Counted from the stretch's first letter, positions 1-64,000 are shown. The stretch: DNA of 64,000 nt from Vulcanimicrobiota bacterium (GCA_963820825.1 CAWGBN010000007.1:256001-320000), one strand, 5' to 3'. The notes: generated by a model not told the origin, from the letters alone. Translations and numbers: made by a program.

Positions 1-398
1 ACCTGCACCGGATAACCTACGACCGAGCCTTGCGCTGCAGCCGAATACTGCGCCGCCTGCGCGCGCGCTTGATCGAGCGACGCCTGAAGCGTGCGCGGAT
101 CGATCGTTGCGAGCAGCTCTCCCTTGTGCACCATATCGCCGATGTTGACGTTGATCTTGAGAATCGTGCCGCTCTGCTGGAAGGCGAGCGTCGACTGTTC
201 GAGCGGTGCGATCTGCCCGTCGAGCGTCAGGTACGTCGCAAGGTTCTGGCGCGTCGCCGCGGCCGCGTCGACCGTGAGGGGCGGAACCCCTGGGGGCGCC
301 TTCTTCCCGCATCCGGTGAGAAGGGACGCCGCGGCAATGGCGGCAAGCGCCATCGACGTCGCTCTAAAAGAAACGGAGAGGGGTGTCATCCTGAGCAT
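1..398 (-). CDS. RND efflux periplasmic adaptor (MFP) lipoprotein, 5' part; runs off window start
   Basis: Manual translation (not in ORF track): MLRMTPLS...AASLLTGC lipobox, then YLTLDGQIAPLEQSTLAFQQSGTILKINVNIGDMVHKGELLATID (lipoyl-like hairpin of MFPs). Confidence 0.8.
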   Translation of the reverse strand, partial: MLRMTPLSVSFRATSMALAAIAAASLLTGCGKKAPPGVPPLTVDAAAATRQNLATYLTLDGQIAPLEQSTLAFQQSGTILKINVNIGDMVHKGELLATIDPRTLQASLDQARAQAAQYSAAAQGSVVGYPVQ

Positions 399-537
399 CT
401 CTTTCCTAAAATCGGTCCTTCATGGTCTCATATACGGCGCCCAAGGGCCTTTGATTCAAAGAAGCCCCCACGGGAGCCTACAGCCCCCCAGAACCTCGGC
501 ATGAGGTCATCGGCTGCAGGGCGTATCTCCCGGGGGC

Positions 538-933
538 ATGAGCGCTAAGCTCAACATCGGCCGCTCGTATAGCCTGCAGAGCCGCGTCGAGGAGTGGATG
601 ACTGCCGAAAAGGCAGGCAACAAGGGCGTCGACGTCCTCTCCACCTCGATGCTCGTTCAACTGGTTGAGAGCGCCGCGATCCACTGCGTCGAGCCGGTCT
701 TGCAGACCGGACAGATCACCCTTGGGACGCATGTCGATCTCGAGCATAAGAAGCCGGTCCCGGTCGGGTTCATCGTCCGGACCGAGGTCGAGGTCGTGAT
801 GCTCGACGGCCCGCGGGTCAGCTTCGCCGTCCAAGTCTTCGACGAGCAGGAAGCGGTGGCCGAAGGCACCCACGAGCGCTACATAATCGAGAAGGCCAAG
901 TTCCTGGCGAAGCTGCGCGAAAAGCTCGCCTGA
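538..933 (+). CDS. Hot-dog fold thioesterase, fluoroacetyl-CoA thioesterase (FlK)-like
   Basis: VLSTSMLVQLVESAA...TLGTHVDLEHKKPVPVG...VAEGTHERYII pattern. Confidence 0.8.
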   Translation: MSAKLNIGRSYSLQSRVEEWMTAEKAGNKGVDVLSTSMLVQLVESAAIHCVEPVLQTGQITLGTHVDLEHKKPVPVGFIVRTEVEVVMLDGPRVSFAVQVFDEQEAVAEGTHERYIIEKAKFLAKLREKLA

Positions 934-1059
934 CTAGCCTCCCACTGCAGGGGAGGCAATCGGCCGTCCCCGAAAAGGACGCCAAAGGTACTCACCGACC
1001 GTGCCCCGGAGGGTTCGGGCGGTTAGGCCTAAGCTCAATTAATCAGCTAGGAGGACAGA

Positions 1060-2394
1060 TTGAAGCGACTGAGCACTGGAGTCCTGGCCGTGCTGATGGC
1101 AGCCGGTCTTGGACTCACCGCGGTCGCAGCCCAGCCCGGAGCTTCGCATGGCAACATTGGAACCAACGCGATCGCTCAGGACCAGGGAGCGACGGCTGCT
1201 CCGCCGGCGAACTTCGGGTCCCCGCCGTCGGGTCAGTATCCGATTCTCTACAACGACCATCACGTCTACACCAAGCCTGATATCCTGAAGCAGGGTCGCG
1301 TGCTCGCAGCGCTCGTCCGAGGCGGAACGATTCTCATTCCGCTTCGCTCGATGTTCGAGCAAATGGGCCCGCCGTACCCGACGGTATCGTGGGACGCAGG
1401 CTCCAAGACGGCGACGGTCAGTAAACCCGGCGCCGAGGTCAAAGTCACGGTTGGAAAGCCGGAAGTCATCATCAACGGCGAATCGCGTCCGCTGGACGTT
1501 CCGCCGGAGATCTATCAAGGTACCGTTCTCGTACCGGTCCGAGTCATCTCGGAAGGCATGGGAGCTTACGTGCAGTGGGTGCCGGACCGCCGTCTGGTTG
1601 TAGTTCGCTACATCCCGGCGACCCCGCCGCCGCCGCCACCGGCTCCGCCGCCGCCACCGCCGCCAACGCCGACCCCAGTGCCGACGGCTGCACCGTATTA
1701 CGACTTCTATGTGGCGGGCGATTACATCATCTCGCCAAAGGTCTACAACGAGTTCAGCCCCGGTAACACCGGCAATAACAACAACGGCGGATTCTCATAC
1801 CGTCTGCACGGTGCGATTGAAGTCCCGGTCATGAACCTTCCGTTCATGGTCGAGGTGGATTATCGCCAGTACAACTGGCCGCACAACTGTGGCGGTTCCG
1901 GCGATCCGCAGTGCTACGTCACGACGATCGGTGGACTCGGAACGTCATTCGTTCCGGGCTTCATCGGCCGCGATTACGACTTCGATGCACGCTTGGGGAT
2001 TCGCGTCCTCTCGCCACGCATCTACATCGTCGGCGGTTACATGTCGCGTCGTAACAACTACGGCTATCCGGCCGAGAACGGCGCGGGCGTAGGTCTGGAG
2101 AAACTCCCCGACCTCGACCGCGTCTTCTCTTGGTACGGCAGCGCCGTCTACTACTTCAACGTGAACGGTAACTACGGAAGCGTTGCGGGAGCTTGCAGCC
2201 CGCCGACGAGCCCGTGTACGTACATCGTAGGATACAACATCCTCAAGTTCGATCTGGGCGTCACCTACACGTTCCCTGGATTCCCGCTCTTCATCGAGGC
2301 CGGGTTCCTGGGCGATCGGGGTTGGAACTACAACGCCGCTCCGATTGGATTCTCGGAAAGCGGCCCGTACGCGGGCATCGGATTGAAGCTCTAA
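1060..2394 (+). CDS. Secreted protein: copper amine oxidase N-terminal (stalk) domain, Pro-rich linker, probable C-terminal outer-membrane beta-barrel
   Basis: SD GGAGG; signal peptide; LIPLRSMFEQMG and VLVPVRVISEGMGAYVQW stalk motifs; poly-Pro; aromatic/Gly-rich C-terminus ending GIGLKL. Confidence 0.75.
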   Translation: MKRLSTGVLAVLMAAGLGLTAVAAQPGASHGNIGTNAIAQDQGATAAPPANFGSPPSGQYPILYNDHHVYTKPDILKQGRVLAALVRGGTILIPLRSMFEQMGPPYPTVSWDAGSKTATVSKPGAEVKVTVGKPEVIINGESRPLDVPPEIYQGTVLVPVRVISEGMGAYVQWVPDRRLVVVRYIPATPPPPPPAPPPPPPPTPTPVPTAAPYYDFYVAGDYIISPKVYNEFSPGNTGNNNNGGFSYRLHGAIEVPVMNLPFMVEVDYRQYNWPHNCGGSGDPQCYVTTIGGLGTSFVPGFIGRDYDFDARLGIRVLSPRIYIVGGYMSRRNNYGYPAENGAGVGLEKLPDLDRVFSWYGSAVYYFNVNGNYGSVAGACSPPTSPCTYIVGYNILKFDLGVTYTFPGFPLFIEAGFLGDRGWNYNAAPIGFSESGPYAGIGLKL

Positions 2395-2415
2395 GCTTCA
2401 ACTCCGCAGTAAATC

Positions 2416-2445
2416 GAAAGCCCCCGCGTCCGCGCGGGGGCTTTC
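2416..2445. terminator. Intrinsic terminator hairpin between convergent genes
   Basis: GAAAGCCCCCGCG-tccg-CGCGGGGGCTTTC, 13-bp perfect inverted repeat. Confidence 0.8.
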
Positions 2446-2446
2446 A

Positions 2447-3214
2447 CTATTTATGCGGCGTCGCCGATGGCGCCGGAAGCGCAGTGGGCATCGGTCCCAT
2501 CTCGGCCGGCACCGGCGAGGGCTGCACGCAGGGCGGCGTGATCACGTTGACCGCGGCCCGTCCGGGCGCCGGCGTCGGGCTCGGCGTCGCAGCGGGCGTG
2601 GCATCCGGCGTCACGCCGGGCGGAAGCGGCGTCGGGCAGATCTGCGCAATCCCGAACCAATGCTCCGTGTAACCGCCCTGGATCGAAGACTTCATCACCT
2701 TGCCGAAATAGGTATTTCCGTATTTGGTGACGAGCAGCTGGATGAACTGCCACGACATCTGCTGCTCGGCCTGGGTGTAGACTTTCCGCAGCACCTGAAC
2801 CCCGAGAAAGTACGACCGCGCGAGCTGCGGGTCGTTCGGGTATTTGGCAGCCCAGCGCTGCAGCGCTTCGGTCGCAAAATCGAGTTTCGAGATGAGCTTT
2901 GGATCGGTCGTATAGGCACCGGCGCTGATCGCGCCGTCCTTGTACGTGTTGTCGATGCCGAGATAGCTCATCTTCATGCGGCCGAAATACTCGTCCCCCG
3001 GTGCCGAGCTGTTGAACTGCTCGCACTGCAGGTGCGCCCATTTGCTCCTCGTCGAATCGCAGACGTCTTTGCTCTTCGGCTTCGCCGAAGGCGTCGGTGT
3101 CGGTGTGGCGGCAAGGGCCGGCTCGACCGATGCGACCGTCCCGAAAGAAATAGCGCCTGCGGCAAGAGCCGAAAGCGTAATCGTTGGTATCGCAAATTTC
3201 ACGTTTGGAAACAT
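2447..3214 (-). CDS. Hypothetical secreted protein with helical core and Pro/Thr-rich ends
   Basis: Signal peptide, SAPGDEYFGRMKMSYLGI motif, PT-rich tails. Confidence 0.6.
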   Translation of the reverse strand: MFPNVKFAIPTITLSALAAGAISFGTVASVEPALAATPTPTPSAKPKSKDVCDSTRSKWAHLQCEQFNSSAPGDEYFGRMKMSYLGIDNTYKDGAISAGAYTTDPKLISKLDFATEALQRWAAKYPNDPQLARSYFLGVQVLRKVYTQAEQQMSWQFIQLLVTKYGNTYFGKVMKSSIQGGYTEHWFGIAQICPTPLPPGVTPDATPAATPSPTPAPGRAAVNVITPPCVQPSPVPAEMGPMPTALPAPSATPHK

Positions 3215-3281
3215 CCCCCGGGGCGCAGACTTGGTCGGCTGGTAAGGGCATACCTTTCGAGCCGCGAATCAACGACCGACG

Positions 3282-4577
3282 ATGAACGCCTCTCTCCGCA
3301 TCGCGGCGATGCAGCTTCGCGCGCATGACCGCGGCGATTTTCCGAGTGCGCGCGAGCGCATTATCGAGGAAGTGCGGCGCAACGCTGCGCAGACGGACTT
3401 GCTTGTCTTGCCTGAGGCGACGTTTCCGGCGTACGTCCTCGGAGCGTCTCACTACAACGAGGAGACGGCGGTCCTCGCCGCGCTCGACCGGCTGCGCGAG
3501 ATCGCCGTCGCGACGCAAACCGTCATCGTCATCGGCGCCGCGGCACGCAGCGATACCGGAGTGCGCAACGGCGCGTTCGTCATCGACGCTGACGGCTCAC
3601 TCGCCGGGCGTGCCGACAAGCTCTTTCTCTGGCACTTCGACCGCCGCTGGTTCGCGCCGGGCACGCAACTCGCGCCGATTCGCACCGCCGCCGGCAGCCT
3701 GGGCGTGCTCGTCTGCGCCGATGGGCGCCTCCCTACGATCGCTCGAACGCTGGTCGACCGCGGTGCCGATCTCTTGGTAATGCCGACGGCATGGGTCACG
3801 AGCGGCCGAAATCCCGAGGCGCTGGAAAACGTACAGGCCGATCTCCTCGCACGCGTTCGCGCGTACGAGAACGGCGTTCCGTTCGTCGCCGCCAACAAGT
3901 GCGGGAGCGAGCTCGGCATGGTCGCGTACTGCGGCAAGAGTCAAATCGTCGACGCTCGCGGCGAGATCGTCGCGATCGCCGGGGAACGCGAGCCCGAGAC
4001 GCTGCGCGCGACCCTTCAACTCGGCGGCGGGCGGCCGCGGCGAAGCGCGGCCGGCGATCTCCCCGAGCGCGTGCCGGAATCGACCGGCGCGTTTCGCATC
4101 GCGATTTCGTTCGAACGACTCCCCGGCGACGTCGAAGAACGGCTCGAATTGCTCGACGACGCGGTCGCGCTCTCGCCGTCCGGCACCGCGACGGCACCCG
4201 GCGTAACGCTCGCCCCTCCGGTCGCGCAAGTCGGCGACGATCGCGTTCTCGACCCCGCGGGACTGGTCGCCTACCGGCGCGCGGGGTACGCCGTGATCTG
4301 CTGGACGACGAGTCTCGGCGCGCCCTGGCTCGAACGTGTCGCTCGAGCGCGCGCGCTCGAGCTGCGCCTCTACGTCGTCGTCTTCGACCGCGCGACGCAG
4401 CGCGCGTTCGCCGTCGATCCCGACGGCACGATCGTCGCCGGCACCTTCGGCGAGTACCGGCTGGCGAGTCTTCTCTTCGACCCTCGCAAGGTCGCCGAGA
4501 CGCTCGTCGTCCCGGGAAGCGACGTCGCCGAGGGGCTCGAACTCGTCGCCGGGATTGTCGCCGATGCTCGCGAGTGA
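3282..4577 (+). CDS. Carbon-nitrogen hydrolase (nitrilase family) with degenerate C-terminal extension
   Basis: Triad motifs LPEA, ADKLFL, VCADG; ARAYEN. Confidence 0.85.
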   Translation: MNASLRIAAMQLRAHDRGDFPSARERIIEEVRRNAAQTDLLVLPEATFPAYVLGASHYNEETAVLAALDRLREIAVATQTVIVIGAAARSDTGVRNGAFVIDADGSLAGRADKLFLWHFDRRWFAPGTQLAPIRTAAGSLGVLVCADGRLPTIARTLVDRGADLLVMPTAWVTSGRNPEALENVQADLLARVRAYENGVPFVAANKCGSELGMVAYCGKSQIVDARGEIVAIAGEREPETLRATLQLGGGRPRRSAAGDLPERVPESTGAFRIAISFERLPGDVEERLELLDDAVALSPSGTATAPGVTLAPPVAQVGDDRVLDPAGLVAYRRAGYAVICWTTSLGAPWLERVARARALELRLYVVVFDRATQRAFAVDPDGTIVAGTFGEYRLASLLFDPRKVAETLVVPGSDVAEGLELVAGIVADARE

Positions 4578-5100
4578 AGCGCCGCGTGCCGGCAGACGCG
4601 TCGTCTCCGTTGCCGCAGCGATCGTCGCCGTGCTCGCCGCCCTCGGCACGCTCTTCTCGCATCATCGCTCGATCATGGCGCTCTCGGCGAAGAACCAGGC
4701 GATCTTGACGCAAGCCCGGGCGACCGATACCTACAATGCCTACGAGGCCAAGCAAATCCGCTACAACGTCTATCGCGCGATCCTTGCAAGCGATCTCGTG
4801 CGCAATGCCGAGAATCGCGCTCACTTGGAGTCGGTCGCAGAGAAAGAGCAGAGCTCCTCTCCGGCGGTCTTGGCGAAAGCCAAAGCGCTGGAGGAAGCGG
4901 CGCTGCGCGACGACGATCGCTCGGAATCGATCCTAAAATCGTACGAGCTCTTGCAATACGCGACGACGATGTTCGAGATCTCGATCGTTCTCATCTCGCT
5001 CTCGGCGCTCGCGACGCCGCGCCTCTTCATCCCGGTCGCCTCGGGATTGAGCTGCGTGGGACTCATTCTCTTCGTCGTCGGGCTGCTCAAGGCGCAATAG
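4564..5100 (+). CDS. DUF4337-like membrane protein
   Basis: AIVAVLAALG...NQAILTQARATDTYNAYEAKQIR...FEISIVLISLSAL. Confidence 0.7.
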   Translation: MLASEAPRAGRRVVSVAAAIVAVLAALGTLFSHHRSIMALSAKNQAILTQARATDTYNAYEAKQIRYNVYRAILASDLVRNAENRAHLESVAEKEQSSSPAVLAKAKALEEAALRDDDRSESILKSYELLQYATTMFEISIVLISLSALATPRLFIPVASGLSCVGLILFVVGLLKAQ

Positions 5101-5105
5101 AGCAC

Positions 5106-6344
5106 GTGCCGTTTCGCATCGTCGCGCTGCTCCTCGCAGCGTTCCTGATCGCCGCCGCAGCGCGCTCGCCCTACGGAGACCGCGCGACCGGAAGAATTGC
5201 GGCAACGTCGTGGCCGTATCTGCCCGGTAGCCTGATACCGCTACAGGTAAACGGCTTCGGCGCGCCCTATCATGCAATGCTGCTCGGCCCCGGACGACTC
5301 ACCGCTAACGATCTCTACGAAATTCCGCAAGACGTCCAGAGCGGAGAGGCGCTGCTCGTCGCGGGAAATGCCGCCGGCCTCGCGGCGGCGCGCCTGCGCA
5401 TCGCAACGCCGCCCTCGCCCGGCCGCGCCCTGCTCGTCGTCGCCTCGTACGACGACGGCCTCGTCGTGCATGACGCACACACCTTCTCGGTGATCGGCGT
5501 CCTGGCAACCGGCGGAAGCCCCAGCGACGCTGCAATCGACGCGCGGGGACGCGTCGCCGCGACCGATACGCAAGGCGACACGTTGACGCTCGCTACGCTC
5601 TCTCCGTGGAGCGTCGCCCGCGTCGGCGGCGTCCCGGCCGGCGACGAGGTTGCAATCGATTCGAGTACCGGCGCGATCTTCGTGACCAATCGCGACGCGA
5701 ACGGCGGGGCGCTTACGCGCGTGGCCGCCGACGGCAGCGTGACTCGCGTCGCAACCGGCGAGACCGCCGAAGGCGTCGCCATCGACGATCGCCGCCAGAT
5801 CGTCTACGTCGCCAACGCGAACGATGGAACCGTCGCCGCGGTTGATGCGCGATCGATGCGCGTCTTGCGGCGATTCTTCGTCGTCGACCGGATCTTCTCG
5901 CTCGCGCTCTCTCCCGACGGTAACCGGCTCTTCGGCATCTCGAACCAGAGCGCCGGCTCGCTCTTCGCCGCAGCCGGCTCGGCCGTTGCAGTGGCGGTGA
6001 ATGCGTCCAAGCCGCGCGTCGTGGCGCGAAGCGGCGATCTCGCTTTCCCGCTCGGCCTAGCGCTCGACCCCAACGCGATGACGCTCTTCGTAACCGACGA
6101 GAGCCTCGGCCTCATCGACGTCCTCGACGCGCGCACGCTGCGTCCCAAACGCGCGCCGCTGCATACCTGCTCGACTCCATGGAAACCCTCGCTCGATCCG
6201 ATAAGCGGACGGCTCTACGTGCCGTGTGCACGCGCAAATGCGGTCGACGCGATCGACGCGCGCACGCTGCGCCGCGTGAGCGGAGCGCCGTTTTCTACCG
6301 GAAGCTATCCGCTCGCAGTCGCGGCATGGCCCTCGAGCAAATGA
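5106..6344 (+). CDS. YncE-family beta-propeller secreted protein
   Basis: Signal peptide; repeated YVAN/FVTD...xDAR blades; TGSYPLAVA. Confidence 0.75.
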   Translation: MPFRIVALLLAAFLIAAAARSPYGDRATGRIAATSWPYLPGSLIPLQVNGFGAPYHAMLLGPGRLTANDLYEIPQDVQSGEALLVAGNAAGLAAARLRIATPPSPGRALLVVASYDDGLVVHDAHTFSVIGVLATGGSPSDAAIDARGRVAATDTQGDTLTLATLSPWSVARVGGVPAGDEVAIDSSTGAIFVTNRDANGGALTRVAADGSVTRVATGETAEGVAIDDRRQIVYVANANDGTVAAVDARSMRVLRRFFVVDRIFSLALSPDGNRLFGISNQSAGSLFAAAGSAVAVAVNASKPRVVARSGDLAFPLGLALDPNAMTLFVTDESLGLIDVLDARTLRPKRAPLHTCSTPWKPSLDPISGRLYVPCARANAVDAIDARTLRRVSGAPFSTGSYPLAVAAWPSSK

Positions 6345-8455
6345 GATTCGCAGCCTGCAGCCTTCTCATTTTTTTCCTCGCGGCAGCCGGCACGGCGCGC
6401 GCCGATCTCCTCCCCGAGCGGATCGCACCGAGCGCGCCGTTCCCGGCGATCGTCGAAGAAGCGCCAACCCTTGAGAGCGTCGCACCCGGCGTAGAGTATG
6501 GCGATTACCTGCTCGAGACCGATGCCGGTCCGCTCGCCGTGCACGTCGTCGCGGTGGCGGGGCACCGCGCCGATGTGAAGCTCGGTTCGGTCGTCGCCGG
6601 CGATTCGCTCGTCTCGCACGGCGAAACGGTCGGTTCCATGGCGCGCCGCACGCGCGCGGTTGCCGGAATCAACGGCGATTTCTTCGATATCGGAAATACC
6701 AATCGCCCCGTGAACATGGTCGTACGCGACGGAGCGCTGCTCCAGCTTCCCTACAAGCGTTACGTGCTCGCGGTGGCCCGCGACGGATCCGCGCATATCG
6801 CCGAGTTCAGTTTCTCCGGAGAGATCGTCATCAACGATCGCGCGGTGCCGCTCGACGGCATCGACGAGATGCCGCAGCCCGGCGGGGGCATCTCGCTGCT
6901 GACGCCGCTCTACGGCCGCGTGCCGCCGCGCGACAACGTCACCTTACTTCCGCTTCAACTGCTCGACGGCGTTGCGCCGCTGGCACGGTACCGCGTGACC
7001 GGTGTCGCCGATAATCTCAGCCCGCAGCCGCCCGGGTATTACGCCGCGATCGGTCCCGAGGATTACTCGGTAATCGGCGTACCCGATCCCGGCACGATCG
7101 TCACGGCGAGCGGCGACTTGCAACCGTTCGGCTTGGCCAATCTCAGCGCCGCGGTGGGCGGCGGCGCACTCGTTCTGCACGGCGGGCAATGGTACGACGA
7201 TCCCGACGCGCCCTATCGTGAGGAGAACGCTCGCCGCATGCCCTGTTCGGGCGCGGCACTCGCACCGGATGGGCGAATCTTCCTCCTCGAGGTCGACGGC
7301 CGCCAGCCCGAAATCAGCGTCGGCGTCACGCGCCCGCAATTCTCCGCGCTGATGCACGCGCTTGGCGCGACGGAAGGCTTACTGCTCGACGGCGGCGGTT
7401 CGTCGACGCTGGTCGTGCGCCGGCTCGGCGAGAGCGTTGCGTCGATGGTAAACTCGCCCTCCGACGGCAAGGAGCGCCCCATTTCAGACGGGCTCTTCGT
7501 CTACAGCACCGCTCCCGCGGGACCGCCGGTTCGTCTCGTCGCGCGCCCGGGAATCGTGCGCGCGACGAGCGGCGCGGAGGTTCCGCTTCGCATCGCTGCG
7601 GTCGACGCGGCCGATCACGTCGCCGCGAGCGAAGCTCCCGTCGAGGCGAGCGTGAATCCGGCGCGGCTCGGCTATTTCCGCAAAGGCACGTTCGTCGCGC
7701 TCCATTCCGGGACCGGAGAACTCGTGCTGCGCGGAGGCGGCCTCAAAGGCAGCGTGTCGCTCGAAATCGCCGCGGCGCCGGCTCGGATCGCGATCGCGCC
7801 GGCTCGGCCGAACGTCGATCCCAATTCGACGATCGCGCTCGAGGCGCGCGCGTACGACCCGCGCGGCTACAAGCTCGCGCTTCCGCCGATTCTGCGCTGG
7901 AGCGCTACCGCCGGAACGATCGACAACTCGGGAAGATTTCACGCCGGATCGCAGGACGCGAACGTCGCGGTACGTATCGGAAGCGCGGCGGCCGGCGTGC
8001 GCGTGACCGTGGGCTCGCACCTGGCCGCAATACCGTTCGCGCAGAACGCGCGCTTCCTTACCGTGCGTCGCGGCGGTGCCGGCGGCGCGGAGCGCAATGC
8101 CGGCTGCGCGACCTGCGTCCGGCTCAACTTCTCGTTTGGAAACGGAGAACGCGCGGCCTACGCCGCGAGCAACATCTCGCTTCCCGACGATACGATCGGC
8201 CTCGCCTTCGAGCTGCAGGACGACGGAAGCGCGGCGCGCGTTCGCGTAGCGGTACGCAACGAGATCAACGAGGACGTCTTGCTCGACGCAACGCAGCTGG
8301 GGCAACCCGGCTGGCGAAACGTCGTCGTGCGCTTCCCCACCGATACGCGGGCCGCGCGCTTGATGTCGATCTACGTCCTGCCGCCCAAGGGCATCGAGCT
8401 CTCCGAGGGCAGCATCGTTCTCAGGAACGTGCGGGCAATCGTCGCGGGCCACTGA
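6341..8455 (+). CDS. Phosphodiester glycosidase (NAGPA) family secreted protein with Ig-like C-terminal domains
   Basis: AGINGDFF, VDGRQ, LDGGGSST motifs; ATGA overlap with upstream stop. Confidence 0.85.
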   Translation: MRFAACSLLIFFLAAAGTARADLLPERIAPSAPFPAIVEEAPTLESVAPGVEYGDYLLETDAGPLAVHVVAVAGHRADVKLGSVVAGDSLVSHGETVGSMARRTRAVAGINGDFFDIGNTNRPVNMVVRDGALLQLPYKRYVLAVARDGSAHIAEFSFSGEIVINDRAVPLDGIDEMPQPGGGISLLTPLYGRVPPRDNVTLLPLQLLDGVAPLARYRVTGVADNLSPQPPGYYAAIGPEDYSVIGVPDPGTIVTASGDLQPFGLANLSAAVGGGALVLHGGQWYDDPDAPYREENARRMPCSGAALAPDGRIFLLEVDGRQPEISVGVTRPQFSALMHALGATEGLLLDGGGSSTLVVRRLGESVASMVNSPSDGKERPISDGLFVYSTAPAGPPVRLVARPGIVRATSGAEVPLRIAAVDAADHVAASEAPVEASVNPARLGYFRKGTFVALHSGTGELVLRGGGLKGSVSLEIAAAPARIAIAPARPNVDPNSTIALEARAYDPRGYKLALPPILRWSATAGTIDNSGRFHAGSQDANVAVRIGSAAAGVRVTVGSHLAAIPFAQNARFLTVRRGGAGGAERNAGCATCVRLNFSFGNGERAAYAASNISLPDDTIGLAFELQDDGSAARVRVAVRNEINEDVLLDATQLGQPGWRNVVVRFPTDTRAARLMSIYVLPPKGIELSEGSIVLRNVRAIVAGH

Positions 8456-9353
8456 GCAGCGTCGCGGCGCCGCCGAGGACGAGCAGCACGCCGCAAACGG
8501 TAGCGAGAAGATTCGGGGCCGCGATCGCTTCGACGGCGGGATAGGTCGCGATCGTTCCCTTCAAAATCAAACCGCCGGTGCTTACGGCGCGTCCGCCGGA
8601 GCTTAGCCCAATTGCATGCGCGATCGGCCGATCGTGCTCGTCGTCGACCGCGAAGAGCACCGCCGGTTCGCCGAGCTGCGCACCGCCGTGCAGCATCATC
8701 GCGGTTTGGGCGGGCGTGAACGCGATCGCCTTGACGACGCGCCGCAGCGCCGGAACGTTGAACGAATCGTACGGAACGTCGAGTCCGGCAATCGTCTGCC
8801 GGTGCTGCATCAGCAGCACCGGCGAGAGAAATACGGTACCCGAAGGCTGCGTCACGGTCAGACGATTCCCGCGAGGATCGCGCGCTTCGACGTAGACCAC
8901 GCTACGTTGGATCGTCCGGAGGATGAAGTTGCCGGAGTCGCGCCGGCGTTCGCCGATCGCGACGGACGAGCGCATCGGCCGCTCGAGCGTCACTGAATCC
9001 GCGACCGTGCTATCGGCCGATGCGAGCGGAAAGACGAGCACGCCGAGCGATTCGATGCGAATTCGCTGCCCCGGCGCGCCGACGTACGTCTGATTGTCGG
9101 GCGCGAAGAGCCCGCTCGCCACTCCGGCTAGTCCTACGATTACCGAGCCGGCGACGAAGACCAGCGCGGCGATTCGGTTGCGTATCGTATCGGCGCGGCG
9201 ATAGCATCCTCGCCCCGCGGCAACGCTCACCACGACGAGCGCGACGAGCAGCACGTTATACCATCCCGCGTGATAGACGGGTTGGCCCGGGAGGATTAAC
9301 TCGACCAGCACTGCGGCTGCAGCGGCGACGGCAGCCGCGAGAAATAGGATCAC
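8421..9353 (-). CDS. Membrane protein, weakly ResB/Ccs1-like (cytochrome c biogenesis)
   Basis: N-terminal TMs with YHAGWYNVLL, large soluble loop, C-terminal TM; GTGA overlap with TlpA gene. Confidence 0.45.
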   Translation of the reverse strand: MILFLAAAVAAAAAVLVELILPGQPVYHAGWYNVLLVALVVVSVAAGRGCYRRADTIRNRIAALVFVAGSVIVGLAGVASGLFAPDNQTYVGAPGQRIRIESLGVLVFPLASADSTVADSVTLERPMRSSVAIGERRRDSGNFILRTIQRSVVYVEARDPRGNRLTVTQPSGTVFLSPVLLMQHRQTIAGLDVPYDSFNVPALRRVVKAIAFTPAQTAMMLHGGAQLGEPAVLFAVDDEHDRPIAHAIGLSSGGRAVSTGGLILKGTIATYPAVEAIAAPNLLATVCGVLLVLGGAATLLSGPRRLPARS

Positions 9354-9883
9354 TTCGACGCAACGAGCGGCGCGACGGCCGACTCCATCTGTGCGTAGGT
9401 TAACGCGCCGTCGAATCCGCGCACGACGACTCCGCGCCGGTCGAGGATCACCGTCGTCGGCAGACCGAGCGCCGCGTAGGTTCGGCCGTAGCGCTGCGAG
9501 ACGTCGACCCAAATCGGAAAGGCAATGCGCAGCGAGTCGGCGTAGGCGCGCGCGCGCTCCGGCGACTCACCCTCGTTGACGCCGACGATTACGATCGGTT
9601 TTCCGGCGTAGGCATTGGCGAGCCGCTGCAAGTCGGGCATCTCGGCGCGGCACGGCGGACACCACGACGCCCAGAGATTCATCAGGACCACACGTCCGCG
9701 GTAGCGATCGAGCGAGACGCTCGCCCCGCGATCGTCGCGCAACGCAAAGACCGGCGCCGCTTCGCCCACGAGGCCCTCCGGACCGCCGGGGCGGTTCGTC
9801 GGCGAGATGAAGAACGGCTCCAGCACGAAGAATGCGACGACGATCGTAACCGCGCCGACGGCCCAGACGATATAACGGGACAT
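9350..9883 (-). CDS. TlpA/ResA-family membrane-anchored thiol-disulfide reductase
   Basis: N-terminal TM; NLWASWCPPCRAEMP; GLPTTVILD. Confidence 0.9.
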   Translation of the reverse strand: MSRYIVWAVGAVTIVVAFFVLEPFFISPTNRPGGPEGLVGEAAPVFALRDDRGASVSLDRYRGRVVLMNLWASWCPPCRAEMPDLQRLANAYAGKPIVIVGVNEGESPERARAYADSLRIAFPIWVDVSQRYGRTYAALGLPTTVILDRRGVVVRGFDGALTYAQMESAVAPLVASK

Positions 9884-9971
9884 TCGTGAGCCGTCTGCGG
9901 CGCGAGCCGCGGCTAACCCTACCGCACCGCCGACTAGGTTCCGATCCGCCGTCGAACGAAACGCCGACGGC

Positions 9972-10826
9972 GTGCCTGCCCTGATTCTCGACGGAAGAAC
10001 GCTCGCCGCCGACTTGCGCACCGAACTCGTCGCTCGTACGAGCGCGCTGCGCGCTGCGGGCGTTCACCCCAAACTCGTCGTGGTCTTCGTCGGCGAGAAC
10101 GAATCGAGCCTCGCCTACATCCGCAATCTCGAACGAATGGGCGAGCGGGTCGGGATTGCCGTCGAGGTCGACTGCCTGGCCGAAAGTGCGCCGGCTTCGG
10201 AGATCCGCGAACGTTTGGAGTTGCTGCACGGCGACGCGCGCGTGCACGGCGTGATGCTGCAACAGCCCTTGCCGCCGCACCTCGCGATACGCGAGATCGC
10301 CGACGCCATTCCACCGCACAAAGACGTCGACGGCGCGCATCCGACGAATCAAGGTCATCTCGCGTTCGGCAGCGGCACGGAGTACGTACCCGCCACGCCG
10401 GCCGCGGTAATGCTCCTGCTCGAGCGCAGCCCGCACTGGCCGCTGCGCGGACGTCGCGCCGTCATGATCGGCCGCTCGATCGTCGTGGGCGCACCGGTCG
10501 CGATGCTGATGCTCGCGCAAGATGCAACCGTCACGATCCTTCACAAAGAATCGGCGAGCTTACAGCCCTACGTCAAAATGGCCGAGATCGTCGTGGTCGC
10601 GGCGGGAGTGCCGGGATTGATACGCGGCGACGACATCGCGCCCGGCACAACGGTCATCGACGTCGGCACCACGCTCGTCGACGGCGTCCTCAAAGGCGAC
10701 GTGCACTTTACCAGCGCGGCCGAGGTTGCCGGAGCGATCACACCGGTTCCGGGAGGCGTCGGACCGGTTACCAATGTTGCGCTCCTGCGCAACGTCGTCA
10801 AGGCCGCCGAACGCGCAGGTTGGTAG
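9972..10826 (+). CDS. folD: Methylenetetrahydrofolate dehydrogenase/cyclohydrolase family protein
   Basis: HGVMLQQPLP, KDVDG, PATP, IDVG, ITPVPGGVGPVT. Confidence 0.9.
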   Translation: MPALILDGRTLAADLRTELVARTSALRAAGVHPKLVVVFVGENESSLAYIRNLERMGERVGIAVEVDCLAESAPASEIRERLELLHGDARVHGVMLQQPLPPHLAIREIADAIPPHKDVDGAHPTNQGHLAFGSGTEYVPATPAAVMLLLERSPHWPLRGRRAVMIGRSIVVGAPVAMLMLAQDATVTILHKESASLQPYVKMAEIVVVAAGVPGLIRGDDIAPGTTVIDVGTTLVDGVLKGDVHFTSAAEVAGAITPVPGGVGPVTNVALLRNVVKAAERAGW

Positions 10827-10851
10827 TCGCGCTGCGCCCAAAGCGAGTCGG

Positions 10852-11427
10852 GTGATCTCCGAGGAGCGGCTGCGCGAACTCGACGCAGTGCACCCACCGC
10901 CGCACCCTTTGCTGATCGAACTCGAGACGCGCAGCGTGCACGCCGGCGTCCCGCTCGTTTCGCGCATCACCGGTCGCTTCTTGGCGACGATCGTGACCGC
11001 GATGCAGGCAAACCGCATTTTGGAGGTCGGAACCGGATACGGATACTCGACCCTCTGGATGGCGCTCGCGCAGCCCAGCGCCGGCCGGATCTGGACGATC
11101 GATCCGGACGCCTCGCGCACCGACGTCGCTCGCTTCTACTTCTCGCAAGCGGCCGAAGACGATAACATCGAGGTCTTCAATACACCCGCGCTGGAGTTGC
11201 TCGAGAACTTTCCGCACCGCAATCTCGACGTCGTCTTCGTTGCCGCGAACAAGCGCGAATATCCCGACTATCTCGAGCTCGTGATTCCGATGCTCAAGCT
11301 CTCGGGAGTCGTCATCTTCGACGATTCTCTGGCGATGCCCGAGTTTGCGCACCGGTTTCTCAATCACCCGGCACTCGACGCGACGGTTCTTCCGCTCGGC
11401 ATCGGTATCGGTGCGCGGCGCCAATGA
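10852..11427 (+). CDS. Class I SAM-dependent O-methyltransferase
   Basis: RILEVGTGYGYSTLWMA motif. Confidence 0.85.
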   Translation: MISEERLRELDAVHPPPHPLLIELETRSVHAGVPLVSRITGRFLATIVTAMQANRILEVGTGYGYSTLWMALAQPSAGRIWTIDPDASRTDVARFYFSQAAEDDNIEVFNTPALELLENFPHRNLDVVFVAANKREYPDYLELVIPMLKLSGVVIFDDSLAMPEFAHRFLNHPALDATVLPLGIGIGARRQ

Positions 11428-11906
11428 CCAGCGCCGAGGCGTTCCGCCACGCGATGCGGCGCGTTCCGACCGGGGTCACCGTTGTGACGACGCTCAAGGA
11501 GGGCGAGCCACGCGGCATCACCGTCAACGCCTTTGCCAGCGTCTCGCTCGACCCGCCCTCGCTGCTGATCTGCGTCAACCGTGAGGCGCGCAGCTACCTC
11601 TTCATATCGAGCTCGCGGATCTTCTGCGTCAACGTGCTCGCCGGGGATCAGCGCCGGCTCGCCGAGCATTTTTCCGGAAAGGTGCGCGACCGCCAGTTTG
11701 CCGAGATCGGCTACACGGTCGACGCGACCGGCGCGCCGGTCTTAAACGGAGCGATCGCACACTTCGATTGCGAGCTCGCCGGCGAACATCACATCGGTTC
11801 GCACTCGATTCTCGTCGGGACCGTGATTTCGTGCAACGCGCGCCCCGGCTCGCCGCTGGGGTACTTCAACGGCGGCTTTCACGACTTCGGCATTCAGATC
11901 GAGTAG
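11424..11906 (+). CDS. Flavin reductase family protein
   Basis: FRHAMRRVPTGVTVVT, SVSLDPP, GSHSILVG. Confidence 0.9.
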   Translation: MTSAEAFRHAMRRVPTGVTVVTTLKEGEPRGITVNAFASVSLDPPSLLICVNREARSYLFISSSRIFCVNVLAGDQRRLAEHFSGKVRDRQFAEIGYTVDATGAPVLNGAIAHFDCELAGEHHIGSHSILVGTVISCNARPGSPLGYFNGGFHDFGIQIE

Positions 11907-11913
11907 GTGAACC

Positions 11914-12552
11914 TTGATCGTTGAGACGTTTCCCGTCGGGCCGTTGGCGTGTAACTGCACGATCTTCGCCGACGAAGCGACGAACGAGGCGATCGTCGTC
12001 GATGGGGGCGATGGCGTCGACGACGTTGCCGCTCGGCTCAAGCGTAACGGCTGGCGCGCGAAATTCTTGCTTCATACCCACGCGCACATCGACCACATCG
12101 GCGATCTCGGGCGGTTGCGCGAGCTCACCGGCGCGGCCGGCTTGCTTCATCCCGACGATCTGCCGCTCTATCGCGCCCTCCCGATGCAATCGCTCATGCT
12201 CGGCCTCCCGCAAGCGCCGGCGGTCGTCGCGCTCGACGGCGAGCTGCGCGACGGCGATCTCATCGAGGTGGGCGGCGTCCGTGGCCGAGTGCTCCACACG
12301 CCGGGACACACGCCGGGCAGCGTCTGCTTCGAAATCGGGGGCGAGAGACCGGTGCTGCTTACCGGCGACACGCTCTTCGCCGGCTCGATCGGGCGCTGGG
12401 ATCTCGGCGGCACGTCCATGGAGGATATCGTCGACTCGATTCACCGCAAGCTGCTGCCGTACGACGATGCGACGCCGGTCGTTCCCGGACACGGACCCTC
12501 TACGACGATCGGAATCGAGCGCCGTACGAACCCCTATCTCGTCAATGGCTGA
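11914..12552 (+). CDS. MBL-fold metallo-hydrolase (glyoxalase II-like)
   Basis: THAHIDH, HTPGHTPG, TGDTLF, PGHG. Confidence 0.9.
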   Translation: MIVETFPVGPLACNCTIFADEATNEAIVVDGGDGVDDVAARLKRNGWRAKFLLHTHAHIDHIGDLGRLRELTGAAGLLHPDDLPLYRALPMQSLMLGLPQAPAVVALDGELRDGDLIEVGGVRGRVLHTPGHTPGSVCFEIGGERPVLLTGDTLFAGSIGRWDLGGTSMEDIVDSIHRKLLPYDDATPVVPGHGPSTTIGIERRTNPYLVNG

Positions 12553-13123
12553 AAGGGCTTCGCGCAAGCGGCGGCTCTTCGTTGGAATCGATCTGGACGA
12601 ATCGGCGCGCGTGGCTTGCGCGGCGCTCTCCGGCGAGCTGCGCCGAACCGGATTCGACGCGCGCTATGACGCGCCTGAGAAACTGCACGTAACGCTGGCG
12701 TTCTTGGGCTTCGTCGAGCCGTCGCGCTGCGACGCGATCGCGGAGAGCCTTGCCACGGTCGCGGCCGGCGCGGCGCCGCTGACCGTTTCGCTCGACCGGC
12801 TCGGGGCCTTTCCGCACGAGCGAAAGCCGCGCATCGTCTACATCGGCGCGCGCGAGCAAGGTGCGGCGTTTCGCACCCTCGCCAGCCGAGTCCGCGCCGA
12901 ATACGCAAGCCTCGGTTTCGACTTCCGCAACGACCCCGTCGCCCACGTCACCATCGCGCGCGTCAAGGAGCGCAGCAGACCGCTTCCACTCATTGAGTTT
13001 GCACCCGTCGCGCTCGAGGTTCGAGAACTCGCGCTCTTCGAATCGCTCCCCGACCCCGCGAACGACACCTCCCGCTACGAGATCCTAACCCGGGCACCAC
13101 TCGCATCTATACCGTCGGGCTAG
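12545..13123 (+). CDS. thpR: RNA 2',3'-cyclic phosphodiesterase (2H family)
   Basis: RLFVGI start, two HxT motifs (LHVTL, AHVTI). Confidence 0.85.
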   Translation: MAERASRKRRLFVGIDLDESARVACAALSGELRRTGFDARYDAPEKLHVTLAFLGFVEPSRCDAIAESLATVAAGAAPLTVSLDRLGAFPHERKPRIVYIGAREQGAAFRTLASRVRAEYASLGFDFRNDPVAHVTIARVKERSRPLPLIEFAPVALEVRELALFESLPDPANDTSRYEILTRAPLASIPSG

Positions 13124-13620
13124 TGCAAGTTGATAGTGAGCTTGCCGCCGCCCGCGCCGTTGGAAGCAGACGCCGCAACGGCGGGCTCCGCTTTCGCCGG
13201 CGCTTCGCCGGCAGGACGCGCCATCGCCGCGTAGTCGGGTACTTTGCCCGAAGCGACTCTCTCGCGATAATCGTCGATCGCGACGTGGAGCGCCTCGAGG
13301 GCGCGTTCGGGATAATCCTTCTTCTTCTCGGGGTAGCCGTCGAGTTCGCGCTCGATGTCGCCGCTGGTAATCGCGGCCGCTTCGTCGATCGTCTTTCCCC
13401 TGGCAAGGTTTACGACCAGGCTGCACGTCGCCGTGCCGAAGCCGCAGCCCGTGGTAAAGTACGAGATGTCCTCGATCACCGCGGCCGGGCCGACCTTCAA
13501 GAAAAAGTTATACATGTCGCCGCACGAGTCGCTGAAATACTCGCCGCTTGCCGTCGGGTTCTCCATCGTCCGGAACCCGCTGCGCTCTTCGACCAATCGT
13601 TGAAACTTCGGAAAATCCAT
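13120..13620 (-). CDS. NifU_N/IscU-like Fe-S scaffold homolog, atypical
   Basis: SCGD and TGCG motifs, GKTIDEA; third Cys site replaced (see findings). Confidence 0.8.
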   Translation of the reverse strand: MDFPKFQRLVEERSGFRTMENPTASGEYFSDSCGDMYNFFLKVGPAAVIEDISYFTTGCGFGTATCSLVVNLARGKTIDEAAAITSGDIERELDGYPEKKKDYPERALEALHVAIDDYRERVASGKVPDYAAMARPAGEAPAKAEPAVAASASNGAGGGKLTINLH

Positions 13621-13625
13621 TACGT

Positions 13626-14267
13626 TTAAATAACTTTCTGTTCGGGATGAAGCTCGAAGCGGCACTCTTTTCCGCCGTGCGCGAGCGATTCGGTCTGCGC
13701 GTGCTCTCCGCCGAGCGTCTCGTCGATCACGTGGTGGATTACTTGGCAGACCTCGGGGTGCTCCTTCGCGGCACTCGAGTACGGGCAGCTGTGTTCGTGC
13801 AGGGCGAAGCCGCCGTCGATCAAACTGTACTCCGCGACGACGCCGCTTTTGCGAAGCATCTCGGTGAGCTGCGCGACCTTCTCTTCGGCCTCGGTCGCCG
13901 TCACCGAGAGACGCGCGCGCTCGACGGCACGCCGCGATAGCCCCTCGAAGACCTGCTCGACGCCGGCGGAGCCGAACTGCGAGCGCAGCTCGCGCAATAC
14001 GGCGGTGAGCATCTTGTCGTAAGCCTGCGGAAAGAGCTTGTCGGCGTCGGCCGTCAGCGAAAACTCGTAGGTCGGCTTGGTCGGGCCGCGCCGGACCGGC
14101 GTCTCAGCGACGAGGCCGTCGCGCTCGAGCACCACGAGCTGCTGGCGCACCGCGTTGGGCGAGAGCCCGAACGACCGAGCCAGATCGGTGGCGGAAGCCG
14201 AGCCTCGGCGGCGCAGCTCGCTCACGATCTTGCCTCGGGTCGTCTGAAAAAAGCGGTCGGCGTGCAT
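13626..14267 (-). CDS. sufR: SufR-like HTH transcriptional regulator
   Basis: N-terminal HTH (LSPNAVRQQLVVLERDGLV), three C-terminal Cys (HSCPY, EVCQ, KECRF); divergent from sufC. Confidence 0.75.
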   Translation of the reverse strand: MHADRFFQTTRGKIVSELRRRGSASATDLARSFGLSPNAVRQQLVVLERDGLVAETPVRRGPTKPTYEFSLTADADKLFPQAYDKMLTAVLRELRSQFGSAGVEQVFEGLSRRAVERARLSVTATEAEEKVAQLTEMLRKSGVVAEYSLIDGGFALHEHSCPYSSAAKEHPEVCQVIHHVIDETLGGEHAQTESLAHGGKECRFELHPEQKVI

Positions 14268-14278
14268 CTATGGACGCT

Positions 14279-14346
14279 ATCCTAGCACGGGGAGCGCGAG
14301 ATAGTAAAGTTTTTCCTTGACTTTCTAAGAGAGCCTCGGCTACCAT
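14279..14346. promoter_or_regulatory. Back-to-back sigma70-type promoters with an inverted repeat over both -35 boxes
   Basis: Plus strand: TTGACT(14317)-18-TACCAT(14341). Minus strand: TTTACT-18-TAGGAT with TG extension. AAAGT-N9-ACTTT at 14306-14324. Confidence 0.55.
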
Positions 14347-14353
14347 AAATCGC

Positions 14354-15119
<766 letters not shown>

Positions 15120-15127
<8 letters not shown>

Positions 15128-16319
15128 CGCGCTCACCTCGCCCCCGGCGCAGACGCACGAGCTCTACGCGCGGCTCGCCGCGCTCGATGAAACGCTGGTC
15201 GACGCACGAGCGCGAGCCGACGCACTCGATCGTTTCTTCGCGCTGCCGAGCGGTCGTGAAAAGCCCGGACGCTTTTGGCGCGTCGATTTCGAATCGATCG
15301 TTCCCGAAGCCACGGCGACCGACCCCGCTGCGGCCGAGATCGGCGTCGAGTATCGCGATGCGGCCGTCATTGCCTGCGATCTCGCGACCGCCGCACGCAA
15401 GTATCCCGAACTCCTCGCCCGCGCCTTCGGCACGAGCGGAATCGCCGCGAGCAAGTTCGGTGCGCTCGCGTACGCCTTTGCCGGACGCGGGATCTTCGTG
15501 TACGTTCCGGCCGACCACGCCTGCGACGAACCGATCGTCGCGCGCTACCACGCGCCGGCCGGCGTCGCGATCTTTCCCTGGAGCGTCGTGCTCGCGGAAC
15601 GCGGGGCGCGGATCACGTTCGTCGAGCGAATCACCGCCGACGCCGGCGCCTTCGTCTGCGGGGCAACCGAGATCGTCGGCGCGGAGCACTCCGACGTCAC
15701 CTGCGCGGTGCTGCAAGATGCACATTCGGAGGCGCGCGTGATTGTAAACCGCGTCGCCCGCCCCGGCCGCGACGCGCGAATCGCGTGGTGCATCGCCGAG
15801 CTCGGAGGCGCGCTTGCCGCCGGCGATCTGCGCGTCTCGATCGAAGAACCGGGCGCGGACGCGCGCGCGACGGCGCTCTTCTTCCCGCGCGGAACGCAGC
15901 ACGTCGACGTGATCAGCAGCATGGATCACCTGGCGGGCGAAGCGACTTCGGAGACGCTGGTCAAATCGGCCGCCCGCGAGCGCGGCCAAGCGCGATTCCT
16001 CGGAAATATCCGCATCGCGCCGCACGCACAGGGCAGCGACGCGCGCCTGCGCGACGACGCGCTGCTGCTCTCGGCGACCGCGCACGTCGACTCGATTCCG
16101 GCGCTGGAGATCGGCGCGAATGACGTGAAGGCCTACCACGGCGCCACGGTCGGAGCGATCGACGCCGAGCAAATCTTCTACATGGAGAGCCGCGGCATCG
16201 AACGCGCCGCTGCCGAAGAGATGATCGCGCTGGGATTCTTCGAGCCGGCGATCGAACGCTTTCCGACGAGCGGCCTTCGCGACGAAATTCGCGCCGCGCT
16301 TGCGGCAAAGCTCGCCTGA
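15120..16319 (+). CDS. sufD: Fe-S cluster assembly protein SufD
   Basis: LLLSATAHVDSIPALEI...DVKAYHGATVG...FYMESRGI; lacks SufB hallmark motifs. Confidence 0.8.
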
Positions 16320-17560
16320 TGCTGGCCATCGACCGCAAGACCGAACGGATCGTTGCGGATTTTCCCATCCTCGCGCGGCCCACGTCGCGCGGAAAACGCC
16401 TCGTCTATCTCGACTCGGCGGCGACCTCGCAAAAACCCCGCGTCGTCATTCAAGCGCTGGTCGATTACTACGAACAGTACAATGCCAACATTCATCGCGG
16501 CGTCTACGAAATCGCCGCGCGCGCAACCGCCGAGTTCGAAGCGGCCCGGGTGAAGGTCGCGGGCTTTATCGGCGCTGAGGTTCCGGAGATCGTTTGGGTC
16601 CGCAATACCACCGAAGCGATCAATCTCGTCGCCTATTCGTGGGGTAATACCAATATTCGCCGGGGCGACGCGATTCTGCTCACCGAGCTCGAGCATCACT
16701 CCGATCTGGTGCCCTGGCAACTGCTGTCGCAGCGCACCGGCGCCGAGCTGCGCTTCATTCCCGTCGACGACCGCGGGCTGTACGTGCTCGACGACCTCGA
16801 CGCGCTGCTCGACGGCTGCAGGCTCGTCGCCTGCGCGCACGTCAGCAACACCCTCGGCACGATTATGCCGCTCGAGACGATCGTGCCGCGCGCGCACGCC
16901 GCCGGCGCGGTCGTATTGGTCGACGGCGCCCAAGGTGCGCCGCACCTGCCGGTCGACGTGAAAGCACTCGACGTGGATTTTTATACCTTTAGCGGACACA
17001 AGATGCTGGGACCGACGGGCATCGGCGCGCTCTACGGAAAGCACGCGCTGCTCGAAGCGATGCCGCCCTTCTTCTCAGGCGGCGACATGATTCGCCGAGT
17101 CGAGTACGATCGAACGACGTTCAACGATCCGCCGAGACGGTTTGAGGCCGGAACGAGCAACATCGCCGATGCGATCGCCTTCGGCGTCGCCATCGAGTAC
17201 CTCGAAGGCGTCGGCATGGATTGGGTTCGCGACCACGAGCGCCGGCTGACCGCATACGCGCTCGAGCGGCTCGCGCAGTTCGAATCGCGCGGGCTAGCGA
17301 TTTACGGGCCGCGCGATCCGGAGCTGATCTCGGGCGTCATCTCCTTCAACCTCGCCGACGTCCACGCGCACGATCTTGCCTCCATCTTGGATACCGAGGG
17401 CGTCTGCATCCGTGCCGGCCATCACTGCACGATGCCGCTCATGGAGAAAATGGGCTGGGCCGCGACCGCGCGCGCGTCGTTCTACATCTACAATACCGAG
17501 GCCGATATCGACGTACTCTGCACCGGTCTCGAAAAGGCCGCGCGTCTTTTCAAGATCTAG
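16319..17560 (+). CDS. sufS: Cysteine desulfurase SufS (group II)
   Basis: YLDSAATSQKP, SGHKMLGPTG, IRAGHHC. Confidence 0.95.
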   Translation: MLAIDRKTERIVADFPILARPTSRGKRLVYLDSAATSQKPRVVIQALVDYYEQYNANIHRGVYEIAARATAEFEAARVKVAGFIGAEVPEIVWVRNTTEAINLVAYSWGNTNIRRGDAILLTELEHHSDLVPWQLLSQRTGAELRFIPVDDRGLYVLDDLDALLDGCRLVACAHVSNTLGTIMPLETIVPRAHAAGAVVLVDGAQGAPHLPVDVKALDVDFYTFSGHKMLGPTGIGALYGKHALLEAMPPFFSGGDMIRRVEYDRTTFNDPPRRFEAGTSNIADAIAFGVAIEYLEGVGMDWVRDHERRLTAYALERLAQFESRGLAIYGPRDPELISGVISFNLADVHAHDLASILDTEGVCIRAGHHCTMPLMEKMGWAATARASFYIYNTEADIDVLCTGLEKAARLFKI

Positions 17561-17571
17561 CGGCGGTCACT

Positions 17572-17961
17572 GTGGACGACTTCTACCGCGATTACATCCT
17601 CGAACACTATCGCCACCCGCACAACTTCGGAACCCTCGAGCGTCCCGACGCGGCGGCAGAGGATATCAACCCGCTCTGCGGCGATCAGATCCGCATGGAG
17701 CTCAAACTCGACGACGGCGTAGTGAGCGACGTACGCTTCTCCGGCAAAGGCTGCGCGATCAGTCAGGCCGCGGCGTCGATGCTTACCGAGCGGATCAAAG
17801 GCATGAGACTCGCCGACGTCGCCAAACTCTCCAAGGACGTCGTTCTCGAGGACGTCGGCATCGGGATTAGCCCCACGCGCATGAAGTGCGCGATGCTCGG
17901 TCTGCGCGTGCTCAAGAGCGCCGCGATCGGCGAGCTTGCCGGCTGGCCCGACGAGGAGTGA
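17572..17961 (+). CDS. sufU: SufU/IscU-family sulfur transfer/scaffold protein
   Basis: ILEHYRHPHN, NPLCGD, GCAISQA, RMKCA (three Cys). Confidence 0.85.
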   Translation: MDDFYRDYILEHYRHPHNFGTLERPDAAAEDINPLCGDQIRMELKLDDGVVSDVRFSGKGCAISQAAASMLTERIKGMRLADVAKLSKDVVLEDVGIGISPTRMKCAMLGLRVLKSAAIGELAGWPDEE

Positions 17962-18293
17962 AACCGCACGTCAAGCCGACAAGTTGGGAGGCGCTCGCGG
18001 CCGAGCCTGAGTTTCGCGCCCTCCTTCGCGCGCGCCGCCGCTTCGTAATGCCGGCAACGATCTTCTTCGTCGTCTACTATCTGGCGCTGCCGATTTCGGT
18101 AGGGTTCTGGCCGGCGGCGATGAGCCGCCCCGTTCTCGGCCCGGTGACCGCCGCTTATTGCTTCGCGCTCTCACAGTTCGCGATGGCCTGGATACTCCTC
18201 GCGCTCTACCTGCGCCGCGCGCGCCGCTTCGACATCGCTGCGGCCCAAATGCGCCGGCGCGAGACGCACGAGCTGCTCGAGGCCGAACGTTGA
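17958..18293 (+). CDS. DUF485 (YjcH-like) small membrane protein
   Basis: PEFRALLRARRRF, two TMs, YLRRARRFD; precedes actP. Confidence 0.85.
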   Translation: MKPHVKPTSWEALAAEPEFRALLRARRRFVMPATIFFVVYYLALPISVGFWPAAMSRPVLGPVTAAYCFALSQFAMAWILLALYLRRARRFDIAAAQMRRRETHELLEAER

Positions 18294-19918
18294 CCGCACA
18301 ACCCTCGCTTGCGATGTTCGCGGTCTTCGTCGGGATCACGCTGGTGGTCACGTACTGGGCATCGGGGAAGAGTCAGACGAGCCGCGGGTTCTACGCCGCG
18401 CATCGACGCATCGGCGGCCTGCAGAACGGCTGGGCTATCGCCGGCGACTACGTCTCGGCCGCATCGTTTCTCGGCATCACCGGGCTCGTTGCGTTCTACG
18501 GCTTCGACGGATTCATGTATTCGGTGGGATGGCTGGTCGCCTATCTCGCGGTCCTATTTCTGGTCGCGGAGCCGCTGCGCAATACCGGCAAATATACGGT
18601 CGCCGATCTCATGTCGTTCCGCTTGCGCGGTCGCGGCGTACGCGCGATTGCGGCGCTCTCCACCCTCGCGATCACGCTCTTCTATTTGATCGCGCAGATG
18701 GTCGGGGTGAGCGCGATCGTCAACCTGTTGCTGCCGCGCTTCGGCGACATCTTTGCGATCTTCGCGGTCGGCGTGCTGATGCTCGTCTACGTGCTCTTCG
18801 GCGGTATGCTCGCCACAACGTGGGTGCAGATCATCAAGGCCGGACTCTTGCTGCTGACGGCCATCGGCCTCTCGCTGCTCGCGGTCGGACACTTCCAGTT
18901 CTCGCTGGGCGCGTTCTTCAACGCGGCCTCAGCCGTATCGTCCGGCGGTAGCGCCGCAAATCTGCTCCAGCCCGGCCTGCTCTTTCACGGGCCGCTCGGC
19001 GCGTGGAATCTCATCTCACTCGGGCTCGCGCTCGTGCTCGGCACGGCCGGACTGCCGCACATCTTGATGCGCTTCTTTACCGTGCCGTCTGCGCGGGCCG
19101 CGCGAACCTCGGTGGCATGGGCGATGGTGCTCGTCGGCGTCTTCTATCTCACGGTGTCGTTCATGGGTCTCGGTGCCGCGACGATCGTCGGCAAGGATCA
19201 CATCGGACGCCGCCTGGATGCCGGTCCGGCGATCCGTTACATTGCAAATCACCCGCAGCAGCAGCAAGTGCTCAACACCCAGCTCAAGCGCGACGGCTAC
19301 ATCGTGCCGACGCCCGACAGCAATCTCGCCGCGCCGCTGCTCGCCCAGCAGCTCGGAGGCTCGCTGCTGGCCGCGTTCGTCGCCGCCGTCGCGTTCGCGA
19401 CGATCCTTGCCGTCGTCGCCGGACTAACCATTACGGCGTCATCGGCCTTCGCGCACGATATCTGGTTCAGCCTCGTGCGAAACGGCCACGGCGACGAGAC
19501 GGAGCATCTCTTCGTGGCGCGCGGCACCGCGCTCGTCGTTGGGGCGCTCGCCATCACGCTCTCGATCGCGCTGCGCGGATTTAACGTCGCCTTCCTGGTG
19601 GGCCTCGCCTTCGCGGTGGCGGCCAGCGCCAACGTTCCGGTGATTCTGCTCGTCCTCTCGTGGCGCCGTTTCACGCGAACCGGCGCGATTGCCGGAATGC
19701 TCGCCGGGCTCGTCTCCTCGCTGCTGCTCATCGCGATCAGCCCGGTGCTGATGGGAACTCACGCGATCTTCCCGCTCGAAAATCCCGGCATCGTCTCGAT
19801 ACCGATCGGCTTGGCCGGCGCGATACTTGGAACGCTCCTCGCCCGCGATCGCGACTCCGAAGCAATGTTCGATCAGCTGCAAGTGCGCTCGGTCACCGGC
19901 ATCGGCGCCGAGGTATAA
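18290..19918 (+). CDS. actP: Cation/acetate symporter (SSS family)
   Basis: NGWAIAGDYVSAASFLG, GGMLATTWVQIIKA, GTAGLPHILMRFFTVP. Confidence 0.9.
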   Translation: MTAQPSLAMFAVFVGITLVVTYWASGKSQTSRGFYAAHRRIGGLQNGWAIAGDYVSAASFLGITGLVAFYGFDGFMYSVGWLVAYLAVLFLVAEPLRNTGKYTVADLMSFRLRGRGVRAIAALSTLAITLFYLIAQMVGVSAIVNLLLPRFGDIFAIFAVGVLMLVYVLFGGMLATTWVQIIKAGLLLLTAIGLSLLAVGHFQFSLGAFFNAASAVSSGGSAANLLQPGLLFHGPLGAWNLISLGLALVLGTAGLPHILMRFFTVPSARAARTSVAWAMVLVGVFYLTVSFMGLGAATIVGKDHIGRRLDAGPAIRYIANHPQQQQVLNTQLKRDGYIVPTPDSNLAAPLLAQQLGGSLLAAFVAAVAFATILAVVAGLTITASSAFAHDIWFSLVRNGHGDETEHLFVARGTALVVGALAITLSIALRGFNVAFLVGLAFAVAASANVPVILLVLSWRRFTRTGAIAGMLAGLVSSLLLIAISPVLMGTHAIFPLENPGIVSIPIGLAGAILGTLLARDRDSEAMFDQLQVRSVTGIGAEV

Positions 19919-19922
19919 ACAC

Positions 19923-20024
19923 AAAAGGCTCCGATTTCGTTCAGATCGAGGGGCCGAGGGTTGAAGTTTACTAAGGTAAATGAGACCCGAGGTGACGAGG
20001 AGCTGAGCGAAATCCGAGGCTTTT
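19923..20024 (+). other. ~100-nt long hairpin with GA-rich internal loops between convergent genes
   Basis: 22-nt arms matching at 19/22, nested stems, TTTAC-taag-GTAAA apex. Confidence 0.6.
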
Positions 20025-20784
20025 ATTGCGGCTTGATGGAGTAGTGGTCGGTAATCTGTAATCCCGACGGGCTCGATTCGACGGTGAACGTTACGTAGTA
20101 CTCGCCGCTGGTCGTTTGCACGTCGGCCGTCACTTGGTACTGCTGAGATCCGACTTTGGCCGATCGCAACGATTGGATCTGCGCCTGCTGGTTCATGAAA
20201 CTCTCGCTCGGGGATCCATGCGCGAGATAGGTTGACGCGGTTGCGCGGTCGCCGCGCGCCAGCGCGTGCAGGTACGAGCGGACGAGTGCGGTCGCCTGGT
20301 CTTCGCTCCGCGCCGCTACGGTGCTCGCCGGGGCCGGCGTCCTCGCCGGCGGGGCGGGCGTTTTCGCCGGCGGCGCAGTCGCGGCCACGTGCACCGGCGT
20401 TGCGCTGCTCGCGGGCGAAGGCCGCACGGCGGCCGAGATGGTGGGCGCTACGCTTGGAGTCGCGGCCGGCCTCGCGCTAGGCGTCACGCTCGGCATTGTG
20501 CTCGGCGTCGCGCTGGGTGTTACCGTCGGCGCCGGCTTCGCCGTGCGCGACGGCGTCGGTGCCAGGGTCGGCGCGGACGCGACGTACGGCGTCTCGGTGG
20601 GTGAGGGCATCGCTGCCGCGACGGGCGGCGGCGAGGCCGCCGGCGTCGTGTTACCCCCGAAGAAGTGCGCGAGCGCGCCGCCGAGGAGCAGTCCAGCCAA
20701 GATAACGACGATGACGAGCGGAACGAGCGGAAGTCCGCCTCGGGAATCGTCGTCGGATCGACGACGCCGGCGTTGATCGCTCAG
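20023..20784 (-). CDS. Hypothetical single-pass membrane protein with Pro/Thr/Ser-rich linker and small C-terminal domain
   Basis: Frame open upstream of annotated TTG, giving RRRRRSDDD then TM LPLVPLVIVVILAG; start uncertain (CTG 20784). Confidence 0.6.
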   Translation of the reverse strand: MSDQRRRRRSDDDSRGGLPLVPLVIVVILAGLLLGGALAHFFGGNTTPAASPPPVAAAMPSPTETPYVASAPTLAPTPSRTAKPAPTVTPSATPSTMPSVTPSARPAATPSVAPTISAAVRPSPASSATPVHVAATAPPAKTPAPPARTPAPASTVAARSEDQATALVRSYLHALARGDRATASTYLAHGSPSESFMNQQAQIQSLRSAKVGSQQYQVTADVQTTSGEYYVTFTVESSPSGLQITDHYSIKPQ

Positions 20785-20794
20785 GTCGACACCG

Positions 20795-21205
20795 CTATTG
20801 CAGCGTGCGCGTCAAGCGCTCCGCCAGGGCTTCGCGAAGTGTCGGGGGCAGTGCGGCGACGACGTCGGGACGCTGCTGGACGAAGGTCGCCGTCGCTTCC
20901 TTGAGGATATCGGGATTCGTGCGAGCGTACGCGAGCAGCGCGCCGAGCGCGCCGGCTTCGTGCCGGGAGATTCCGTCGAGCGTGGTGCCTGCGCCCTCCG
21001 CGGCGTCCTCGGACGATTCGCCCCGATCGCGAAACGCCTCAAAGAGCGCGCCGACAAACGCGTCGACGATCTCCGACGGCATCGCCGAAAGCTCGCGTTC
21101 GTAGAAGGCGGCGAGATCGGTCTCGTCCATCTTCGCGAGAAGCTTCTCGACTGCACCGGCCAACATGTCGGGCGGTACGTTCCCGAAGGACATTGGCCCA
21201 ACCAT
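20795..21205 (-). CDS. Hypothetical acidic helical protein
   Basis: Coding-like composition; fits gene spacing. Confidence 0.55.
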   Translation of the reverse strand: MVGPMSFGNVPPDMLAGAVEKLLAKMDETDLAAFYERELSAMPSEIVDAFVGALFEAFRDRGESSEDAAEGAGTTLDGISRHEAGALGALLAYARTNPDILKEATATFVQQRPDVVAALPPTLREALAERLTRTLQ

Positions 21206-21254
21206 TTATCCCCGGCGGCAGGCAGCTCCTCGATGCGGCAGAAAAAGTCACTCG

Positions 21255-21572
21255 ATGATCCGCGTGAAGGTGCCGGTGGACCTGCACGCCGTCTCGATCG
21301 GCGGCTCGGGCGTCTTCGCGCTCGCGACACCGGTGCGCGTCCGCGACCTGCTGCACTTTGCCGTTCGCGAGTCAATCGGCTCGCGGGCACCATATGATAA
21401 ATTCTTACGAAGCGTCCGCCGCACGCTTGCCGGGCTCGCGGCCGGAGACTTCATCGTCGACATTAACGGCCGCTACTTCTCCGATGCCGAGACGGTCGTC
21501 GTGTGCGAGGGAACGGCCGATATACGCTTCTTCTTGACGACGCGGCGTCGTCCGGCGCTCCGCCGACGGTAA
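21255..21572 (+). CDS. Hypothetical small protein, possible beta-grasp fold
   Basis: MIRVKVP...FIVDINGRYFSD...DIRFF. Confidence 0.5.
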   Translation: MIRVKVPVDLHAVSIGGSGVFALATPVRVRDLLHFAVRESIGSRAPYDKFLRSVRRTLAGLAAGDFIVDINGRYFSDAETVVVCEGTADIRFFLTTRRRPALRRR

Positions 21573-21642
21573 TGCTCGTAGCCCGCTCTTGCAACGGGTG
21601 ATACTGTAGAAGAAAAGATTCGCGCAAGAAACGGAGCTCACA

Positions 21643-22428
21643 ATCAAACTCGCCGTCGCCCTGGTTGCCGTGTTTTTGTCGGTGGCCGGAACGGCTTCTG
21701 CCGACGTGCGGTACGCGACGTCCGGTGAAGACCTTTATCGCATTCAAGCCGCCGGTACGTTCTCGAAGGTTACCTACGCCGGCACCGAGCGGCTCGACGT
21801 TCAACCGCAGGGCAAGGCTTGGCGCTTTGAAGCGCGGGCCCGCTATACGCGCGATGGGCCCGATGGGAAGGAGCACGCCCAGGCGCGCTTCGTCCAGCTC
21901 CTCGCGCCCGACGGCACGTTCGAGGACCGCGTCGACGACGACCCCGACTTCCTAACGATTCTCAACCAGCCGTTTGCGGTGAAGCTCGACGCACCGACGC
22001 TGCACGACCTACGAGTCCTCCACGGAGCGGTTCCCTTTTCGGCGACTTCGCCGCTGGGAGCGCAGGCCGTGCTCCGCGGATACTTGCGCCCGGCGACCGG
22101 CGGACCGATCGACGGTCGCCCGTGCGTCGCCGTGCGCTTCGAAGCCGACGGCGCGATGACGGGCCCGCTCCCCGGATACGCCGAGATGCTCGTCTCGGGC
22201 ACCATGCGGATGGATGGAACGGCGTACTACGCACTCGACGATGCGATGCTCTTGGGTTTGAACGTCGCGCTGACGCTCGACGCGCGGCTGGCCGAAGGCC
22301 GGCCCGCGGTCTCGGTACCGGTGCGTATCGTTTACCGGCGTGCGATCAGAGCGACCGCGAGCGCTAAAACGCTCCCACCAACTCCACTTGCAAAGGGTGC
22401 CGGAACGGTTCCTCCCGCATCTCCGTAA
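21643..22428 (+). CDS. Hypothetical secreted protein
   Basis: Full signal peptide xKLAVALVAVFLSVAGTASA only if started at ATC 21643 after GGAG. Confidence 0.6.
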   Translation: MKLAVALVAVFLSVAGTASADVRYATSGEDLYRIQAAGTFSKVTYAGTERLDVQPQGKAWRFEARARYTRDGPDGKEHAQARFVQLLAPDGTFEDRVDDDPDFLTILNQPFAVKLDAPTLHDLRVLHGAVPFSATSPLGAQAVLRGYLRPATGGPIDGRPCVAVRFEADGAMTGPLPGYAEMLVSGTMRMDGTAYYALDDAMLLGLNVALTLDARLAEGRPAVSVPVRIVYRRAIRATASAKTLPPTPLAKGAGTVPPASP

Positions 22429-22765
22429 GCGGCGTGAATGCCAGGTGGTTCTGATGGCAGTCGATGAGCATCTCGATGCCGCGCTTGACGCACCCGGTCT
22501 CCTCGACGTATTTGGTGAGCTTCTTCTTGAAGTAAGCGCGCGGGTCGCGCAGCACTTTCGCGTAGTACGGGTCGTCGGTTAAACCCGCGGGATCGACGCC
22601 TTCTTTTGGAACCAGCCACACGAACCACGGATCCTCGCTCTGCCGGTAACCGATGAGTGCGAGCGGGATCGCTCGCGCGGACTTAATGTCCGGTAAAAAA
22701 CTACACATCGTGTAGGCATCTAGCGAGATCTCCGTAGGCTCGATCGCTTGCTGCATAGACCGCAC
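22364..22765 (-). CDS. Hypothetical protein, weak DUF3037-like N-terminus
   Basis: YTMCSFLPDIKSARAIPLALIG; overlaps the 3' end of the convergent gene. Confidence 0.5.
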   Translation of the reverse strand: MRSMQQAIEPTEISLDAYTMCSFLPDIKSARAIPLALIGYRQSEDPWFVWLVPKEGVDPAGLTDDPYYAKVLRDPRAYFKKKLTKYVEETGCVKRGIEMLIDCHQNHLAFTPLTEMREEPFRHPLQVELVGAF

Positions 22766-22787
22766 CTTTCATTCCATCAGACGAGCG

Positions 22788-22826
22788 CAAAGAAAAACCG
22801 CTTGACTCTTACGAGCGAAGCGGCTT
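22788..22826 (-). terminator. Intrinsic terminator just upstream of the 22765 gene
   Basis: Minus strand AGCCGCTT-cgCTCgtaaGAGtc-AAGCGGTT-TTTCTTT. Confidence 0.6.
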
Positions 22827-22912
22827 CACGGTACCGGCGGGCGAGGGGCCCTGAGCGAGAGCGGCATGCCGACCGATTAGGAACCCCCGGCTAAACCCCT
22901 TCACCCCATTGG

Positions 22913-23044
22913 TGTCATCCTTGAGCGCAGCGAGCAAAGCGAGCGGAGTCGAGGGGCTGAGCGCAGCGCCGCCCTACTCTTTGTCATCCTGAGCGAAGCG
23001 CCCTAGGCGCGGAGTCGAAGGGCGAGGGCGAAGGGCAAAGGAGC
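22913..23044 (+). repeat. Cluster of REP-like TGTCATCCTGAGCG...GGAGTCGA(A/G)GGG elements
   Basis: Copies at 22913-22956 and 22982-23022, partial CTGAGCGCAGCG at 22957, then GAAGGGC-like tandem units. Confidence 0.7.
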
Positions 23045-23110
23045 GCGGGCGGGGAGTTTTTTGGGAGAGCGTGAAACCTCGGCCCGAGCAGTGGTGGTCC
23101 GGTGCACTGT

Positions 23111-23779
23111 ATGAGCGCGCTCGCACCACTCCTTACGGGAGTACACGTGCCAACAGCGACGACGCCCGGGCGGACCGCGGCGACGCGGGCCCCGGCCGAT
23201 TCCACACCGAGCGTAGCGAACTTCGACCGGATCGTCGACGATTACCAGCGCCGCCTCTACGGTTTCGCGCTGCGAATGACCGGAAATCGCGAGGACGCCG
23301 AAGAGATCGTGCAGGACGCCTTCGTGCGCGCCTACCGCGCGCTTGGAAAGATGTCCGCGGAACAACGGGTCGACCTCCGTCTGCAGCCCTGGCTCTATAC
23401 CATCACGTTGAACGTGACGCGTAACCGCTTGCGGACCAAGCGGCCGTCGAACGTGGCGCTCGACGCTCTGGCCGACCCCGACGCGCTCCTGCGCGAATCG
23501 CACGAAGGCCCGCCGCAACCCGAGGCGATCGTCGAACAGAATACCGAGATCGCGCTGGTCGAGCGAGCGCTTCTTCAGCTTCCGATGCACCTTCGAGCCG
23601 CAGCAACGCTGCGATTCATCGAAGGGCGCAGTCATCCGGAGATTGCCGAGATTCTCAACCAACCGATCGGCACGGTTAAGTCCCACGTCCATCGAGCCGT
23701 GCGCATTCTGCGGCGCATTCTCGGCCCCCAAATCGGACGTTTTGCCCCCGAAGGAGTCCCCCAACATGCGTTGTCGTGA
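23111..23779 (+). CDS. ECF (sigma-70 group 4) RNA polymerase sigma factor
   Basis: DAEEIVQDAFVRAY, WLYTITLN (region 2); EIAEILNQPIGTVKSHVHRA (region 4). Confidence 0.92.
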   Translation: MSALAPLLTGVHVPTATTPGRTAATRAPADSTPSVANFDRIVDDYQRRLYGFALRMTGNREDAEEIVQDAFVRAYRALGKMSAEQRVDLRLQPWLYTITLNVTRNRLRTKRPSNVALDALADPDALLRESHEGPPQPEAIVEQNTEIALVERALLQLPMHLRAAATLRFIEGRSHPEIAEILNQPIGTVKSHVHRAVRILRRILGPQIGRFAPEGVPQHALS

Positions 23780-24494
23780 CGTCGAGGCGCTCTGGGACGA
23801 GCTTCGTGGCGAGTGCCAAGCCTCGCTCAAGGAGACCGTTCACAGCCACCTGCGCGCGTGCCCATCTTGCCAAGTGATGTACGAGCAATACGAAGGCGTC
23901 GCATACTGCCTCTCGTCGCTGCCGCGTCCCGAGCCGTCGTGCGATCTCGCAAAGAAGGTCGTCCATCACATCGCCGCCCAGAAGGGCCGGGCCTATCCAA
24001 TCGCGCTCGCCGCGCTCACCACGCCGATCGGGCAGCTCTACGTCGGCTTCAAGTGCGACCGCATCGCATATCTGAGCCTCGACACCGGCGAATCGCTCAA
24101 CGAGGTGATCGCACGAGCCGAGCGCCGGCTGCACCGGCGCGTCGTGGAAGGCGAGGCCCCGGCTTGGGTCGTGCGTGCGCTCGATCGTTTCTTCAACACC
24201 TGGACCCTCGAGGACGCGCTGCTCGACATCAGCGATCTCACGCCGTTCGAGCAGGCCGCGCTTCGCGCGGCGGCGCGCATTCCGCCCGGAGAGGTGCGCT
24301 CCTATGCGTGGGTTGCAACGCAGATCGGACGGCCAAACGCCGCGCGCGCCGTCGGCCGCGTCATGGCGCGCAATCCGCTTCCGCTACTCTTTCCGTGCCA
24401 CCGCGTCGTCGATTCGTCGGGCGATCTGCACGATTATTATTACGGAGTCGAGATGAAAGCTCGTCTTCTCCAGATGGAGGGCTACCGGGGCTAG
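23766..24494 (+). CDS. zf-HC2/ZAS anti-sigma domain fused to O6-alkylguanine-DNA alkyltransferase (Ogt/MGMT)
   Basis: MRC...HLRACPSC (C-x-HxxxCxxC); IPPGEVRSY, ARAVG, NPLPLLFPCHRVV. Confidence 0.9.
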   Translation: MRCRDVEALWDELRGECQASLKETVHSHLRACPSCQVMYEQYEGVAYCLSSLPRPEPSCDLAKKVVHHIAAQKGRAYPIALAALTTPIGQLYVGFKCDRIAYLSLDTGESLNEVIARAERRLHRRVVEGEAPAWVVRALDRFFNTWTLEDALLDISDLTPFEQAALRAAARIPPGEVRSYAWVATQIGRPNAARAVGRVMARNPLPLLFPCHRVVDSSGDLHDYYYGVEMKARLLQMEGYRG

Positions 24495-24512
24495 ACGCCA
24501 ACCTTAGCGAAG

Positions 24513-26087
24513 GTGGCGAATCTGGATCCTAGAATCGCGGCCATTCCCGACGTGCACGGCCATGCCAAGGGCGAGCACCGGCCGTACACCGAGGAACGAC
24601 CGATCGCGTACTCGGCGCGAATGCTCTTTCTTTGGTTCTACCACGCCTGCCGCCGCGACTCGCCGCGGTTCCTCATGGTCGCCGACCATGCGAACTACCT
24701 AACCTTCGAAGACCCCGGTGCCGTCAATACGGTCCGCCGCGCGCTGAACCTCGCGCAAGCCGGCGACCTGCTCGGCGCGGCCGAGACCGCCGGCGTCGAC
24801 ATCGGGCACGCGGCGGTCGTCTCCGAAGGGCTGCGCCGGGGCATGCGTTTCTCGATCGGCGCGGAGATGGATAACGACCCGCGCGCCCGCCCCGACGCGC
24901 AGAACATCATCGATGCGTTGCGCCCCGACGGAATCATCCGCTCGGTGCACTTCGTCCCCATCCAGCATCCCGAGAAGGGAGCCGATTGGCTCTGGCCCTT
25001 CGACAACGAGGAGTTCAGCGGGCTCTCCGAGATCGTCGGGACGGAGAAGCTCTGGGAACTCTACATAACCCGGCTGCTCGACGATCTCGAAAAACTGCCG
25101 GCGCACGTCGTCGGCCATTTTTACGTGCCGGCCGTCTTCGGGCGCTGGCCCGCCCAGAAGAAGCTCGAAGAGTACGAAGACCGCATGCTCGACGTGGCGC
25201 ACCGCCGCGGCCTGGCCGTCGAGGTCAACACGCGCTTCCTCTATCGCGATCATCCCGAGGAGCGGGTGAAGAAATACCTCGAGGCCAACGCGCGCCTCGT
25301 TCGCAAAGCGAAGGCGCGCGGCGTCGGAATAGCGATCGGCTCCGACGCGCATAGCCCGAAGGATCAGGGCAACGGCTTTGACGTCATCCTCAAGCTCCTC
25401 GACGACGCGCGAATCAACGAAGTCGTCTTCCCCGTCGCAGGGCGTTTAGCGCGCGTGGCGCTGCGCGCAACCCGCGAGCATCTCGAAGCGGAGGCGCAAG
25501 CCCGACGCCAGTCGAGCGCTCCGGGAAGCAGCATCACCGGCTATAGCCGCGCCGAGCTGGGACTTCCCGAAGAGGCCGAGGCCGCGGCGCGCGCCGGCGG
25601 CCGTGCAACGCGTGAGGCCGGGCCGAAGAAACGGGCCAGCGATTCGTCCCGCCCCTCGAAACGCACCGGAGCGGCTGCGCCGCCGAGCGCGAGCACCTCG
25701 CGCCGTAGCGCCGATTCGTCTTCGTCCGCCTCAAAAGCGAAGGCGGCCCGCGTCGCGAAGCCCGCACCCGCGCCGAAGAAGAAAAAGCCGGCGGTGAAAG
25801 CGCCCGCAACTCGCCCAGTCGCGGCGAAGAAATCGTCGCCGAAACGCGAGCCGGTGCGCAAGAAGACGGCGGCTGCGAAGAAACCGCCGATCAAGAAGCC
25901 GGTCGCCAAGAAGCCCGCGACCAAAAAACCCGCGGTCAAGAAGGCTTCGGCCAAGAAACCGCCGGCAGCGAAGAAAGCCGCCGCCAAGAAGCCGGCGGCG
26001 CGCAAGGCTCCAACGGCGCTACGGCCTAAAGCCGGGTACGCGAAGAAGAGCGTCAAAAAGAAGAAACCCGCGGCGAAGCGCCGCTAG
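24513..26087 (+). CDS. PHP-domain phosphoesterase (HisK-like) with long Lys/Ala/Pro-rich histone-H1-like C-terminal tail
   Basis: DVHGH, ADHA, GAEMD, SVHF, GHF, EVNT, GSDAH; tail of AKKP/KKPA repeats. Confidence 0.8.
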
Positions 26088-26116
26088 CAACCATTTTCTC
26101 TATAGGGGACAAGGCA

Positions 26117-28162
26117 TTGGCGGATATCGAGCGCCTCAGGAATATCGCTTTCGTCGGACCGCACCACGCGGGGAAGACGACCCTCGTCGAGGCGATCCTC
26201 GCTCACACCGGAGCGATCAGTCGACGCGGCTCGATCGCCGATGGGACGACCGTCACGGATCACGAGCCCGAGGATACTGCTCATCTGCAATCCACGACCG
26301 TCGGCCTCGCCCACACCGCCGACGAAGGCATCGACATCACGATCGTAGACGCACCCGGCTTCGTCGATTTCTTCGAAGAGACGAAACAGGCACTGGCCGG
26401 CGTCGATGCGGCCGTCGTCGTTATCGAGGCCGATCCGGGCCGAATCGTTCAAACGCAAGCGATCCTCGACCATCTCGAATCGATGCAGATGCCGCACATC
26501 TTCGTCGTCAACAAGATGGATCGGCCCGGAGCCGATTTCGCGGGCACGCTTGCGGCATTGCAGAACGCGTACGGGCGGCACGTCGTTGCCGAACAACTGC
26601 CGCTCGGCAGCGCCGAGCATTTCAGCGGCTACGTCGATCTCGCAAAAATGACGGCCTTCAGATTCGCCCCGGAGTCGGGCGGCGACAAGGAAGAAGCAAC
26701 TCCCGCCGAGGCGACCGCGCAAGCGCAGCAGCTGCACGTCGAGCTGCTCGAGGCGATGGCCGATTTCGACGACCACCTGATGGAAGAGTTGCTCGAGGGC
26801 GTCGAACCGCCGTTTGAAGAGATCGAGCGCGACCTCTGCAGCGAGTGCTCGCACGATCAAGTCGTTCCGGTACTGGTCGCGGCAGGCGCGTCGGGAGCCG
26901 GAGTCGCGGCGCTCGTGCGCGCGATCGAGAAATGGTTTCCCTCGCCCGCGGATGCGCCGTTCACCGATGCGGAGGGGCGTCCGATCGCGCCCGACCCGAG
27001 CGCGCCGGTCATTGCCCGCATCATCAAGACGGCGATCCATCCGCAGAGTGGAAAGCTCTCGATTGCGCGCGTGCTCTCCGGAACGATCAAAGCCGACGCG
27101 ACGCTGACCAACGTCAGCAAGCGCGACGAGAAGGTCCGGCTCGGCGGCCTCTATCGGCTTCAAGGCAAGAAACAGGAGGCGATTGCCGAGGCGGGACCCG
27201 GAACGATCGTCGCGCTGGCGCGCCTCGACTCGGTATCCACCGGTGACACGCTTACCTCGAACGGTCATAAGGTGCTGCTCCCCCGCGTCCCGGTTGCGGA
27301 ACCGGTCTTCGCCGTTGCAATCAAACCGAAGGAGCGCATCGACGAGGCCAAGATCTCGACGATGCTCGCCCGCATCGTCGACGAGGATCCGGCGCTTCGG
27401 CTCGGCCGCGCCGACGTAACGCACGAGCTGCTCTTACTCGGCTGCGGCGAACAGCACGTCGCCATCGCCGTCGAGCGTCTGGCCCGCAAGTATAAGGTCG
27501 AAGTCGAAACGGCCGCCCCGACGATCCCCTACCAGGAGACGATCACCGGCGGAACCGAGATACACTCGCGCTACAAGCACCAGACCGGCGGCCACGGCCA
27601 ATTCGGCGACGTGTGGCTTCGATTCGAACCGCGCGAACGCGGCGCCGGCGTCACCTTCGAGGAGAAGATCGTCGGCGGCGTCGTCCCGCGTCAGTTCATC
27701 CCCGCGGTCGAGAAAGGCGTGCGCGAAGCGTTGCTGCACGGCGCGAGCGGTTACCCCGTCACCGATCTGCACGTAACGCTCTTCGACGGCCAGTACCACG
27801 ACGTCGATTCCAGCGAGATGTCGTTTAAAACGGCGGCCGGCATGGGCGTACGCGAAGCGCTTCCGAAATGCAATCCGGTCGTGCTCGAACCGATCGCGCA
27901 CGTGACGGTGACGGTTCCGACCATCCACACCTCGACGGTCATTCAGCAGCTCACCGGCAAGCGCGGTCAGATCCTCGGCATGAACCCGGCCGATAATCGC
28001 ACGGGCGTCGACGTCGTGGAAGCCTACGTTCCCGCCGTCGAGCTCTCGCGCTACATCACCGAGCTTCGCACCGCAACGCAAGGTCTCGGCACCTACAGCT
28101 GGCGCCACGAGCGCTACGACCCGGTACCCGGCAACAGAGTCGCACCGAAAGCCGCCGTGTGA
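26117..28162 (+). CDS. Elongation factor G paralog (EF-G2-like)
   Basis: GPHHAGKTT, DAPGF, NKMD, KHQTGGHGQFG, YHDVDSSEMSF; not in str operon. Confidence 0.9.
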   Translation: MADIERLRNIAFVGPHHAGKTTLVEAILAHTGAISRRGSIADGTTVTDHEPEDTAHLQSTTVGLAHTADEGIDITIVDAPGFVDFFEETKQALAGVDAAVVVIEADPGRIVQTQAILDHLESMQMPHIFVVNKMDRPGADFAGTLAALQNAYGRHVVAEQLPLGSAEHFSGYVDLAKMTAFRFAPESGGDKEEATPAEATAQAQQLHVELLEAMADFDDHLMEELLEGVEPPFEEIERDLCSECSHDQVVPVLVAAGASGAGVAALVRAIEKWFPSPADAPFTDAEGRPIAPDPSAPVIARIIKTAIHPQSGKLSIARVLSGTIKADATLTNVSKRDEKVRLGGLYRLQGKKQEAIAEAGPGTIVALARLDSVSTGDTLTSNGHKVLLPRVPVAEPVFAVAIKPKERIDEAKISTMLARIVDEDPALRLGRADVTHELLLLGCGEQHVAIAVERLARKYKVEVETAAPTIPYQETITGGTEIHSRYKHQTGGHGQFGDVWLRFEPRERGAGVTFEEKIVGGVVPRQFIPAVEKGVREALLHGASGYPVTDLHVTLFDGQYHDVDSSEMSFKTAAGMGVREALPKCNPVVLEPIAHVTVTVPTIHTSTVIQQLTGKRGQILGMNPADNRTGVDVVEAYVPAVELSRYITELRTATQGLGTYSWRHERYDPVPGNRVAPKAAV

Positions 28163-28175
28163 TCCTCCGGTTTTC

Positions 28176-28328
28176 GGCGCGGATCACGTGGTGCTTGGAC
28201 CGCTCGTCGCTCCACCTCAATGTTCCGCTCCGGCTGCGCCGCCCTCGCGCCACCCGCTAAGGAGAATTTTCCGACATCCTGTCAACGGCGCTCGGGTCGG
28301 AGCCCCTGCGCACCACGTAACCCGCGCC
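28176..28328 (-). ncRNA. Candidate ~150-nt structured RNA
   Basis: 19-bp closing inverted repeat whose two mismatches become G-U on the minus strand; nested inner stems. Confidence 0.4.
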
Positions 28329-28333
28329 TCGAC

Positions 28334-29968
28334 CTGCGGAACTTTATCGTCGCCTCGAGCGCGTTCGCCATTGCGCTTTCCGGGTGCTCTAGGGTTTCGA
28401 ATGAGGCGGGCGCCGGGCAACGCCACTCGTGGACGCAGCCCGGCGTTCTGCGCGTCGCGATTCAGAGCGACTTGAAGAATCTCAATCCGCTGCTGAACTC
28501 GAATACCACCGACGTCTTCATCGACCGGCTCATGTTCGAGCCGCTGCTGACGGCCGATCGCAAGGGGAATCCCCTACCGATGCTCGCGGTGCGGGTGCCG
28601 ACGCTCGAGAATCACGACATCAGTGCCGACGGTTTGACGATTACCTATCGGCTGCGCCGCAACGCGCGATGGACCGACGGCGTGCCGGTCACGTCGGGCG
28701 ACGTCAAATGGTCGTGGCAAGCGATCATGAATCCCGACAACAACGTCGTTTCGCGCCACGGTTACGACGACGTCGCGTCGATCGATACGCCGAGTCCCAA
28801 TACCGTCGTCATTCATTTGAAGAGCCGGTTCTCGCCCTTCGTCAACACCTTCTTCGCCGAGAGCGACCAGCCGTATATGGTCGCGCCGGCTCACGTGCTG
28901 GCCAAGTATCCGAACCTCAACCAGATTCCGTTCAACAGCGCGCCCACGGTGAGCGACGGACCGTTCAAGTTCGCCGAATGGTCGCGCGGCGATCACCTCA
29001 CGTTCGCGCGCAACGACGGCTTCTTCATGGGCAAACCGAGACTCGACCGGGTCGTCGCGCGAATCGTCCCCGACGAGAACACATCGGTAAACCTCTTGAA
29101 GACGCACGCGATAGATTACATGTTCCAGGCATCGCAGCAGACGTACCAGGCATTGCGCTCGGTGCCCGACGTTAAGCTCGCCTGGGTCAACGTCAACGGG
29201 TACTCCTACGTACAGCTCAATCTTGCACGGCCGCTCCTCTCCGATCCGCGCGTTCGGATGGCGATCGCCTATGCAATCGACAAAGAAGAGTTGGTTCGCA
29301 CCTTGACCTTCGGCACGCAGACGCTGGCGACGGCAGATATTCCCGATTGGATGTGGGCCTTCGACCCGCGCGTGCGCTCGACGCCGCACGATCCCGCGGA
29401 GGCGCATCGGCTCTTGCGAGAGGCCGGCTGGTCGCCGGGACCCGATGGAATCATGCGTAAGGGCGGGGAGCGCCTCTCCCTGGTCACGGTCACGAACAAC
29501 TCGAACGCGACGCGACGCCAGGAGGCGCTGCAGGTCCAGGCGATGCTCCGCCAGATCGGCATCGAAGACGCAATCAAATACTATCCCGGTGACGTGCTCT
29601 TCGCCCCGGCCGGAATGGGCGGCATCCTTCAACTCGGAAAGTTCGACATCACCGTCTCCGGATGGTACGCGGGAATCGATCCCGACGACAGCACCCAATT
29701 TACGTGCGAGAACTTTCCGCCCAGCGGATACAACTACTCGCGCTACTGCAGCCCGGCGATGCAGGCCGCTCAGCAAATCGCGCTCACGCGCTACGATCGC
29801 CCGTCGCGAATCACGGCCTACTATCAGATCCAAGAGCTGCTCGTGCGCGACAATCCCGCACTCTTCATCTACTGGCTGCGGCAGATGGAACCGATCAGCG
29901 TAGACTTCCGGGGGTTCGACCCCAACCCGGTCGTCGAGTCATGGAACGCGTGGCAATGGACCGTTTAG
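28334..29968 (+). CDS. Peptide/nickel ABC transporter substrate-binding lipoprotein (family 5)
   Basis: xRNFIVASSAFAIALSGC lipobox; WTDGVPVTSGDV; GPFKFAEW; VRMAIAYAID; start uncertain (CTG 28334 or ATG 28220). Confidence 0.9.
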   Translation: MRNFIVASSAFAIALSGCSRVSNEAGAGQRHSWTQPGVLRVAIQSDLKNLNPLLNSNTTDVFIDRLMFEPLLTADRKGNPLPMLAVRVPTLENHDISADGLTITYRLRRNARWTDGVPVTSGDVKWSWQAIMNPDNNVVSRHGYDDVASIDTPSPNTVVIHLKSRFSPFVNTFFAESDQPYMVAPAHVLAKYPNLNQIPFNSAPTVSDGPFKFAEWSRGDHLTFARNDGFFMGKPRLDRVVARIVPDENTSVNLLKTHAIDYMFQASQQTYQALRSVPDVKLAWVNVNGYSYVQLNLARPLLSDPRVRMAIAYAIDKEELVRTLTFGTQTLATADIPDWMWAFDPRVRSTPHDPAEAHRLLREAGWSPGPDGIMRKGGERLSLVTVTNNSNATRRQEALQVQAMLRQIGIEDAIKYYPGDVLFAPAGMGGILQLGKFDITVSGWYAGIDPDDSTQFTCENFPPSGYNYSRYCSPAMQAAQQIALTRYDRPSRITAYYQIQELLVRDNPALFIYWLRQMEPISVDFRGFDPNPVVESWNAWQWTV

Positions 29969-30486
29969 GATCCTTGGAGGTTACCTGGCTTCGCAAAATC
30001 ATTGCGGAGCGCGCGCTGACGCGCGGCGATTACGTTTTGGCCGGCGGCGCGCGCAGCGATTACTACATCGATAAGTTTCGGCTCTTCTCCGATCCGCAGG
30101 TGCTGCGCCGCATCGCGCGGCTCTTCGGCCCGGTCATCGCCGAGTTCAATCCCGACGTCATCGCCGGCACCGAACTGGGCGGCGTCGTTGTGGCGACGGC
30201 CGTAGCCGCGATGTCGAACCTCCCGATGCTGGCCGTGCGCAAGAAGCCTAAGGCCTACGGGGCATTCGCAAACGACTACGTTGAGGGTCCGTACCACGCC
30301 GGCCAGCACGTACTGCTGCTCGAGGACGTGGTCACCAACGGGCGCGAGCTCCTCACCGCCGCAGCGCGTCTGCGCGAACTCGGCTTACGGGTGACGCCCT
30401 ACGCGGTGATCAGCCGCGGCCTCGCGCCGGTGCGGGCCTTGATTCAGTTCTCGCTCCCCTCCGACGACCCGAAGACCGACAACTAA
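29956..30486 (+). CDS. pyrE: Orotate phosphoribosyltransferase-like PRTase
   Basis: GDYVLAGGARSDYYID, VRKKPKAYG, LLEDVVTNG. Confidence 0.75.
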   Translation: MDRLGSLEVTWLRKIIAERALTRGDYVLAGGARSDYYIDKFRLFSDPQVLRRIARLFGPVIAEFNPDVIAGTELGGVVVATAVAAMSNLPMLAVRKKPKAYGAFANDYVEGPYHAGQHVLLLEDVVTNGRELLTAAARLRELGLRVTPYAVISRGLAPVRALIQFSLPSDDPKTDN

Positions 30487-31244
30487 ACGACGAGCTCCAT
30501 CCCGTCCTCGGCAACCTGAACCGGACCGCCGAAGGCTGCGCTCGCCGCGCCGACGAGATCGGTTGGTGCGTCGCCGGCTGGATAGTGGGTCAGCAGCAGG
30601 CGCGCCACGCCCGCGCGTGCGGCCATCTCGCCCGCCTCCCATGCGCTGGAATGCCCGCGCTCTCCCACTTCCGTACCGAGCCCGAGTGCGGCTTCGCAGA
30701 GAAAGAGCGCGCTTGCGCGCGCGAGGCCGACGACCGGATCGCAGGGCGCGCTATCGGCGGAATACGTGATCGCTGCGCCGTCGCATTCGCAACGCATCGC
30801 AAAGGCTTCGATGTAGTGCCGAGCCGGGACGAAGCGCAGCGAGATATCCCGCACCGCAAGCGTCGTCGCCGGATCGTATTCGCGCGCGGCAAAGACGCTA
30901 TCGAAGAAGTCTTCTTCGGCATCTGCCGAGACGGCTCGGCGCAGCGCATCGAGCCGCGCGAGCCCGCCGGGCGGAAGCCAGACGGGGAGGCGCCGCTCGA
31001 TCGGAAGGCCTCCGTACTTGAGCGCGTAGCGAAGCGGCACGAGGTCGAAGAAATGATCGGCGTGCATATGCGAGACGACGATTGCATCGATCTTCGTGTA
31101 CGCGATCGCGAACTGCAGCTTCGAAAACGCACCGGTCCCGAAGTCGAGCACCACCGCGGTTTCGCCGCTGCGGATCAAGTACGAGCTCGAGGCCCCGCCG
31201 GGCCGGGGCGTGGCGGGGCTCGATCCGACGACGCGAAGCTTCAA
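30483..31244 (-). CDS. MBL-fold metallo-hydrolase, RNase Z/BN-like
   Basis: SHMHADH, YSADS, LCEA, GHSS, LLLTH. Confidence 0.85.
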   Translation of the reverse strand: MKLRVVGSSPATPRPGGASSSYLIRSGETAVVLDFGTGAFSKLQFAIAYTKIDAIVVSHMHADHFFDLVPLRYALKYGGLPIERRLPVWLPPGGLARLDALRRAVSADAEEDFFDSVFAAREYDPATTLAVRDISLRFVPARHYIEAFAMRCECDGAAITYSADSAPCDPVVGLARASALFLCEAALGLGTEVGERGHSSAWEAGEMAARAGVARLLLTHYPAGDAPTDLVGAASAAFGGPVQVAEDGMELVV

Positions 31245-31657
31245 GGCAACGCCGCGAGCACTTCTTCCGCGTGCTGGTTCACGTTGACTTTCGGCCAGAC
31301 TTTGAGGATGCGGCCCTCGCCGTCGACGAGGAACGTCGAGCGCGCGTTGACTTCCAGCGCCCCATAAAGCTTCGACTCGGTATCGGCCAGGAGCGTGAAC
31401 GGAATCGCATACTTCTTCTTGAAACGCTGGTGCGATTCGACCGAGTCCCGGCTGACGCCGACGACGCGCGCCTTCTTCTCTTCAAAACGCCGATAGATGT
31501 CGCGAAACTGCGAGGCTTCGCTGGTGCAGCCGGGCGTATCGTCTTTCGGATAGAAGTAGAGCACGAGCGGACCGCCGAGCAAGTCGGTCGTCGTTACCGA
31601 CTCGCCTCGATCGTCGAGTACCGTCACGGCCGGGAGCCGATCGCCTTCGCCAAGCAT
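31241..31657 (-). CDS. bcp: Peroxiredoxin, BCP/PrxQ type
   Basis: YFYPKDDTPGCTSEA, RSTFLVD. Confidence 0.9.
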   Translation of the reverse strand: MLGEGDRLPAVTVLDDRGESVTTTDLLGGPLVLYFYPKDDTPGCTSEASQFRDIYRRFEEKKARVVGVSRDSVESHQRFKKKYAIPFTLLADTESKLYGALEVNARSTFLVDGEGRILKVWPKVNVNQHAEEVLAALP

Positions 31658-31687
31658 TCTTAGACCTTTCCAGAAGTGAGGGGTATA

Positions 31688-32251
31688 GTGTCTTCGCCTC
31701 ACCCATTGGCGCAACGCCTTATCGAACGCCTGCAGTCGCGCCCGGCAAGCCGGGTTCTCGACTTCGCAGCGGGCAGCGGGCGCAACGCCGAGGCGCTGCG
31801 CCGTGCCGGTTTCACCGTGGTGACGGTCGCCGACGACGAGGCCGCGTCGGAGAACCCGTTGGCGCACGATCGCGGACCGTTTGCCGCGATCGTTTCGAGT
31901 CACGGATTTCTGCACGGCACGTCGGCTGCCGTCGCCGCTCGCGTGCGCTCGGTCGCCGAAGCGCTCGAGCGGGGCGGCCGGCTCTACGCCACCTTCGGTT
32001 CGACCAACGATCCGCGCTTCGGCGCAGGACAGCGCATCGACGATGCGACGTACGCAGCGGTCGACGGCGACGAGCGCGGCGTGGCGCACGCGTACTTCGA
32101 TCGAAGGCAGGTTCTCGCGATGCTCGAACCGCTGCTCGACGTGGAGTCGCTCGAAACCAGCGGCGTGGACGACATTGCCGGATCGTGGGCGCATCGGGAG
32201 CGTCCGCTTGCCGGCGCCGCGCACTGGTTTGCAGTCGCCCGCCGGCGGTGA
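31688..32251 (+). CDS. Class I SAM-dependent methyltransferase (TehB-like)
   Basis: RVLDFAAGSGRNA motif. Confidence 0.65.
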   Translation: MSSPHPLAQRLIERLQSRPASRVLDFAAGSGRNAEALRRAGFTVVTVADDEAASENPLAHDRGPFAAIVSSHGFLHGTSAAVAARVRSVAEALERGGRLYATFGSTNDPRFGAGQRIDDATYAAVDGDERGVAHAYFDRRQVLAMLEPLLDVESLETSGVDDIAGSWAHRERPLAGAAHWFAVARRR

Positions 32252-33825
32252 AACGAGCGGCTCTGATCGGGCTGTTCGTCGCGAGCGGCCTCGTCGCGTG
32301 TACCCCGGCCGGAAGCCGCCATAACGCGAGCTCGACGCTCGTCTTCACCGGCCTCGCCGGCGAACCGGATTCGCTGAACCCGATGCTCTCGAACGAAGCC
32401 GACGAGCTCAACTTCAGCCACCTCTACATGTCGTATCTCGTCGAAAACGACGACCGCGGCAACGCGATACCCGAGATCGCATCGGGGCTACCGACCCTTG
32501 CCAACGGCGGCATCTCCCCCGACCAGCGAACGGTCATCTATCACCTGCGGCCGGACGTTCGCTGGCAAGACGGCGCACTGCTGACGGCGCGCGACGTCGT
32601 CTTCTCCTACCGCGAGATCGTCAATCCGCGCAACAACGTGGCGACGCGCGTCGGATATCAAGAAGTCGCTTCGATTCGGGCGATCGACGACCGCACCGTC
32701 GTCGTCCGTCTGCGGCGCCGCTTCTCGCCATTCGTGCAGTATTTCTTCGGTCCGCAAGGAGTCGGCGCGATCATGCCGGAGCATCTGCTGCGGGGACGCG
32801 CCGATCTCAACCACGCCGAATACAACCAGCGACCCGTCGGCTCCGGGCCGTTTCGAGTGCTGCGATGGAATCGCGGCGACAGCATTACGCTCGCCGCCAA
32901 TCCGCTCTACTGGCGCGGCAAACCGCATATCGACCGGCTCGTCTACCGTATCGTTCCCGATCCCAACACGCGTCTGGAGCTGCTTCGCACCGGCGAAGCC
33001 GATTCATACTTCGACGTCGATCCGCAGCTCTTGCCGCAGCTGCAAGCGATTCCGAACGTGCGCATCGCGCTGACCCCGGTAAACGATCTGCACGTGCTGC
33101 GCTTCAATCTTGGCGATCCGGCGCTGCAAGACGTCACGGTGCGCCGAGCGATCGCGATGTCGATCGATCGCAAAAAGCTGATCGCCGCCGCGACGCACGG
33201 AAGCGGCCTCGCGGTCGACGCAGATCAGCCGAGAAACGGCTGGGCCTACGACCCCGCGACGCCGCCGATTCCATACGATCCCGAAGCGGCGAGGAAATTG
33301 TTGCAAGGCCGTACGCTCGACCTCACGCTCGCGATCGCGCCGCAGATCATCAACGGCTCTCCACTCGTCGCGGCGATTCTGCAAGAGAACCTGCGTCGAA
33401 TCGGCGTGCGCACGACGGTCAAACAGTATCCCAGCGGAATGTTCTACGCGACCCCGGCCTTAGGCGGCGTGCTAGGCGGCGGGCACTATCAGCTCGCCTA
33501 CGATGCCTGGTGGGTTCTCGGCAACGATCCGGACGATTCGTGGAATTTTGCCTGCGACGAACGTCCGCCCGTAGGACTCAACTACTCGATGTGGTGCGAC
33601 GCGCGTGCCGACACGGCAACGCGCGATGCGATGGCCACCCTCGATCGCGGACGGCGCAGAGCCGACTACGCGGCCGTGCAGCACGCAATCGCGACGCAGC
33701 TCCCCGTATTCACGCTCTGGCAAGTACGCATTCCCAATGCCTACAAAACGTATCTTCACGGCGTCGCGCCCTCACCCGCCGGCTCAACGTTTTGGAACGC
33801 TTGGAGCTGGCGAATCGACTCCTAG
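32248..33825 (+). CDS. Peptide ABC transporter substrate-binding lipoprotein (family 5)
   Basis: GLVAC lipobox; EPDSLNP; WQDGALLTARDV; PVGSGPF. Confidence 0.9.
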   Translation: MKRAALIGLFVASGLVACTPAGSRHNASSTLVFTGLAGEPDSLNPMLSNEADELNFSHLYMSYLVENDDRGNAIPEIASGLPTLANGGISPDQRTVIYHLRPDVRWQDGALLTARDVVFSYREIVNPRNNVATRVGYQEVASIRAIDDRTVVVRLRRRFSPFVQYFFGPQGVGAIMPEHLLRGRADLNHAEYNQRPVGSGPFRVLRWNRGDSITLAANPLYWRGKPHIDRLVYRIVPDPNTRLELLRTGEADSYFDVDPQLLPQLQAIPNVRIALTPVNDLHVLRFNLGDPALQDVTVRRAIAMSIDRKKLIAAATHGSGLAVDADQPRNGWAYDPATPPIPYDPEAARKLLQGRTLDLTLAIAPQIINGSPLVAAILQENLRRIGVRTTVKQYPSGMFYATPALGGVLGGGHYQLAYDAWWVLGNDPDDSWNFACDERPPVGLNYSMWCDARADTATRDAMATLDRGRRRADYAAVQHAIATQLPVFTLWQVRIPNAYKTYLHGVAPSPAGSTFWNAWSWRIDS

Positions 33826-33839
33826 AATCCTCAGAGATC

Positions 33840-33871
33840 AAAAGGGGGCCGGTAGATGCCGGGCCCCTTTT
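33840..33871. terminator. Bidirectional intrinsic terminator
   Basis: AAAAGGGGGCCGGTA-ga-TGCCGGGCCCCTTTT. Confidence 0.8.
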
Positions 33872-33894
33872 CGTGCAACGCTTGCGTTATCGGC

Positions 33895-34379
33895 TCATCT
33901 GGTAGCGATACCGATCGCGCCCGAGACGCAATTGCTCGACGAGTCGCATGCCTCCACGGCGTCTTGGTACTTATACGCGTGGTTACTGCTCTTGACTCGC
34001 CTCTTTTCGCTGATCGTGAAGGTCGTCGGATTGCCCGGGTTGGGCGAAGCGCTGCTCAAGATCGCCCTGACAACCTTGCCGGTCTTCACGACCTGCACTT
34101 GGCTGGACCATGTCCACTCGCCCGGAGCCGGGCAATAGCTGTACTGGACGCAAATCCCGACCTTGCGGTGGGACGTCCTGGAGATGCTTACGCAGGTGAT
34201 GAACTGCGATGGACACGACGCGTCGGGACGCGCGCCAATCACGACGAGAAGAGGGCCGCCGGACTTGGCCATCGGCGCCGTCTGCTGCGCGCCGGGCACT
34301 GCCTGCGCACCACCATTTGAGCATGCGGAAAGCGCGATGCTCGCGGCCAGTACGGCGGTCAGTAGAAAATTGAACGCAT
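33895..34379 (-). CDS. Cys-rich lipoprotein, with an apparent 1-nt frameshift in the signal peptide
   Basis: AAGGAG-N8-ATG CGT TCA ATT TT|CTA CTG...LSAC lipobox; adding one T restores MRSIFLLTAVLAASIALSAC. Confidence 0.6.
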
Positions 34380-34527
34380 GGTCAAAACTCCTTAATAGCT
34401 ATCCCTGATTTGATAAAGGTAGCAGACGGCCGTGCCGCTGGCGGACGAGCCGCGGGCGCTTACTCCCGACCCTTGACTAAACCAGGTTGCCGATACCGGC
34501 TCCGGCTCGTAGCTGGCCCAAGCTTGC

Positions 34528-35316
34528 TCACTCTCTGACTGTCGTTATCAAATCTTGCATCGGGCTTGAGGCGGCGGCGTAAAGGCGCTTCTCCATGCGC
34601 CCGGCGAGATAGGCTTCTCTTCCGGCGATTACCGCATACCTCATCGCCGCGGCCATGCGCACGGGATGGCGTGCGCGCGCGATCCCGGTGTTCATCAGCA
34701 GCGCGTCGACTCCGAGCTCCATCGCGATCGCCGCATCCGAGGCGGTTCCGACCCCGGCATCGACGATCACGGGTACCTTCGCGCGCTCCTTGATGATTCG
34801 AATCGAATAGGGATTGCAGACGCCGAGCCCGCTGCCGATCGGTGCGGCGAGCGGCATCACCGCCGCGCAGCCGAGCTCTTCGAGCTGACGGCACGCAATC
34901 GGATCGTCGCCGATGTAGGGCAGCACGGTGAAACCATCCTTGACGAGCTGTTCGGCTGCGACGAGCGTCTCGCGCGTCTCGGGGTGAAGCGTCTCGGTAT
35001 CGCCGATCACCTCGAGCTTGACGAGATCGGTCTCCAGCAGTTCGCGCGCGAGCTGCGCCGTAAGGACCGCCTCTTTCGCGTTGTAGCATCCCGCGGTGTT
35101 CGGAAGAATCGTGTATCGCGTCCGATCGATATAATCGAGCAGCGTCCTGCCTTCGGCATTGTCGAGATTGATGCGCCGGATCGCAACGGTGACCATCGCC
35201 GCGCCGCTTGCTTCGTGCGCAGCGCGCATGACCTCCATCGATGGGTACTTACCGGTTCCGACGATGAGTCGCGAGTCGAACTCATACGCGCCGATTCTCA
35301 GACGATCGTCGCTCAC
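34528..35316 (-). CDS. thiG: Thiazole synthase
   Basis: [40 protein letters not shown]. Confidence 0.97.
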
Positions 35317-35324
35317 GTTGACGT

Positions 35325-35525
35325 CTATCCCCCCGCAACCGCTTCGATGATCTCGATCCGGTCGCCCTCGCGCACCGGACGGAGGTCGTACTCGTTTCGC
35401 CGCACGACCGCGTCGTTCTGCGCGACCGCGACGCCGTCGCGCGCCGAGCCGAGCAACTCGAGCAGCGCCCCGACGCTCAGCTCGTCGGGAAGATCGCGCG
35501 GATGACCGTTGACGGTTGCTTTCAC
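35325..35525 (-). CDS. thiS: Sulfur carrier protein ThiS
   Basis: VNG...VAVAQN...[15 protein letters not shown]-terminal GG. Confidence 0.93.
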
Positions 35526-36667
35526 GCGTGGGTGATTCGTTCTGGAGGTGTCGCTTCCGTGCCGAAGCGACCGATCGAAAAGGCTTCCAGGCCCGCGCTC
35601 CTCCCGGTCTCGATCACGTCGGCGATCGACCGCGCGGTCGCCGGCGCGAGCAAGATCCCATTCCGGTAGTGACCCGTTGCCAGGATCAGGCCGTCGATTG
35701 CGGTCGTTCCCAGATATGGCAAGCCGTCGGGCGTCGCGGGGCGCAGGCCTGCCCAGCTCTCGGTGACCGAAAAGCTCGCCAGCGCGGGTGCCGCCGCGAG
35801 CGTGGCGTGGAGCAGCCCGTGAATCCCCTCGGCAGTGACGCGCTCGTCGAATCCCGCCGATTCGACGGTCGCGCCGACGAGCAGCCGCCCGTCCTCGCGC
35901 GGCACGAGGTATGCGCCGGGAACCCAGGTTGCGCGCCGCACGAAACCGGCCGGCACCGCGAGCGCAATCATCTGCCCCTTGATCGGTTCGACGCGCGGCA
36001 CGCAGCTGGGCGGCACGCCGTCGAGGCGTGCGGCCCACGCGCCGCACGCGTTCACCACCACGCGCGCGCCGACGAATCCGCGATCGGTGCGCACCCCGAG
36101 AACTCGACGCGCGTCGCACTCTACCGCGATCCCGGAAGTCTGCTCGATGCGCGCGCCGCGGGCGGCACAGGCGGCCGCTAGGGCGCGTCCGAGCCGTCGA
36201 TTGTCGACGTGACCTTCGCCGCGCTTGAGCAACGCGCCGGCGAGCGCCGCGCCGAGCCACGGTTCGCCGGCGAGCGCGCTGCGCCTATCGAGCATCTCGC
36301 AATCGACGCCGCGGCCTCTCAGCGCGCGCGCGTCACGCTCCAATGCGTCGAGCCCAGCGTGATCGAAGGCCGCGTAGAGCACGCCGTCGAGCCGCAAATG
36401 GGCGTCGATTCCGCCGGCTGCAGCGACGCGCGCGACGAAGTTCGGATACTCCGTCAGCGAAGATGCGCAGAGTGCGAGCAGCGCCTCGTCCGAGATGCGC
36501 TCGGTGTACGGCGCCAGCATTCCCGCGCCGGCCCACGATGCCGCACGCGCCGGCTCGCCGCGCTCGTAGACTCGAACGCTCCCACCCCGTTCGGCCAGCT
36601 CGAAAGCGATCGCAAGGCCGATGAGCCCCGCGCCGACGACGACGACGTCGCCACTGGAGTGATGCAC
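35522..36667 (-). CDS. thiO: Glycine oxidase
   Basis: [37 protein letters not shown]. Confidence 0.92.
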
Positions 36668-38319
36668 TACATGCCTAAGTAGACCGGGCCTTCGCCTCCC
36701 TGCGGCGGAACCCACGTAATGATTTGGTACGGGTCCGCGATGTCGCACGTCTTGCAGTGCACGCAGTTGGTGAAGTTGATCTGCAGCCGCCCGGTGAACG
36801 ATTCGCCGTTCGCTTCAAACATCGGCTCGTAGACGGCTGCGGGACAGAAGTACTTGCACGGATTTCCGTATTCGACGGTGCAGCGATCGCGGCAGATGTT
36901 CGTGTCGGAGACGATGAGGTGGCAGGGTTGGTTCTCTTCGTGTATCGTGCCGCTGCTATAGACGTCGGTCAGCTTGTCGAAGGTCAGCACGTTGTCGATG
37001 CCGGCCCGCGGCGTTTGCGGCGGATCGAAGCCCATCTTCGCCATGCGCGCGTAACCCGGCTCGCCTGTGAGCTTCTCGATGAAGCCGAAGCCGGCACCGC
37101 CGGTGAGCGTCGAGAGCCCGGCGTTGATCAACCCGGCGAGCATTCCGTTGTGGAATCCTTGGTGGAAGTTCCGCGCGGTGCGCAGCTCCGCGTAGGCCCA
37201 CGACTCCTTAAAGCGCCGTTCGAACGACGAGAGCGTCGCGCCGTCGTAACGCTCCGCCTGGAGCGCTTCCCAGATCGTCTCCGCCGCGAGCATTCCCGAT
37301 TTCATTCCGAGGTGAATGCCCTTCAGCCGCATGCCGTTCAGAAAGCCCGCCGAGTCGCCGATCAGGAGCAGTCCGTCGGCATAAGCGCGCGGCATCGCAA
37401 AGAGCCCGCCCTCGGGAATCGCCTTCGCGCCGTAGCGAATCATCTTGCCGCCCTCGAGCATCCGCGCGATGACGGGGTGCGTCTTCATGCGCTGAAGCTC
37501 GTTCTGGGGATCGGTCGTCGGATTCTTATAATCCAAGCCCGTGACCATTCCAATGTCGAGAACGTTCTCGGCCATGCCGTAGATGAATCCGCCGCCGAAC
37601 GTCTCCGGAGGCAACGGAAAACCGAGCGTATGGATCACCGATCCGGCTTTGAATCGGTCGTCCGGAAGCTGCCACAGCTCCTTGACGCCGGCGGCATATA
37701 CTTGCGGCTCGCGTCCTTCGTGGAGGTTGAGGCGCGACGCCGCCTGCTTTGTCAACGTGCCGCGGGGGCCTTCGCCGAGAACGACGATCTTCGCAATGAT
37801 GTCGGCGCCCGGTTCGTAGTTCGACTTGGGCTGACCGTTGTGATCGAGCCCCTTGTCGCCGGTGCGAACGCCGATGACGCGATTCTCGTGCCAGAGCAGC
37901 TCTTGGCCCGGAAAGGCCGCAAAGACTTGCGCGGTATGCTCCTCGGCGACGTCGCCAAGCCACTTGCAGAGCTTCTGCAGCGAGGTAACGTACTTGCCGT
38001 CATTGCGTAGCGGCGGCGGCGTGAACGGCGCCTTGATCTTTCCGCGTGCGGTGAGGAACCAGAGCTGATCGCTCGTCACCGGCGACTCTACCGGCGCGCT
38101 CGTGCGCCACTCGGGGAGCAGTTCGTCGAGCGCGCGCGGATCCATGACCGCGCCGGAGATCCCGTGGTGGCCGACCTCGCCGCCCTTTTCGATAACAAGG
38201 ATCTCAAGCGCCCGGCCGGCTGCCTGCGCGAGCTGACCCAACCGAATTGCGCCGGCTAGGCTCGCCGGGCCGGCACCGACAAAGAGGACGTCGACTTCGA
38301 GGCGATCGCGTTGCGGCAT
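36667..38319 (-). CDS. Electron transfer flavoprotein-quinone oxidoreductase
   Basis: VGAGPA, IPEGG, GDSAG, KGIH, C-terminal FCPAAVYE and NCVHCKTCDI Fe-S motif. Confidence 0.92.
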   Translation of the reverse strand: MPQRDRLEVDVLFVGAGPASLAGAIRLGQLAQAAGRALEILVIEKGGEVGHHGISGAVMDPRALDELLPEWRTSAPVESPVTSDQLWFLTARGKIKAPFTPPPLRNDGKYVTSLQKLCKWLGDVAEEHTAQVFAAFPGQELLWHENRVIGVRTGDKGLDHNGQPKSNYEPGADIIAKIVVLGEGPRGTLTKQAASRLNLHEGREPQVYAAGVKELWQLPDDRFKAGSVIHTLGFPLPPETFGGGFIYGMAENVLDIGMVTGLDYKNPTTDPQNELQRMKTHPVIARMLEGGKMIRYGAKAIPEGGLFAMPRAYADGLLLIGDSAGFLNGMRLKGIHLGMKSGMLAAETIWEALQAERYDGATLSSFERRFKESWAYAELRTARNFHQGFHNGMLAGLINAGLSTLTGGAGFGFIEKLTGEPGYARMAKMGFDPPQTPRAGIDNVLTFDKLTDVYSSGTIHEENQPCHLIVSDTNICRDRCTVEYGNPCKYFCPAAVYEPMFEANGESFTGRLQINFTNCVHCKTCDIADPYQIITWVPPQGGEGPVYLGM

Positions 38320-38326
38320 CTGTCGG

Positions 38327-39118
38327 CTAGTTACACGACGCGGAATCGGACTCCTCAAGGAGTGCTTCGAGGGCGGCACGCACCGCGGTCACGTGCATCG
38401 CAATACGCCGCTCCCACAGCGCCGCAAGCGGCGTCTCGAAGGTCAATGCGTGCGCAACCCCTGCTCGGGCCATCGCAAGCGAGTAGGAGAGCCCGCCGAG
38501 CAACGCGGCCTCTCGCAGCGCATCGGCAACGACGCGTCCGGGCTCACGCAGGCAGTGCGCGTCGTCGAGCGGGCCGGCCAGCCCAAAGGTCACGTCGAGC
38601 GGATCGATCGGAAATCCGCGCTCTTGCAGCCTCGCGATCACGTGCCGGCCGATCGCGCCGCCTCCGTACTCATAACAATAGAAGCCCGCGGCATCGCAAT
38701 CTTCGTGCAGATCGAGCGACAAGACCGGGCCTGCGCGGCTCGCGCTCAGCACCGCGCGCGCCTCGGGCGACCGGCCCTTTCCGTCGAACGTACGATTGAC
38801 GTCGACCCCGTCGGCGCTCGCCCGAGTTCCCGTAACGAAGCCTGTTGGGTTCGTGCAGGGCCAGATCCGATATGCCAATCGCGGGTCGAGCGCGCCGGTT
38901 TCAACCAGCTCGAGCAACGCCCAGGGTCCGGCCGGCTCGTCACCGTGTACGCCGGCCGAGAGCGCTACCGCTGGGCGCGCCACGCCGCCAAGCTCGACGC
39001 AGAGCAGGTTTCGAGCGGACGATTCGCAGGGAATCTCGCGGACGCGCAGCCCGTAGCGCGCCGGCAACGCCCTCCAGCGCCGCTCGAGTTCCCGGTAGGT
39101 CCCGTCGCTCGCGGTCAC
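38327..39118 (-). CDS. M14-family metallocarboxypeptidase/deacylase
   Basis: AGVHGDEPAG, NPTG, DVNR, DLHED, TFETP. Confidence 0.8.
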   Translation of the reverse strand: MTASDGTYRELERRWRALPARYGLRVREIPCESSARNLLCVELGGVARPAVALSAGVHGDEPAGPWALLELVETGALDPRLAYRIWPCTNPTGFVTGTRASADGVDVNRTFDGKGRSPEARAVLSASRAGPVLSLDLHEDCDAAGFYCYEYGGGAIGRHVIARLQERGFPIDPLDVTFGLAGPLDDAHCLREPGRVVADALREAALLGGLSYSLAMARAGVAHALTFETPLAALWERRIAMHVTAVRAALEALLEESDSASCN

Positions 39119-39132
39119 GGAACCTAAAACCC

Positions 39133-40203
39133 GTGGAGCGGAGAGTGCGTCGCACCTTCGGCAGCGACAACAACGCGCCGGTTGCGCCCGATATCCTCGA
39201 AGCGATTGCTGCGGCCAACCGCGGCGACGCCGTCGGCTACGGCGAGGATGATTGGACCGCTCGCGCGATTGCCCGTTTCAAGGAGCACTTCGGCGCTCAA
39301 AGCGAGGTCTACCTAACCTTCAACGGCACCGGCGCCAACGTCGCGGCGCTGAGCTCGGTGCTCCGTCCGTGGGAGGCGGTGCTCGCCCCCGCGAGCGCGC
39401 ATCTCCAAACCGACGAATGCGGCGCATTCGAGCGGTTCAGCGGTTCGAAGGTGATCCCGGTTCCGACCGGCGACGGTAAGCTGCGCCCCGCCGACCTCGA
39501 ACCATACCTTCACGGCGTAGGTGACGTCCATTTTCCGCAGGCGCGCGCCGTCTCGATCTCTCAAGCAACGGAGTACGGCGGGGTCTACGAGCTCGACGAG
39601 ATTCGCGAGCTCTGCACCTTCGCGCACGAGCGCAATCTGATCGTCCACGTCGACGGTGCGCGCATCGCCAATGCCGCCGTCGCGCTCGGGACGACGCTGC
39701 GCGGTGCGACCGTCGATCTCGGCGTCGACATCCTCAGCTTCGGGGGCACGAAGAACGGATTGATGCTCGGCGAGGCGATCTGCTTCTTCGATTCGCGCCT
39801 GCACGCCGGGTCCGCGCCCTTCGTCCAAAAGCAGGCGATGCAACTCGGTTCGAAGATGCGCTATCTGGCCGCGCAGTTCGAAGCGCTCCTTACCGAAGAT
39901 CGCTGGGCGCGCTACGCGTCGCATGCCAACGCGATGGCGGCGCGCCTGCACGAACGCGTGGCCTCGATTCCCGGAGTTCGCATAACCCGTCCGGTCCGCT
40001 GCAACGCCGTCTTCGCAACGCTCGACCGCGAGATGATCGAACGGATCCAGCGTGAGTTCTTCTTCTACATCTTCGACGAACGGCTGCCGGAAGTGCGCTG
40101 GATGACGCATTGGGCGACGTCGCCCGAGGACGTCGATGAATTCGCCGGCTGCGTCGCAAGGGCGGCGGGCGGTACGGCAACGAACCTATCAAGCGAGGCC
40201 TAG
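39133..40203 (+). CDS. Low-specificity L-threonine aldolase family (PLP)
   Basis: FGSDN, GTGAN, HVDGARI, SFGGTKNG. Confidence 0.9.
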   Translation: MERRVRRTFGSDNNAPVAPDILEAIAAANRGDAVGYGEDDWTARAIARFKEHFGAQSEVYLTFNGTGANVAALSSVLRPWEAVLAPASAHLQTDECGAFERFSGSKVIPVPTGDGKLRPADLEPYLHGVGDVHFPQARAVSISQATEYGGVYELDEIRELCTFAHERNLIVHVDGARIANAAVALGTTLRGATVDLGVDILSFGGTKNGLMLGEAICFFDSRLHAGSAPFVQKQAMQLGSKMRYLAAQFEALLTEDRWARYASHANAMAARLHERVASIPGVRITRPVRCNAVFATLDREMIERIQREFFFYIFDERLPEVRWMTHWATSPEDVDEFAGCVARAAGGTATNLSSEA

Positions 40204-40244
40204 GACGCCTCATCGCGACTCGTTGGAGCAAAGGAGTTGTAGTT

Positions 40245-40790
40245 ATGAAATCGGTTGTTGCTGAAACCTTGAGCGACGCGCGCAAACACTGGGGCTGGTA
40301 TCTCGTCCTGGGAATCGCGCTGATTGTGATCGGTCTCTACTGTATCTGGGCCGAGGGGATTGCAACGGTGGGTTCGGTCCTCGTGCTCGGGGCGATTCTC
40401 TTCGTCGCCGGCATCTTCCAAATCATCGGCGCGTTTATGACGCGCGGGGCCGGTCATGTAATTTTGATGCTGCTGGTCGGCGCGCTCGACATCATCATCG
40501 GCCTGATGCTGATGGAGCATCCCGCGCTCGGCGCTTTGACGATCACGCTCTTCATCGCGGCGCTCTTGGTATTCGGCGGAATTTTCCGGCTTATCTCCGC
40601 CCTCTGGCTTCAGGTACCTCAATACGGCTGGATCGCACTCAGCGGCGTCGTTAGCATCATCCTGGGCATCTTGCTCTGGACGCAATGGCCGTTCTCTGCC
40701 GCGTGGTTCATCGGGTACGCGGTCGGACTGAGCTTCATCTTCGAAGGGATCGCGTTCTCGTCGCTCGCCCTGCGGCTAAAGGCGGCCTAA
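40245..40790 (+). CDS. HdeD/DUF308 membrane protein
   Basis: SD AAGGAG; WGWYLVLGI; six TMs. Confidence 0.85.
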   Translation: MKSVVAETLSDARKHWGWYLVLGIALIVIGLYCIWAEGIATVGSVLVLGAILFVAGIFQIIGAFMTRGAGHVILMLLVGALDIIIGLMLMEHPALGALTITLFIAALLVFGGIFRLISALWLQVPQYGWIALSGVVSIILGILLWTQWPFSAAWFIGYAVGLSFIFEGIAFSSLALRLKAA

Positions 40791-40794
40791 CGTA

Positions 40795-42039
40795 CTAGGC
40801 GGTCCAGTCGAGCATCGCGTTCCATTCGGGTTTCGGAAAGCGCTGCTTCGACTTGATCGCCTCGACGTACTTGCGTTTACCGGCGCGGTTGCCTTTGCCG
40901 AGCATGAGGCCGCCGACGAGCCGGTCTTCCCAAAAGAAGAGCGCGCGGTACCACTTCTTCTCGCGGTCGACCTTGCGCGCAATCTCGAGATCGGCGCGCA
41001 AGTCGGTTCCGAGCCCGAACTGCGTGATCGTCTGCCCCTTGAAGAGCAGCGACGAGTATTCGGGGACGTCGTGGTAGCTCTCGCTCCCGCCCATCATGTT
41101 GAGTGCAACGACCTTGCCGTGCGCTCCGGCGTTGTTCCACGTTCCCATCCGGTAGCGGATCTCCAAGATTGGATCGTAGAAGTCTGCGACGTCGCCGGCC
41201 GCAAAGATTCCCCTGACGTTCGTCTCGAGGTGATCGTCGCAGAGGATGCCGTTCTTGCTCGTCGCGATCTCGGTACCGTCGCAGAGCTCGGTATTCATCG
41301 TTAAGCCGAAGCCGTACGCGTAGCACTCGGCCGCGATCTCCCCGGCATTGGTGCGCACCTTCGTGATCGCCCCGTTCGAACGGACGAACTCCTCGACTTC
41401 CTCACCGTAGTGCATGTGCACGCCGTCGGCCGCCGCGGCTTCGTGAAGCAGGGCGCCGGCCTCTTCGTCGATGATCCGGTGCAGGCCGCGCGGCCCGCGC
41501 ATCAGCCAGTGCGTCTCGAGCCCGCGTGAGGCGAAGGCTTCGGCGAGCTCGTACGCGATGAAAGATCCGCCGATTGCCACGCCGGCCTTGCTGCGATCGA
41601 TCTGCTCCGAGATCGCCCGCGTATCGTCGAGGTATTGAAAGGCGAAGAGGTTTGCCGCCCCCTCGGAACCGGGCTTGCCGGTCGGATTCGGCCGTCCGCC
41701 GGTTGCGATGAGCAGCGCGTCGTACGGATACGATATGCCGCCGGCTTCGACGACTCGCTCCTGCGGAACGATCCGGTCGACGCGCGTACTTAAATGGAGC
41801 GCGATGCGATGCTCTTCGTGCCACGCGAGGTTGCGAATCATCACCTTCGCTTCGGGGATCTGTTTTCGCAGCATCGGCGGCAGCGAGATCCGGTTGTAGA
41901 GCGTGTACGGTTCGTCGCCGAAGAGCGTGATCTCGCAGGCCGGGTCGTGCTTTCGCAACTGCTCGGCGGCGGTGGTTCCGGCGAAGCCGTTGCCGACGAT
42001 GACGTAACGGCGGACGTCCGTGCTCATCGCTCTATCCAT
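40795..42039 (-). CDS. NAD(P)/FAD-dependent oxidoreductase (ferredoxin reductase-like)
   Basis: VGNGFAG, LIATGG, IGGSFIAYELA, FAAGDVA. Confidence 0.85.
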   Translation of the reverse strand: MDRAMSTDVRRYVIVGNGFAGTTAAEQLRKHDPACEITLFGDEPYTLYNRISLPPMLRKQIPEAKVMIRNLAWHEEHRIALHLSTRVDRIVPQERVVEAGGISYPYDALLIATGGRPNPTGKPGSEGAANLFAFQYLDDTRAISEQIDRSKAGVAIGGSFIAYELAEAFASRGLETHWLMRGPRGLHRIIDEEAGALLHEAAAADGVHMHYGEEVEEFVRSNGAITKVRTNAGEIAAECYAYGFGLTMNTELCDGTEIATSKNGILCDDHLETNVRGIFAAGDVADFYDPILEIRYRMGTWNNAGAHGKVVALNMMGGSESYHDVPEYSSLLFKGQTITQFGLGTDLRADLEIARKVDREKKWYRALFFWEDRLVGGLMLGKGNRAGKRKYVEAIKSKQRFPKPEWNAMLDWTA

Positions 42040-43192
42040 GGAGCCCCAAGCCGACCATCATCTCAAATCCGATCTCGAGCGCTCGCTCGTCGACGTCGAA
42101 GTGCGCGCTGTGGTGCGGCTCGCGCGCGTTCGGTCCGCGCGCGCCGAGCAAAAAATAGGCGCCCGCGCGCCGCTGCTGCATGAACGACATATCCTCCGAC
42201 CACGTTACCAGCGGATGCGGATCGACGATCTTCTCGGCTCCCACGACGCGGCGCGCAACTTCACGCACGACGTCGTTCATCGCCGGATCGTTCACCGTCG
42301 GCGGATAGACCCAATGATACTCGAACTTGCCCTCAAGACGCATCGCGGCGCAGAGTCCCTCGAGCAGACGCTCGATGCGTTCGGGAAGCGCCTTGCGAAC
42401 CTCGTCGTCGAACGCGCGGACCGTTCCTTGAAGCGTCGCGCGTTCTGGGATGACGTTAAAGGTCGTCCCGGCGTGGAGCGAGCCAACGGTCACTACGACG
42501 GGCTGCGCCGGCGCGACTTCGCGGCTCACAATAGTTTGAAGAAGCGAGATCAGCTCGGCGGCGCCGACGATCGGGTCGACCGCCTTCTCGGGCATCGCCC
42601 CGTGACCGCCCTGACCGACCAACTCGATGTCGAAGCGATCGGAGGACGAGAAGAACGGGCCGTCGCGTATCCCGATCTTCCCCGCTTCGAGTCCGCTGTA
42701 AAGGTGCAGTGCGAACGTGCGGTCGACGTGCGGATTCTCGAGCGCGCCGTCGTCGATCATCAGCTTGTTTCCGGAGTGGCCTTCTTCGCCCGGCTGAAAG
42801 CAGAAGACGAGCGTTCCCTGCACGTCGCTCTTGCGGGCGTGGAGCTCGCGCGCCGCAGCGAGCAGAATCGCCATGTGCCCATCGTGTCCGCACGCATGCA
42901 TGACGCCCGCTTGGGTCGAGCGATACGGCGCCTCGCTCTCCTCCTGAACCGGCAGCGCGTCCATATCGGCGCGCAGCAGCGTGACCGGACCCGGCTTGCC
43001 GCCGCGCAGCGTCGCCAAGATGCCAGTCCCTCCAATTCCGGTGCGAATCTCGTCGAATCCAAACGAACGCAGCTCGCGCTCGATGAACGCGGCGGTCTCG
43101 TGCTCGACGAGCGAGAGCTCCGGATGCGCGTGGAAATGGCGGCGATAGCGAATGAGCGCCTCAGCGAGAGTCTCGACGTTATTTATTGCCAA
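42032..43192 (-). CDS. M20 family amidohydrolase
   Basis: HAHPELS, RADMDALP, MHACGHDGH, FQPGEEG, GGHGA. Confidence 0.92.
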   Translation of the reverse strand: MAINNVETLAEALIRYRRHFHAHPELSLVEHETAAFIERELRSFGFDEIRTGIGGTGILATLRGGKPGPVTLLRADMDALPVQEESEAPYRSTQAGVMHACGHDGHMAILLAAARELHARKSDVQGTLVFCFQPGEEGHSGNKLMIDDGALENPHVDRTFALHLYSGLEAGKIGIRDGPFFSSSDRFDIELVGQGGHGAMPEKAVDPIVGAAELISLLQTIVSREVAPAQPVVVTVGSLHAGTTFNVIPERATLQGTVRAFDDEVRKALPERIERLLEGLCAAMRLEGKFEYHWVYPPTVNDPAMNDVVREVARRVVGAEKIVDPHPLVTWSEDMSFMQQRRAGAYFLLGARGPNAREPHHSAHFDVDERALEIGFEMMVGLGLHG

Positions 43193-43231
43193 AGTCTATC
43201 CTTCCGTCTGCGGGGACGAGCGGTTCGGCGA

Positions 43232-43975
43232 TCACGGATCGTAATCCATGCGCATGTCGATCTCGCCGACAACCGGCGTGCAGAGGAACTGCGCCGCCAC
43301 GTACTGATGACCCTGAACGCTTCCGAGCGCTGCGGCATCGACGCCCTCGACGCCGCTGGAGGTGAGCAGCTTCTCGCCGACGGCGTGACCGTTCGAATCG
43401 ATGAAGACGCGAAACTCCGTCGACAACGGGCGGTTACCGAAATGACCGATTAAGCCTCCGTCGTCGCTGCCGCCCGCGGGCGGGCGATACATCTTCCCGC
43501 ATGCGAGCTTGCCGAGCGATTGCAGATGCTTTGCTGCAATGGCGCTCACGTCGGCGGGCGCGCCGTCGATCGGATCGCCGATTGGAAAGACGTAAGACGG
43601 ACATCCAACGCTGGCGCCGCGGTCGACGGCAAATGAATCGACGAAGAAATACTTGATCGTATCGGGAGCCGGCAGCGTGACGGCTACCGGATCCATCCCT
43701 CGGTCGGTAATGGGTCCGGAGAGATTCGCATCCGGCAGCGCCACGTCGTAGGCATCGCTGTTGCTGATCAGCGTCACGTGCGCGGCGAGCGTCGTTCCCT
43801 GTTCGGCGAAGATTGCGACCCCGTACCGGCCGGTACTGCCGAGCGGGGCGACGGCGGCGATGACGCCGCAGAACGGGTTCGAATACTTCCAGTCGGCGGC
43901 CGGCGCGTCGGCGGCTCGTGCCGGTATGCACGAGTACAGTAGCGCCACGAGAAGCGCCGCGGCCCTTAGCTGCAT
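43232..43975 (-). CDS. Secreted hypothetical protein with TonB C-terminal-like domain
   Basis: Signal peptide; VFIDSNG...LLTSSG...VDAAAL. Confidence 0.55.
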   Translation of the reverse strand: MQLRAAALLVALLYSCIPARAADAPAADWKYSNPFCGVIAAVAPLGSTGRYGVAIFAEQGTTLAAHVTLISNSDAYDVALPDANLSGPITDRGMDPVAVTLPAPDTIKYFFVDSFAVDRGASVGCPSYVFPIGDPIDGAPADVSAIAAKHLQSLGKLACGKMYRPPAGGSDDGGLIGHFGNRPLSTEFRVFIDSNGHAVGEKLLTSSGVEGVDAAALGSVQGHQYVAAQFLCTPVVGEIDMRMDYDP

Positions 43976-44052
43976 GGCGCCGTCTTTTTGGCTATGCCCG
44001 CTCGCTACCTTCGCCGCAGGATTCGGCACGGGCGGCGAGCGAGTACGCGTCG

Positions 44053-45078
44053 GTGACCGCTCGCAAGACGACCGCACCGGCCCCGCAGCGCCATGGTTTA
44101 ACCGACGAACGGCTCATCGCCATCTTCCGAACGATGGTGATGCAGCGTACCCTCGAGAACCGCGGCTTCCAGCTGAACCGCCAAGGAAAAATTCCCTTTG
44201 CCTCGGCGAGCGAAGGGCACGAGGGGGTCCAGGCCGGCGCCGCGATGGCGTTCGAACGCGGAAAGGACATCCTCGTTCCGTACTATCGCGACCTTGGACT
44301 CGCTCTGGGCATCGGCCTGACGCCCTTCGAGGTGCTCCTCTCGCTCTTCGCACGAGCCGCCGATCATTCGGCCGGGCGACAGTTTCCGCACCACTACGCG
44401 AGCCGGCGCCTAGGTCTGCACTCGATCAGCTCGGTCATCGCGGCGCAGCTTCCGCATGCGGTCGGGGCCGCGTACGCGCTAAAATACCGCAACGAAGGCG
44501 GTCGAGCCGTACTGACGACCTTCGGTGATGGCGCCACCAGCGAAGGCGAGTGGCACGAATCGCTCAATTTTGCCGCCGTGCACGCGCTGCCGGTAGTCTT
44601 TCTCTGCGAGAACAACGAATGGGCTATCTCGACGCCGCTCGCCAAACAGATGGCGCAACCCGACGTCCATAAGCGTGCGGCCGGGTACGGCATGCCCGGG
44701 ACGGTCGTGGACGGGATGGATCCGATCGCGTGTTACGTCTCGGTCGGCGAGGCGCTCGCTCGCGCGCGGTCGGGTGGCGGTCCGACCTTGGTCGAAGCGA
44801 AGTGCTATCGCTTTCTCTCGCACACGACCGACGACGACGACCGCACGTACCGTTCGCGCGACGAGGTCGAAGCCCGGCGCAAGAACGATCCCATCCCTTG
44901 CTTCGAGCGCTTCCTGGTCGAGCACGCGGTCTTGACCGTCGAGGGCGTAGAAGCGTTGAAGCGTTCCGTCCTCGAAGAGGCCAACGATGCCACCGACCGG
45001 GCAGAGGGGATGGCCTATCCCGCGGCGGCAGATCTCTACGAGCGGGTCTATGCGGAGCGCTGGGACCCGTGGCTTTGA
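44053..45078 (+). CDS. 2-oxoacid (branched-chain/pyruvate) dehydrogenase E1 alpha, copy 1
   Basis: GHEG, PYYRD, GDGATSEG...ENN TPP motif, SHTTDDD. Confidence 0.92.
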   Translation: MTARKTTAPAPQRHGLTDERLIAIFRTMVMQRTLENRGFQLNRQGKIPFASASEGHEGVQAGAAMAFERGKDILVPYYRDLGLALGIGLTPFEVLLSLFARAADHSAGRQFPHHYASRRLGLHSISSVIAAQLPHAVGAAYALKYRNEGGRAVLTTFGDGATSEGEWHESLNFAAVHALPVVFLCENNEWAISTPLAKQMAQPDVHKRAAGYGMPGTVVDGMDPIACYVSVGEALARARSGGGPTLVEAKCYRFLSHTTDDDDRTYRSRDEVEARRKNDPIPCFERFLVEHAVLTVEGVEALKRSVLEEANDATDRAEGMAYPAAADLYERVYAERWDPWL

Positions 45079-45098
45079 TGAACGAGACGGAATGAACG

Positions 45099-46127
45099 AT
45101 GGCTAGTACCGACACTGCAACCGGAACGCTGGAGCGCCACGGCCTGAGCAACGAGCAGTTGCGCGCGATCTTCCGCAATATGCTGCTCCAGCGTCAGCTC
45201 GACAACCGCGGCTTTCAACTGAATCGTCAAGGCAAGGTGCCGTTCGCGCTCGGCAGCGAGGGTCACGAAGCGCTGCAGGCCGGCGCCGCGATGGCATTCA
45301 ATCGCGGGAGCGATATTCTCGCGCCCTACTATCGCGATCTCGGCCTCTGCCTGGGAATCGGTCTCTCTCCATACGAGATCATGCTCTCGATCTTCGCGCG
45401 CGCCGCCGACCACAACGGCGGGCGCCAATTCCCGAACCACTACTCGTCGAAGGCGGCGGGGCTGATGTCCTTCTCGTCGATTCTCGCGGCGCATCTCCCG
45501 CACGCGGTCGGCGCCGCTTATGCGATCAAGTATCGGGGCGAGACGGGACGCGCCGTGCTCGCAACTTGCGGCGACGGAACGACGAGCGAAGGCGAGTGGC
45601 ACGAGTCGATGAACTTTGCCGCCGTTCACAAGCTGCCGTTCGTAATGCTCGTCGAGAACAACGAATGGGCGATCTCGACGCCGCTCGCCAAGCAGATGGC
45701 CGAGCCGCAGATCTGGAAACGGGCGGCCGGATACGGCATGCCGGGGGCGCGGTTCAACGGATTCGATCCGACCGAGACGTACGCGGCGGTCAAAGCGGCG
45801 ATGGACCGCGCCCGCAACGGCGGCGGCCCGACGCTCGTCGAGGGCACGTGCTATCGGTATCTCGCGCACTCGACCGACGACAACGATATGACCTATCGCA
45901 CGCGCGAAGCGGTGATGGAACGGCGCAAGCAAGATCCGGTGCCTGCATTCGAGGCGGTGCTGATCGAGCACGGCGTTCTGAGCGCGCAGGACGTCGCCGA
46001 GATGCGTAAATCGGTCTTGAACGAGACGAACGAAGCGACCGACGCCGCCGAGGCGCAGCCCTATCCGCGGGCTTCCGATCTCTACACACACCTCTACGAA
46101 GGAGCGTGGCAGCCGTGGCAGTCGTAA
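45099..46127 (+). CDS. 2-oxoacid dehydrogenase E1 alpha, copy 2
   Basis: GHEA, PYYRD, GDGTTSEG...ENN, AHSTDDND. Confidence 0.93.
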   Translation: MASTDTATGTLERHGLSNEQLRAIFRNMLLQRQLDNRGFQLNRQGKVPFALGSEGHEALQAGAAMAFNRGSDILAPYYRDLGLCLGIGLSPYEIMLSIFARAADHNGGRQFPNHYSSKAAGLMSFSSILAAHLPHAVGAAYAIKYRGETGRAVLATCGDGTTSEGEWHESMNFAAVHKLPFVMLVENNEWAISTPLAKQMAEPQIWKRAAGYGMPGARFNGFDPTETYAAVKAAMDRARNGGGPTLVEGTCYRYLAHSTDDNDMTYRTREAVMERRKQDPVPAFEAVLIEHGVLSAQDVAEMRKSVLNETNEATDAAEAQPYPRASDLYTHLYEGAWQPWQS

Positions 46128-47119
46128 GCGCTAACTCCACCGTGATGAATAACGTCGAGGCGGTCCGCGCCACGCTCTACGAGGCGCTGAAGACCGACGA
46201 CCGCACGGTGATCATCGGTGAAGACGTCGGCGCGCGCGGCAACGTCTTCCTCATCACCAAGGATTTCGTCAACGAGTTCGGCGAGCGCCGGGTCATCGAC
46301 ACGCCGATCGCCGAGGCCTCGATCGTCGGCATCGCCGTCGGCATGGCGATGGAGGGTCTGCGTCCGATCGCCGAGATCCAGTTCGCAGACTTCATCTATC
46401 CGTCGTTCAACCAGATCGTCGGCGAAGCGGCGAAGATCCGTTACCGCTCCAACGGCGAGTACACGTGTCCGATGGTAATCCGAACGCCCTACGGCGGCGG
46501 CGTCCGCGGCGCGCTCTCGCACTCGGTCTCAGTCGAAGCGCTCTTCTATCACGTGCCGGGGCTCAAGATCGTCGCGCCGGCCTTCCCGGCCGACGTCAAG
46601 GGCCTGCTGAACACCGCGATCGACGATCCCGATCCCGTCCTCTTCCTGGAGCACAAGAAGACCTATCGCCTCATCAAAGGCGAAGTACCCAACGGACACT
46701 ATACGATTCCGCTCGGCAAAGCCAACGTGTTACAGGAAGGTAACCAGCTCACCGTCGTTTCGTACGGTCTCTACGTCCATTGGGCGCTCGAAGCGGCAAA
46801 GCAGCTCCAGCAGGATGGTCTCTCGGTCGAAGTGATCGATCTGCGTTCGATTCGTCCGATGGACAAGACGACGATTCTCGAGAGCGTTCGAAAGACGCGC
46901 AAGCTGCTCATCATTCACGAGGATAATAAGTTCGGCGGAATCGGTGCCGAGATCAGCGCGATGGTCGCCGAGGAGGCGCTCTTCCATCTCGACGCCCCGA
47001 TTCGTCGTCTCTGCGGTCCCGACGTTCCCGCGATGGGGTACGCGATGCCGCTCGAGGAAGAGTTTATGTCGACGCCGGCCGAGATGGCCGACGCGATGCG
47101 AGAGATGGTGAAGTTCTAA
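46115..47119 (+). CDS. 2-oxoacid dehydrogenase E1 beta
   Basis: GEDVG, DTPIAE, EIQFADF, FLEHK, EVIDLRS. Confidence 0.95.
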   Translation: MAVVSANSTVMNNVEAVRATLYEALKTDDRTVIIGEDVGARGNVFLITKDFVNEFGERRVIDTPIAEASIVGIAVGMAMEGLRPIAEIQFADFIYPSFNQIVGEAAKIRYRSNGEYTCPMVIRTPYGGGVRGALSHSVSVEALFYHVPGLKIVAPAFPADVKGLLNTAIDDPDPVLFLEHKKTYRLIKGEVPNGHYTIPLGKANVLQEGNQLTVVSYGLYVHWALEAAKQLQQDGLSVEVIDLRSIRPMDKTTILESVRKTRKLLIIHEDNKFGGIGAEISAMVAEEALFHLDAPIRRLCGPDVPAMGYAMPLEEEFMSTPAEMADAMREMVKF

Positions 47120-48429
47120 TGGCGACTACGATCACGATGCCGCAGCTCGGCGAGACGGTTACCGAAGGTACCGTCGCGCAGTGGCTCAAGAAGGTCGGCG
47201 ACTCCGTCGACAAATACGAAGATTTCGTCGAAGTGTCGACCGACAAGGTCAACGCGGGCGTACCCTCTCCCGTCACCGGAACGATTCGCGAGTTGCTCGT
47301 CAAAGAGGGCGAAACCGTCGCGACCGGAACGCCGATTGCCGTCATCGACGAAGTCGGTGCGGCGGCCGCACCTCCCGCGCCGGCGCAGGCCGCGCCGCGC
47401 GCAGAAGCGGTGCAGTCCCCGTCGGGCAACGGCGCGACGCCGACCGCAGCCGACACGGCCGAAGCTGAGAACGCGGCGCGCGGCGCGTCGCCGGCGGTTC
47501 GGCGCCTCGCTCGCGAGCATCACGTGGACATCCGGACGATCAAAGGAAGCGGTGCAAACGGGCGCGTTACCGCCGAAGATATTCTCATGGCGGCGCGCAA
47601 TGTCGTCGCGGCCGTCGCACCGCCGGCTCCGCCGTCGCACGCCGCGCCGCCGCCGGCCGCACCTCCGACCGGTCTCCCGAGCGACGCGCGAACGTCAACG
47701 TACGCGCAGCCGGTTCCCGGCACCATGGTTTCGCTCTCGCAGGCTCGCCGCATCATCGCCGAACGGATGGTCGAGAGCAAGCATACCGCGCCGCACGCGT
47801 GGTCCATGGTCGAAGTCGACGTCACCGACGTCTGGCAGTGGCGCGTACGCGAGAAAGACCGGTTCGAGCGCGAGACCGGCTATCGCCTGACGCTGCTCCC
47901 CTTCTTCATCCGCGCCGTCGTACAGGCGCTCGCCGCGTTTCCGTTAATGAACGCGAAGTTCGTCGCCGCGAGCGGTTCGACGCAAGCCGGTATTTACGTC
48001 AACCCCGAGGTCAACGTCGGCATCGCGATCGGCCTGCCGACAAATCTCGTCGTACCGGTCATCCGCCACGCCGATAAGCTCTCGATCAAGGGCCTCGCGG
48101 TCGCGGCCGGTGAATTGATCGAGAAGGCTCGCAAGGGCAAGCTCGGGGTCGACGATCTCGCGGGCGGAACGTTTACCGTCAACAACAACGGCGCAAACGG
48201 TTCCTGGGCTTCGGCGCCGATCATTAACGGCGGACAGGCCGGGATCGTCACGATGGAAGCGATCGTGAAGAAGTTGGTCGTGAGACACGACGACACGATC
48301 GCTATCCGGCAGATGATGAACTGCTGCCTCTCGCTCGACCATCGCGTCGTCGATGGATACGTCGCGAGCGGCTTCCTCGCGGCGCTCAAACAGCATCTCG
48401 AATCGATGGGACCGCAAGGAGAACTCTAA
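47119..48429 (+). CDS. Dihydrolipoamide acyltransferase E2
   Basis: Lipoyl domain STDKV, SPAVRRLA binding domain, DHRVVDG. Confidence 0.95.
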   Translation: MATTITMPQLGETVTEGTVAQWLKKVGDSVDKYEDFVEVSTDKVNAGVPSPVTGTIRELLVKEGETVATGTPIAVIDEVGAAAAPPAPAQAAPRAEAVQSPSGNGATPTAADTAEAENAARGASPAVRRLAREHHVDIRTIKGSGANGRVTAEDILMAARNVVAAVAPPAPPSHAAPPPAAPPTGLPSDARTSTYAQPVPGTMVSLSQARRIIAERMVESKHTAPHAWSMVEVDVTDVWQWRVREKDRFERETGYRLTLLPFFIRAVVQALAAFPLMNAKFVAASGSTQAGIYVNPEVNVGIAIGLPTNLVVPVIRHADKLSIKGLAVAAGELIEKARKGKLGVDDLAGGTFTVNNNGANGSWASAPIINGGQAGIVTMEAIVKKLVVRHDDTIAIRQMMNCCLSLDHRVVDGYVASGFLAALKQHLESMGPQGEL

Positions 48430-48798
48430 GCGCAGATCCGCAAACGCTTCCGCTTCGAGGCCGCGCATACGCTCCCGCACCATCCCGGGAAGTGTGCGCG
48501 GATGCACGGACATTCCTATCGCCTCGAGGTCGCCGTCACGGGCCCGCTCAAAACGCGCGGACCGGCGCGCGGCATGGTCGAGGATTTCGATCGTATCGAA
48601 CGCGCGGTCAACGAGCGCGTCGTCGACCTGCTCGACCACCAGTACCTCAACGACTTCATCGACAACCCGACGGTCGAAAATATCGTGCTCTGGATTTGGA
48701 AGCACCTCGAAACCGCCGTCCCTCGTCTGGACGAAGTCGTTCTCTGGGAGACCGCGACCGCGTGCGCCGTCCTCCGCCGTGCCGACGCCGCCCGCTAG
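48430..48798 (+). CDS. queD: 6-carboxytetrahydropterin synthase
   Basis: QIRKRFRFEAAH...CARMHGHSY, GMVEDF, LDH, NPTVEN, WET; GCG occupies the expected start position. Confidence 0.9.
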   Translation, partial: AQIRKRFRFEAAHTLPHHPGKCARMHGHSYRLEVAVTGPLKTRGPARGMVEDFDRIERAVNERVVDLLDHQYLNDFIDNPTVENIVLWIWKHLETAVPRLDEVVLWETATACAVLRRADAAR

Positions 48799-48830
48799 CG
48801 TGGCCACTCCTCGGCGTAATTGAAATTGTG

Positions 48831-49402
48831 TTGCAACTCAGCGAGATCTTCTACAGCATTCAGGGGAGGGCACGTGGGCCGGGACGCCGGCGGTATTCGT
48901 CCGTCTGGCCGGCTGTAACCTCGCCTGCGATTTCTGCGATACCGACTACTCGACGAAGTTCTTTTCAAGCGTTGAGGAGATCGTGGCGATGGTTCGCGCC
49001 GCCGGTGCCGATTGCCCGATGGTCGTGCTGACCGGCGGCGAACCGCTCGCACAGGCGCAGACGCTGGAGTTGATCGACGCCCTGCGCCGCGACGGCCGGC
49101 GCGTGCACGTCGAGTCGAACGGGACGATCTTCACCGAGCTGCCGCGCGACGTCTGGCTCTGCGTCTCGCCGAAGGAACGCGTCGATCCGCGCATGGCCGC
49201 GCGGGCCGACGAAGCGAAGCTCATCGTGGACGCGCGCGTTCCCGAAGAGCATCTCGCGCTCTTCGGCGAGCAGCCGACGATCCTGTTGCAACCCGAAGGG
49301 AACAAGCCGGCGAACGTAACGCTCGCCCTCGATTACGCGAAAGCGCACCCGAAACGCTTTCGCCTCTCGCTGCAGACGCATAAGTTCATCGGCGTGCCGT
49401 GA
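48831..49402 (+). CDS. queE: 7-carboxy-7-deazaguanine synthase (radical SAM), apparent -1 G frameshift at 48863-48866
   Basis: EIFYSIQG|EG...FVRLAGCNLACDFCDTDY, TGGEP, ESNG, SPK, SLQTHK. Confidence 0.88.
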
Positions 49403-50010
49403 TACTGCTCGCCGCCGCGGTCGGCGCGGAACTCGAATCCTGGCAGGCGCCCGACGGCGTGGAGACGCTCATCACCGGAGTCGGACCGGTCGAAGCCTCG
49501 TGCGCCGTCGCCGCCGCGCTCGCGCAGCGCCGTTACGACCTGGTCGTCAACGCCGGAATCGCCGGCGTCTTCGACGGCGCGGCTTCGATTGGGGACGGGG
49601 TCGTGGTGGCGGAGGATACGATGGAGCTGGCACTCGAGAGCGGCGCACCGCTCGCGTTGCCGGTGGGGATCCGGCTCGTCGATACGGCGCGCTCGGACGC
49701 CGCCCTCGTGGAACGACTGAAAGCGAACGGCTTTGCCGCGCTTCGCGCCGTCACCGTTGCGCGCGTTACCGCAAGTGAGACGACCGCACGGCGTCTCGCT
49801 CGCGAATGCGGGGCGCAGGTCGAATCGATGGAGGGCTTTGCGGTCCTGCGGGCCGCGGAGCGTGCGGGCGTGCGAGCGGTCGAACTGCGCGGGATCTCGA
49901 ATCGCTGCGGTAATCGGGAGACGAGCGGATGGAGCTTCGCAGCGGGCGTTGCCGGGCTGCACCGCGTTCTCGATGCACTCTTCGCCCTCGATCGAAACGA
50001 AAGAGCGTAA
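49399..50010 (+). CDS. mqnB: Futalosine hydrolase
   Basis: TGVGPV, NAGIAG, ESMEG, RGISN; next to mqnD. Confidence 0.8.
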   Translation: MILLAAAVGAELESWQAPDGVETLITGVGPVEASCAVAAALAQRRYDLVVNAGIAGVFDGAASIGDGVVVAEDTMELALESGAPLALPVGIRLVDTARSDAALVERLKANGFAALRAVTVARVTASETTARRLARECGAQVESMEGFAVLRAAERAGVRAVELRGISNRCGNRETSGWSFAAGVAGLHRVLDALFALDRNERA

Positions 50011-50011
50011 C

Positions 50012-50858
50012 GTGGCCGAATATACGCTGGCATACTCTCCGTGTCCCAACGACACGTACGTCTTCGCTGCGTTGACGAACGGGCTGCTCGACGGCGCGCC
50101 GTCCGTACGCGTCCACCTCGCCGATATCGAAGAGCTCAACACCTCGGCCGCGCGCGGCGAGTTCGAGCTGACCAAGGTGAGTTACGGCGCGATTCCCTCG
50201 CTGATGGACCGCTACCGAATTCTACCCTCCGGCGGCGCGCTCGGGCGCGCAAACGGCCCGTTGCTGGTGGCGCTTCCGGCCGAATCGCCGTCGCTCTTCG
50301 CCGAATTTGCGGGTAAGCGCATCGCAATTCCGGGCAGAGCACACGACCGCCTATCTTCTGCTGCAGCTCGCGCTCGGCGCGCGTCCGAGGACCGTCCCGA
50401 TGCGATTCGATCGCATCATCGCCGCGGTCCAACGCGGTGAGGTCGACGCCGGACTCATCATCCACGAATCGCGCTTTACCTACCGCGACGCCGGCCTGAT
50501 CGCGATCGCCGATCTCGGGGAGTGGTGGGAGAATATGACGCTGCTGCCGACGCCGCTGGGCGCGATTCTCATTCGCGACGATATCGCCGACGCCCAGGTG
50601 CGCGAGGTCGACGCGGCGATACGCCGCAGTCTCGCCTTTGCCCGGGCCAACGAAGCGGCGATCATGCCATACGTGCGGGAGCACGCCGTCGAGATGAGCG
50701 ACGAGGTCATGCGCGCGCACATCGAGCTCTACGTCAACGAGTTCACCGAGAACCTCGGCGAGATCGGGCGCAATGCCGTCCGCGCCTTGTTCTCGCGCGC
50801 CCACGACGCCGGCATTCTGCGCAAGGAGGTAGAGCCACGCTTCGCCGTCGTTTCCTAG
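50012..50858 (+). CDS. mqnD: 1,4-dihydroxy-6-naphthoate synthase, apparent +1 A frameshift at ~50336
   Basis: [46 protein letters not shown]. Confidence 0.88.
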
Positions 50859-52066
50859 CCGGTAGCGCCGGACTCGCCCTGCGGCAACGGCGCGCGCTCG
50901 AGCCGAACCCGTGCCGCCGGCCCGCATCGAGCTCGGCGACGAAATGTTTCTGCGCGAACCTGGCGCGATCTCGGCAATCGCTGCGTCGGCGTCATCACCA
51001 ATCCGAGCGGCGTCACTTCGCGGCTCGAGTCGATCGTCGACGCGGTGCTGCCGCCACGGCGAATTGCGTCAAGCGCGATCTACGCACCCGAGCACGGCTT
51101 CCGCGGCGATCGCGGCGCGGCGCCGCGGTGGCGTCGTCGATCGATCCGCAGACGCACCTTCCTGTCTTCAGCCTCTACGGCGCGTCGCGCCATCCGAGCG
51201 CCGACATGCTCAACGGCGTCGACGTTCTGCTCTTCGACATTCAGGACGTCGGCTCGCGCGCCTACACGTACATCTCGACGATGGCCTACGCCATGCAAGG
51301 TGCGCGCGAAGCTTCGGCAAGAGAGTTCTGGGTGCTCGACCGGCCCAATCCGATCGGCGGCGAAATCGTCGAGGGTCCGGTGCTCGAGCCGGCCTACGAG
51401 TCGTTCATCGGTCTCTATCCGATTCCGATGCGCCACGGCATGACCATCGGCGAACTGGCCAGGACTCTTCAACGAACACTTCGGCATCGGCGCGCAGCTG
51501 CGCGTCGTGCCGAATGCACGGCTGACGTCGCTCGATGATCTGGCCGGATACCGGTTTGCAGTGGGTGCAGACCTCGCCGAACATTCCGGACTGGGAGACG
51601 ACCTCGTCTACGTCGGCACGGGACTCTCGACAACGCCGGCATCAACAACGGCAGCGGATTCACCAAGCCCTTCTTCCTCGCCGGCACCGCCGGGATCGAC
51701 GGCGCGCGGCTCGCCGCGCGCTTGAACGCGCTCGACCTCGCCGGCGTCTGGTTTCGTCCCGCCGCGTGGTCGCCGCTAACCGGCTTTTGGGAGCATCGCG
51801 AGCTCACCGGGGTCGAGTTGGTCGTCTTCGATCCACGCCGCTTCTACGCCGTGCGAACGGCGGTCGAAATCCTCGTGGCGGTTCGCGATCTCTTTCCCCA
51901 CGCGATCGGCGTGGCGAGCGTGAGCGGGCTCGACCGCGATTGGGGCACCGACACGATCAGGACCGGGCTGCTCGCCGGGAAGAGCGCCAACGAGATTTTC
52001 GCCCAGTGGACCGTTTCGGTCGCGCAGTTCGAATCGCTGCGCCGGCGATACCTGATCTACGATTAA
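50837..52066 (+). pseudogene. namZ: DUF1343/NamZ exo-beta-N-acetylmuramidase with several frameshifts (pseudogene or sequence errors)
   Basis: Motifs across frames: Tat [53 protein letters not shown]. Confidence 0.8.
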
Positions 52067-52143
52067 GCGCGCGCGGCGCGCCACGCGACGACGCGGAGGA
52101 GGTCATCGAGCGTATCCCGCCCGAAACGTCCTACTTCTTTCGT

Positions 52144-52692
52144 ATGTCGAAGTTGATCTACATCACCAATACGTCGCTCGACGGTTACGTGGAGGACGAA
52201 ACCGGTGCCTTCGATTGGGTCAATCCCGATCAAGTACACGCGTTCATCACTGAGTTGTTGCGGCCGATCGGAACCTATCTTTATGGGCGGCGACTCTACG
52301 AGACGATGGCCTACTGGGATGCGCCGGTGGAGGGCTATCCACCCGAACACCGCGACTTCGCACGGGTCTGGCAGAAGGCCGAGAAGATCGTCTTTTCACG
52401 AACGCTGACCGGCGCTACGACACGCAACACGCGTGTCGAGCGGGACTTCGACCTCGAGGCTATTCGGAAGCTCAAGCGGGAATCGGAGCACGACATCAGC
52501 ATTGGCGGCGCCGAGCTTGCGGGGCTTGCGCTCGAAGCCGATCTCGTCGACGAATGTCACCTGTTTCTCAATCCGGTGATCGTCGGCGGCGGAAAGCCGG
52601 CATTCCGAGCCGCCTTACGACGGAATCTCGAACTCCTTGAGACGCGCCGTTTCGACACCGGAGTAGTCCACGTGCGCTATCGCATGCGGTGA
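52144..52692 (+). CDS. Dihydrofolate reductase-like (RibD C-terminal) protein
   Basis: SLDGY, GRRLYE, KIVFSRTL, GGAELA, LVDE, PVIVGGGKP. Confidence 0.9.
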   Translation: MSKLIYITNTSLDGYVEDETGAFDWVNPDQVHAFITELLRPIGTYLYGRRLYETMAYWDAPVEGYPPEHRDFARVWQKAEKIVFSRTLTGATTRNTRVERDFDLEAIRKLKRESEHDISIGGAELAGLALEADLVDECHLFLNPVIVGGGKPAFRAALRRNLELLETRRFDTGVVHVRYRMR

Positions 52693-54107
52693 TTCTCGAG
52701 CCCACGGCGAAGAGTCAGGCGATGCTGCGCGAGAGGCTGGTCGAAACGCTTGGAAGCGACGCGGTGAAAACTTCGCCCGAGGATCTCGCGGTCTACGCGT
52801 TCGACGCCTACACGGAGGCCGGAGTGCCGTCGGCGGTGGTGCTGCCGAACTCCACGCGCGACGTCGGTGCGATCGTCAAGATCGCACGCGATTGCGGCGA
52901 ACCGATCGTCGCGCGCGGTGCCGGAACGGGCCTCTGCGGCGGTGCGGTCCCCATTGCCGGGGGCATCGTCGTCTCGTTTGCGCGAATGAATCGCGTGCTC
53001 GAGCTCGACGAACGCAACCGGCGTGCGCACGTGCAGTCCGGCGTGATCAACCTCGATCTCTCCGGCCGTGCCGCCTCGAGCGGACTCTTCTACGCGCCCG
53101 ATCCGTCCTCGCAGCGAATCTCGACGCTTGGCGGCAACATCGCCACGAATGCCGGCGGCGCGCACTGTCTCTCATACGGAACGACCGTCAATCACGTGCT
53201 CGCGCTCGAGGTCGTCGACGCCTCCGGCGACGTCTTCACGACGAGCATTGACGACGCAGGGTACGATCTGACCGCAGCGCTGGTCGGCAGCGAAGGAACG
53301 CTCGGCATCGTAACCTCGGCGTGGGTGCGGCTGCTGACGCTGCCCGAATCGGTCCGCGTTTCGGTTGCGGCCTTCGACGATATCGACGCCGCCTCGGAGG
53401 CGGTATCCGCAATTGTCGGCGCCGGCATCCTGCCGACGGCGCTGGAGATGATGGATGCGGTAATCACGCAGGCCGTCGAAGCCGCCTTGCATGCCGGCTA
53501 TCCGACCGATGCCGCGGCGGTGCTCCTGATCGAAAATGCCGGTTTCGAAGAGGACGTCGCGAGTGCTGAGGCGGCGATTCATTCGATCGTAACGCAGCAC
53601 GGCGCGCGCTCGTGGCGCAGCGCCCACACGCAAGCCGAGCGCGACGCCTTGTGGGCGGGTCGCAAGAGCGCTGCCGGCGCAACCGGACGAATCGCGCCGA
53701 ACTACTACACCCAGGACGTCTGCGTTCCGCGCAGCCGGCTGCCGCAGGCCCTTCGCGCCGTCGAGGCGGCCTCGCGCGCGAACGGCATCGTCGTCGGCAA
53801 CGTCTTTCACGCGGGCGACGGCAACTTGCACCCGCTACTGATGTACGACAAGCGCGATCGCAAGCAGGTCGCGGCGGTCGTCGAAACCGGCAACGAGATT
53901 CTCCAAGCGGCGATCGATCTCGGCGGAACGATCAGCGGCGAGCACGGCATCGGCTGGGAGAAACGCGACGCGATGACGCGCGTCTACTCGACCGACGATC
54001 TTGCCACGATGGCGCGCGTTCGCGACATCTTCGATCCGGCGCGGATGCTCAACCCCGAGAAGATCTTTCCCAGCGGTCTGCGCTGCCCGGAGGTTACGCC
54101 GCCGTGA
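52689..54107 (+). CDS. glcD: FAD-linked oxidase, glycolate oxidase GlcD-like
   Basis: RGAGTGLCGG, PDPSS, GSEGTLG, HAGDGNLHP, GEHGIG. Confidence 0.88.
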   Translation: MILEPTAKSQAMLRERLVETLGSDAVKTSPEDLAVYAFDAYTEAGVPSAVVLPNSTRDVGAIVKIARDCGEPIVARGAGTGLCGGAVPIAGGIVVSFARMNRVLELDERNRRAHVQSGVINLDLSGRAASSGLFYAPDPSSQRISTLGGNIATNAGGAHCLSYGTTVNHVLALEVVDASGDVFTTSIDDAGYDLTAALVGSEGTLGIVTSAWVRLLTLPESVRVSVAAFDDIDAASEAVSAIVGAGILPTALEMMDAVITQAVEAALHAGYPTDAAAVLLIENAGFEEDVASAEAAIHSIVTQHGARSWRSAHTQAERDALWAGRKSAAGATGRIAPNYYTQDVCVPRSRLPQALRAVEAASRANGIVVGNVFHAGDGNLHPLLMYDKRDRKQVAAVVETGNEILQAAIDLGGTISGEHGIGWEKRDAMTRVYSTDDLATMARVRDIFDPARMLNPEKIFPSGLRCPEVTPP

Positions 54108-55327
54108 GAAGGGTGGACGGACGGCTCGCTCCAACCAACGCGCAAGCGCTTGGCGAAGCGCTCGCGCGTTGCGATCGCAAGGGCGAGAAGGTTCGAGTCT
54201 GCGGCGGCGGGACGCTGGCCGGCATGGGGTATCCGCCCGAGCGCTGCGACGTCGTCCTCTCGACCGCGGCGCTCACCGGCGTTGCGGCAAACGAACGCGC
54301 CGATTTGGTCATCGCGGTCCGCGCCGGAACGCCGGTACAAGACGTGACGACGCTCCTGGCCGCTCAGGGACAGTTCGTTCCGTTCGACGCCCCGAGTCCG
54401 CAGTACGCGACGCTCGGGGGCACGCTTGCGGCGAACTGGATCGGACCGCGCCGCCACTGCTATGGACGCGTACGCGATTATCTGCTCGGCTCGACCATCG
54501 TACTCGCCGACGGAACCATCGCGCGCGCCGGAGGGATGGTCGTCAAGAACGTCGCCGGCTACGACATGACCCGGCTGTACGTCGGCTCCTTCGGCACGCT
54601 CGGCGTGCTCGCGCAAGCGAATCTCAAGACGATTCCGATGCCGCCACGGGCGCGGCTCTTTCTCGCGCCGCTTCCGGAGCGCACGCGCGAACGCGCCTGC
54701 GCGCAGCTCGCCGCTTTGCGGATTCGCCCGGCTGCGGCCTTCTGGATCGACGGTTTCCATCACGCCATCGACGGCGACGAGGGGCCCGAAGGGCGCGTGC
54801 TCGTGCTGCTCGAGGGGAGCGACGCGTTGCTGGAACGCGCGACGCTCGAGCTGCGTTCGGCACTGGGCCGCGCCGGCGTTCCCGAGACGCGAATCGTCGA
54901 TGCGGGCGCGCGCGAGGCCTTCGAACGCGTCGTTGATGCATACGTCGCATGCCTGGGCGAACGCTCGGTGACGTATCGGCTCTATCCGTTCGTTGACCAG
55001 GCGCTGCAATGCGCGCTCGATCTGCAGGAGCTCGGACGCCGCTTCGAACTGCGCAGCGAGACGATCCTCGACGCGATGAACGGCGACGTCGTTCTGCGCG
55101 TGAGCGACCTCGACGCGCACGCCTTCGGATCGAAGATCGAAGCGTTCGACGAGGCGCTGCATCGGACGGAGCCGCGCGCGCAGATCGTCGCGAGCGAGCA
55201 CCCGCGACGCGCGTCGCTGCAGGTTTGGGGCGCCGACCCGCCGGCGATCGACCGAATGCGCGCGCTCAAGGCGCGCTTCGATCCCAATCGCACGTTGAAC
55301 CCCGGCTGTTTCGTGGGTAGAATCTAG
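54104..55327 (+). CDS. glcE: FAD-binding glycolate oxidase GlcE-like subunit
   Basis: ATLGG, GGMVVKNVAGYDM, GSFGTLG, FDPNRTLNPG. Confidence 0.85.
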   Translation: MRRVDGRLAPTNAQALGEALARCDRKGEKVRVCGGGTLAGMGYPPERCDVVLSTAALTGVAANERADLVIAVRAGTPVQDVTTLLAAQGQFVPFDAPSPQYATLGGTLAANWIGPRRHCYGRVRDYLLGSTIVLADGTIARAGGMVVKNVAGYDMTRLYVGSFGTLGVLAQANLKTIPMPPRARLFLAPLPERTRERACAQLAALRIRPAAAFWIDGFHHAIDGDEGPEGRVLVLLEGSDALLERATLELRSALGRAGVPETRIVDAGAREAFERVVDAYVACLGERSVTYRLYPFVDQALQCALDLQELGRRFELRSETILDAMNGDVVLRVSDLDAHAFGSKIEAFDEALHRTEPRAQIVASEHPRRASLQVWGADPPAIDRMRALKARFDPNRTLNPGCFVGRI

Positions 55328-55332
55328 CCCGA

Positions 55333-56172
55333 ATGCGGGTTCTGATTCTCGGCGCCTCCGGCTTCATTGGGCGCCATCTCTCCGCGGCGTTGCAGAAACG
55401 GGGCGACGAGGTAGTCGCGGCATCGCTGCGCGAGCCGGCGGCCGCGGCGACCGCCGCCGCACAATGTGACGCGATCGTCAATCTCGCCGGCGAACCGATC
55501 TCGCAGCGTTGGAGTCCGAGCGTGAAACGCCGCATTGAAGAGAGCCGCACGGCCGAGCCGCGCCGAATGCTCGAAGTGCTTTCGGGAATCGAGCGGCGCT
55601 GCACGGCATACGTCAGCGCCTCGGCGGTGGGTTACTACGGGACCAGCGAGAGCGAAACGTTTGTCGAGACGAGCCCGCCCGGAGCGGATTTCCTCGCGCA
55701 CGTCTGCATCGAGTGGGAACGCGAGACGCAGCATGCAGCGCAGCTTGGCATGCGGGTCGCGATCGTTCGCACCGGGGTCGCGCTCGGAACCGACGGCGGT
55801 GCGCTGCGAAAGCTGCTTCCGCCGTTCCGCTTGGGCGTCGGCGGCGTCGTCGGAAGCGGACGGCAGTGGTTCTCCTGGATTCACATCGACGATCTCACCG
55901 GCATCTATCTCATGGCGATCGATCGCCTCGCCGGGCCGGTCAATGCGACCGCACCCAACCCGGTGACCAACGCCGAGTTTACGCGCGAGCTGGGAGCGGC
56001 GCTCCACCGCCCGGCCAAGCTCCCCGTTCCGGGCTTCGCGCTGCGCGCGTTGCTCGGTGAAGGTGGGGATATCGTCTTGCGCGGGCAATGCGTCTTGCCG
56101 CAGCGCACCCAAGAGCTCGGCTACCGCTTCGTCTTCGAGCGTCTCAGAGACGCGCTAACGAATCTACTGTAA
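55333..56172 (+). CDS. TIGR01777-family NAD-dependent epimerase
   Basis: GASGFIG, NLAGEPI, SAVGYYG, SWIHIDD. Confidence 0.92.
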   Translation: MRVLILGASGFIGRHLSAALQKRGDEVVAASLREPAAAATAAAQCDAIVNLAGEPISQRWSPSVKRRIEESRTAEPRRMLEVLSGIERRCTAYVSASAVGYYGTSESETFVETSPPGADFLAHVCIEWERETQHAAQLGMRVAIVRTGVALGTDGGALRKLLPPFRLGVGGVVGSGRQWFSWIHIDDLTGIYLMAIDRLAGPVNATAPNPVTNAEFTRELGAALHRPAKLPVPGFALRALLGEGGDIVLRGQCVLPQRTQELGYRFVFERLRDALTNLL

Positions 56173-57085
56173 ACTCCAGCGCCTCGAGGTACTTCTCCGC
56201 GTCCATCGCGGCGCGGCATCCGGCTCCGGCCGCAGTAATCGCCTGGCGATAGCGATGGTCGTTGACGTCTCCGCCGACGAAGACCCCTTCGACGTTGGTG
56301 CGACTGCCGTCGGGCGACGCGACGTAGCCGAGACCGTCGAGATCGAGCTGACCGGCAAAGACGGCCGTGTTCGGCGTGTGCCCGATTGCGACGAAGAGCG
56401 CGTCGGCCTCGATTTCGAAGGTATGTCCGTCTTGCGTGTCGCGTAACCGCAAGCCGGTGACGTGCGTCTCGCCCTGCACCTCTTCGACGACCGCGTTCCA
56501 GATGAAGTCGACTTTTGGATGCGCGCTCGCGCGGTCGGCCATGATCTTGCTCGCGCGCAGCCGATCGCGACGATGGACGATCGTCACCCGGCTGCCGAAG
56601 CGCGTGAGAAAGAGCGCCTCTTCGAGCGCCGAGTCGCCGCCGCCGACGACGACGATATGCTTGTCGCGAAAGAAAGCGCCGTCGCACGTCGCGCAACTCG
56701 AAACGCCGCGCCCCCGCAAGCGCTCCTCGCCCGGAATCTCGAGCCAGCGGGCACTCGCACCGGTCGCGACGATCACCGTCTCGGCCCGGTACTGGGCGTC
56801 GTCGGTCCGCACGAGCAACGGGTGCTTCGCAAAATCGACCGACGTTACGTCGACGTTCTCGATGCGGGCACCGAAGCGTTCGGCCTGCTCGCGAAACTTG
56901 ATCATGAGCTCGGGGCCGAGAATGCCTTCGGGAAATCCCGGATAGTTCTCGACGTCGGTCGTCAGCATGAGCTGGCCGCCGTAGAGCCCGCCGGCGAGAA
57001 CCAGCGGACGTAAGTTTGCGCGCGCGGCATAAATCGCGGCGGTAAGTCCGGCCGGGCCGGACCCGATGATGATGAGACGTTCCAC
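56144..57085 (-). CDS. trxB: Thioredoxin reductase
   Basis: GSGPAG, CATCDG, GGGDSA, YRQAITAAG. Confidence 0.96.
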   Translation of the reverse strand: MERLIIIGSGPAGLTAAIYAARANLRPLVLAGGLYGGQLMLTTDVENYPGFPEGILGPELMIKFREQAERFGARIENVDVTSVDFAKHPLLVRTDDAQYRAETVIVATGASARWLEIPGEERLRGRGVSSCATCDGAFFRDKHIVVVGGGDSALEEALFLTRFGSRVTIVHRRDRLRASKIMADRASAHPKVDFIWNAVVEEVQGETHVTGLRLRDTQDGHTFEIEADALFVAIGHTPNTAVFAGQLDLDGLGYVASPDGSRTNVEGVFVGGDVNDHRYRQAITAAGAGCRAAMDAEKYLEALEFTVDSLARL

Positions 57086-57141
57086 TGCGTCCTCCGACTC
57101 CGCTCAGAGTGATAAGGTTTCCTGCGTCGAAGGGGGCGCGG

Positions 57142-57978
57142 ATGGGCGACGTACAGATTCCGTTGGAAGACACGTTCGGCGATATCGTGCGCAAGGCGAT
57201 GCGCGGCATCGGCATCGACGAAGCGCAGCTCGCGAGCGCTTCAGGGGTTCCCGGTTCGGAGATCGCCCGATGGCTGAAGGACGAGGGATTCGCCGACGAC
57301 GCCCAAGCGCGCGCGCTCGCGACGGTTCTGCGCCTCGACGCGGGCAAGCTCGCCGACAGCGCTGCGGCTCGCTGGCGGCCGCCCGAGATCGAACTCGCCG
57401 CGGTTCGCCGTCATCCACAGTTGCCGCATCCCAGCAACGGCTACGTCTTCTTCCTCGAGAGCGGGCGCCGAGCCGCGCTCGTCGACCCAGCCGGCATTCC
57501 GGCAAACCTTCTGCGAATCTTACGCGACGGCGATTACCATTTGCAGTATATCCTCATCACCCATAAGCACCCCGATCACTGCGACGCCACCGTTGAGGTC
57601 GCCGCAGCGTTTCCCGATGCTCGGATCGTGATGCACCAGCTCGACGTGCACGCGATCGGCGCGCTGGCCGGAAAAGCGCTGCCCGTGCGCAACGGGGAGT
57701 CACTGCCGTTCGGCGACGGCTCGAACATCCGCATGCTCCACACGCCCGGCCATACCGATGGCTCGTCGTGCTTCATCTTTCAGGACGCCGTCTTCTCCGG
57801 CGATACGCTCTTCGCTGCAAGCGTCGGCGGTGCGTACGGCGATACGAGCGGCTATGACGACATCCTCAACAACGTGCGGAGCAAGCTCTTCAAACTACCC
57901 GACGAAACCGTCGTCATGCCCGGCCATGGACCGCCGACGACGATCGCGCTCGAAAAGCACCACAATCCCTTCTTTTGA
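57142..57978 (+). CDS. MBL-fold hydrolase with N-terminal XRE-like HTH
   Basis: LEDTFGDIVRKAMRG...QLASASGV...IARW; THKHPDH, HTPGH, GDTLF, PGHG. Confidence 0.8.
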   Translation: MGDVQIPLEDTFGDIVRKAMRGIGIDEAQLASASGVPGSEIARWLKDEGFADDAQARALATVLRLDAGKLADSAAARWRPPEIELAAVRRHPQLPHPSNGYVFFLESGRRAALVDPAGIPANLLRILRDGDYHLQYILITHKHPDHCDATVEVAAAFPDARIVMHQLDVHAIGALAGKALPVRNGESLPFGDGSNIRMLHTPGHTDGSSCFIFQDAVFSGDTLFAASVGGAYGDTSGYDDILNNVRSKLFKLPDETVVMPGHGPPTTIALEKHHNPFF

Positions 57979-58330
57979 TTCGGTCGACGACTACATCGGC
58001 TCGCAGCCGGAGAACGTCCGGTGCGTACTCGAACGCGTGCGCCGGGCGATACGAGAGGCCGTGCCCGAGAGCGAGGAGACGATTTCGTACAACATCCCGA
58101 CGCTTAAGCTCCAGGGTGCCACCGTTCTTCATTTTGCCGGATGGAGCGACTTCGTTTCGCTCTATCCCGCGAACGCACGCGTCGTCGCCGAGTTCGAAGA
58201 AGAGATCGCGCCGTATCTCGCCGCAAAGAGCACGCTGCGATTTCCGGTCGCAAAGGCGCTCCCCGTCGGATTGATCGAGCGGATCGCAAGGTTCCGCGCC
58301 GCGGAGATCGCCGAACGCGGCCGCGCCTAG
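57926..58330 (+). CDS. DUF1801/YdhG-like protein
   Basis: SVDDYI, EETISYNIP, KSTLRFP; start uncertain. Confidence 0.8.
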   Translation: MDRRRRSRSKSTTIPSFDSVDDYIGSQPENVRCVLERVRRAIREAVPESEETISYNIPTLKLQGATVLHFAGWSDFVSLYPANARVVAEFEEEIAPYLAAKSTLRFPVAKALPVGLIERIARFRAAEIAERGRA

Positions 58331-58336
58331 CGGCGC

Positions 58337-58708
58337 TTAACCGCGATAGGCTTCGGGAACGCTGATGGCGGCGCCGTCCTCGACGGCAATCGTCGCGCCG
58401 CTTCGCTTCGGCGCGCTTCCCGACTCGCGAATGAGCTCGAACTGCAAGACGGTCTGCCCGGAGGGCGGCAACTGCATGTCGAGCCGCTGCGGCGAGCAGA
58501 GACGCGGCGTGCAAAACGCGGCGAGCCAGCCCGGTGCTACGCCCCGAGCGCTCAGCCGCACCGAACCGTTGGGCTTCCCGCTGACCTCCAGCCGGTATTT
58601 CGCCGCAGTGTCGCTCGTAGCCTGAAAATCGGAGCCGGTCCACGGCTGTATGGCGAGATGGGTCGTCGTCTGTGCGAGCGCGAGCAGCATTGCGAAGAGA
58701 ATCATCAC
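58337..58708 (-). CDS. Small secreted hypothetical protein
   Basis: Signal peptide; GWLAAFCTPRLC. Confidence 0.55.
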   Translation of the reverse strand: MMILFAMLLALAQTTTHLAIQPWTGSDFQATSDTAAKYRLEVSGKPNGSVRLSARGVAPGWLAAFCTPRLCSPQRLDMQLPPSGQTVLQFELIRESGSAPKRSGATIAVEDGAAISVPEAYRG

Positions 58709-59466
58709 GTACGCAGTTTATAACCGATTGCCGTCATGCGCAAGACGATCGCCAGCGCAACCGCGCAGAGCAACGCGATCATTGCGATGGAAAATGGAAG
58801 CGGAAGGTAGCTCTGCCCGGTGTAACTACGACGAAAGGCGTCGATCGTGTAGAAAATTGGATTAAAAAGCTCGAGATTCCGCAGCACCGGCGGAAGCATG
58901 GTGGCCGACGTAAAGACGCCGCCGACAAAAGTCAACGGGGTGATGACAAAAGTCGTGAGGATCGCGATGTGGTCGAACTTGTCGGCCAGCAAGCCGAAGA
59001 TCAGCCCGAGCGCCGAGAACAAGATCGAGACCATCGCGATCACGCAGAAGTAGAGCAGCCACTGCTGCGGAGCGATGTGGACGAGCAGCACGCCCAGCGC
59101 GGTGATCAAACCGGCGATGAGCAGCGAGCGCGCCAGACTCCCCAGCACGTACCCGGCCACGATCTCGGTTGCCGACATCGGCGCGATGAGCAGCTCCTGG
59201 ATCGAGTTCATGAAGCGCCCCTGGAAGAGCGAGCTCGAACACTCGCCGTACGACGAATCGATGACTTGCAGCATGATCAGGCCGGGAATGAGAAACTGAG
59301 AGTAACTGACGCCTTGGACGGTGGGAATCCGGCTTCCCAATGCCAGTCCGAAGACGAAGACGTAGAGCAGCGTCGTGATGATCGGCGGCCAGATCACCTG
59401 ATTGATGATCTTGAGGCTGCGAATCATCTCGCGCTTGACCAGCGTCCAGAGGCCATTGGGATTAAT
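58705..59466 (-). CDS. ABC-2 type transporter permease (YadH-like)
   Basis: GLWTLVKREMIR, PPIITTLLYVFVFG, PGLIM, TPLTFVGGVF; no canonical start before these residues. Confidence 0.88.
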   Translation of the reverse strand: MNPNGLWTLVKREMIRSLKIINQVIWPPIITTLLYVFVFGLALGSRIPTVQGVSYSQFLIPGLIMLQVIDSSYGECSSSLFQGRFMNSIQELLIAPMSATEIVAGYVLGSLARSLLIAGLITALGVLLVHIAPQQWLLYFCVIAMVSILFSALGLIFGLLADKFDHIAILTTFVITPLTFVGGVFTSATMLPPVLRNLELFNPIFYTIDAFRRSYTGQSYLPLPFSIAMIALLCAVALAIVLRMTAIGYKLRT

Positions 59467-60196
59467 TGCGCATCAGCTCCAGAAAGACGTCTTGCAATGA
59501 GGCTCCATCGGCGACGAGCTCTTCGGTCGGCTTCTCGGTGACGATGCGGCCGTTCCGAATGATGGCGATGCGCTTGCAGAGCTGCTCGGCTTCCTCGAGA
59601 TAGTGCGTCGTCAGAAAGATCGTCAGGCCGCCGTCGTTGAGCGAGCGAAGCCACTGCCAGAGCTCCAAGCGCAGCTCCACGTCGACTCCGGCCGTCGGCT
59701 CGTCGAGAATCAAGAGGCTCGGCTGATGAATCAAAGCTCGCGCCAGCGAAAGGCGGCGCTTCTGCCCGCCGGAGATCTTCGTATACTCCAAGTGGGCGTG
59801 CGCGGTCAGGCCGAAGCGCTCGAGCAGCATGTCGGCGCGCTCGGCGACTTCCTTGCCGCGCAGACCGTAATAGCCGGCGGCAAAGATCAAGACGTCGCGC
59901 AACGAGAGGTACCGGTCGAAGTTATACTCTTGCGGTGAGAGGCCGATCAAGCGCCGCGCGTGCCGCCAGTCACGCTCGTTGTCGTGACCGAAGATACGAA
60001 TGCTCCCGGAACTCTTTTGCGCGAGGCCGACGATTGCGTTGATCGTCGTCGTCTTGCCTGCGCCGTTTGGTCCGAGGAAACCGAAGAACTCCCCCGCGCC
60101 GACGCGCAGCGAGATGCCGTCGACTGCGGTAAACGCGCCGTATCGCTTCACGAGGCGATCGACCTCGACGGCGGGTGCGCTAGGGCCTTGTGCTAG
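59462..60196 (-). CDS. ABC transporter ATP-binding protein (YadG-like)
   Basis: PAVEVDRLVKRY, GPNGAGKTT, SGGQKRR, LDEPTAGVD; start uncertain. Confidence 0.92.
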   Translation of the reverse strand, partial: LAQGPSAPAVEVDRLVKRYGAFTAVDGISLRVGAGEFFGFLGPNGAGKTTTINAIVGLAQKSSGSIRIFGHDNERDWRHARRLIGLSPQEYNFDRYLSLRDVLIFAAGYYGLRGKEVAERADMLLERFGLTAHAHLEYTKISGGQKRRLSLARALIHQPSLLILDEPTAGVDVELRLELWQWLRSLNDGGLTIFLTTHYLEEAEQLCKRIAIIRNGRIVTEKPTEELVADGASLQDVFLELMRN

Positions 60197-60924
60197 GGAA
60201 TCGAGTTCTTTAATTGCTTATACCGGTGCCGGCGGAGGGTGGCGATGAGCTCTGCACTCCCCGGAATCCCTGAATCGGCTAATTGGGTTGCGACCTTTTT
60301 CACATCGAACGCGACGCGCCGGTGCTTCACCTGCCAGCCGCCGTCGCGCTCGCTGAAGATCGCGTAGCTCGCGCGCGGATCGCCGTCCTTGGGCAGACCC
60401 GCCGATGACACGTTGACGAGAAGCTTCCCACGCCACAAGCGCGCGAAGGGGATGTGCAGGTGGCCGAAAGCGATCGCCGCCGCCGCGTCGTTGCCGATGA
60501 GCCGCTCGAGCGTTGAGTCGTCCGCGTCGGGCCAAATATACTCGTCGTCGGTAAGCACGTTCGCGTGGACGATCAAGAGTTGATTCTGATCCTCGCCGAT
60601 TCGCAATGCAAATGGCAGCTCTTTGAGCCACGAGAGCCAGCGCTCGCCGATCTCGCGGCGCGACCACGCGATTTGAGCCGCTTCGGCCGCCTCGAAGGTC
60701 TTACCGGGCGAATCCTCGACGAGATCGCGATCCCTATTGCCGCGAACGCACGCGGCACCGATCTCCTCGAGCCGCTGCAGCACTTTCTTGGGCTTCGGGC
60801 CCGGCGAGCAAAGATCGCCGGCGACGACGATCGCGTCGGCTCCGCCCTGCGATTCGAGGTCGGCCAGACACGCATCGAGGCCTAAGAGATTTCCGTGAAC
60901 GTCGGAAAGTACGGCGATTCGCAT
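60193..60924 (-). CDS. Calcineurin-like metallophosphoesterase
   Basis: SDVHGN, AGDL, RGNRD, VHA, GHLH. Confidence 0.88.
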   Translation of the reverse strand: MRIAVLSDVHGNLLGLDACLADLESQGGADAIVVAGDLCSPGPKPKKVLQRLEEIGAACVRGNRDRDLVEDSPGKTFEAAEAAQIAWSRREIGERWLSWLKELPFALRIGEDQNQLLIVHANVLTDDEYIWPDADDSTLERLIGNDAAAAIAFGHLHIPFARLWRGKLLVNVSSAGLPKDGDPRASYAIFSERDGGWQVKHRRVAFDVKKVATQLADSGIPGSAELIATLRRHRYKQLKNSIP

Positions 60925-60932
60925 GCGCCGCG

Positions 60933-61775
60933 TTACTCGCGTTGCAACGCGAGCGCCAGCATCGACGGAGTGAGACCGAGCTTCGTAAACTCGTACAGAT
61001 CGAGTGCCTCGACGGTGATGCCCGCGCGTCGCATGCTCGAAAGCGCGGTGCGGTAACGAATCTCTGCGATGACGTGACGATCGTCCAGCGGCAGCACGCC
61101 TGCGGCCTGTTCTTCGCCGAGCTCGAGCAGGATCGTCCGAAAACCGTCGAACGCGCCGAGATCGACCTTACCGGCCGCGACGACGATCGTATCGCTCGCA
61201 GCCGCGCCGGCTACGGAGCGAAGCGAGGTAACGCCCTCGGCGAGACGCACCTCGACGACTCGATAGCCGTGCGCGCTCGCCAGCTGCGCGAAGCCGCTGC
61301 GGCCGAGCCGATTGCCGCGTACGCCGGTGCCGACGAACGCCGTCTTCCCGGCAAGCAACACGTCGTTTCCGTCGAGCAGCGCGGGAGCGGCGATGTGACC
61401 GGCAAGCGGCACGTCCATCCTCCCGAACTCGGCCTCCATCCGGTCGACCTCGGCGCGACGCGAGAGCGACGTGAGCCGCATGAGCGCGGCACCATCCTCG
61501 AAGACGACCGCCGCGTCGCCGGCCGCAGCCTCGTAGGGATCGGCGGTATGCGATGCGATGACCGTCGTCTCGACGCCGAACGATTCGAGCGTCTTGCGCA
61601 AAACGTCGTGCTGCTCGCAGGCTCGAGCGTAAATGGCTCCGGGTTCTCCGATCAGCGGTACTCCGCGCTCGATCGAGGCTGAGGGCCGGACGAGGACCGC
61701 GGCGCGCAGGCGCCCCGTCGGAGTGGCCACCAATCGAGGCCCATAGTCTACCCCGTGGCCATGGTGTACGGTCAT
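60933..61775 (-). CDS. Amidinotransferase/DDAH-family protein, catalytically degenerate
   Basis: ARACEQH, SRRAEV, LDGNDVL, LDLYEFTKL; catalytic Cys and His absent. Confidence 0.75.
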   Translation of the reverse strand: MTVHHGHGVDYGPRLVATPTGRLRAAVLVRPSASIERGVPLIGEPGAIYARACEQHDVLRKTLESFGVETTVIASHTADPYEAAAGDAAVVFEDGAALMRLTSLSRRAEVDRMEAEFGRMDVPLAGHIAAPALLDGNDVLLAGKTAFVGTGVRGNRLGRSGFAQLASAHGYRVVEVRLAEGVTSLRSVAGAAASDTIVVAAGKVDLGAFDGFRTILLELGEEQAAGVLPLDDRHVIAEIRYRTALSSMRRAGITVEALDLYEFTKLGLTPSMLALALQRE

Positions 61776-64000
61776 CGATTACCTCGAGCCTGATACGGCT
61801 CCGGTGAGGGAGCGTCGGTGAAGAATCCCGAGAGATCCGTGGCAAGCAGATCGCTCAGTGCTAGGGGCTGAAGCCCGAAGATTTCTTCTTCGGTTTTCAG
61901 CACGCTAGCCATGCCGAGGTGATCCTCGCCGACGTAACCGCGGCGGGCGAGCGGCGAAACGACCAAAGCGTAGGTGCGAAGCGCGTTGACGTGGTCGCCG
62001 TCCGATGGTGAATCGTGCGGCACGATAAAGATCGCCGTCGAGCTCCAGTGCGGCGTGTGCGATAGAAAATCGACGATCGAGCCGAGCGCGCGATCGATGT
62101 CGGACGCGCCCGCCGAACCGCCTTCGGCCGGTAGCGAAACGTAGGTATAGTTCGGCATGCTGTCGCTCTGCACGTACCGCCCCATGTCGCGCGCGAACTC
62201 CGCCGCCCGCGCCGAGGCGGCGATCTTCGGACTCCAACCTGCATAGCTCAAATCGACGTTCCCGCTCAGCGCCGCCAGCGCCGGAACGCTGAGATGATAG
62301 TAGGTGCCGTCGTATCCGGAGAGGCGCAGGAGACCTCCGTAGTCCCGAAACGAGATTCCGGCTCGGGCGAGCGCGTTGAAGAGGTAACCGGCTCGTCCGT
62401 AATCTTCGGGATCGTCGCCGTGATCGCTCGTGGCCCGGCTCGATTTCGTCACCGCGGTGATTTGCTGAAAGAGCGTCGCCTCTCCCTCCATCGCGAAGGC
62501 TGCTGCAACGTCCGCGTCCGGATCGGCCGCGTAAAAGTTGTCGGCAACCGCGTAGGAACGAGCGAGCGCGTGGAGGTTCGGAGTGACGCTCTCGGGGTAG
62601 ACGCTGAGGCTCGCATCGCCGTTTCCATGCGCGTTGCCGGCGTCGTCTTTGAGGTCGCCGAATATCGCGTCGTACCCCTGCGTACCGACCGCAATGTAAA
62701 CGACGTGATCGATCGACTCGCTTCGTTTATTCGAGCGCAGCGGCGGTATGACGGGATCGAAGCGTGCGATGGCCGGCGTCCGGTTGTATCGCAACGCGTC
62801 GAGCGTCGCTCGCACGAGGTAGGTGCGTTTGAGGTCGACGCGCTGCAGGATGCCCCAGCCGTTTACGCCTTTGCTATCGAGCACGTAGAGGTAGCGCCCG
62901 TCGTGCGAGACGGCGAGCGCGACCGGATACCACGCCGTTGGAATCAAGCCGTAACGATACCGCGTCGTGCGCTGGGCATCGAGGACCGCGATCGAATTCA
63001 AACCGGCAAGCGCGACGTAGAGACGCTTTCCGTTCGGACTCAACGCCTCGGCACTCGGTTCGGCTCCGTACGGCGCGCCCGGATAGAGACGTAGATCGAG
63101 ACCGCGGACGACGCGCGGCGCACCGTCGAGCGAAACGACGGCGACGCGATCGACGTTTGCCAGCGCTACGTAGGCAACCATTCCGTTGCGCGTAATCTCA
63201 ATCGCACCCGGTGCCGCTCCGCCGACGATTTGCGTTCCATCGGGCGCGCCGTCCATGCGCACGATCGCGGGATCGTTCATCGCTGCGCCGAGCGAGCCAA
63301 AGACCGAGAGCGCCGAAGATTTCGACGCATCGAAGGCCGGCTGCGAGAACTGTGGAGCATCCGCCGGCGGAGCGACCGGAGCGTAATTCGAAAGGCCGGT
63401 GCCGGCGACGAGAACGTTGCGAGCCCCAGCTGCAACGTAGAGCGGGAAATCGCCGGCGGGGAGCGTGCTCGCAACCGTGCGAGAGGCAATGTCGATGGTA
63501 ATAACGGCATTGCCGGCGGTCTCGGCGACGTACGCCGTACGGCCGTTCGGCGCAACCGCGATTTGCGCGGGAAGGCTCTTACGACCGTCCGCCGCGGTCA
63601 GCGCGATCGGCGTGCCCGCCGCCGTCAAGTCGCCGCCGGCCCCGAGATCGAAGAGACGAATCGCCCCAGCCGCCGCGTCCGAAGCGAGCACGAGCGTCTG
63701 CGCGGGATTGCTCGGATCGCGAACCGCTGCGATACCCATGAAGAACGCGGCCTCGGGATCCTTATACGCGCCGGCAATTTGCATCGTCTTCAGGTTGACG
63801 ACGGAGAGCGACGAGTTGGGAGGCGGCGCGTCGTTGGTAACGATTGCGTACCGTCCGTCGGGCGTCACGGTGAAGCCGAGGGGGTTGTTTCCAACGAAGA
63901 GGCTCGCACCCGCCGGCGCGGCGATTCGACCATTGGGAAGAATGGCGGTGGTAGGATGAACTCTATCGGCGCCGGTCGGCCTCGTGCCCGCCGGTGCCGA
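61772..64000 (-). CDS. YncE beta-propeller/phosphoesterase fusion; starts beyond window end
   Basis: Frame open to 64000; LPNGR...GNNP, LSPNGKRLYVA, IPTAWYP, YDAIFGD, TPNLHALA, WSSTAIFI. Confidence 0.8.
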   Translation of the reverse strand, partial: SAPAGTRPTGADRVHPTTAILPNGRIAAPAGASLFVGNNPLGFTVTPDGRYAIVTNDAPPPNSSLSVVNLKTMQIAGAYKDPEAAFFMGIAAVRDPSNPAQTLVLASDAAAGAIRLFDLGAGGDLTAAGTPIALTAADGRKSLPAQIAVAPNGRTAYVAETAGNAVITIDIASRTVASTLPAGDFPLYVAAGARNVLVAGTGLSNYAPVAPPADAPQFSQPAFDASKSSALSVFGSLGAAMNDPAIVRMDGAPDGTQIVGGAAPGAIEITRNGMVAYVALANVDRVAVVSLDGAPRVVRGLDLRLYPGAPYGAEPSAEALSPNGKRLYVALAGLNSIAVLDAQRTTRYRYGLIPTAWYPVALAVSHDGRYLYVLDSKGVNGWGILQRVDLKRTYLVRATLDALRYNRTPAIARFDPVIPPLRSNKRSESIDHVVYIAVGTQGYDAIFGDLKDDAGNAHGNGDASLSVYPESVTPNLHALARSYAVADNFYAADPDADVAAAFAMEGEATLFQQITAVTKSSRATSDHGDDPEDYGRAGYLFNALARAGISFRDYGGLLRLSGYDGTYYHLSVPALAALSGNVDLSYAGWSPKIAASARAAEFARDMGRYVQSDSMPNYTYVSLPAEGGSAGASDIDRALGSIVDFLSHTPHWSSTAIFIVPHDSPSDGDHVNALRTYALVVSPLARRGYVGEDHLGMASVLKTEEEIFGLQPLALSDLLATDLSGFFTDAPSPEPYQARGNR

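What the first reader, a model, noticed from the sequence alone, without database searches (positions are those of the whole stretch)
23111..24494. ECF sigma factor paired with a zinc anti-sigma fused to an intact O6-alkylguanine methyltransferase: candidate Ada-independent alkylation-damage response
Seen: the ECF gene overlaps the next gene by 14 nt. That gene starts with a ZAS/zf-HC2 motif (MRC...HLRACPSC, plus extra Cys), has no TM segment, and ends in a complete Ogt domain with the ARAVG arginine finger and PCHR acceptor Cys. Known: ZAS domains sequester the co-encoded ECF, and E. coli Ada couples suicide methyl transfer to a Zn-thiolate domain to activate transcription. Inference: methylation of the PCHR Cys (which destabilises MGMTs) or of a ZAS Zn-thiolate releases the sigma factor, so the repair enzyme is itself the sensor. 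I cannot confirm whether this has been described.
Basis: partly seen in the sequence, partly recalled or inferred. Interest (0 to 1): 0.85.

Follow-up and report, generated by a model that had tools for sequence, protein, structure and literature searches.

The report
Anti-sigma factor fused to DNA-repair enzyme
A soil bacterium's stress sigma factor is encoded next to an inhibitor that is fused to a single-use DNA alkylation-repair enzyme, so using up the enzyme may switch on its own resupply; this has not been tested.

Summary
An ECF sigma gene (23111-23779) overlaps by 14 nt a gene (23766-24494) for a soluble 242-aa protein. That protein has an RsiW-like zinc anti-sigma domain (C3-H28-C32-C35) joined to a complete Ogt with an intact PCHR site. 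The organism is an Eremiobacterota MAG.

The pair is in all 117 sampled genomes of its two families, and the ECF is adjacent in every related locus examined. A complex model places the zinc domain between sigma regions 2 and 4 (score 0.80, best control 0.34). A conserved ECF-type promoter lies 9-12 nt before the sigma ATG, which suggests autoregulation of a near-leaderless operon.

Relatives in Chloroflexota and Methylomirabilota add an Ada zinc domain, or keep only the last part of the anti-sigma domain.

The ECF-plus-Ogt gene pairing is already in print for Actinobacteria (ECF122, ECF203), described as having no anti-sigma factor and an unknown mechanism. This scan has also reported the same kind of locus in at least five other genomes.

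That alkyl transfer releases sigma is plausible but untested. A thiol or redox trigger is a live rival. No regulon was found. Verdict: a new variant of a known kind, of moderate to high interest.

The parts
23073..23099 (+). Candidate ECF-type autoregulatory promoter. The -35 element is GAAAC(C) at 23073-23078 and the -10 element is GTGGTC at 23094-23099. The -10 ends 11 nt before the ATG, which implies a near-leaderless mRNA.
   Evidence: This is the most conserved block of the intergenic region in 79 aligned loci. AAC-N18/19-GT[CT] lies 9-12 nt before the ATG in 75 of 77 assessable loci, including 11 of 16 distant genera. The control was 61 of 5000 random ATGs. Function is inferred, not shown.
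23111..23779 (+). ECF (group 4) sigma-70 factor of 222 aa. A conserved 12-aa N-terminus and a variable linker precede region 2.
   Evidence: Pfam Sigma70_r2 and r4_2. TIGR02937 at 95.6 bits is above its cut-off. The best equivalog model, SigW, scores 112 bits against a cut-off of 209. Alignment A3.
23766..23990 (+). Class I zinc anti-sigma domain, residues 1-75 of the fusion. Helices are at 3-14, 19-31, 33-50 and 61-73. Zinc ligands are C3 (23772-23774), H28 (23847-23849), C32 (23859-23861) and C35 (23868-23870).
   Evidence: The complex model puts residues 7-16 and 37-72 in contact with sigma residues 38-76 and 146-210.
24000..24494 (+). Complete O6-alkylguanine-DNA alkyltransferase. The N-domain is residues 79-145 and the C-domain is residues 160-237. 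PCHR is at 24393-24404, with acceptor Cys211 at 24396-24398. The stop codon is at 24492-24494.
   Evidence: Pfam and NCBIfam. PDB profile hit to Ada-C 1sfe at E 3e-36. Foldseek hits to M. tuberculosis Ogt 4wxd at E 5.6e-12 and to 1sfe at TMt 0.83. The active-site residues are invariant.
24513..26087 (+). Possible third operon gene: a PHP/HisJ-like phosphoesterase with a Lys/Ala/Pro-rich histone-H1-like C-terminal tail. Membership of the system is uncertain.
   Evidence: It starts 18 nt after the fusion's stop, with no terminator-like site between them. It was found downstream in 77 of 80 loci, but at variable distance. Family hits are weak: PHP 19.9 bits against a cut-off of 26.4, and hisJ_fam 59.6 bits against 90.2.

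Best explanation
This is a two-gene, probably self-activating sigma/anti-sigma module in which the anti-sigma factor is also a suicide DNA-repair enzyme.

At rest, the N-terminal RsiW-like zinc domain of the fusion clamps regions 2 and 4 of the ECF sigma. The C-terminal Ogt domain repairs O6-alkylguanine by taking the alkyl group irreversibly onto Cys211. The alkylated protein is spent and, as in other alkyltransferases, probably destabilised or degraded. The sigma it held is then freed.

Free sigma would transcribe its own near-leaderless operon from the GAAAC-N17-GGTC promoter. That makes fresh Ogt and fresh inhibitor, which shuts the response off again once damage stops.

What is shown: the architecture, its conservation, adjacency of the ECF, the intact active site, and the conserved promoter-like motif.

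What is predicted by modelling: sigma binding.

What is inferred: that alkyl transfer is the releasing signal, that the alkylated protein is degraded, that the operon is autoregulated, and everything about the regulon.
For: - Translational coupling with a 14-nt overlap.
- The ECF is adjacent in 80 of 80 related loci and in 16 of 16 distant genera.
- The ECF is adjacent in 6 of 6 ZAS-Ogt-AdaZn, 5 of 5 ZAS-Ogt and 30 of 30 N-extended Ogt-AdaZn informative metagenomic loci, but in 0 of 5 plain Ogt loci.
- A full-length fusion is present in 114 of 114 genomes of family f1 (own genome included) and in 3 of 3 of f2.
- The zinc ligands and Y180, R194, N203, P210-C211-H212-R213, Y224 and E238 are invariant in 81 of 81 copies and across phyla in 38 of 38.
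- The family profile hits RsiW, RslA and ChrR anti-sigma domains as well as Ada-C and Ogt.
- Complex model: ipSAE 0.80, 0.80 and 0.71, with best control 0.34. In the tool's calibration the mark was reached by 116 of 157 solved complexes and 2 of 215 mismatched pairs. The runs share at least 74% of contacts and partner pLDDT is at least 72.
- Relatives add the methylphosphotriester-accepting Ada zinc domain to the same scaffold.
- The promoter motif is conserved.
- In 6 f1 genomes the fusion is the only hit with this query, so there it probably does the bulk repair.
- Destabilisation of alkylated AGTs is recalled knowledge. Structures of methylated forms (1eh7, 4zyg) appear.
Against: - No experiment and no expression data are available.
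- The complex pass may reflect likeness to solved ZAS/ECF complexes (caveat).
- The AF2 monomer has pTM 0.66, so the model predicts no confident contact between the zinc domain and the Ogt domain that could transmit alkylation.
- The window's zinc finger is below Pfam's gathering score.
- No regulon was found. Motif hits in the own genome are at about the chance rate, 84 of 662 TGAAAC sites.
- Genes flanking the pair in other phyla are not repair genes. The one exception is a Tag glycosylase among 77 neighbouring ORFs scanned, out of 89 listed.
- An intact active site is also what a mere 'cargo' repair domain would show.
- The genome has other Ogt-type proteins, including an AraC-Ogt fusion.
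Confidence: 0.5

Rival explanations
1. A thiol or redox sensor with a repair cargo. The zinc thiolates of the ZAS domain are oxidised, or directly alkylated by electrophiles, as in RsrA-type anti-sigma factors. Zinc is lost and sigma is released. The Ogt domain is an output attached to the inhibitor and plays no part in sensing.
For: The ligand set is C-H-C-C, with Cys at the first position. Four further conserved Cys/His lie in the same domain: C17, C48, C59 and H68. Soluble class I anti-sigma domains are enriched in zinc motifs and linked to redox sensing (PMC7406223, passages read).
Against: RsiW, the closest solved relative, has the same ligand pattern and, from recall, is regulated by proteolysis rather than redox. 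Relatives that keep the ECF pairing have lost the zinc helices altogether but keep Ogt and the Ada zinc domain. So zinc-thiolate chemistry of the ZAS part cannot be the common trigger of the family.
Confidence: 0.25
2. A co-expression or dosage device without damage sensing. The fusion simply ties the amount of Ogt to the amount of sigma. Sigma release is governed by something else, such as general proteolysis of the anti-sigma factor or an unseen partner.
For: The data show no link between alkylation and sigma release. Flanking genes are unrelated to repair, and no regulon was found.
Against: Three different methyl-acceptor architectures (ZAS-Ogt, ZAS-Ogt-AdaZn and N-ext-Ogt-AdaZn) sit in the anti-sigma position in several ECF clades. 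That is hard to explain if methyl acceptance is irrelevant to regulation.
Confidence: 0.15
3. A lesion-binding tether. The Ogt domain recognises alkylated or bulky lesions on DNA, in the manner of an ATL, and holds or delivers sigma at the nucleoid. DNA binding rather than alkyl transfer changes sigma availability.
For: The DNA-binding helix-turn-helix, the Arg finger and the Tyr are intact. ATL-type proteins exist in the same genome.
Against: The acceptor Cys is invariant in every copy seen, 81 of 81 and 38 of 38, whereas the lesion-binding ATL-like paralogue in this genome has lost it (PAHR; that ATLs in general lack it is recalled).
Confidence: 0.07

Closest known systems
ECF groups ECF122 and ECF203 (Casas-Pastor et al. 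2021, PMC7826278 supplementary text; reviewed in PMC8999054)
   Same: An ECF sigma gene with a 6-O-methylguanine DNA methyltransferase gene at position +1. In ECF203 there is also an Ada_Zn_binding domain. The authors suggest a role in DNA damage repair and list the mechanism as unknown.
   Different: Those groups are reported as 100% Actinobacteria and as having 'no putative anti-sigma factor'. Here the +1 protein carries a full zinc anti-sigma domain and the organism is Eremiobacterota. The ECF122 promoter motif (CTCAC / CGTCTAC) differs from GAAAC / GGTC. Group membership could not be tested because no ECF Hub models are available. The supplement copy I read was cut at 357,196 characters, so later group descriptions were not seen.
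B. subtilis SigW/RsiW and other class I ZAS pairs (RslA/SigL, ChrR/SigE, RsrA/SigR)
   Same: The N-terminal four-helix domain has the C/H-x-H-xxx-C-xx-C zinc site. It is predicted to sit between sigma regions 2 and 4. The sigma's best equivalog models are SigW. From recall, the -35 element resembles the SigW TGAAAC.
   Different: There is no membrane span and no extracytoplasmic domain. In their place is a cytoplasmic suicide alkyltransferase. The SigW equivalog cut-offs are not reached: 112 bits against 209.
E. coli Ada (adaptive response to alkylation)
   Same: A suicide methyl-acceptor protein that doubles as a transcription regulator. The Ogt domain is homologous to Ada-C (1sfe, E 3e-36). 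Relatives of the fusion also carry the N-Ada zinc domain (1adn, E 4.6e-8).
   Different: The window's protein has no Ada_Zn_binding domain and no AraC helix-turn-helix. It would act by sequestering a sigma factor, not by binding a promoter. In Ada, from recall, the activating methylation is on the N-terminal zinc Cys, not on the Ogt Cys.

Membership tests
ECF (group 4) sigma-70 factors | Regions 2 and 4 only, with family models above their cut-offs | tested here: met
   Sigma70_r2 scores 57.5 bits (cut-off 24) and Sigma70_r4_2 scores 49.8 bits (cut-off 25.7). TIGR02937 scores 95.6 bits (cut-off 42.9).
Class I zinc anti-sigma domain (ZAS, Pfam zf-HC2) | H-xxx-C-xx-C motif plus an upstream Cys or His ligand | tested here: met
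   C3, H28, C32 and C35 are invariant in 38 of 38 aligned sequences and in 81 of 81 Eremiobacterota copies.
Class I zinc anti-sigma domain (ZAS, Pfam zf-HC2) | Pfam zf-HC2 score at or above the gathering score | tested here: not met
   The window's protein scores 18.2 bits against 22.2. Ten of 20 distant homologues do reach 22.2, and the family profile hits RsiW at E 3.2e-7.
Class I zinc anti-sigma domain (ZAS, Pfam zf-HC2) | Binds the cognate ECF between regions 2 and 4 | tested here: inconclusive
   The complex model scores 0.80 against a best control of 0.34, and the tool's verdict is 'supports binding; does not show it'. The pass may come from likeness to solved complexes. There is no experiment.
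Ogt/MGMT O6-alkylguanine-DNA alkyltransferases | DNA_binding_1 domain with the PCHR acceptor, Arg finger, Asn hinge, Tyr and Glu | tested here: met
   DNA_binding_1 scores 97.9 bits (cut-off 27) and TIGR00589 scores 89.6 bits (cut-off 46.4). The active-site residues are invariant. The fold matches 4wxd and 1sfe.
Ogt/MGMT O6-alkylguanine-DNA alkyltransferases | Alkyl-transfer activity | not testable with these tools
   This needs an enzyme assay.
Ada (bifunctional regulator/methyltransferase) | N-terminal Ada_Zn_binding domain and AraC-type HTH | tested here: not met
   The window's protein has no PF02805 or HTH hit. The Ada equivalog NF011964 scores 70.6 bits against a cut-off of 345, and only over the Ogt part.
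ECF122 / ECF203 | Assignment by the ECF Hub group models | not testable with these tools
   No group models are held. In the quick tree the window's ECF groups at 84% SH-aLRT with ECFs whose +1 gene is an N-extended Ogt-AdaZn. That is only a lead.
ECF122 / ECF203 | Ogt-type gene at +1 | tested here: met
ECF122 / ECF203 | Actinobacterial origin, no anti-sigma factor, and the ECF122 promoter CTCAC / CGTCTAC | tested here: not met
   The organism is Eremiobacterota. A ZAS domain is present. The promoter-like motif is GAAAC / GGTC.

The most novel reading that the evidence does not exclude
A stoichiometric 'consumption-sensing' adaptive response. Each O6-alkylguanine repaired destroys one molecule of anti-sigma factor and frees one sigma. 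Transcription of the operon would therefore count lesions and refill the Ogt pool without Ada.

The same logic would then run in at least five phyla. It would also explain ECF122 and ECF203, groups recorded as lacking an anti-sigma factor. Their short N-terminal extension aligns to the end of helix 3, the linker and helix 4 of this zinc domain, and so would be a trimmed, cryptic anti-sigma element.
Probability: 0.35. Interest if true: 0.8.

Novelty: new variant of a known kind. Interest (0 to 1): 0.6.

Why it matters
If alkyl transfer frees the sigma factor, this would be a second, Ada-independent design for the bacterial adaptive response to alkylation. It would also be the first anti-sigma factor whose inactivating signal is its own suicide catalysis. 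It would give a mechanism to ECF groups now filed as 'unknown mechanism, no anti-sigma factor'. The two-gene module is compact, soluble and easy to move into E. coli, so the idea can be tested directly. It could also serve as a lesion-counting genetic sensor. If alkyl transfer does not free sigma, the locus remains an ordinary ZAS/ECF pair with an unusual cargo domain.

Tried and rejected
- Regulon search. I scanned the own genome for TGAAAC with GT[CT] at the right spacing. 84 of 662 sites qualified, about the chance rate, and the downstream ORFs showed no repair theme. I dropped this line.
- Neighbour survey. I ran 77 of the 89 ORFs listed beside ECF-Ogt pairs in metagenomic loci against Pfam. 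Nothing was conserved beyond the pair. The one repair gene found was a Tag glycosylase in L100.
- Expression. No RNA holder was listed for 22700-26200.
- Monophyly of all Ogt-linked ECFs. The careful tree did not finish, and the quick tree splits them into several clades with weak backbone support. I make no claim of monophyly.
- TGAAAC as the strict -35 element. It is not kept in 15 of 16 distant genera. The looser [GC][AC]AAC core is kept.
- Huang et al. 2015, the source of the original ECF122, could not be read.
- Literature searches for a described anti-sigma-alkyltransferase fusion gave only the two ECF classification and review papers.
- I considered and rejected the idea that the zinc motif is a chance match. 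It is invariant in every homologue.
- I considered and rejected the idea that the gene is a mis-called long ORF. The ORF that opens at 23643 runs out of frame through the ECF gene's 3' end. The ATG at 23766 is the start position to which relatives align from residue 1.

Full report
WHAT IS THERE

The window comes from an Eremiobacterota (Vulcanimicrobiota) MAG of about 65% G+C. Its assembly is 2.98 Mb in 9 contigs and is 85% complete.

An ECF sigma gene runs from ATG 23111 to TGA 23779. A second gene starts at ATG 23766, inside the last 14 nt of the first, and ends at TAG 24494.

The sigma has regions 2 and 4 only. It passes the general ECF model (TIGR02937, 95.6 bits, cut-off 42.9). It reaches no equivalog cut-off; the best is SigW at 112 bits against 209.

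The second protein (242 aa) has a strong Ogt C-domain hit (DNA_binding_1, 97.9 bits). The full-length Ogt model aligns over residues 85-240. The sequence contains AARAVG and PCHR. Its N-terminal zf-HC2 hit is below Pfam's threshold, at 18.2 bits against 22.2.

It has no membrane segment: the maximum 19-residue hydropathy is 1.20.

An AlphaFold2 model has mean pLDDT 89.9 and pTM 0.66. It gives four N-terminal helices (3-14, 19-31, 33-50, 61-73), followed by the two Ogt domains. The fold matches M. tuberculosis Ogt and E. coli Ada-C.

IS THE N-TERMINAL PART REALLY AN ANTI-SIGMA DOMAIN?

Distant full-length relatives were picked from a search of 1.84 billion representatives. They are 31-49% identical to the window's protein.
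- Ten of the 20 scanned carry zf-HC2 at or above the gathering score.
- C3, H28, C32 and C35 are invariant in 38 of 38 aligned sequences and in 81 of 81 Eremiobacterota copies.
- A profile of the family hits the anti-sigma factors RsiW (5wuq_C, E 3.2e-7, positions 1-77), RslA and ChrR, as well as Ada-C and Ogt.

I chose these relatives because they aligned over the full length. That biases them towards having an N-terminal domain, but it does not bias the identity of the four ligand residues.

A complex prediction used sigma residues 36-210 and fusion residues 1-90.
- Scores were 0.80, 0.80 and 0.71. The best of three controls was 0.34.
- In the tool's calibration, the mark was reached by 116 of 157 solved complexes and by 2 of 215 mismatched pairs.
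- The runs agree in at least 74% of contacts, and partner pLDDT is at least 72.
- Contacts fall on sigma residues 38-76 and 146-210.

The tool's verdict is that the model supports binding but does not show it. Because ZAS/ECF complexes have been solved, the pass may reflect likeness to them.

HOW CONSERVED IS IT, AND IS THE ECF ALWAYS THERE?

- All 80 loci returned from species-representative genomes are Eremiobacterota. All 80 have the ECF directly upstream with the same overlap. The whole neighbourhood is syntenic, so these loci are not independent.
- In a sample of 201 genomes of the phylum, a full-length match is present in 114 of 114 genomes of family f1 (own genome included) and in 3 of 3 of f2.
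- The other 84 genomes give only Ogt-domain matches, with best E 4.6e-24 against 4.5e-70 or better for full-length matches.
- These tallies include two genomes flagged as unpublished (G178, G128). The conclusion does not depend on them.
- Sixteen loci from distant genera, with fusions 47-57% identical, all have the ECF adjacent.
- The sigma (74-96% identity) is more conserved than the fusion (47-90%).
- In six f1 genomes (96-100% complete) the fusion is the only match to this query. There it is probably the working Ogt.
- The own genome also has a stand-alone Ogt, an AraC-HTH-Ogt fusion and an ATL-like protein with PAHR.

THE WIDER FAMILY

A metagenome scan with distant fusions gave 80 loci. 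Counting loci with enough upstream DNA, the ECF lies directly upstream as follows:

| Architecture of the +1 protein | ECF directly upstream |
|---|---|
| ZAS-Ogt-Ada_Zn_binding | 6 of 6 |
| ZAS-Ogt | 5 of 5 |
| Short N-terminal extension, Ogt, Ada_Zn_binding | 30 of 30 |
| Short extension, Ogt only | 10 of 16 |
| Plain Ogt | 0 of 5 |

One short or truncated Ogt-AdaZn locus (L115) had its ECF 283 nt away and was counted as not adjacent. Seventeen loci were uninformative because they sit at contig ends.

Source names place these proteins in Chloroflexota (Limnocylindrales), Methylomirabilota/Rokubacteria and Dormibacterota. All are annotated simply as methyltransferases.

A profile-profile alignment puts the short extension onto residues 44-80 of the window's protein, which is the end of helix 3, the linker and helix 4. 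This stretch includes the residues with the lowest predicted error in the complex model (41-52). The short forms therefore look like trimmed anti-sigma domains. That is inference.

In a quick maximum-likelihood tree of 54 ECFs, the Eremiobacterota sigmas form a clade with 100% support. That clade sits, at 84% SH-aLRT, inside a 24-row group made up only of Ogt-linked ECFs. Other Ogt-linked clades lie elsewhere. For this tree I left out partial ECFs, ECFs under 150 aa, and weak or long own-genome hits, and I trimmed rows to their last 215 residues. The careful tree did not finish.

PROMOTER

The intergenic region is poorly conserved except for one block just before the sigma start: GTGAAACC (23071-23078), N16, GTGGTC (23094-23099), then 11 nt to the ATG.

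I examined 97 loci.
- In 77 I could find the start signature.
- Of those, 75 have AAC-N18/19-GT[CT] ending 9-12 nt before the ATG. These include 11 of the 16 distant genera, where the -35 reads CGAAAC or CGCAAC.
- The other 20 loci could not be assessed.
- The control was 61 of 5000 random ATGs in the own genome.

This is the form of an ECF promoter. It implies a nearly leaderless, self-activated operon. That is inferred; no transcript data could be found.

No terminator-like site separates the fusion from the next gene. That gene is a PHP/HisJ-like protein with a histone-H1-like tail. Its distance from the fusion varies in other genera.

MECHANISM

The best-supported reading is that the fusion sequesters sigma until it is consumed by its own suicide reaction, and that sigma then re-expresses the operon.

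For this reading:
- The acceptor site is strictly retained in every copy.
- Methyl-acceptor domains of two kinds (Ogt and N-Ada zinc) recur in the anti-sigma position.
- The ECF pairing is kept in relatives that have lost the zinc helices. This argues against zinc-thiolate chemistry as the common trigger.

Against it:
- Nothing links alkylation to release.
- The model predicts no confident inter-domain contact (pTM 0.66).
- No repair regulon was found.
- An intact active site would also be kept in a mere cargo domain.

That alkylated AGTs are destabilised and degraded is recalled knowledge, not something tested here.

The rivals are a thiol or redox sensor with Ogt as output, a dosage-coupling device, and a lesion-binding tether.

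WHAT IS KNOWN

Casas-Pastor et al. 2021 (PMC7826278) describe two relevant groups. I read passages of the main text and of the supplementary text; the supplement copy was cut at 357,196 characters.
- ECF203: Actinobacteria, with an Ogt at +1 plus Ada_Zn_binding and TetR.

A 2022 review (PMC8999054, passages read) lists ECF122 under 'unknown mechanism'.

Searches for an anti-sigma/alkyltransferase fusion found nothing else. Huang et al. 2015 could not be read.

This scan has already reported the same kind of locus in other genomes. Four are ZAS-Ogt loci (e1-4009550, e1-2958306, e1-4289505, e1-3021698) and one is an Ogt-AdaZn locus (e1-4600269). I looked these up after forming my reading. They agree with it but are not independent evidence.

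VERDICT

The damage-sensing step is a good but untested hypothesis. The gene pairing is known in print. What is not in the literature I could search is the recognition that the +1 Ogt protein is itself a zinc anti-sigma factor, and its presence outside Actinobacteria.

Noticed in passing
window 22905-23040: A roughly 135-bp insertion lies in the ECF upstream intergenic region and is absent from most orthologous loci. It is made of repeated units resembling GTCATCCTGAGCGAAGCG...GAGTCGAAGGG and looks like a REP or MITE-type element.
   Followed up: no
window 22786-22830: A conserved hairpin (CCGCTT...AAGCGG) shows compensatory changes in other loci, for example CCGCCGT...ACGGCGG in L072. On the minus strand it is followed by a T-run, and it lies 20-30 nt upstream of the start of the minus-strand gene 22364-22765. 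It looks like a terminator or attenuator.
   Followed up: no
window 24513-26087: A PHP/HisJ-like phosphoesterase carries a C-terminal tail of about 170 aa rich in Lys, Ala and Pro, resembling histone H1. Family scores are all below their cut-offs. It lies downstream of the fusion in 77 of 80 loci.
   Followed up: partly
window 23766-23990 (fusion residues 17, 48, 59, 68): Beyond the four zinc ligands, C17 (77 of 81), C48 (76 of 81), C59 (81 of 81) and H68 (81 of 81) are conserved in the anti-sigma domain of the Eremiobacterota copies. They may form a second metal or disulfide site.
   Followed up: partly
window 23111-23215 (ECF residues 1-35): The sigma has a conserved 12-residue N-terminus (MSALAPLLTGV.VP) followed by a variable linker rich in Pro, Ala and Thr before region 2. 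Its role is unknown.
   Followed up: no
L002 1477-2340 (-), L004 1270-1812 (+), L001 1201-1767 (+) (own genome, other contigs): The genome has three other Ogt-type proteins: an AraC-HTH-Ogt fusion of 287 aa with PCHR, an ATL-like protein in which PAHR replaces PCHR, and a stand-alone Ogt.
   Followed up: partly
L100 3919-4536 (+): One metagenomic ECF/Ogt-AdaZn pair is followed by a 3-methyladenine DNA glycosylase (Adenine_glyco, E 9e-65). It is the only repair gene among the 77 neighbouring ORFs scanned.
   Followed up: no
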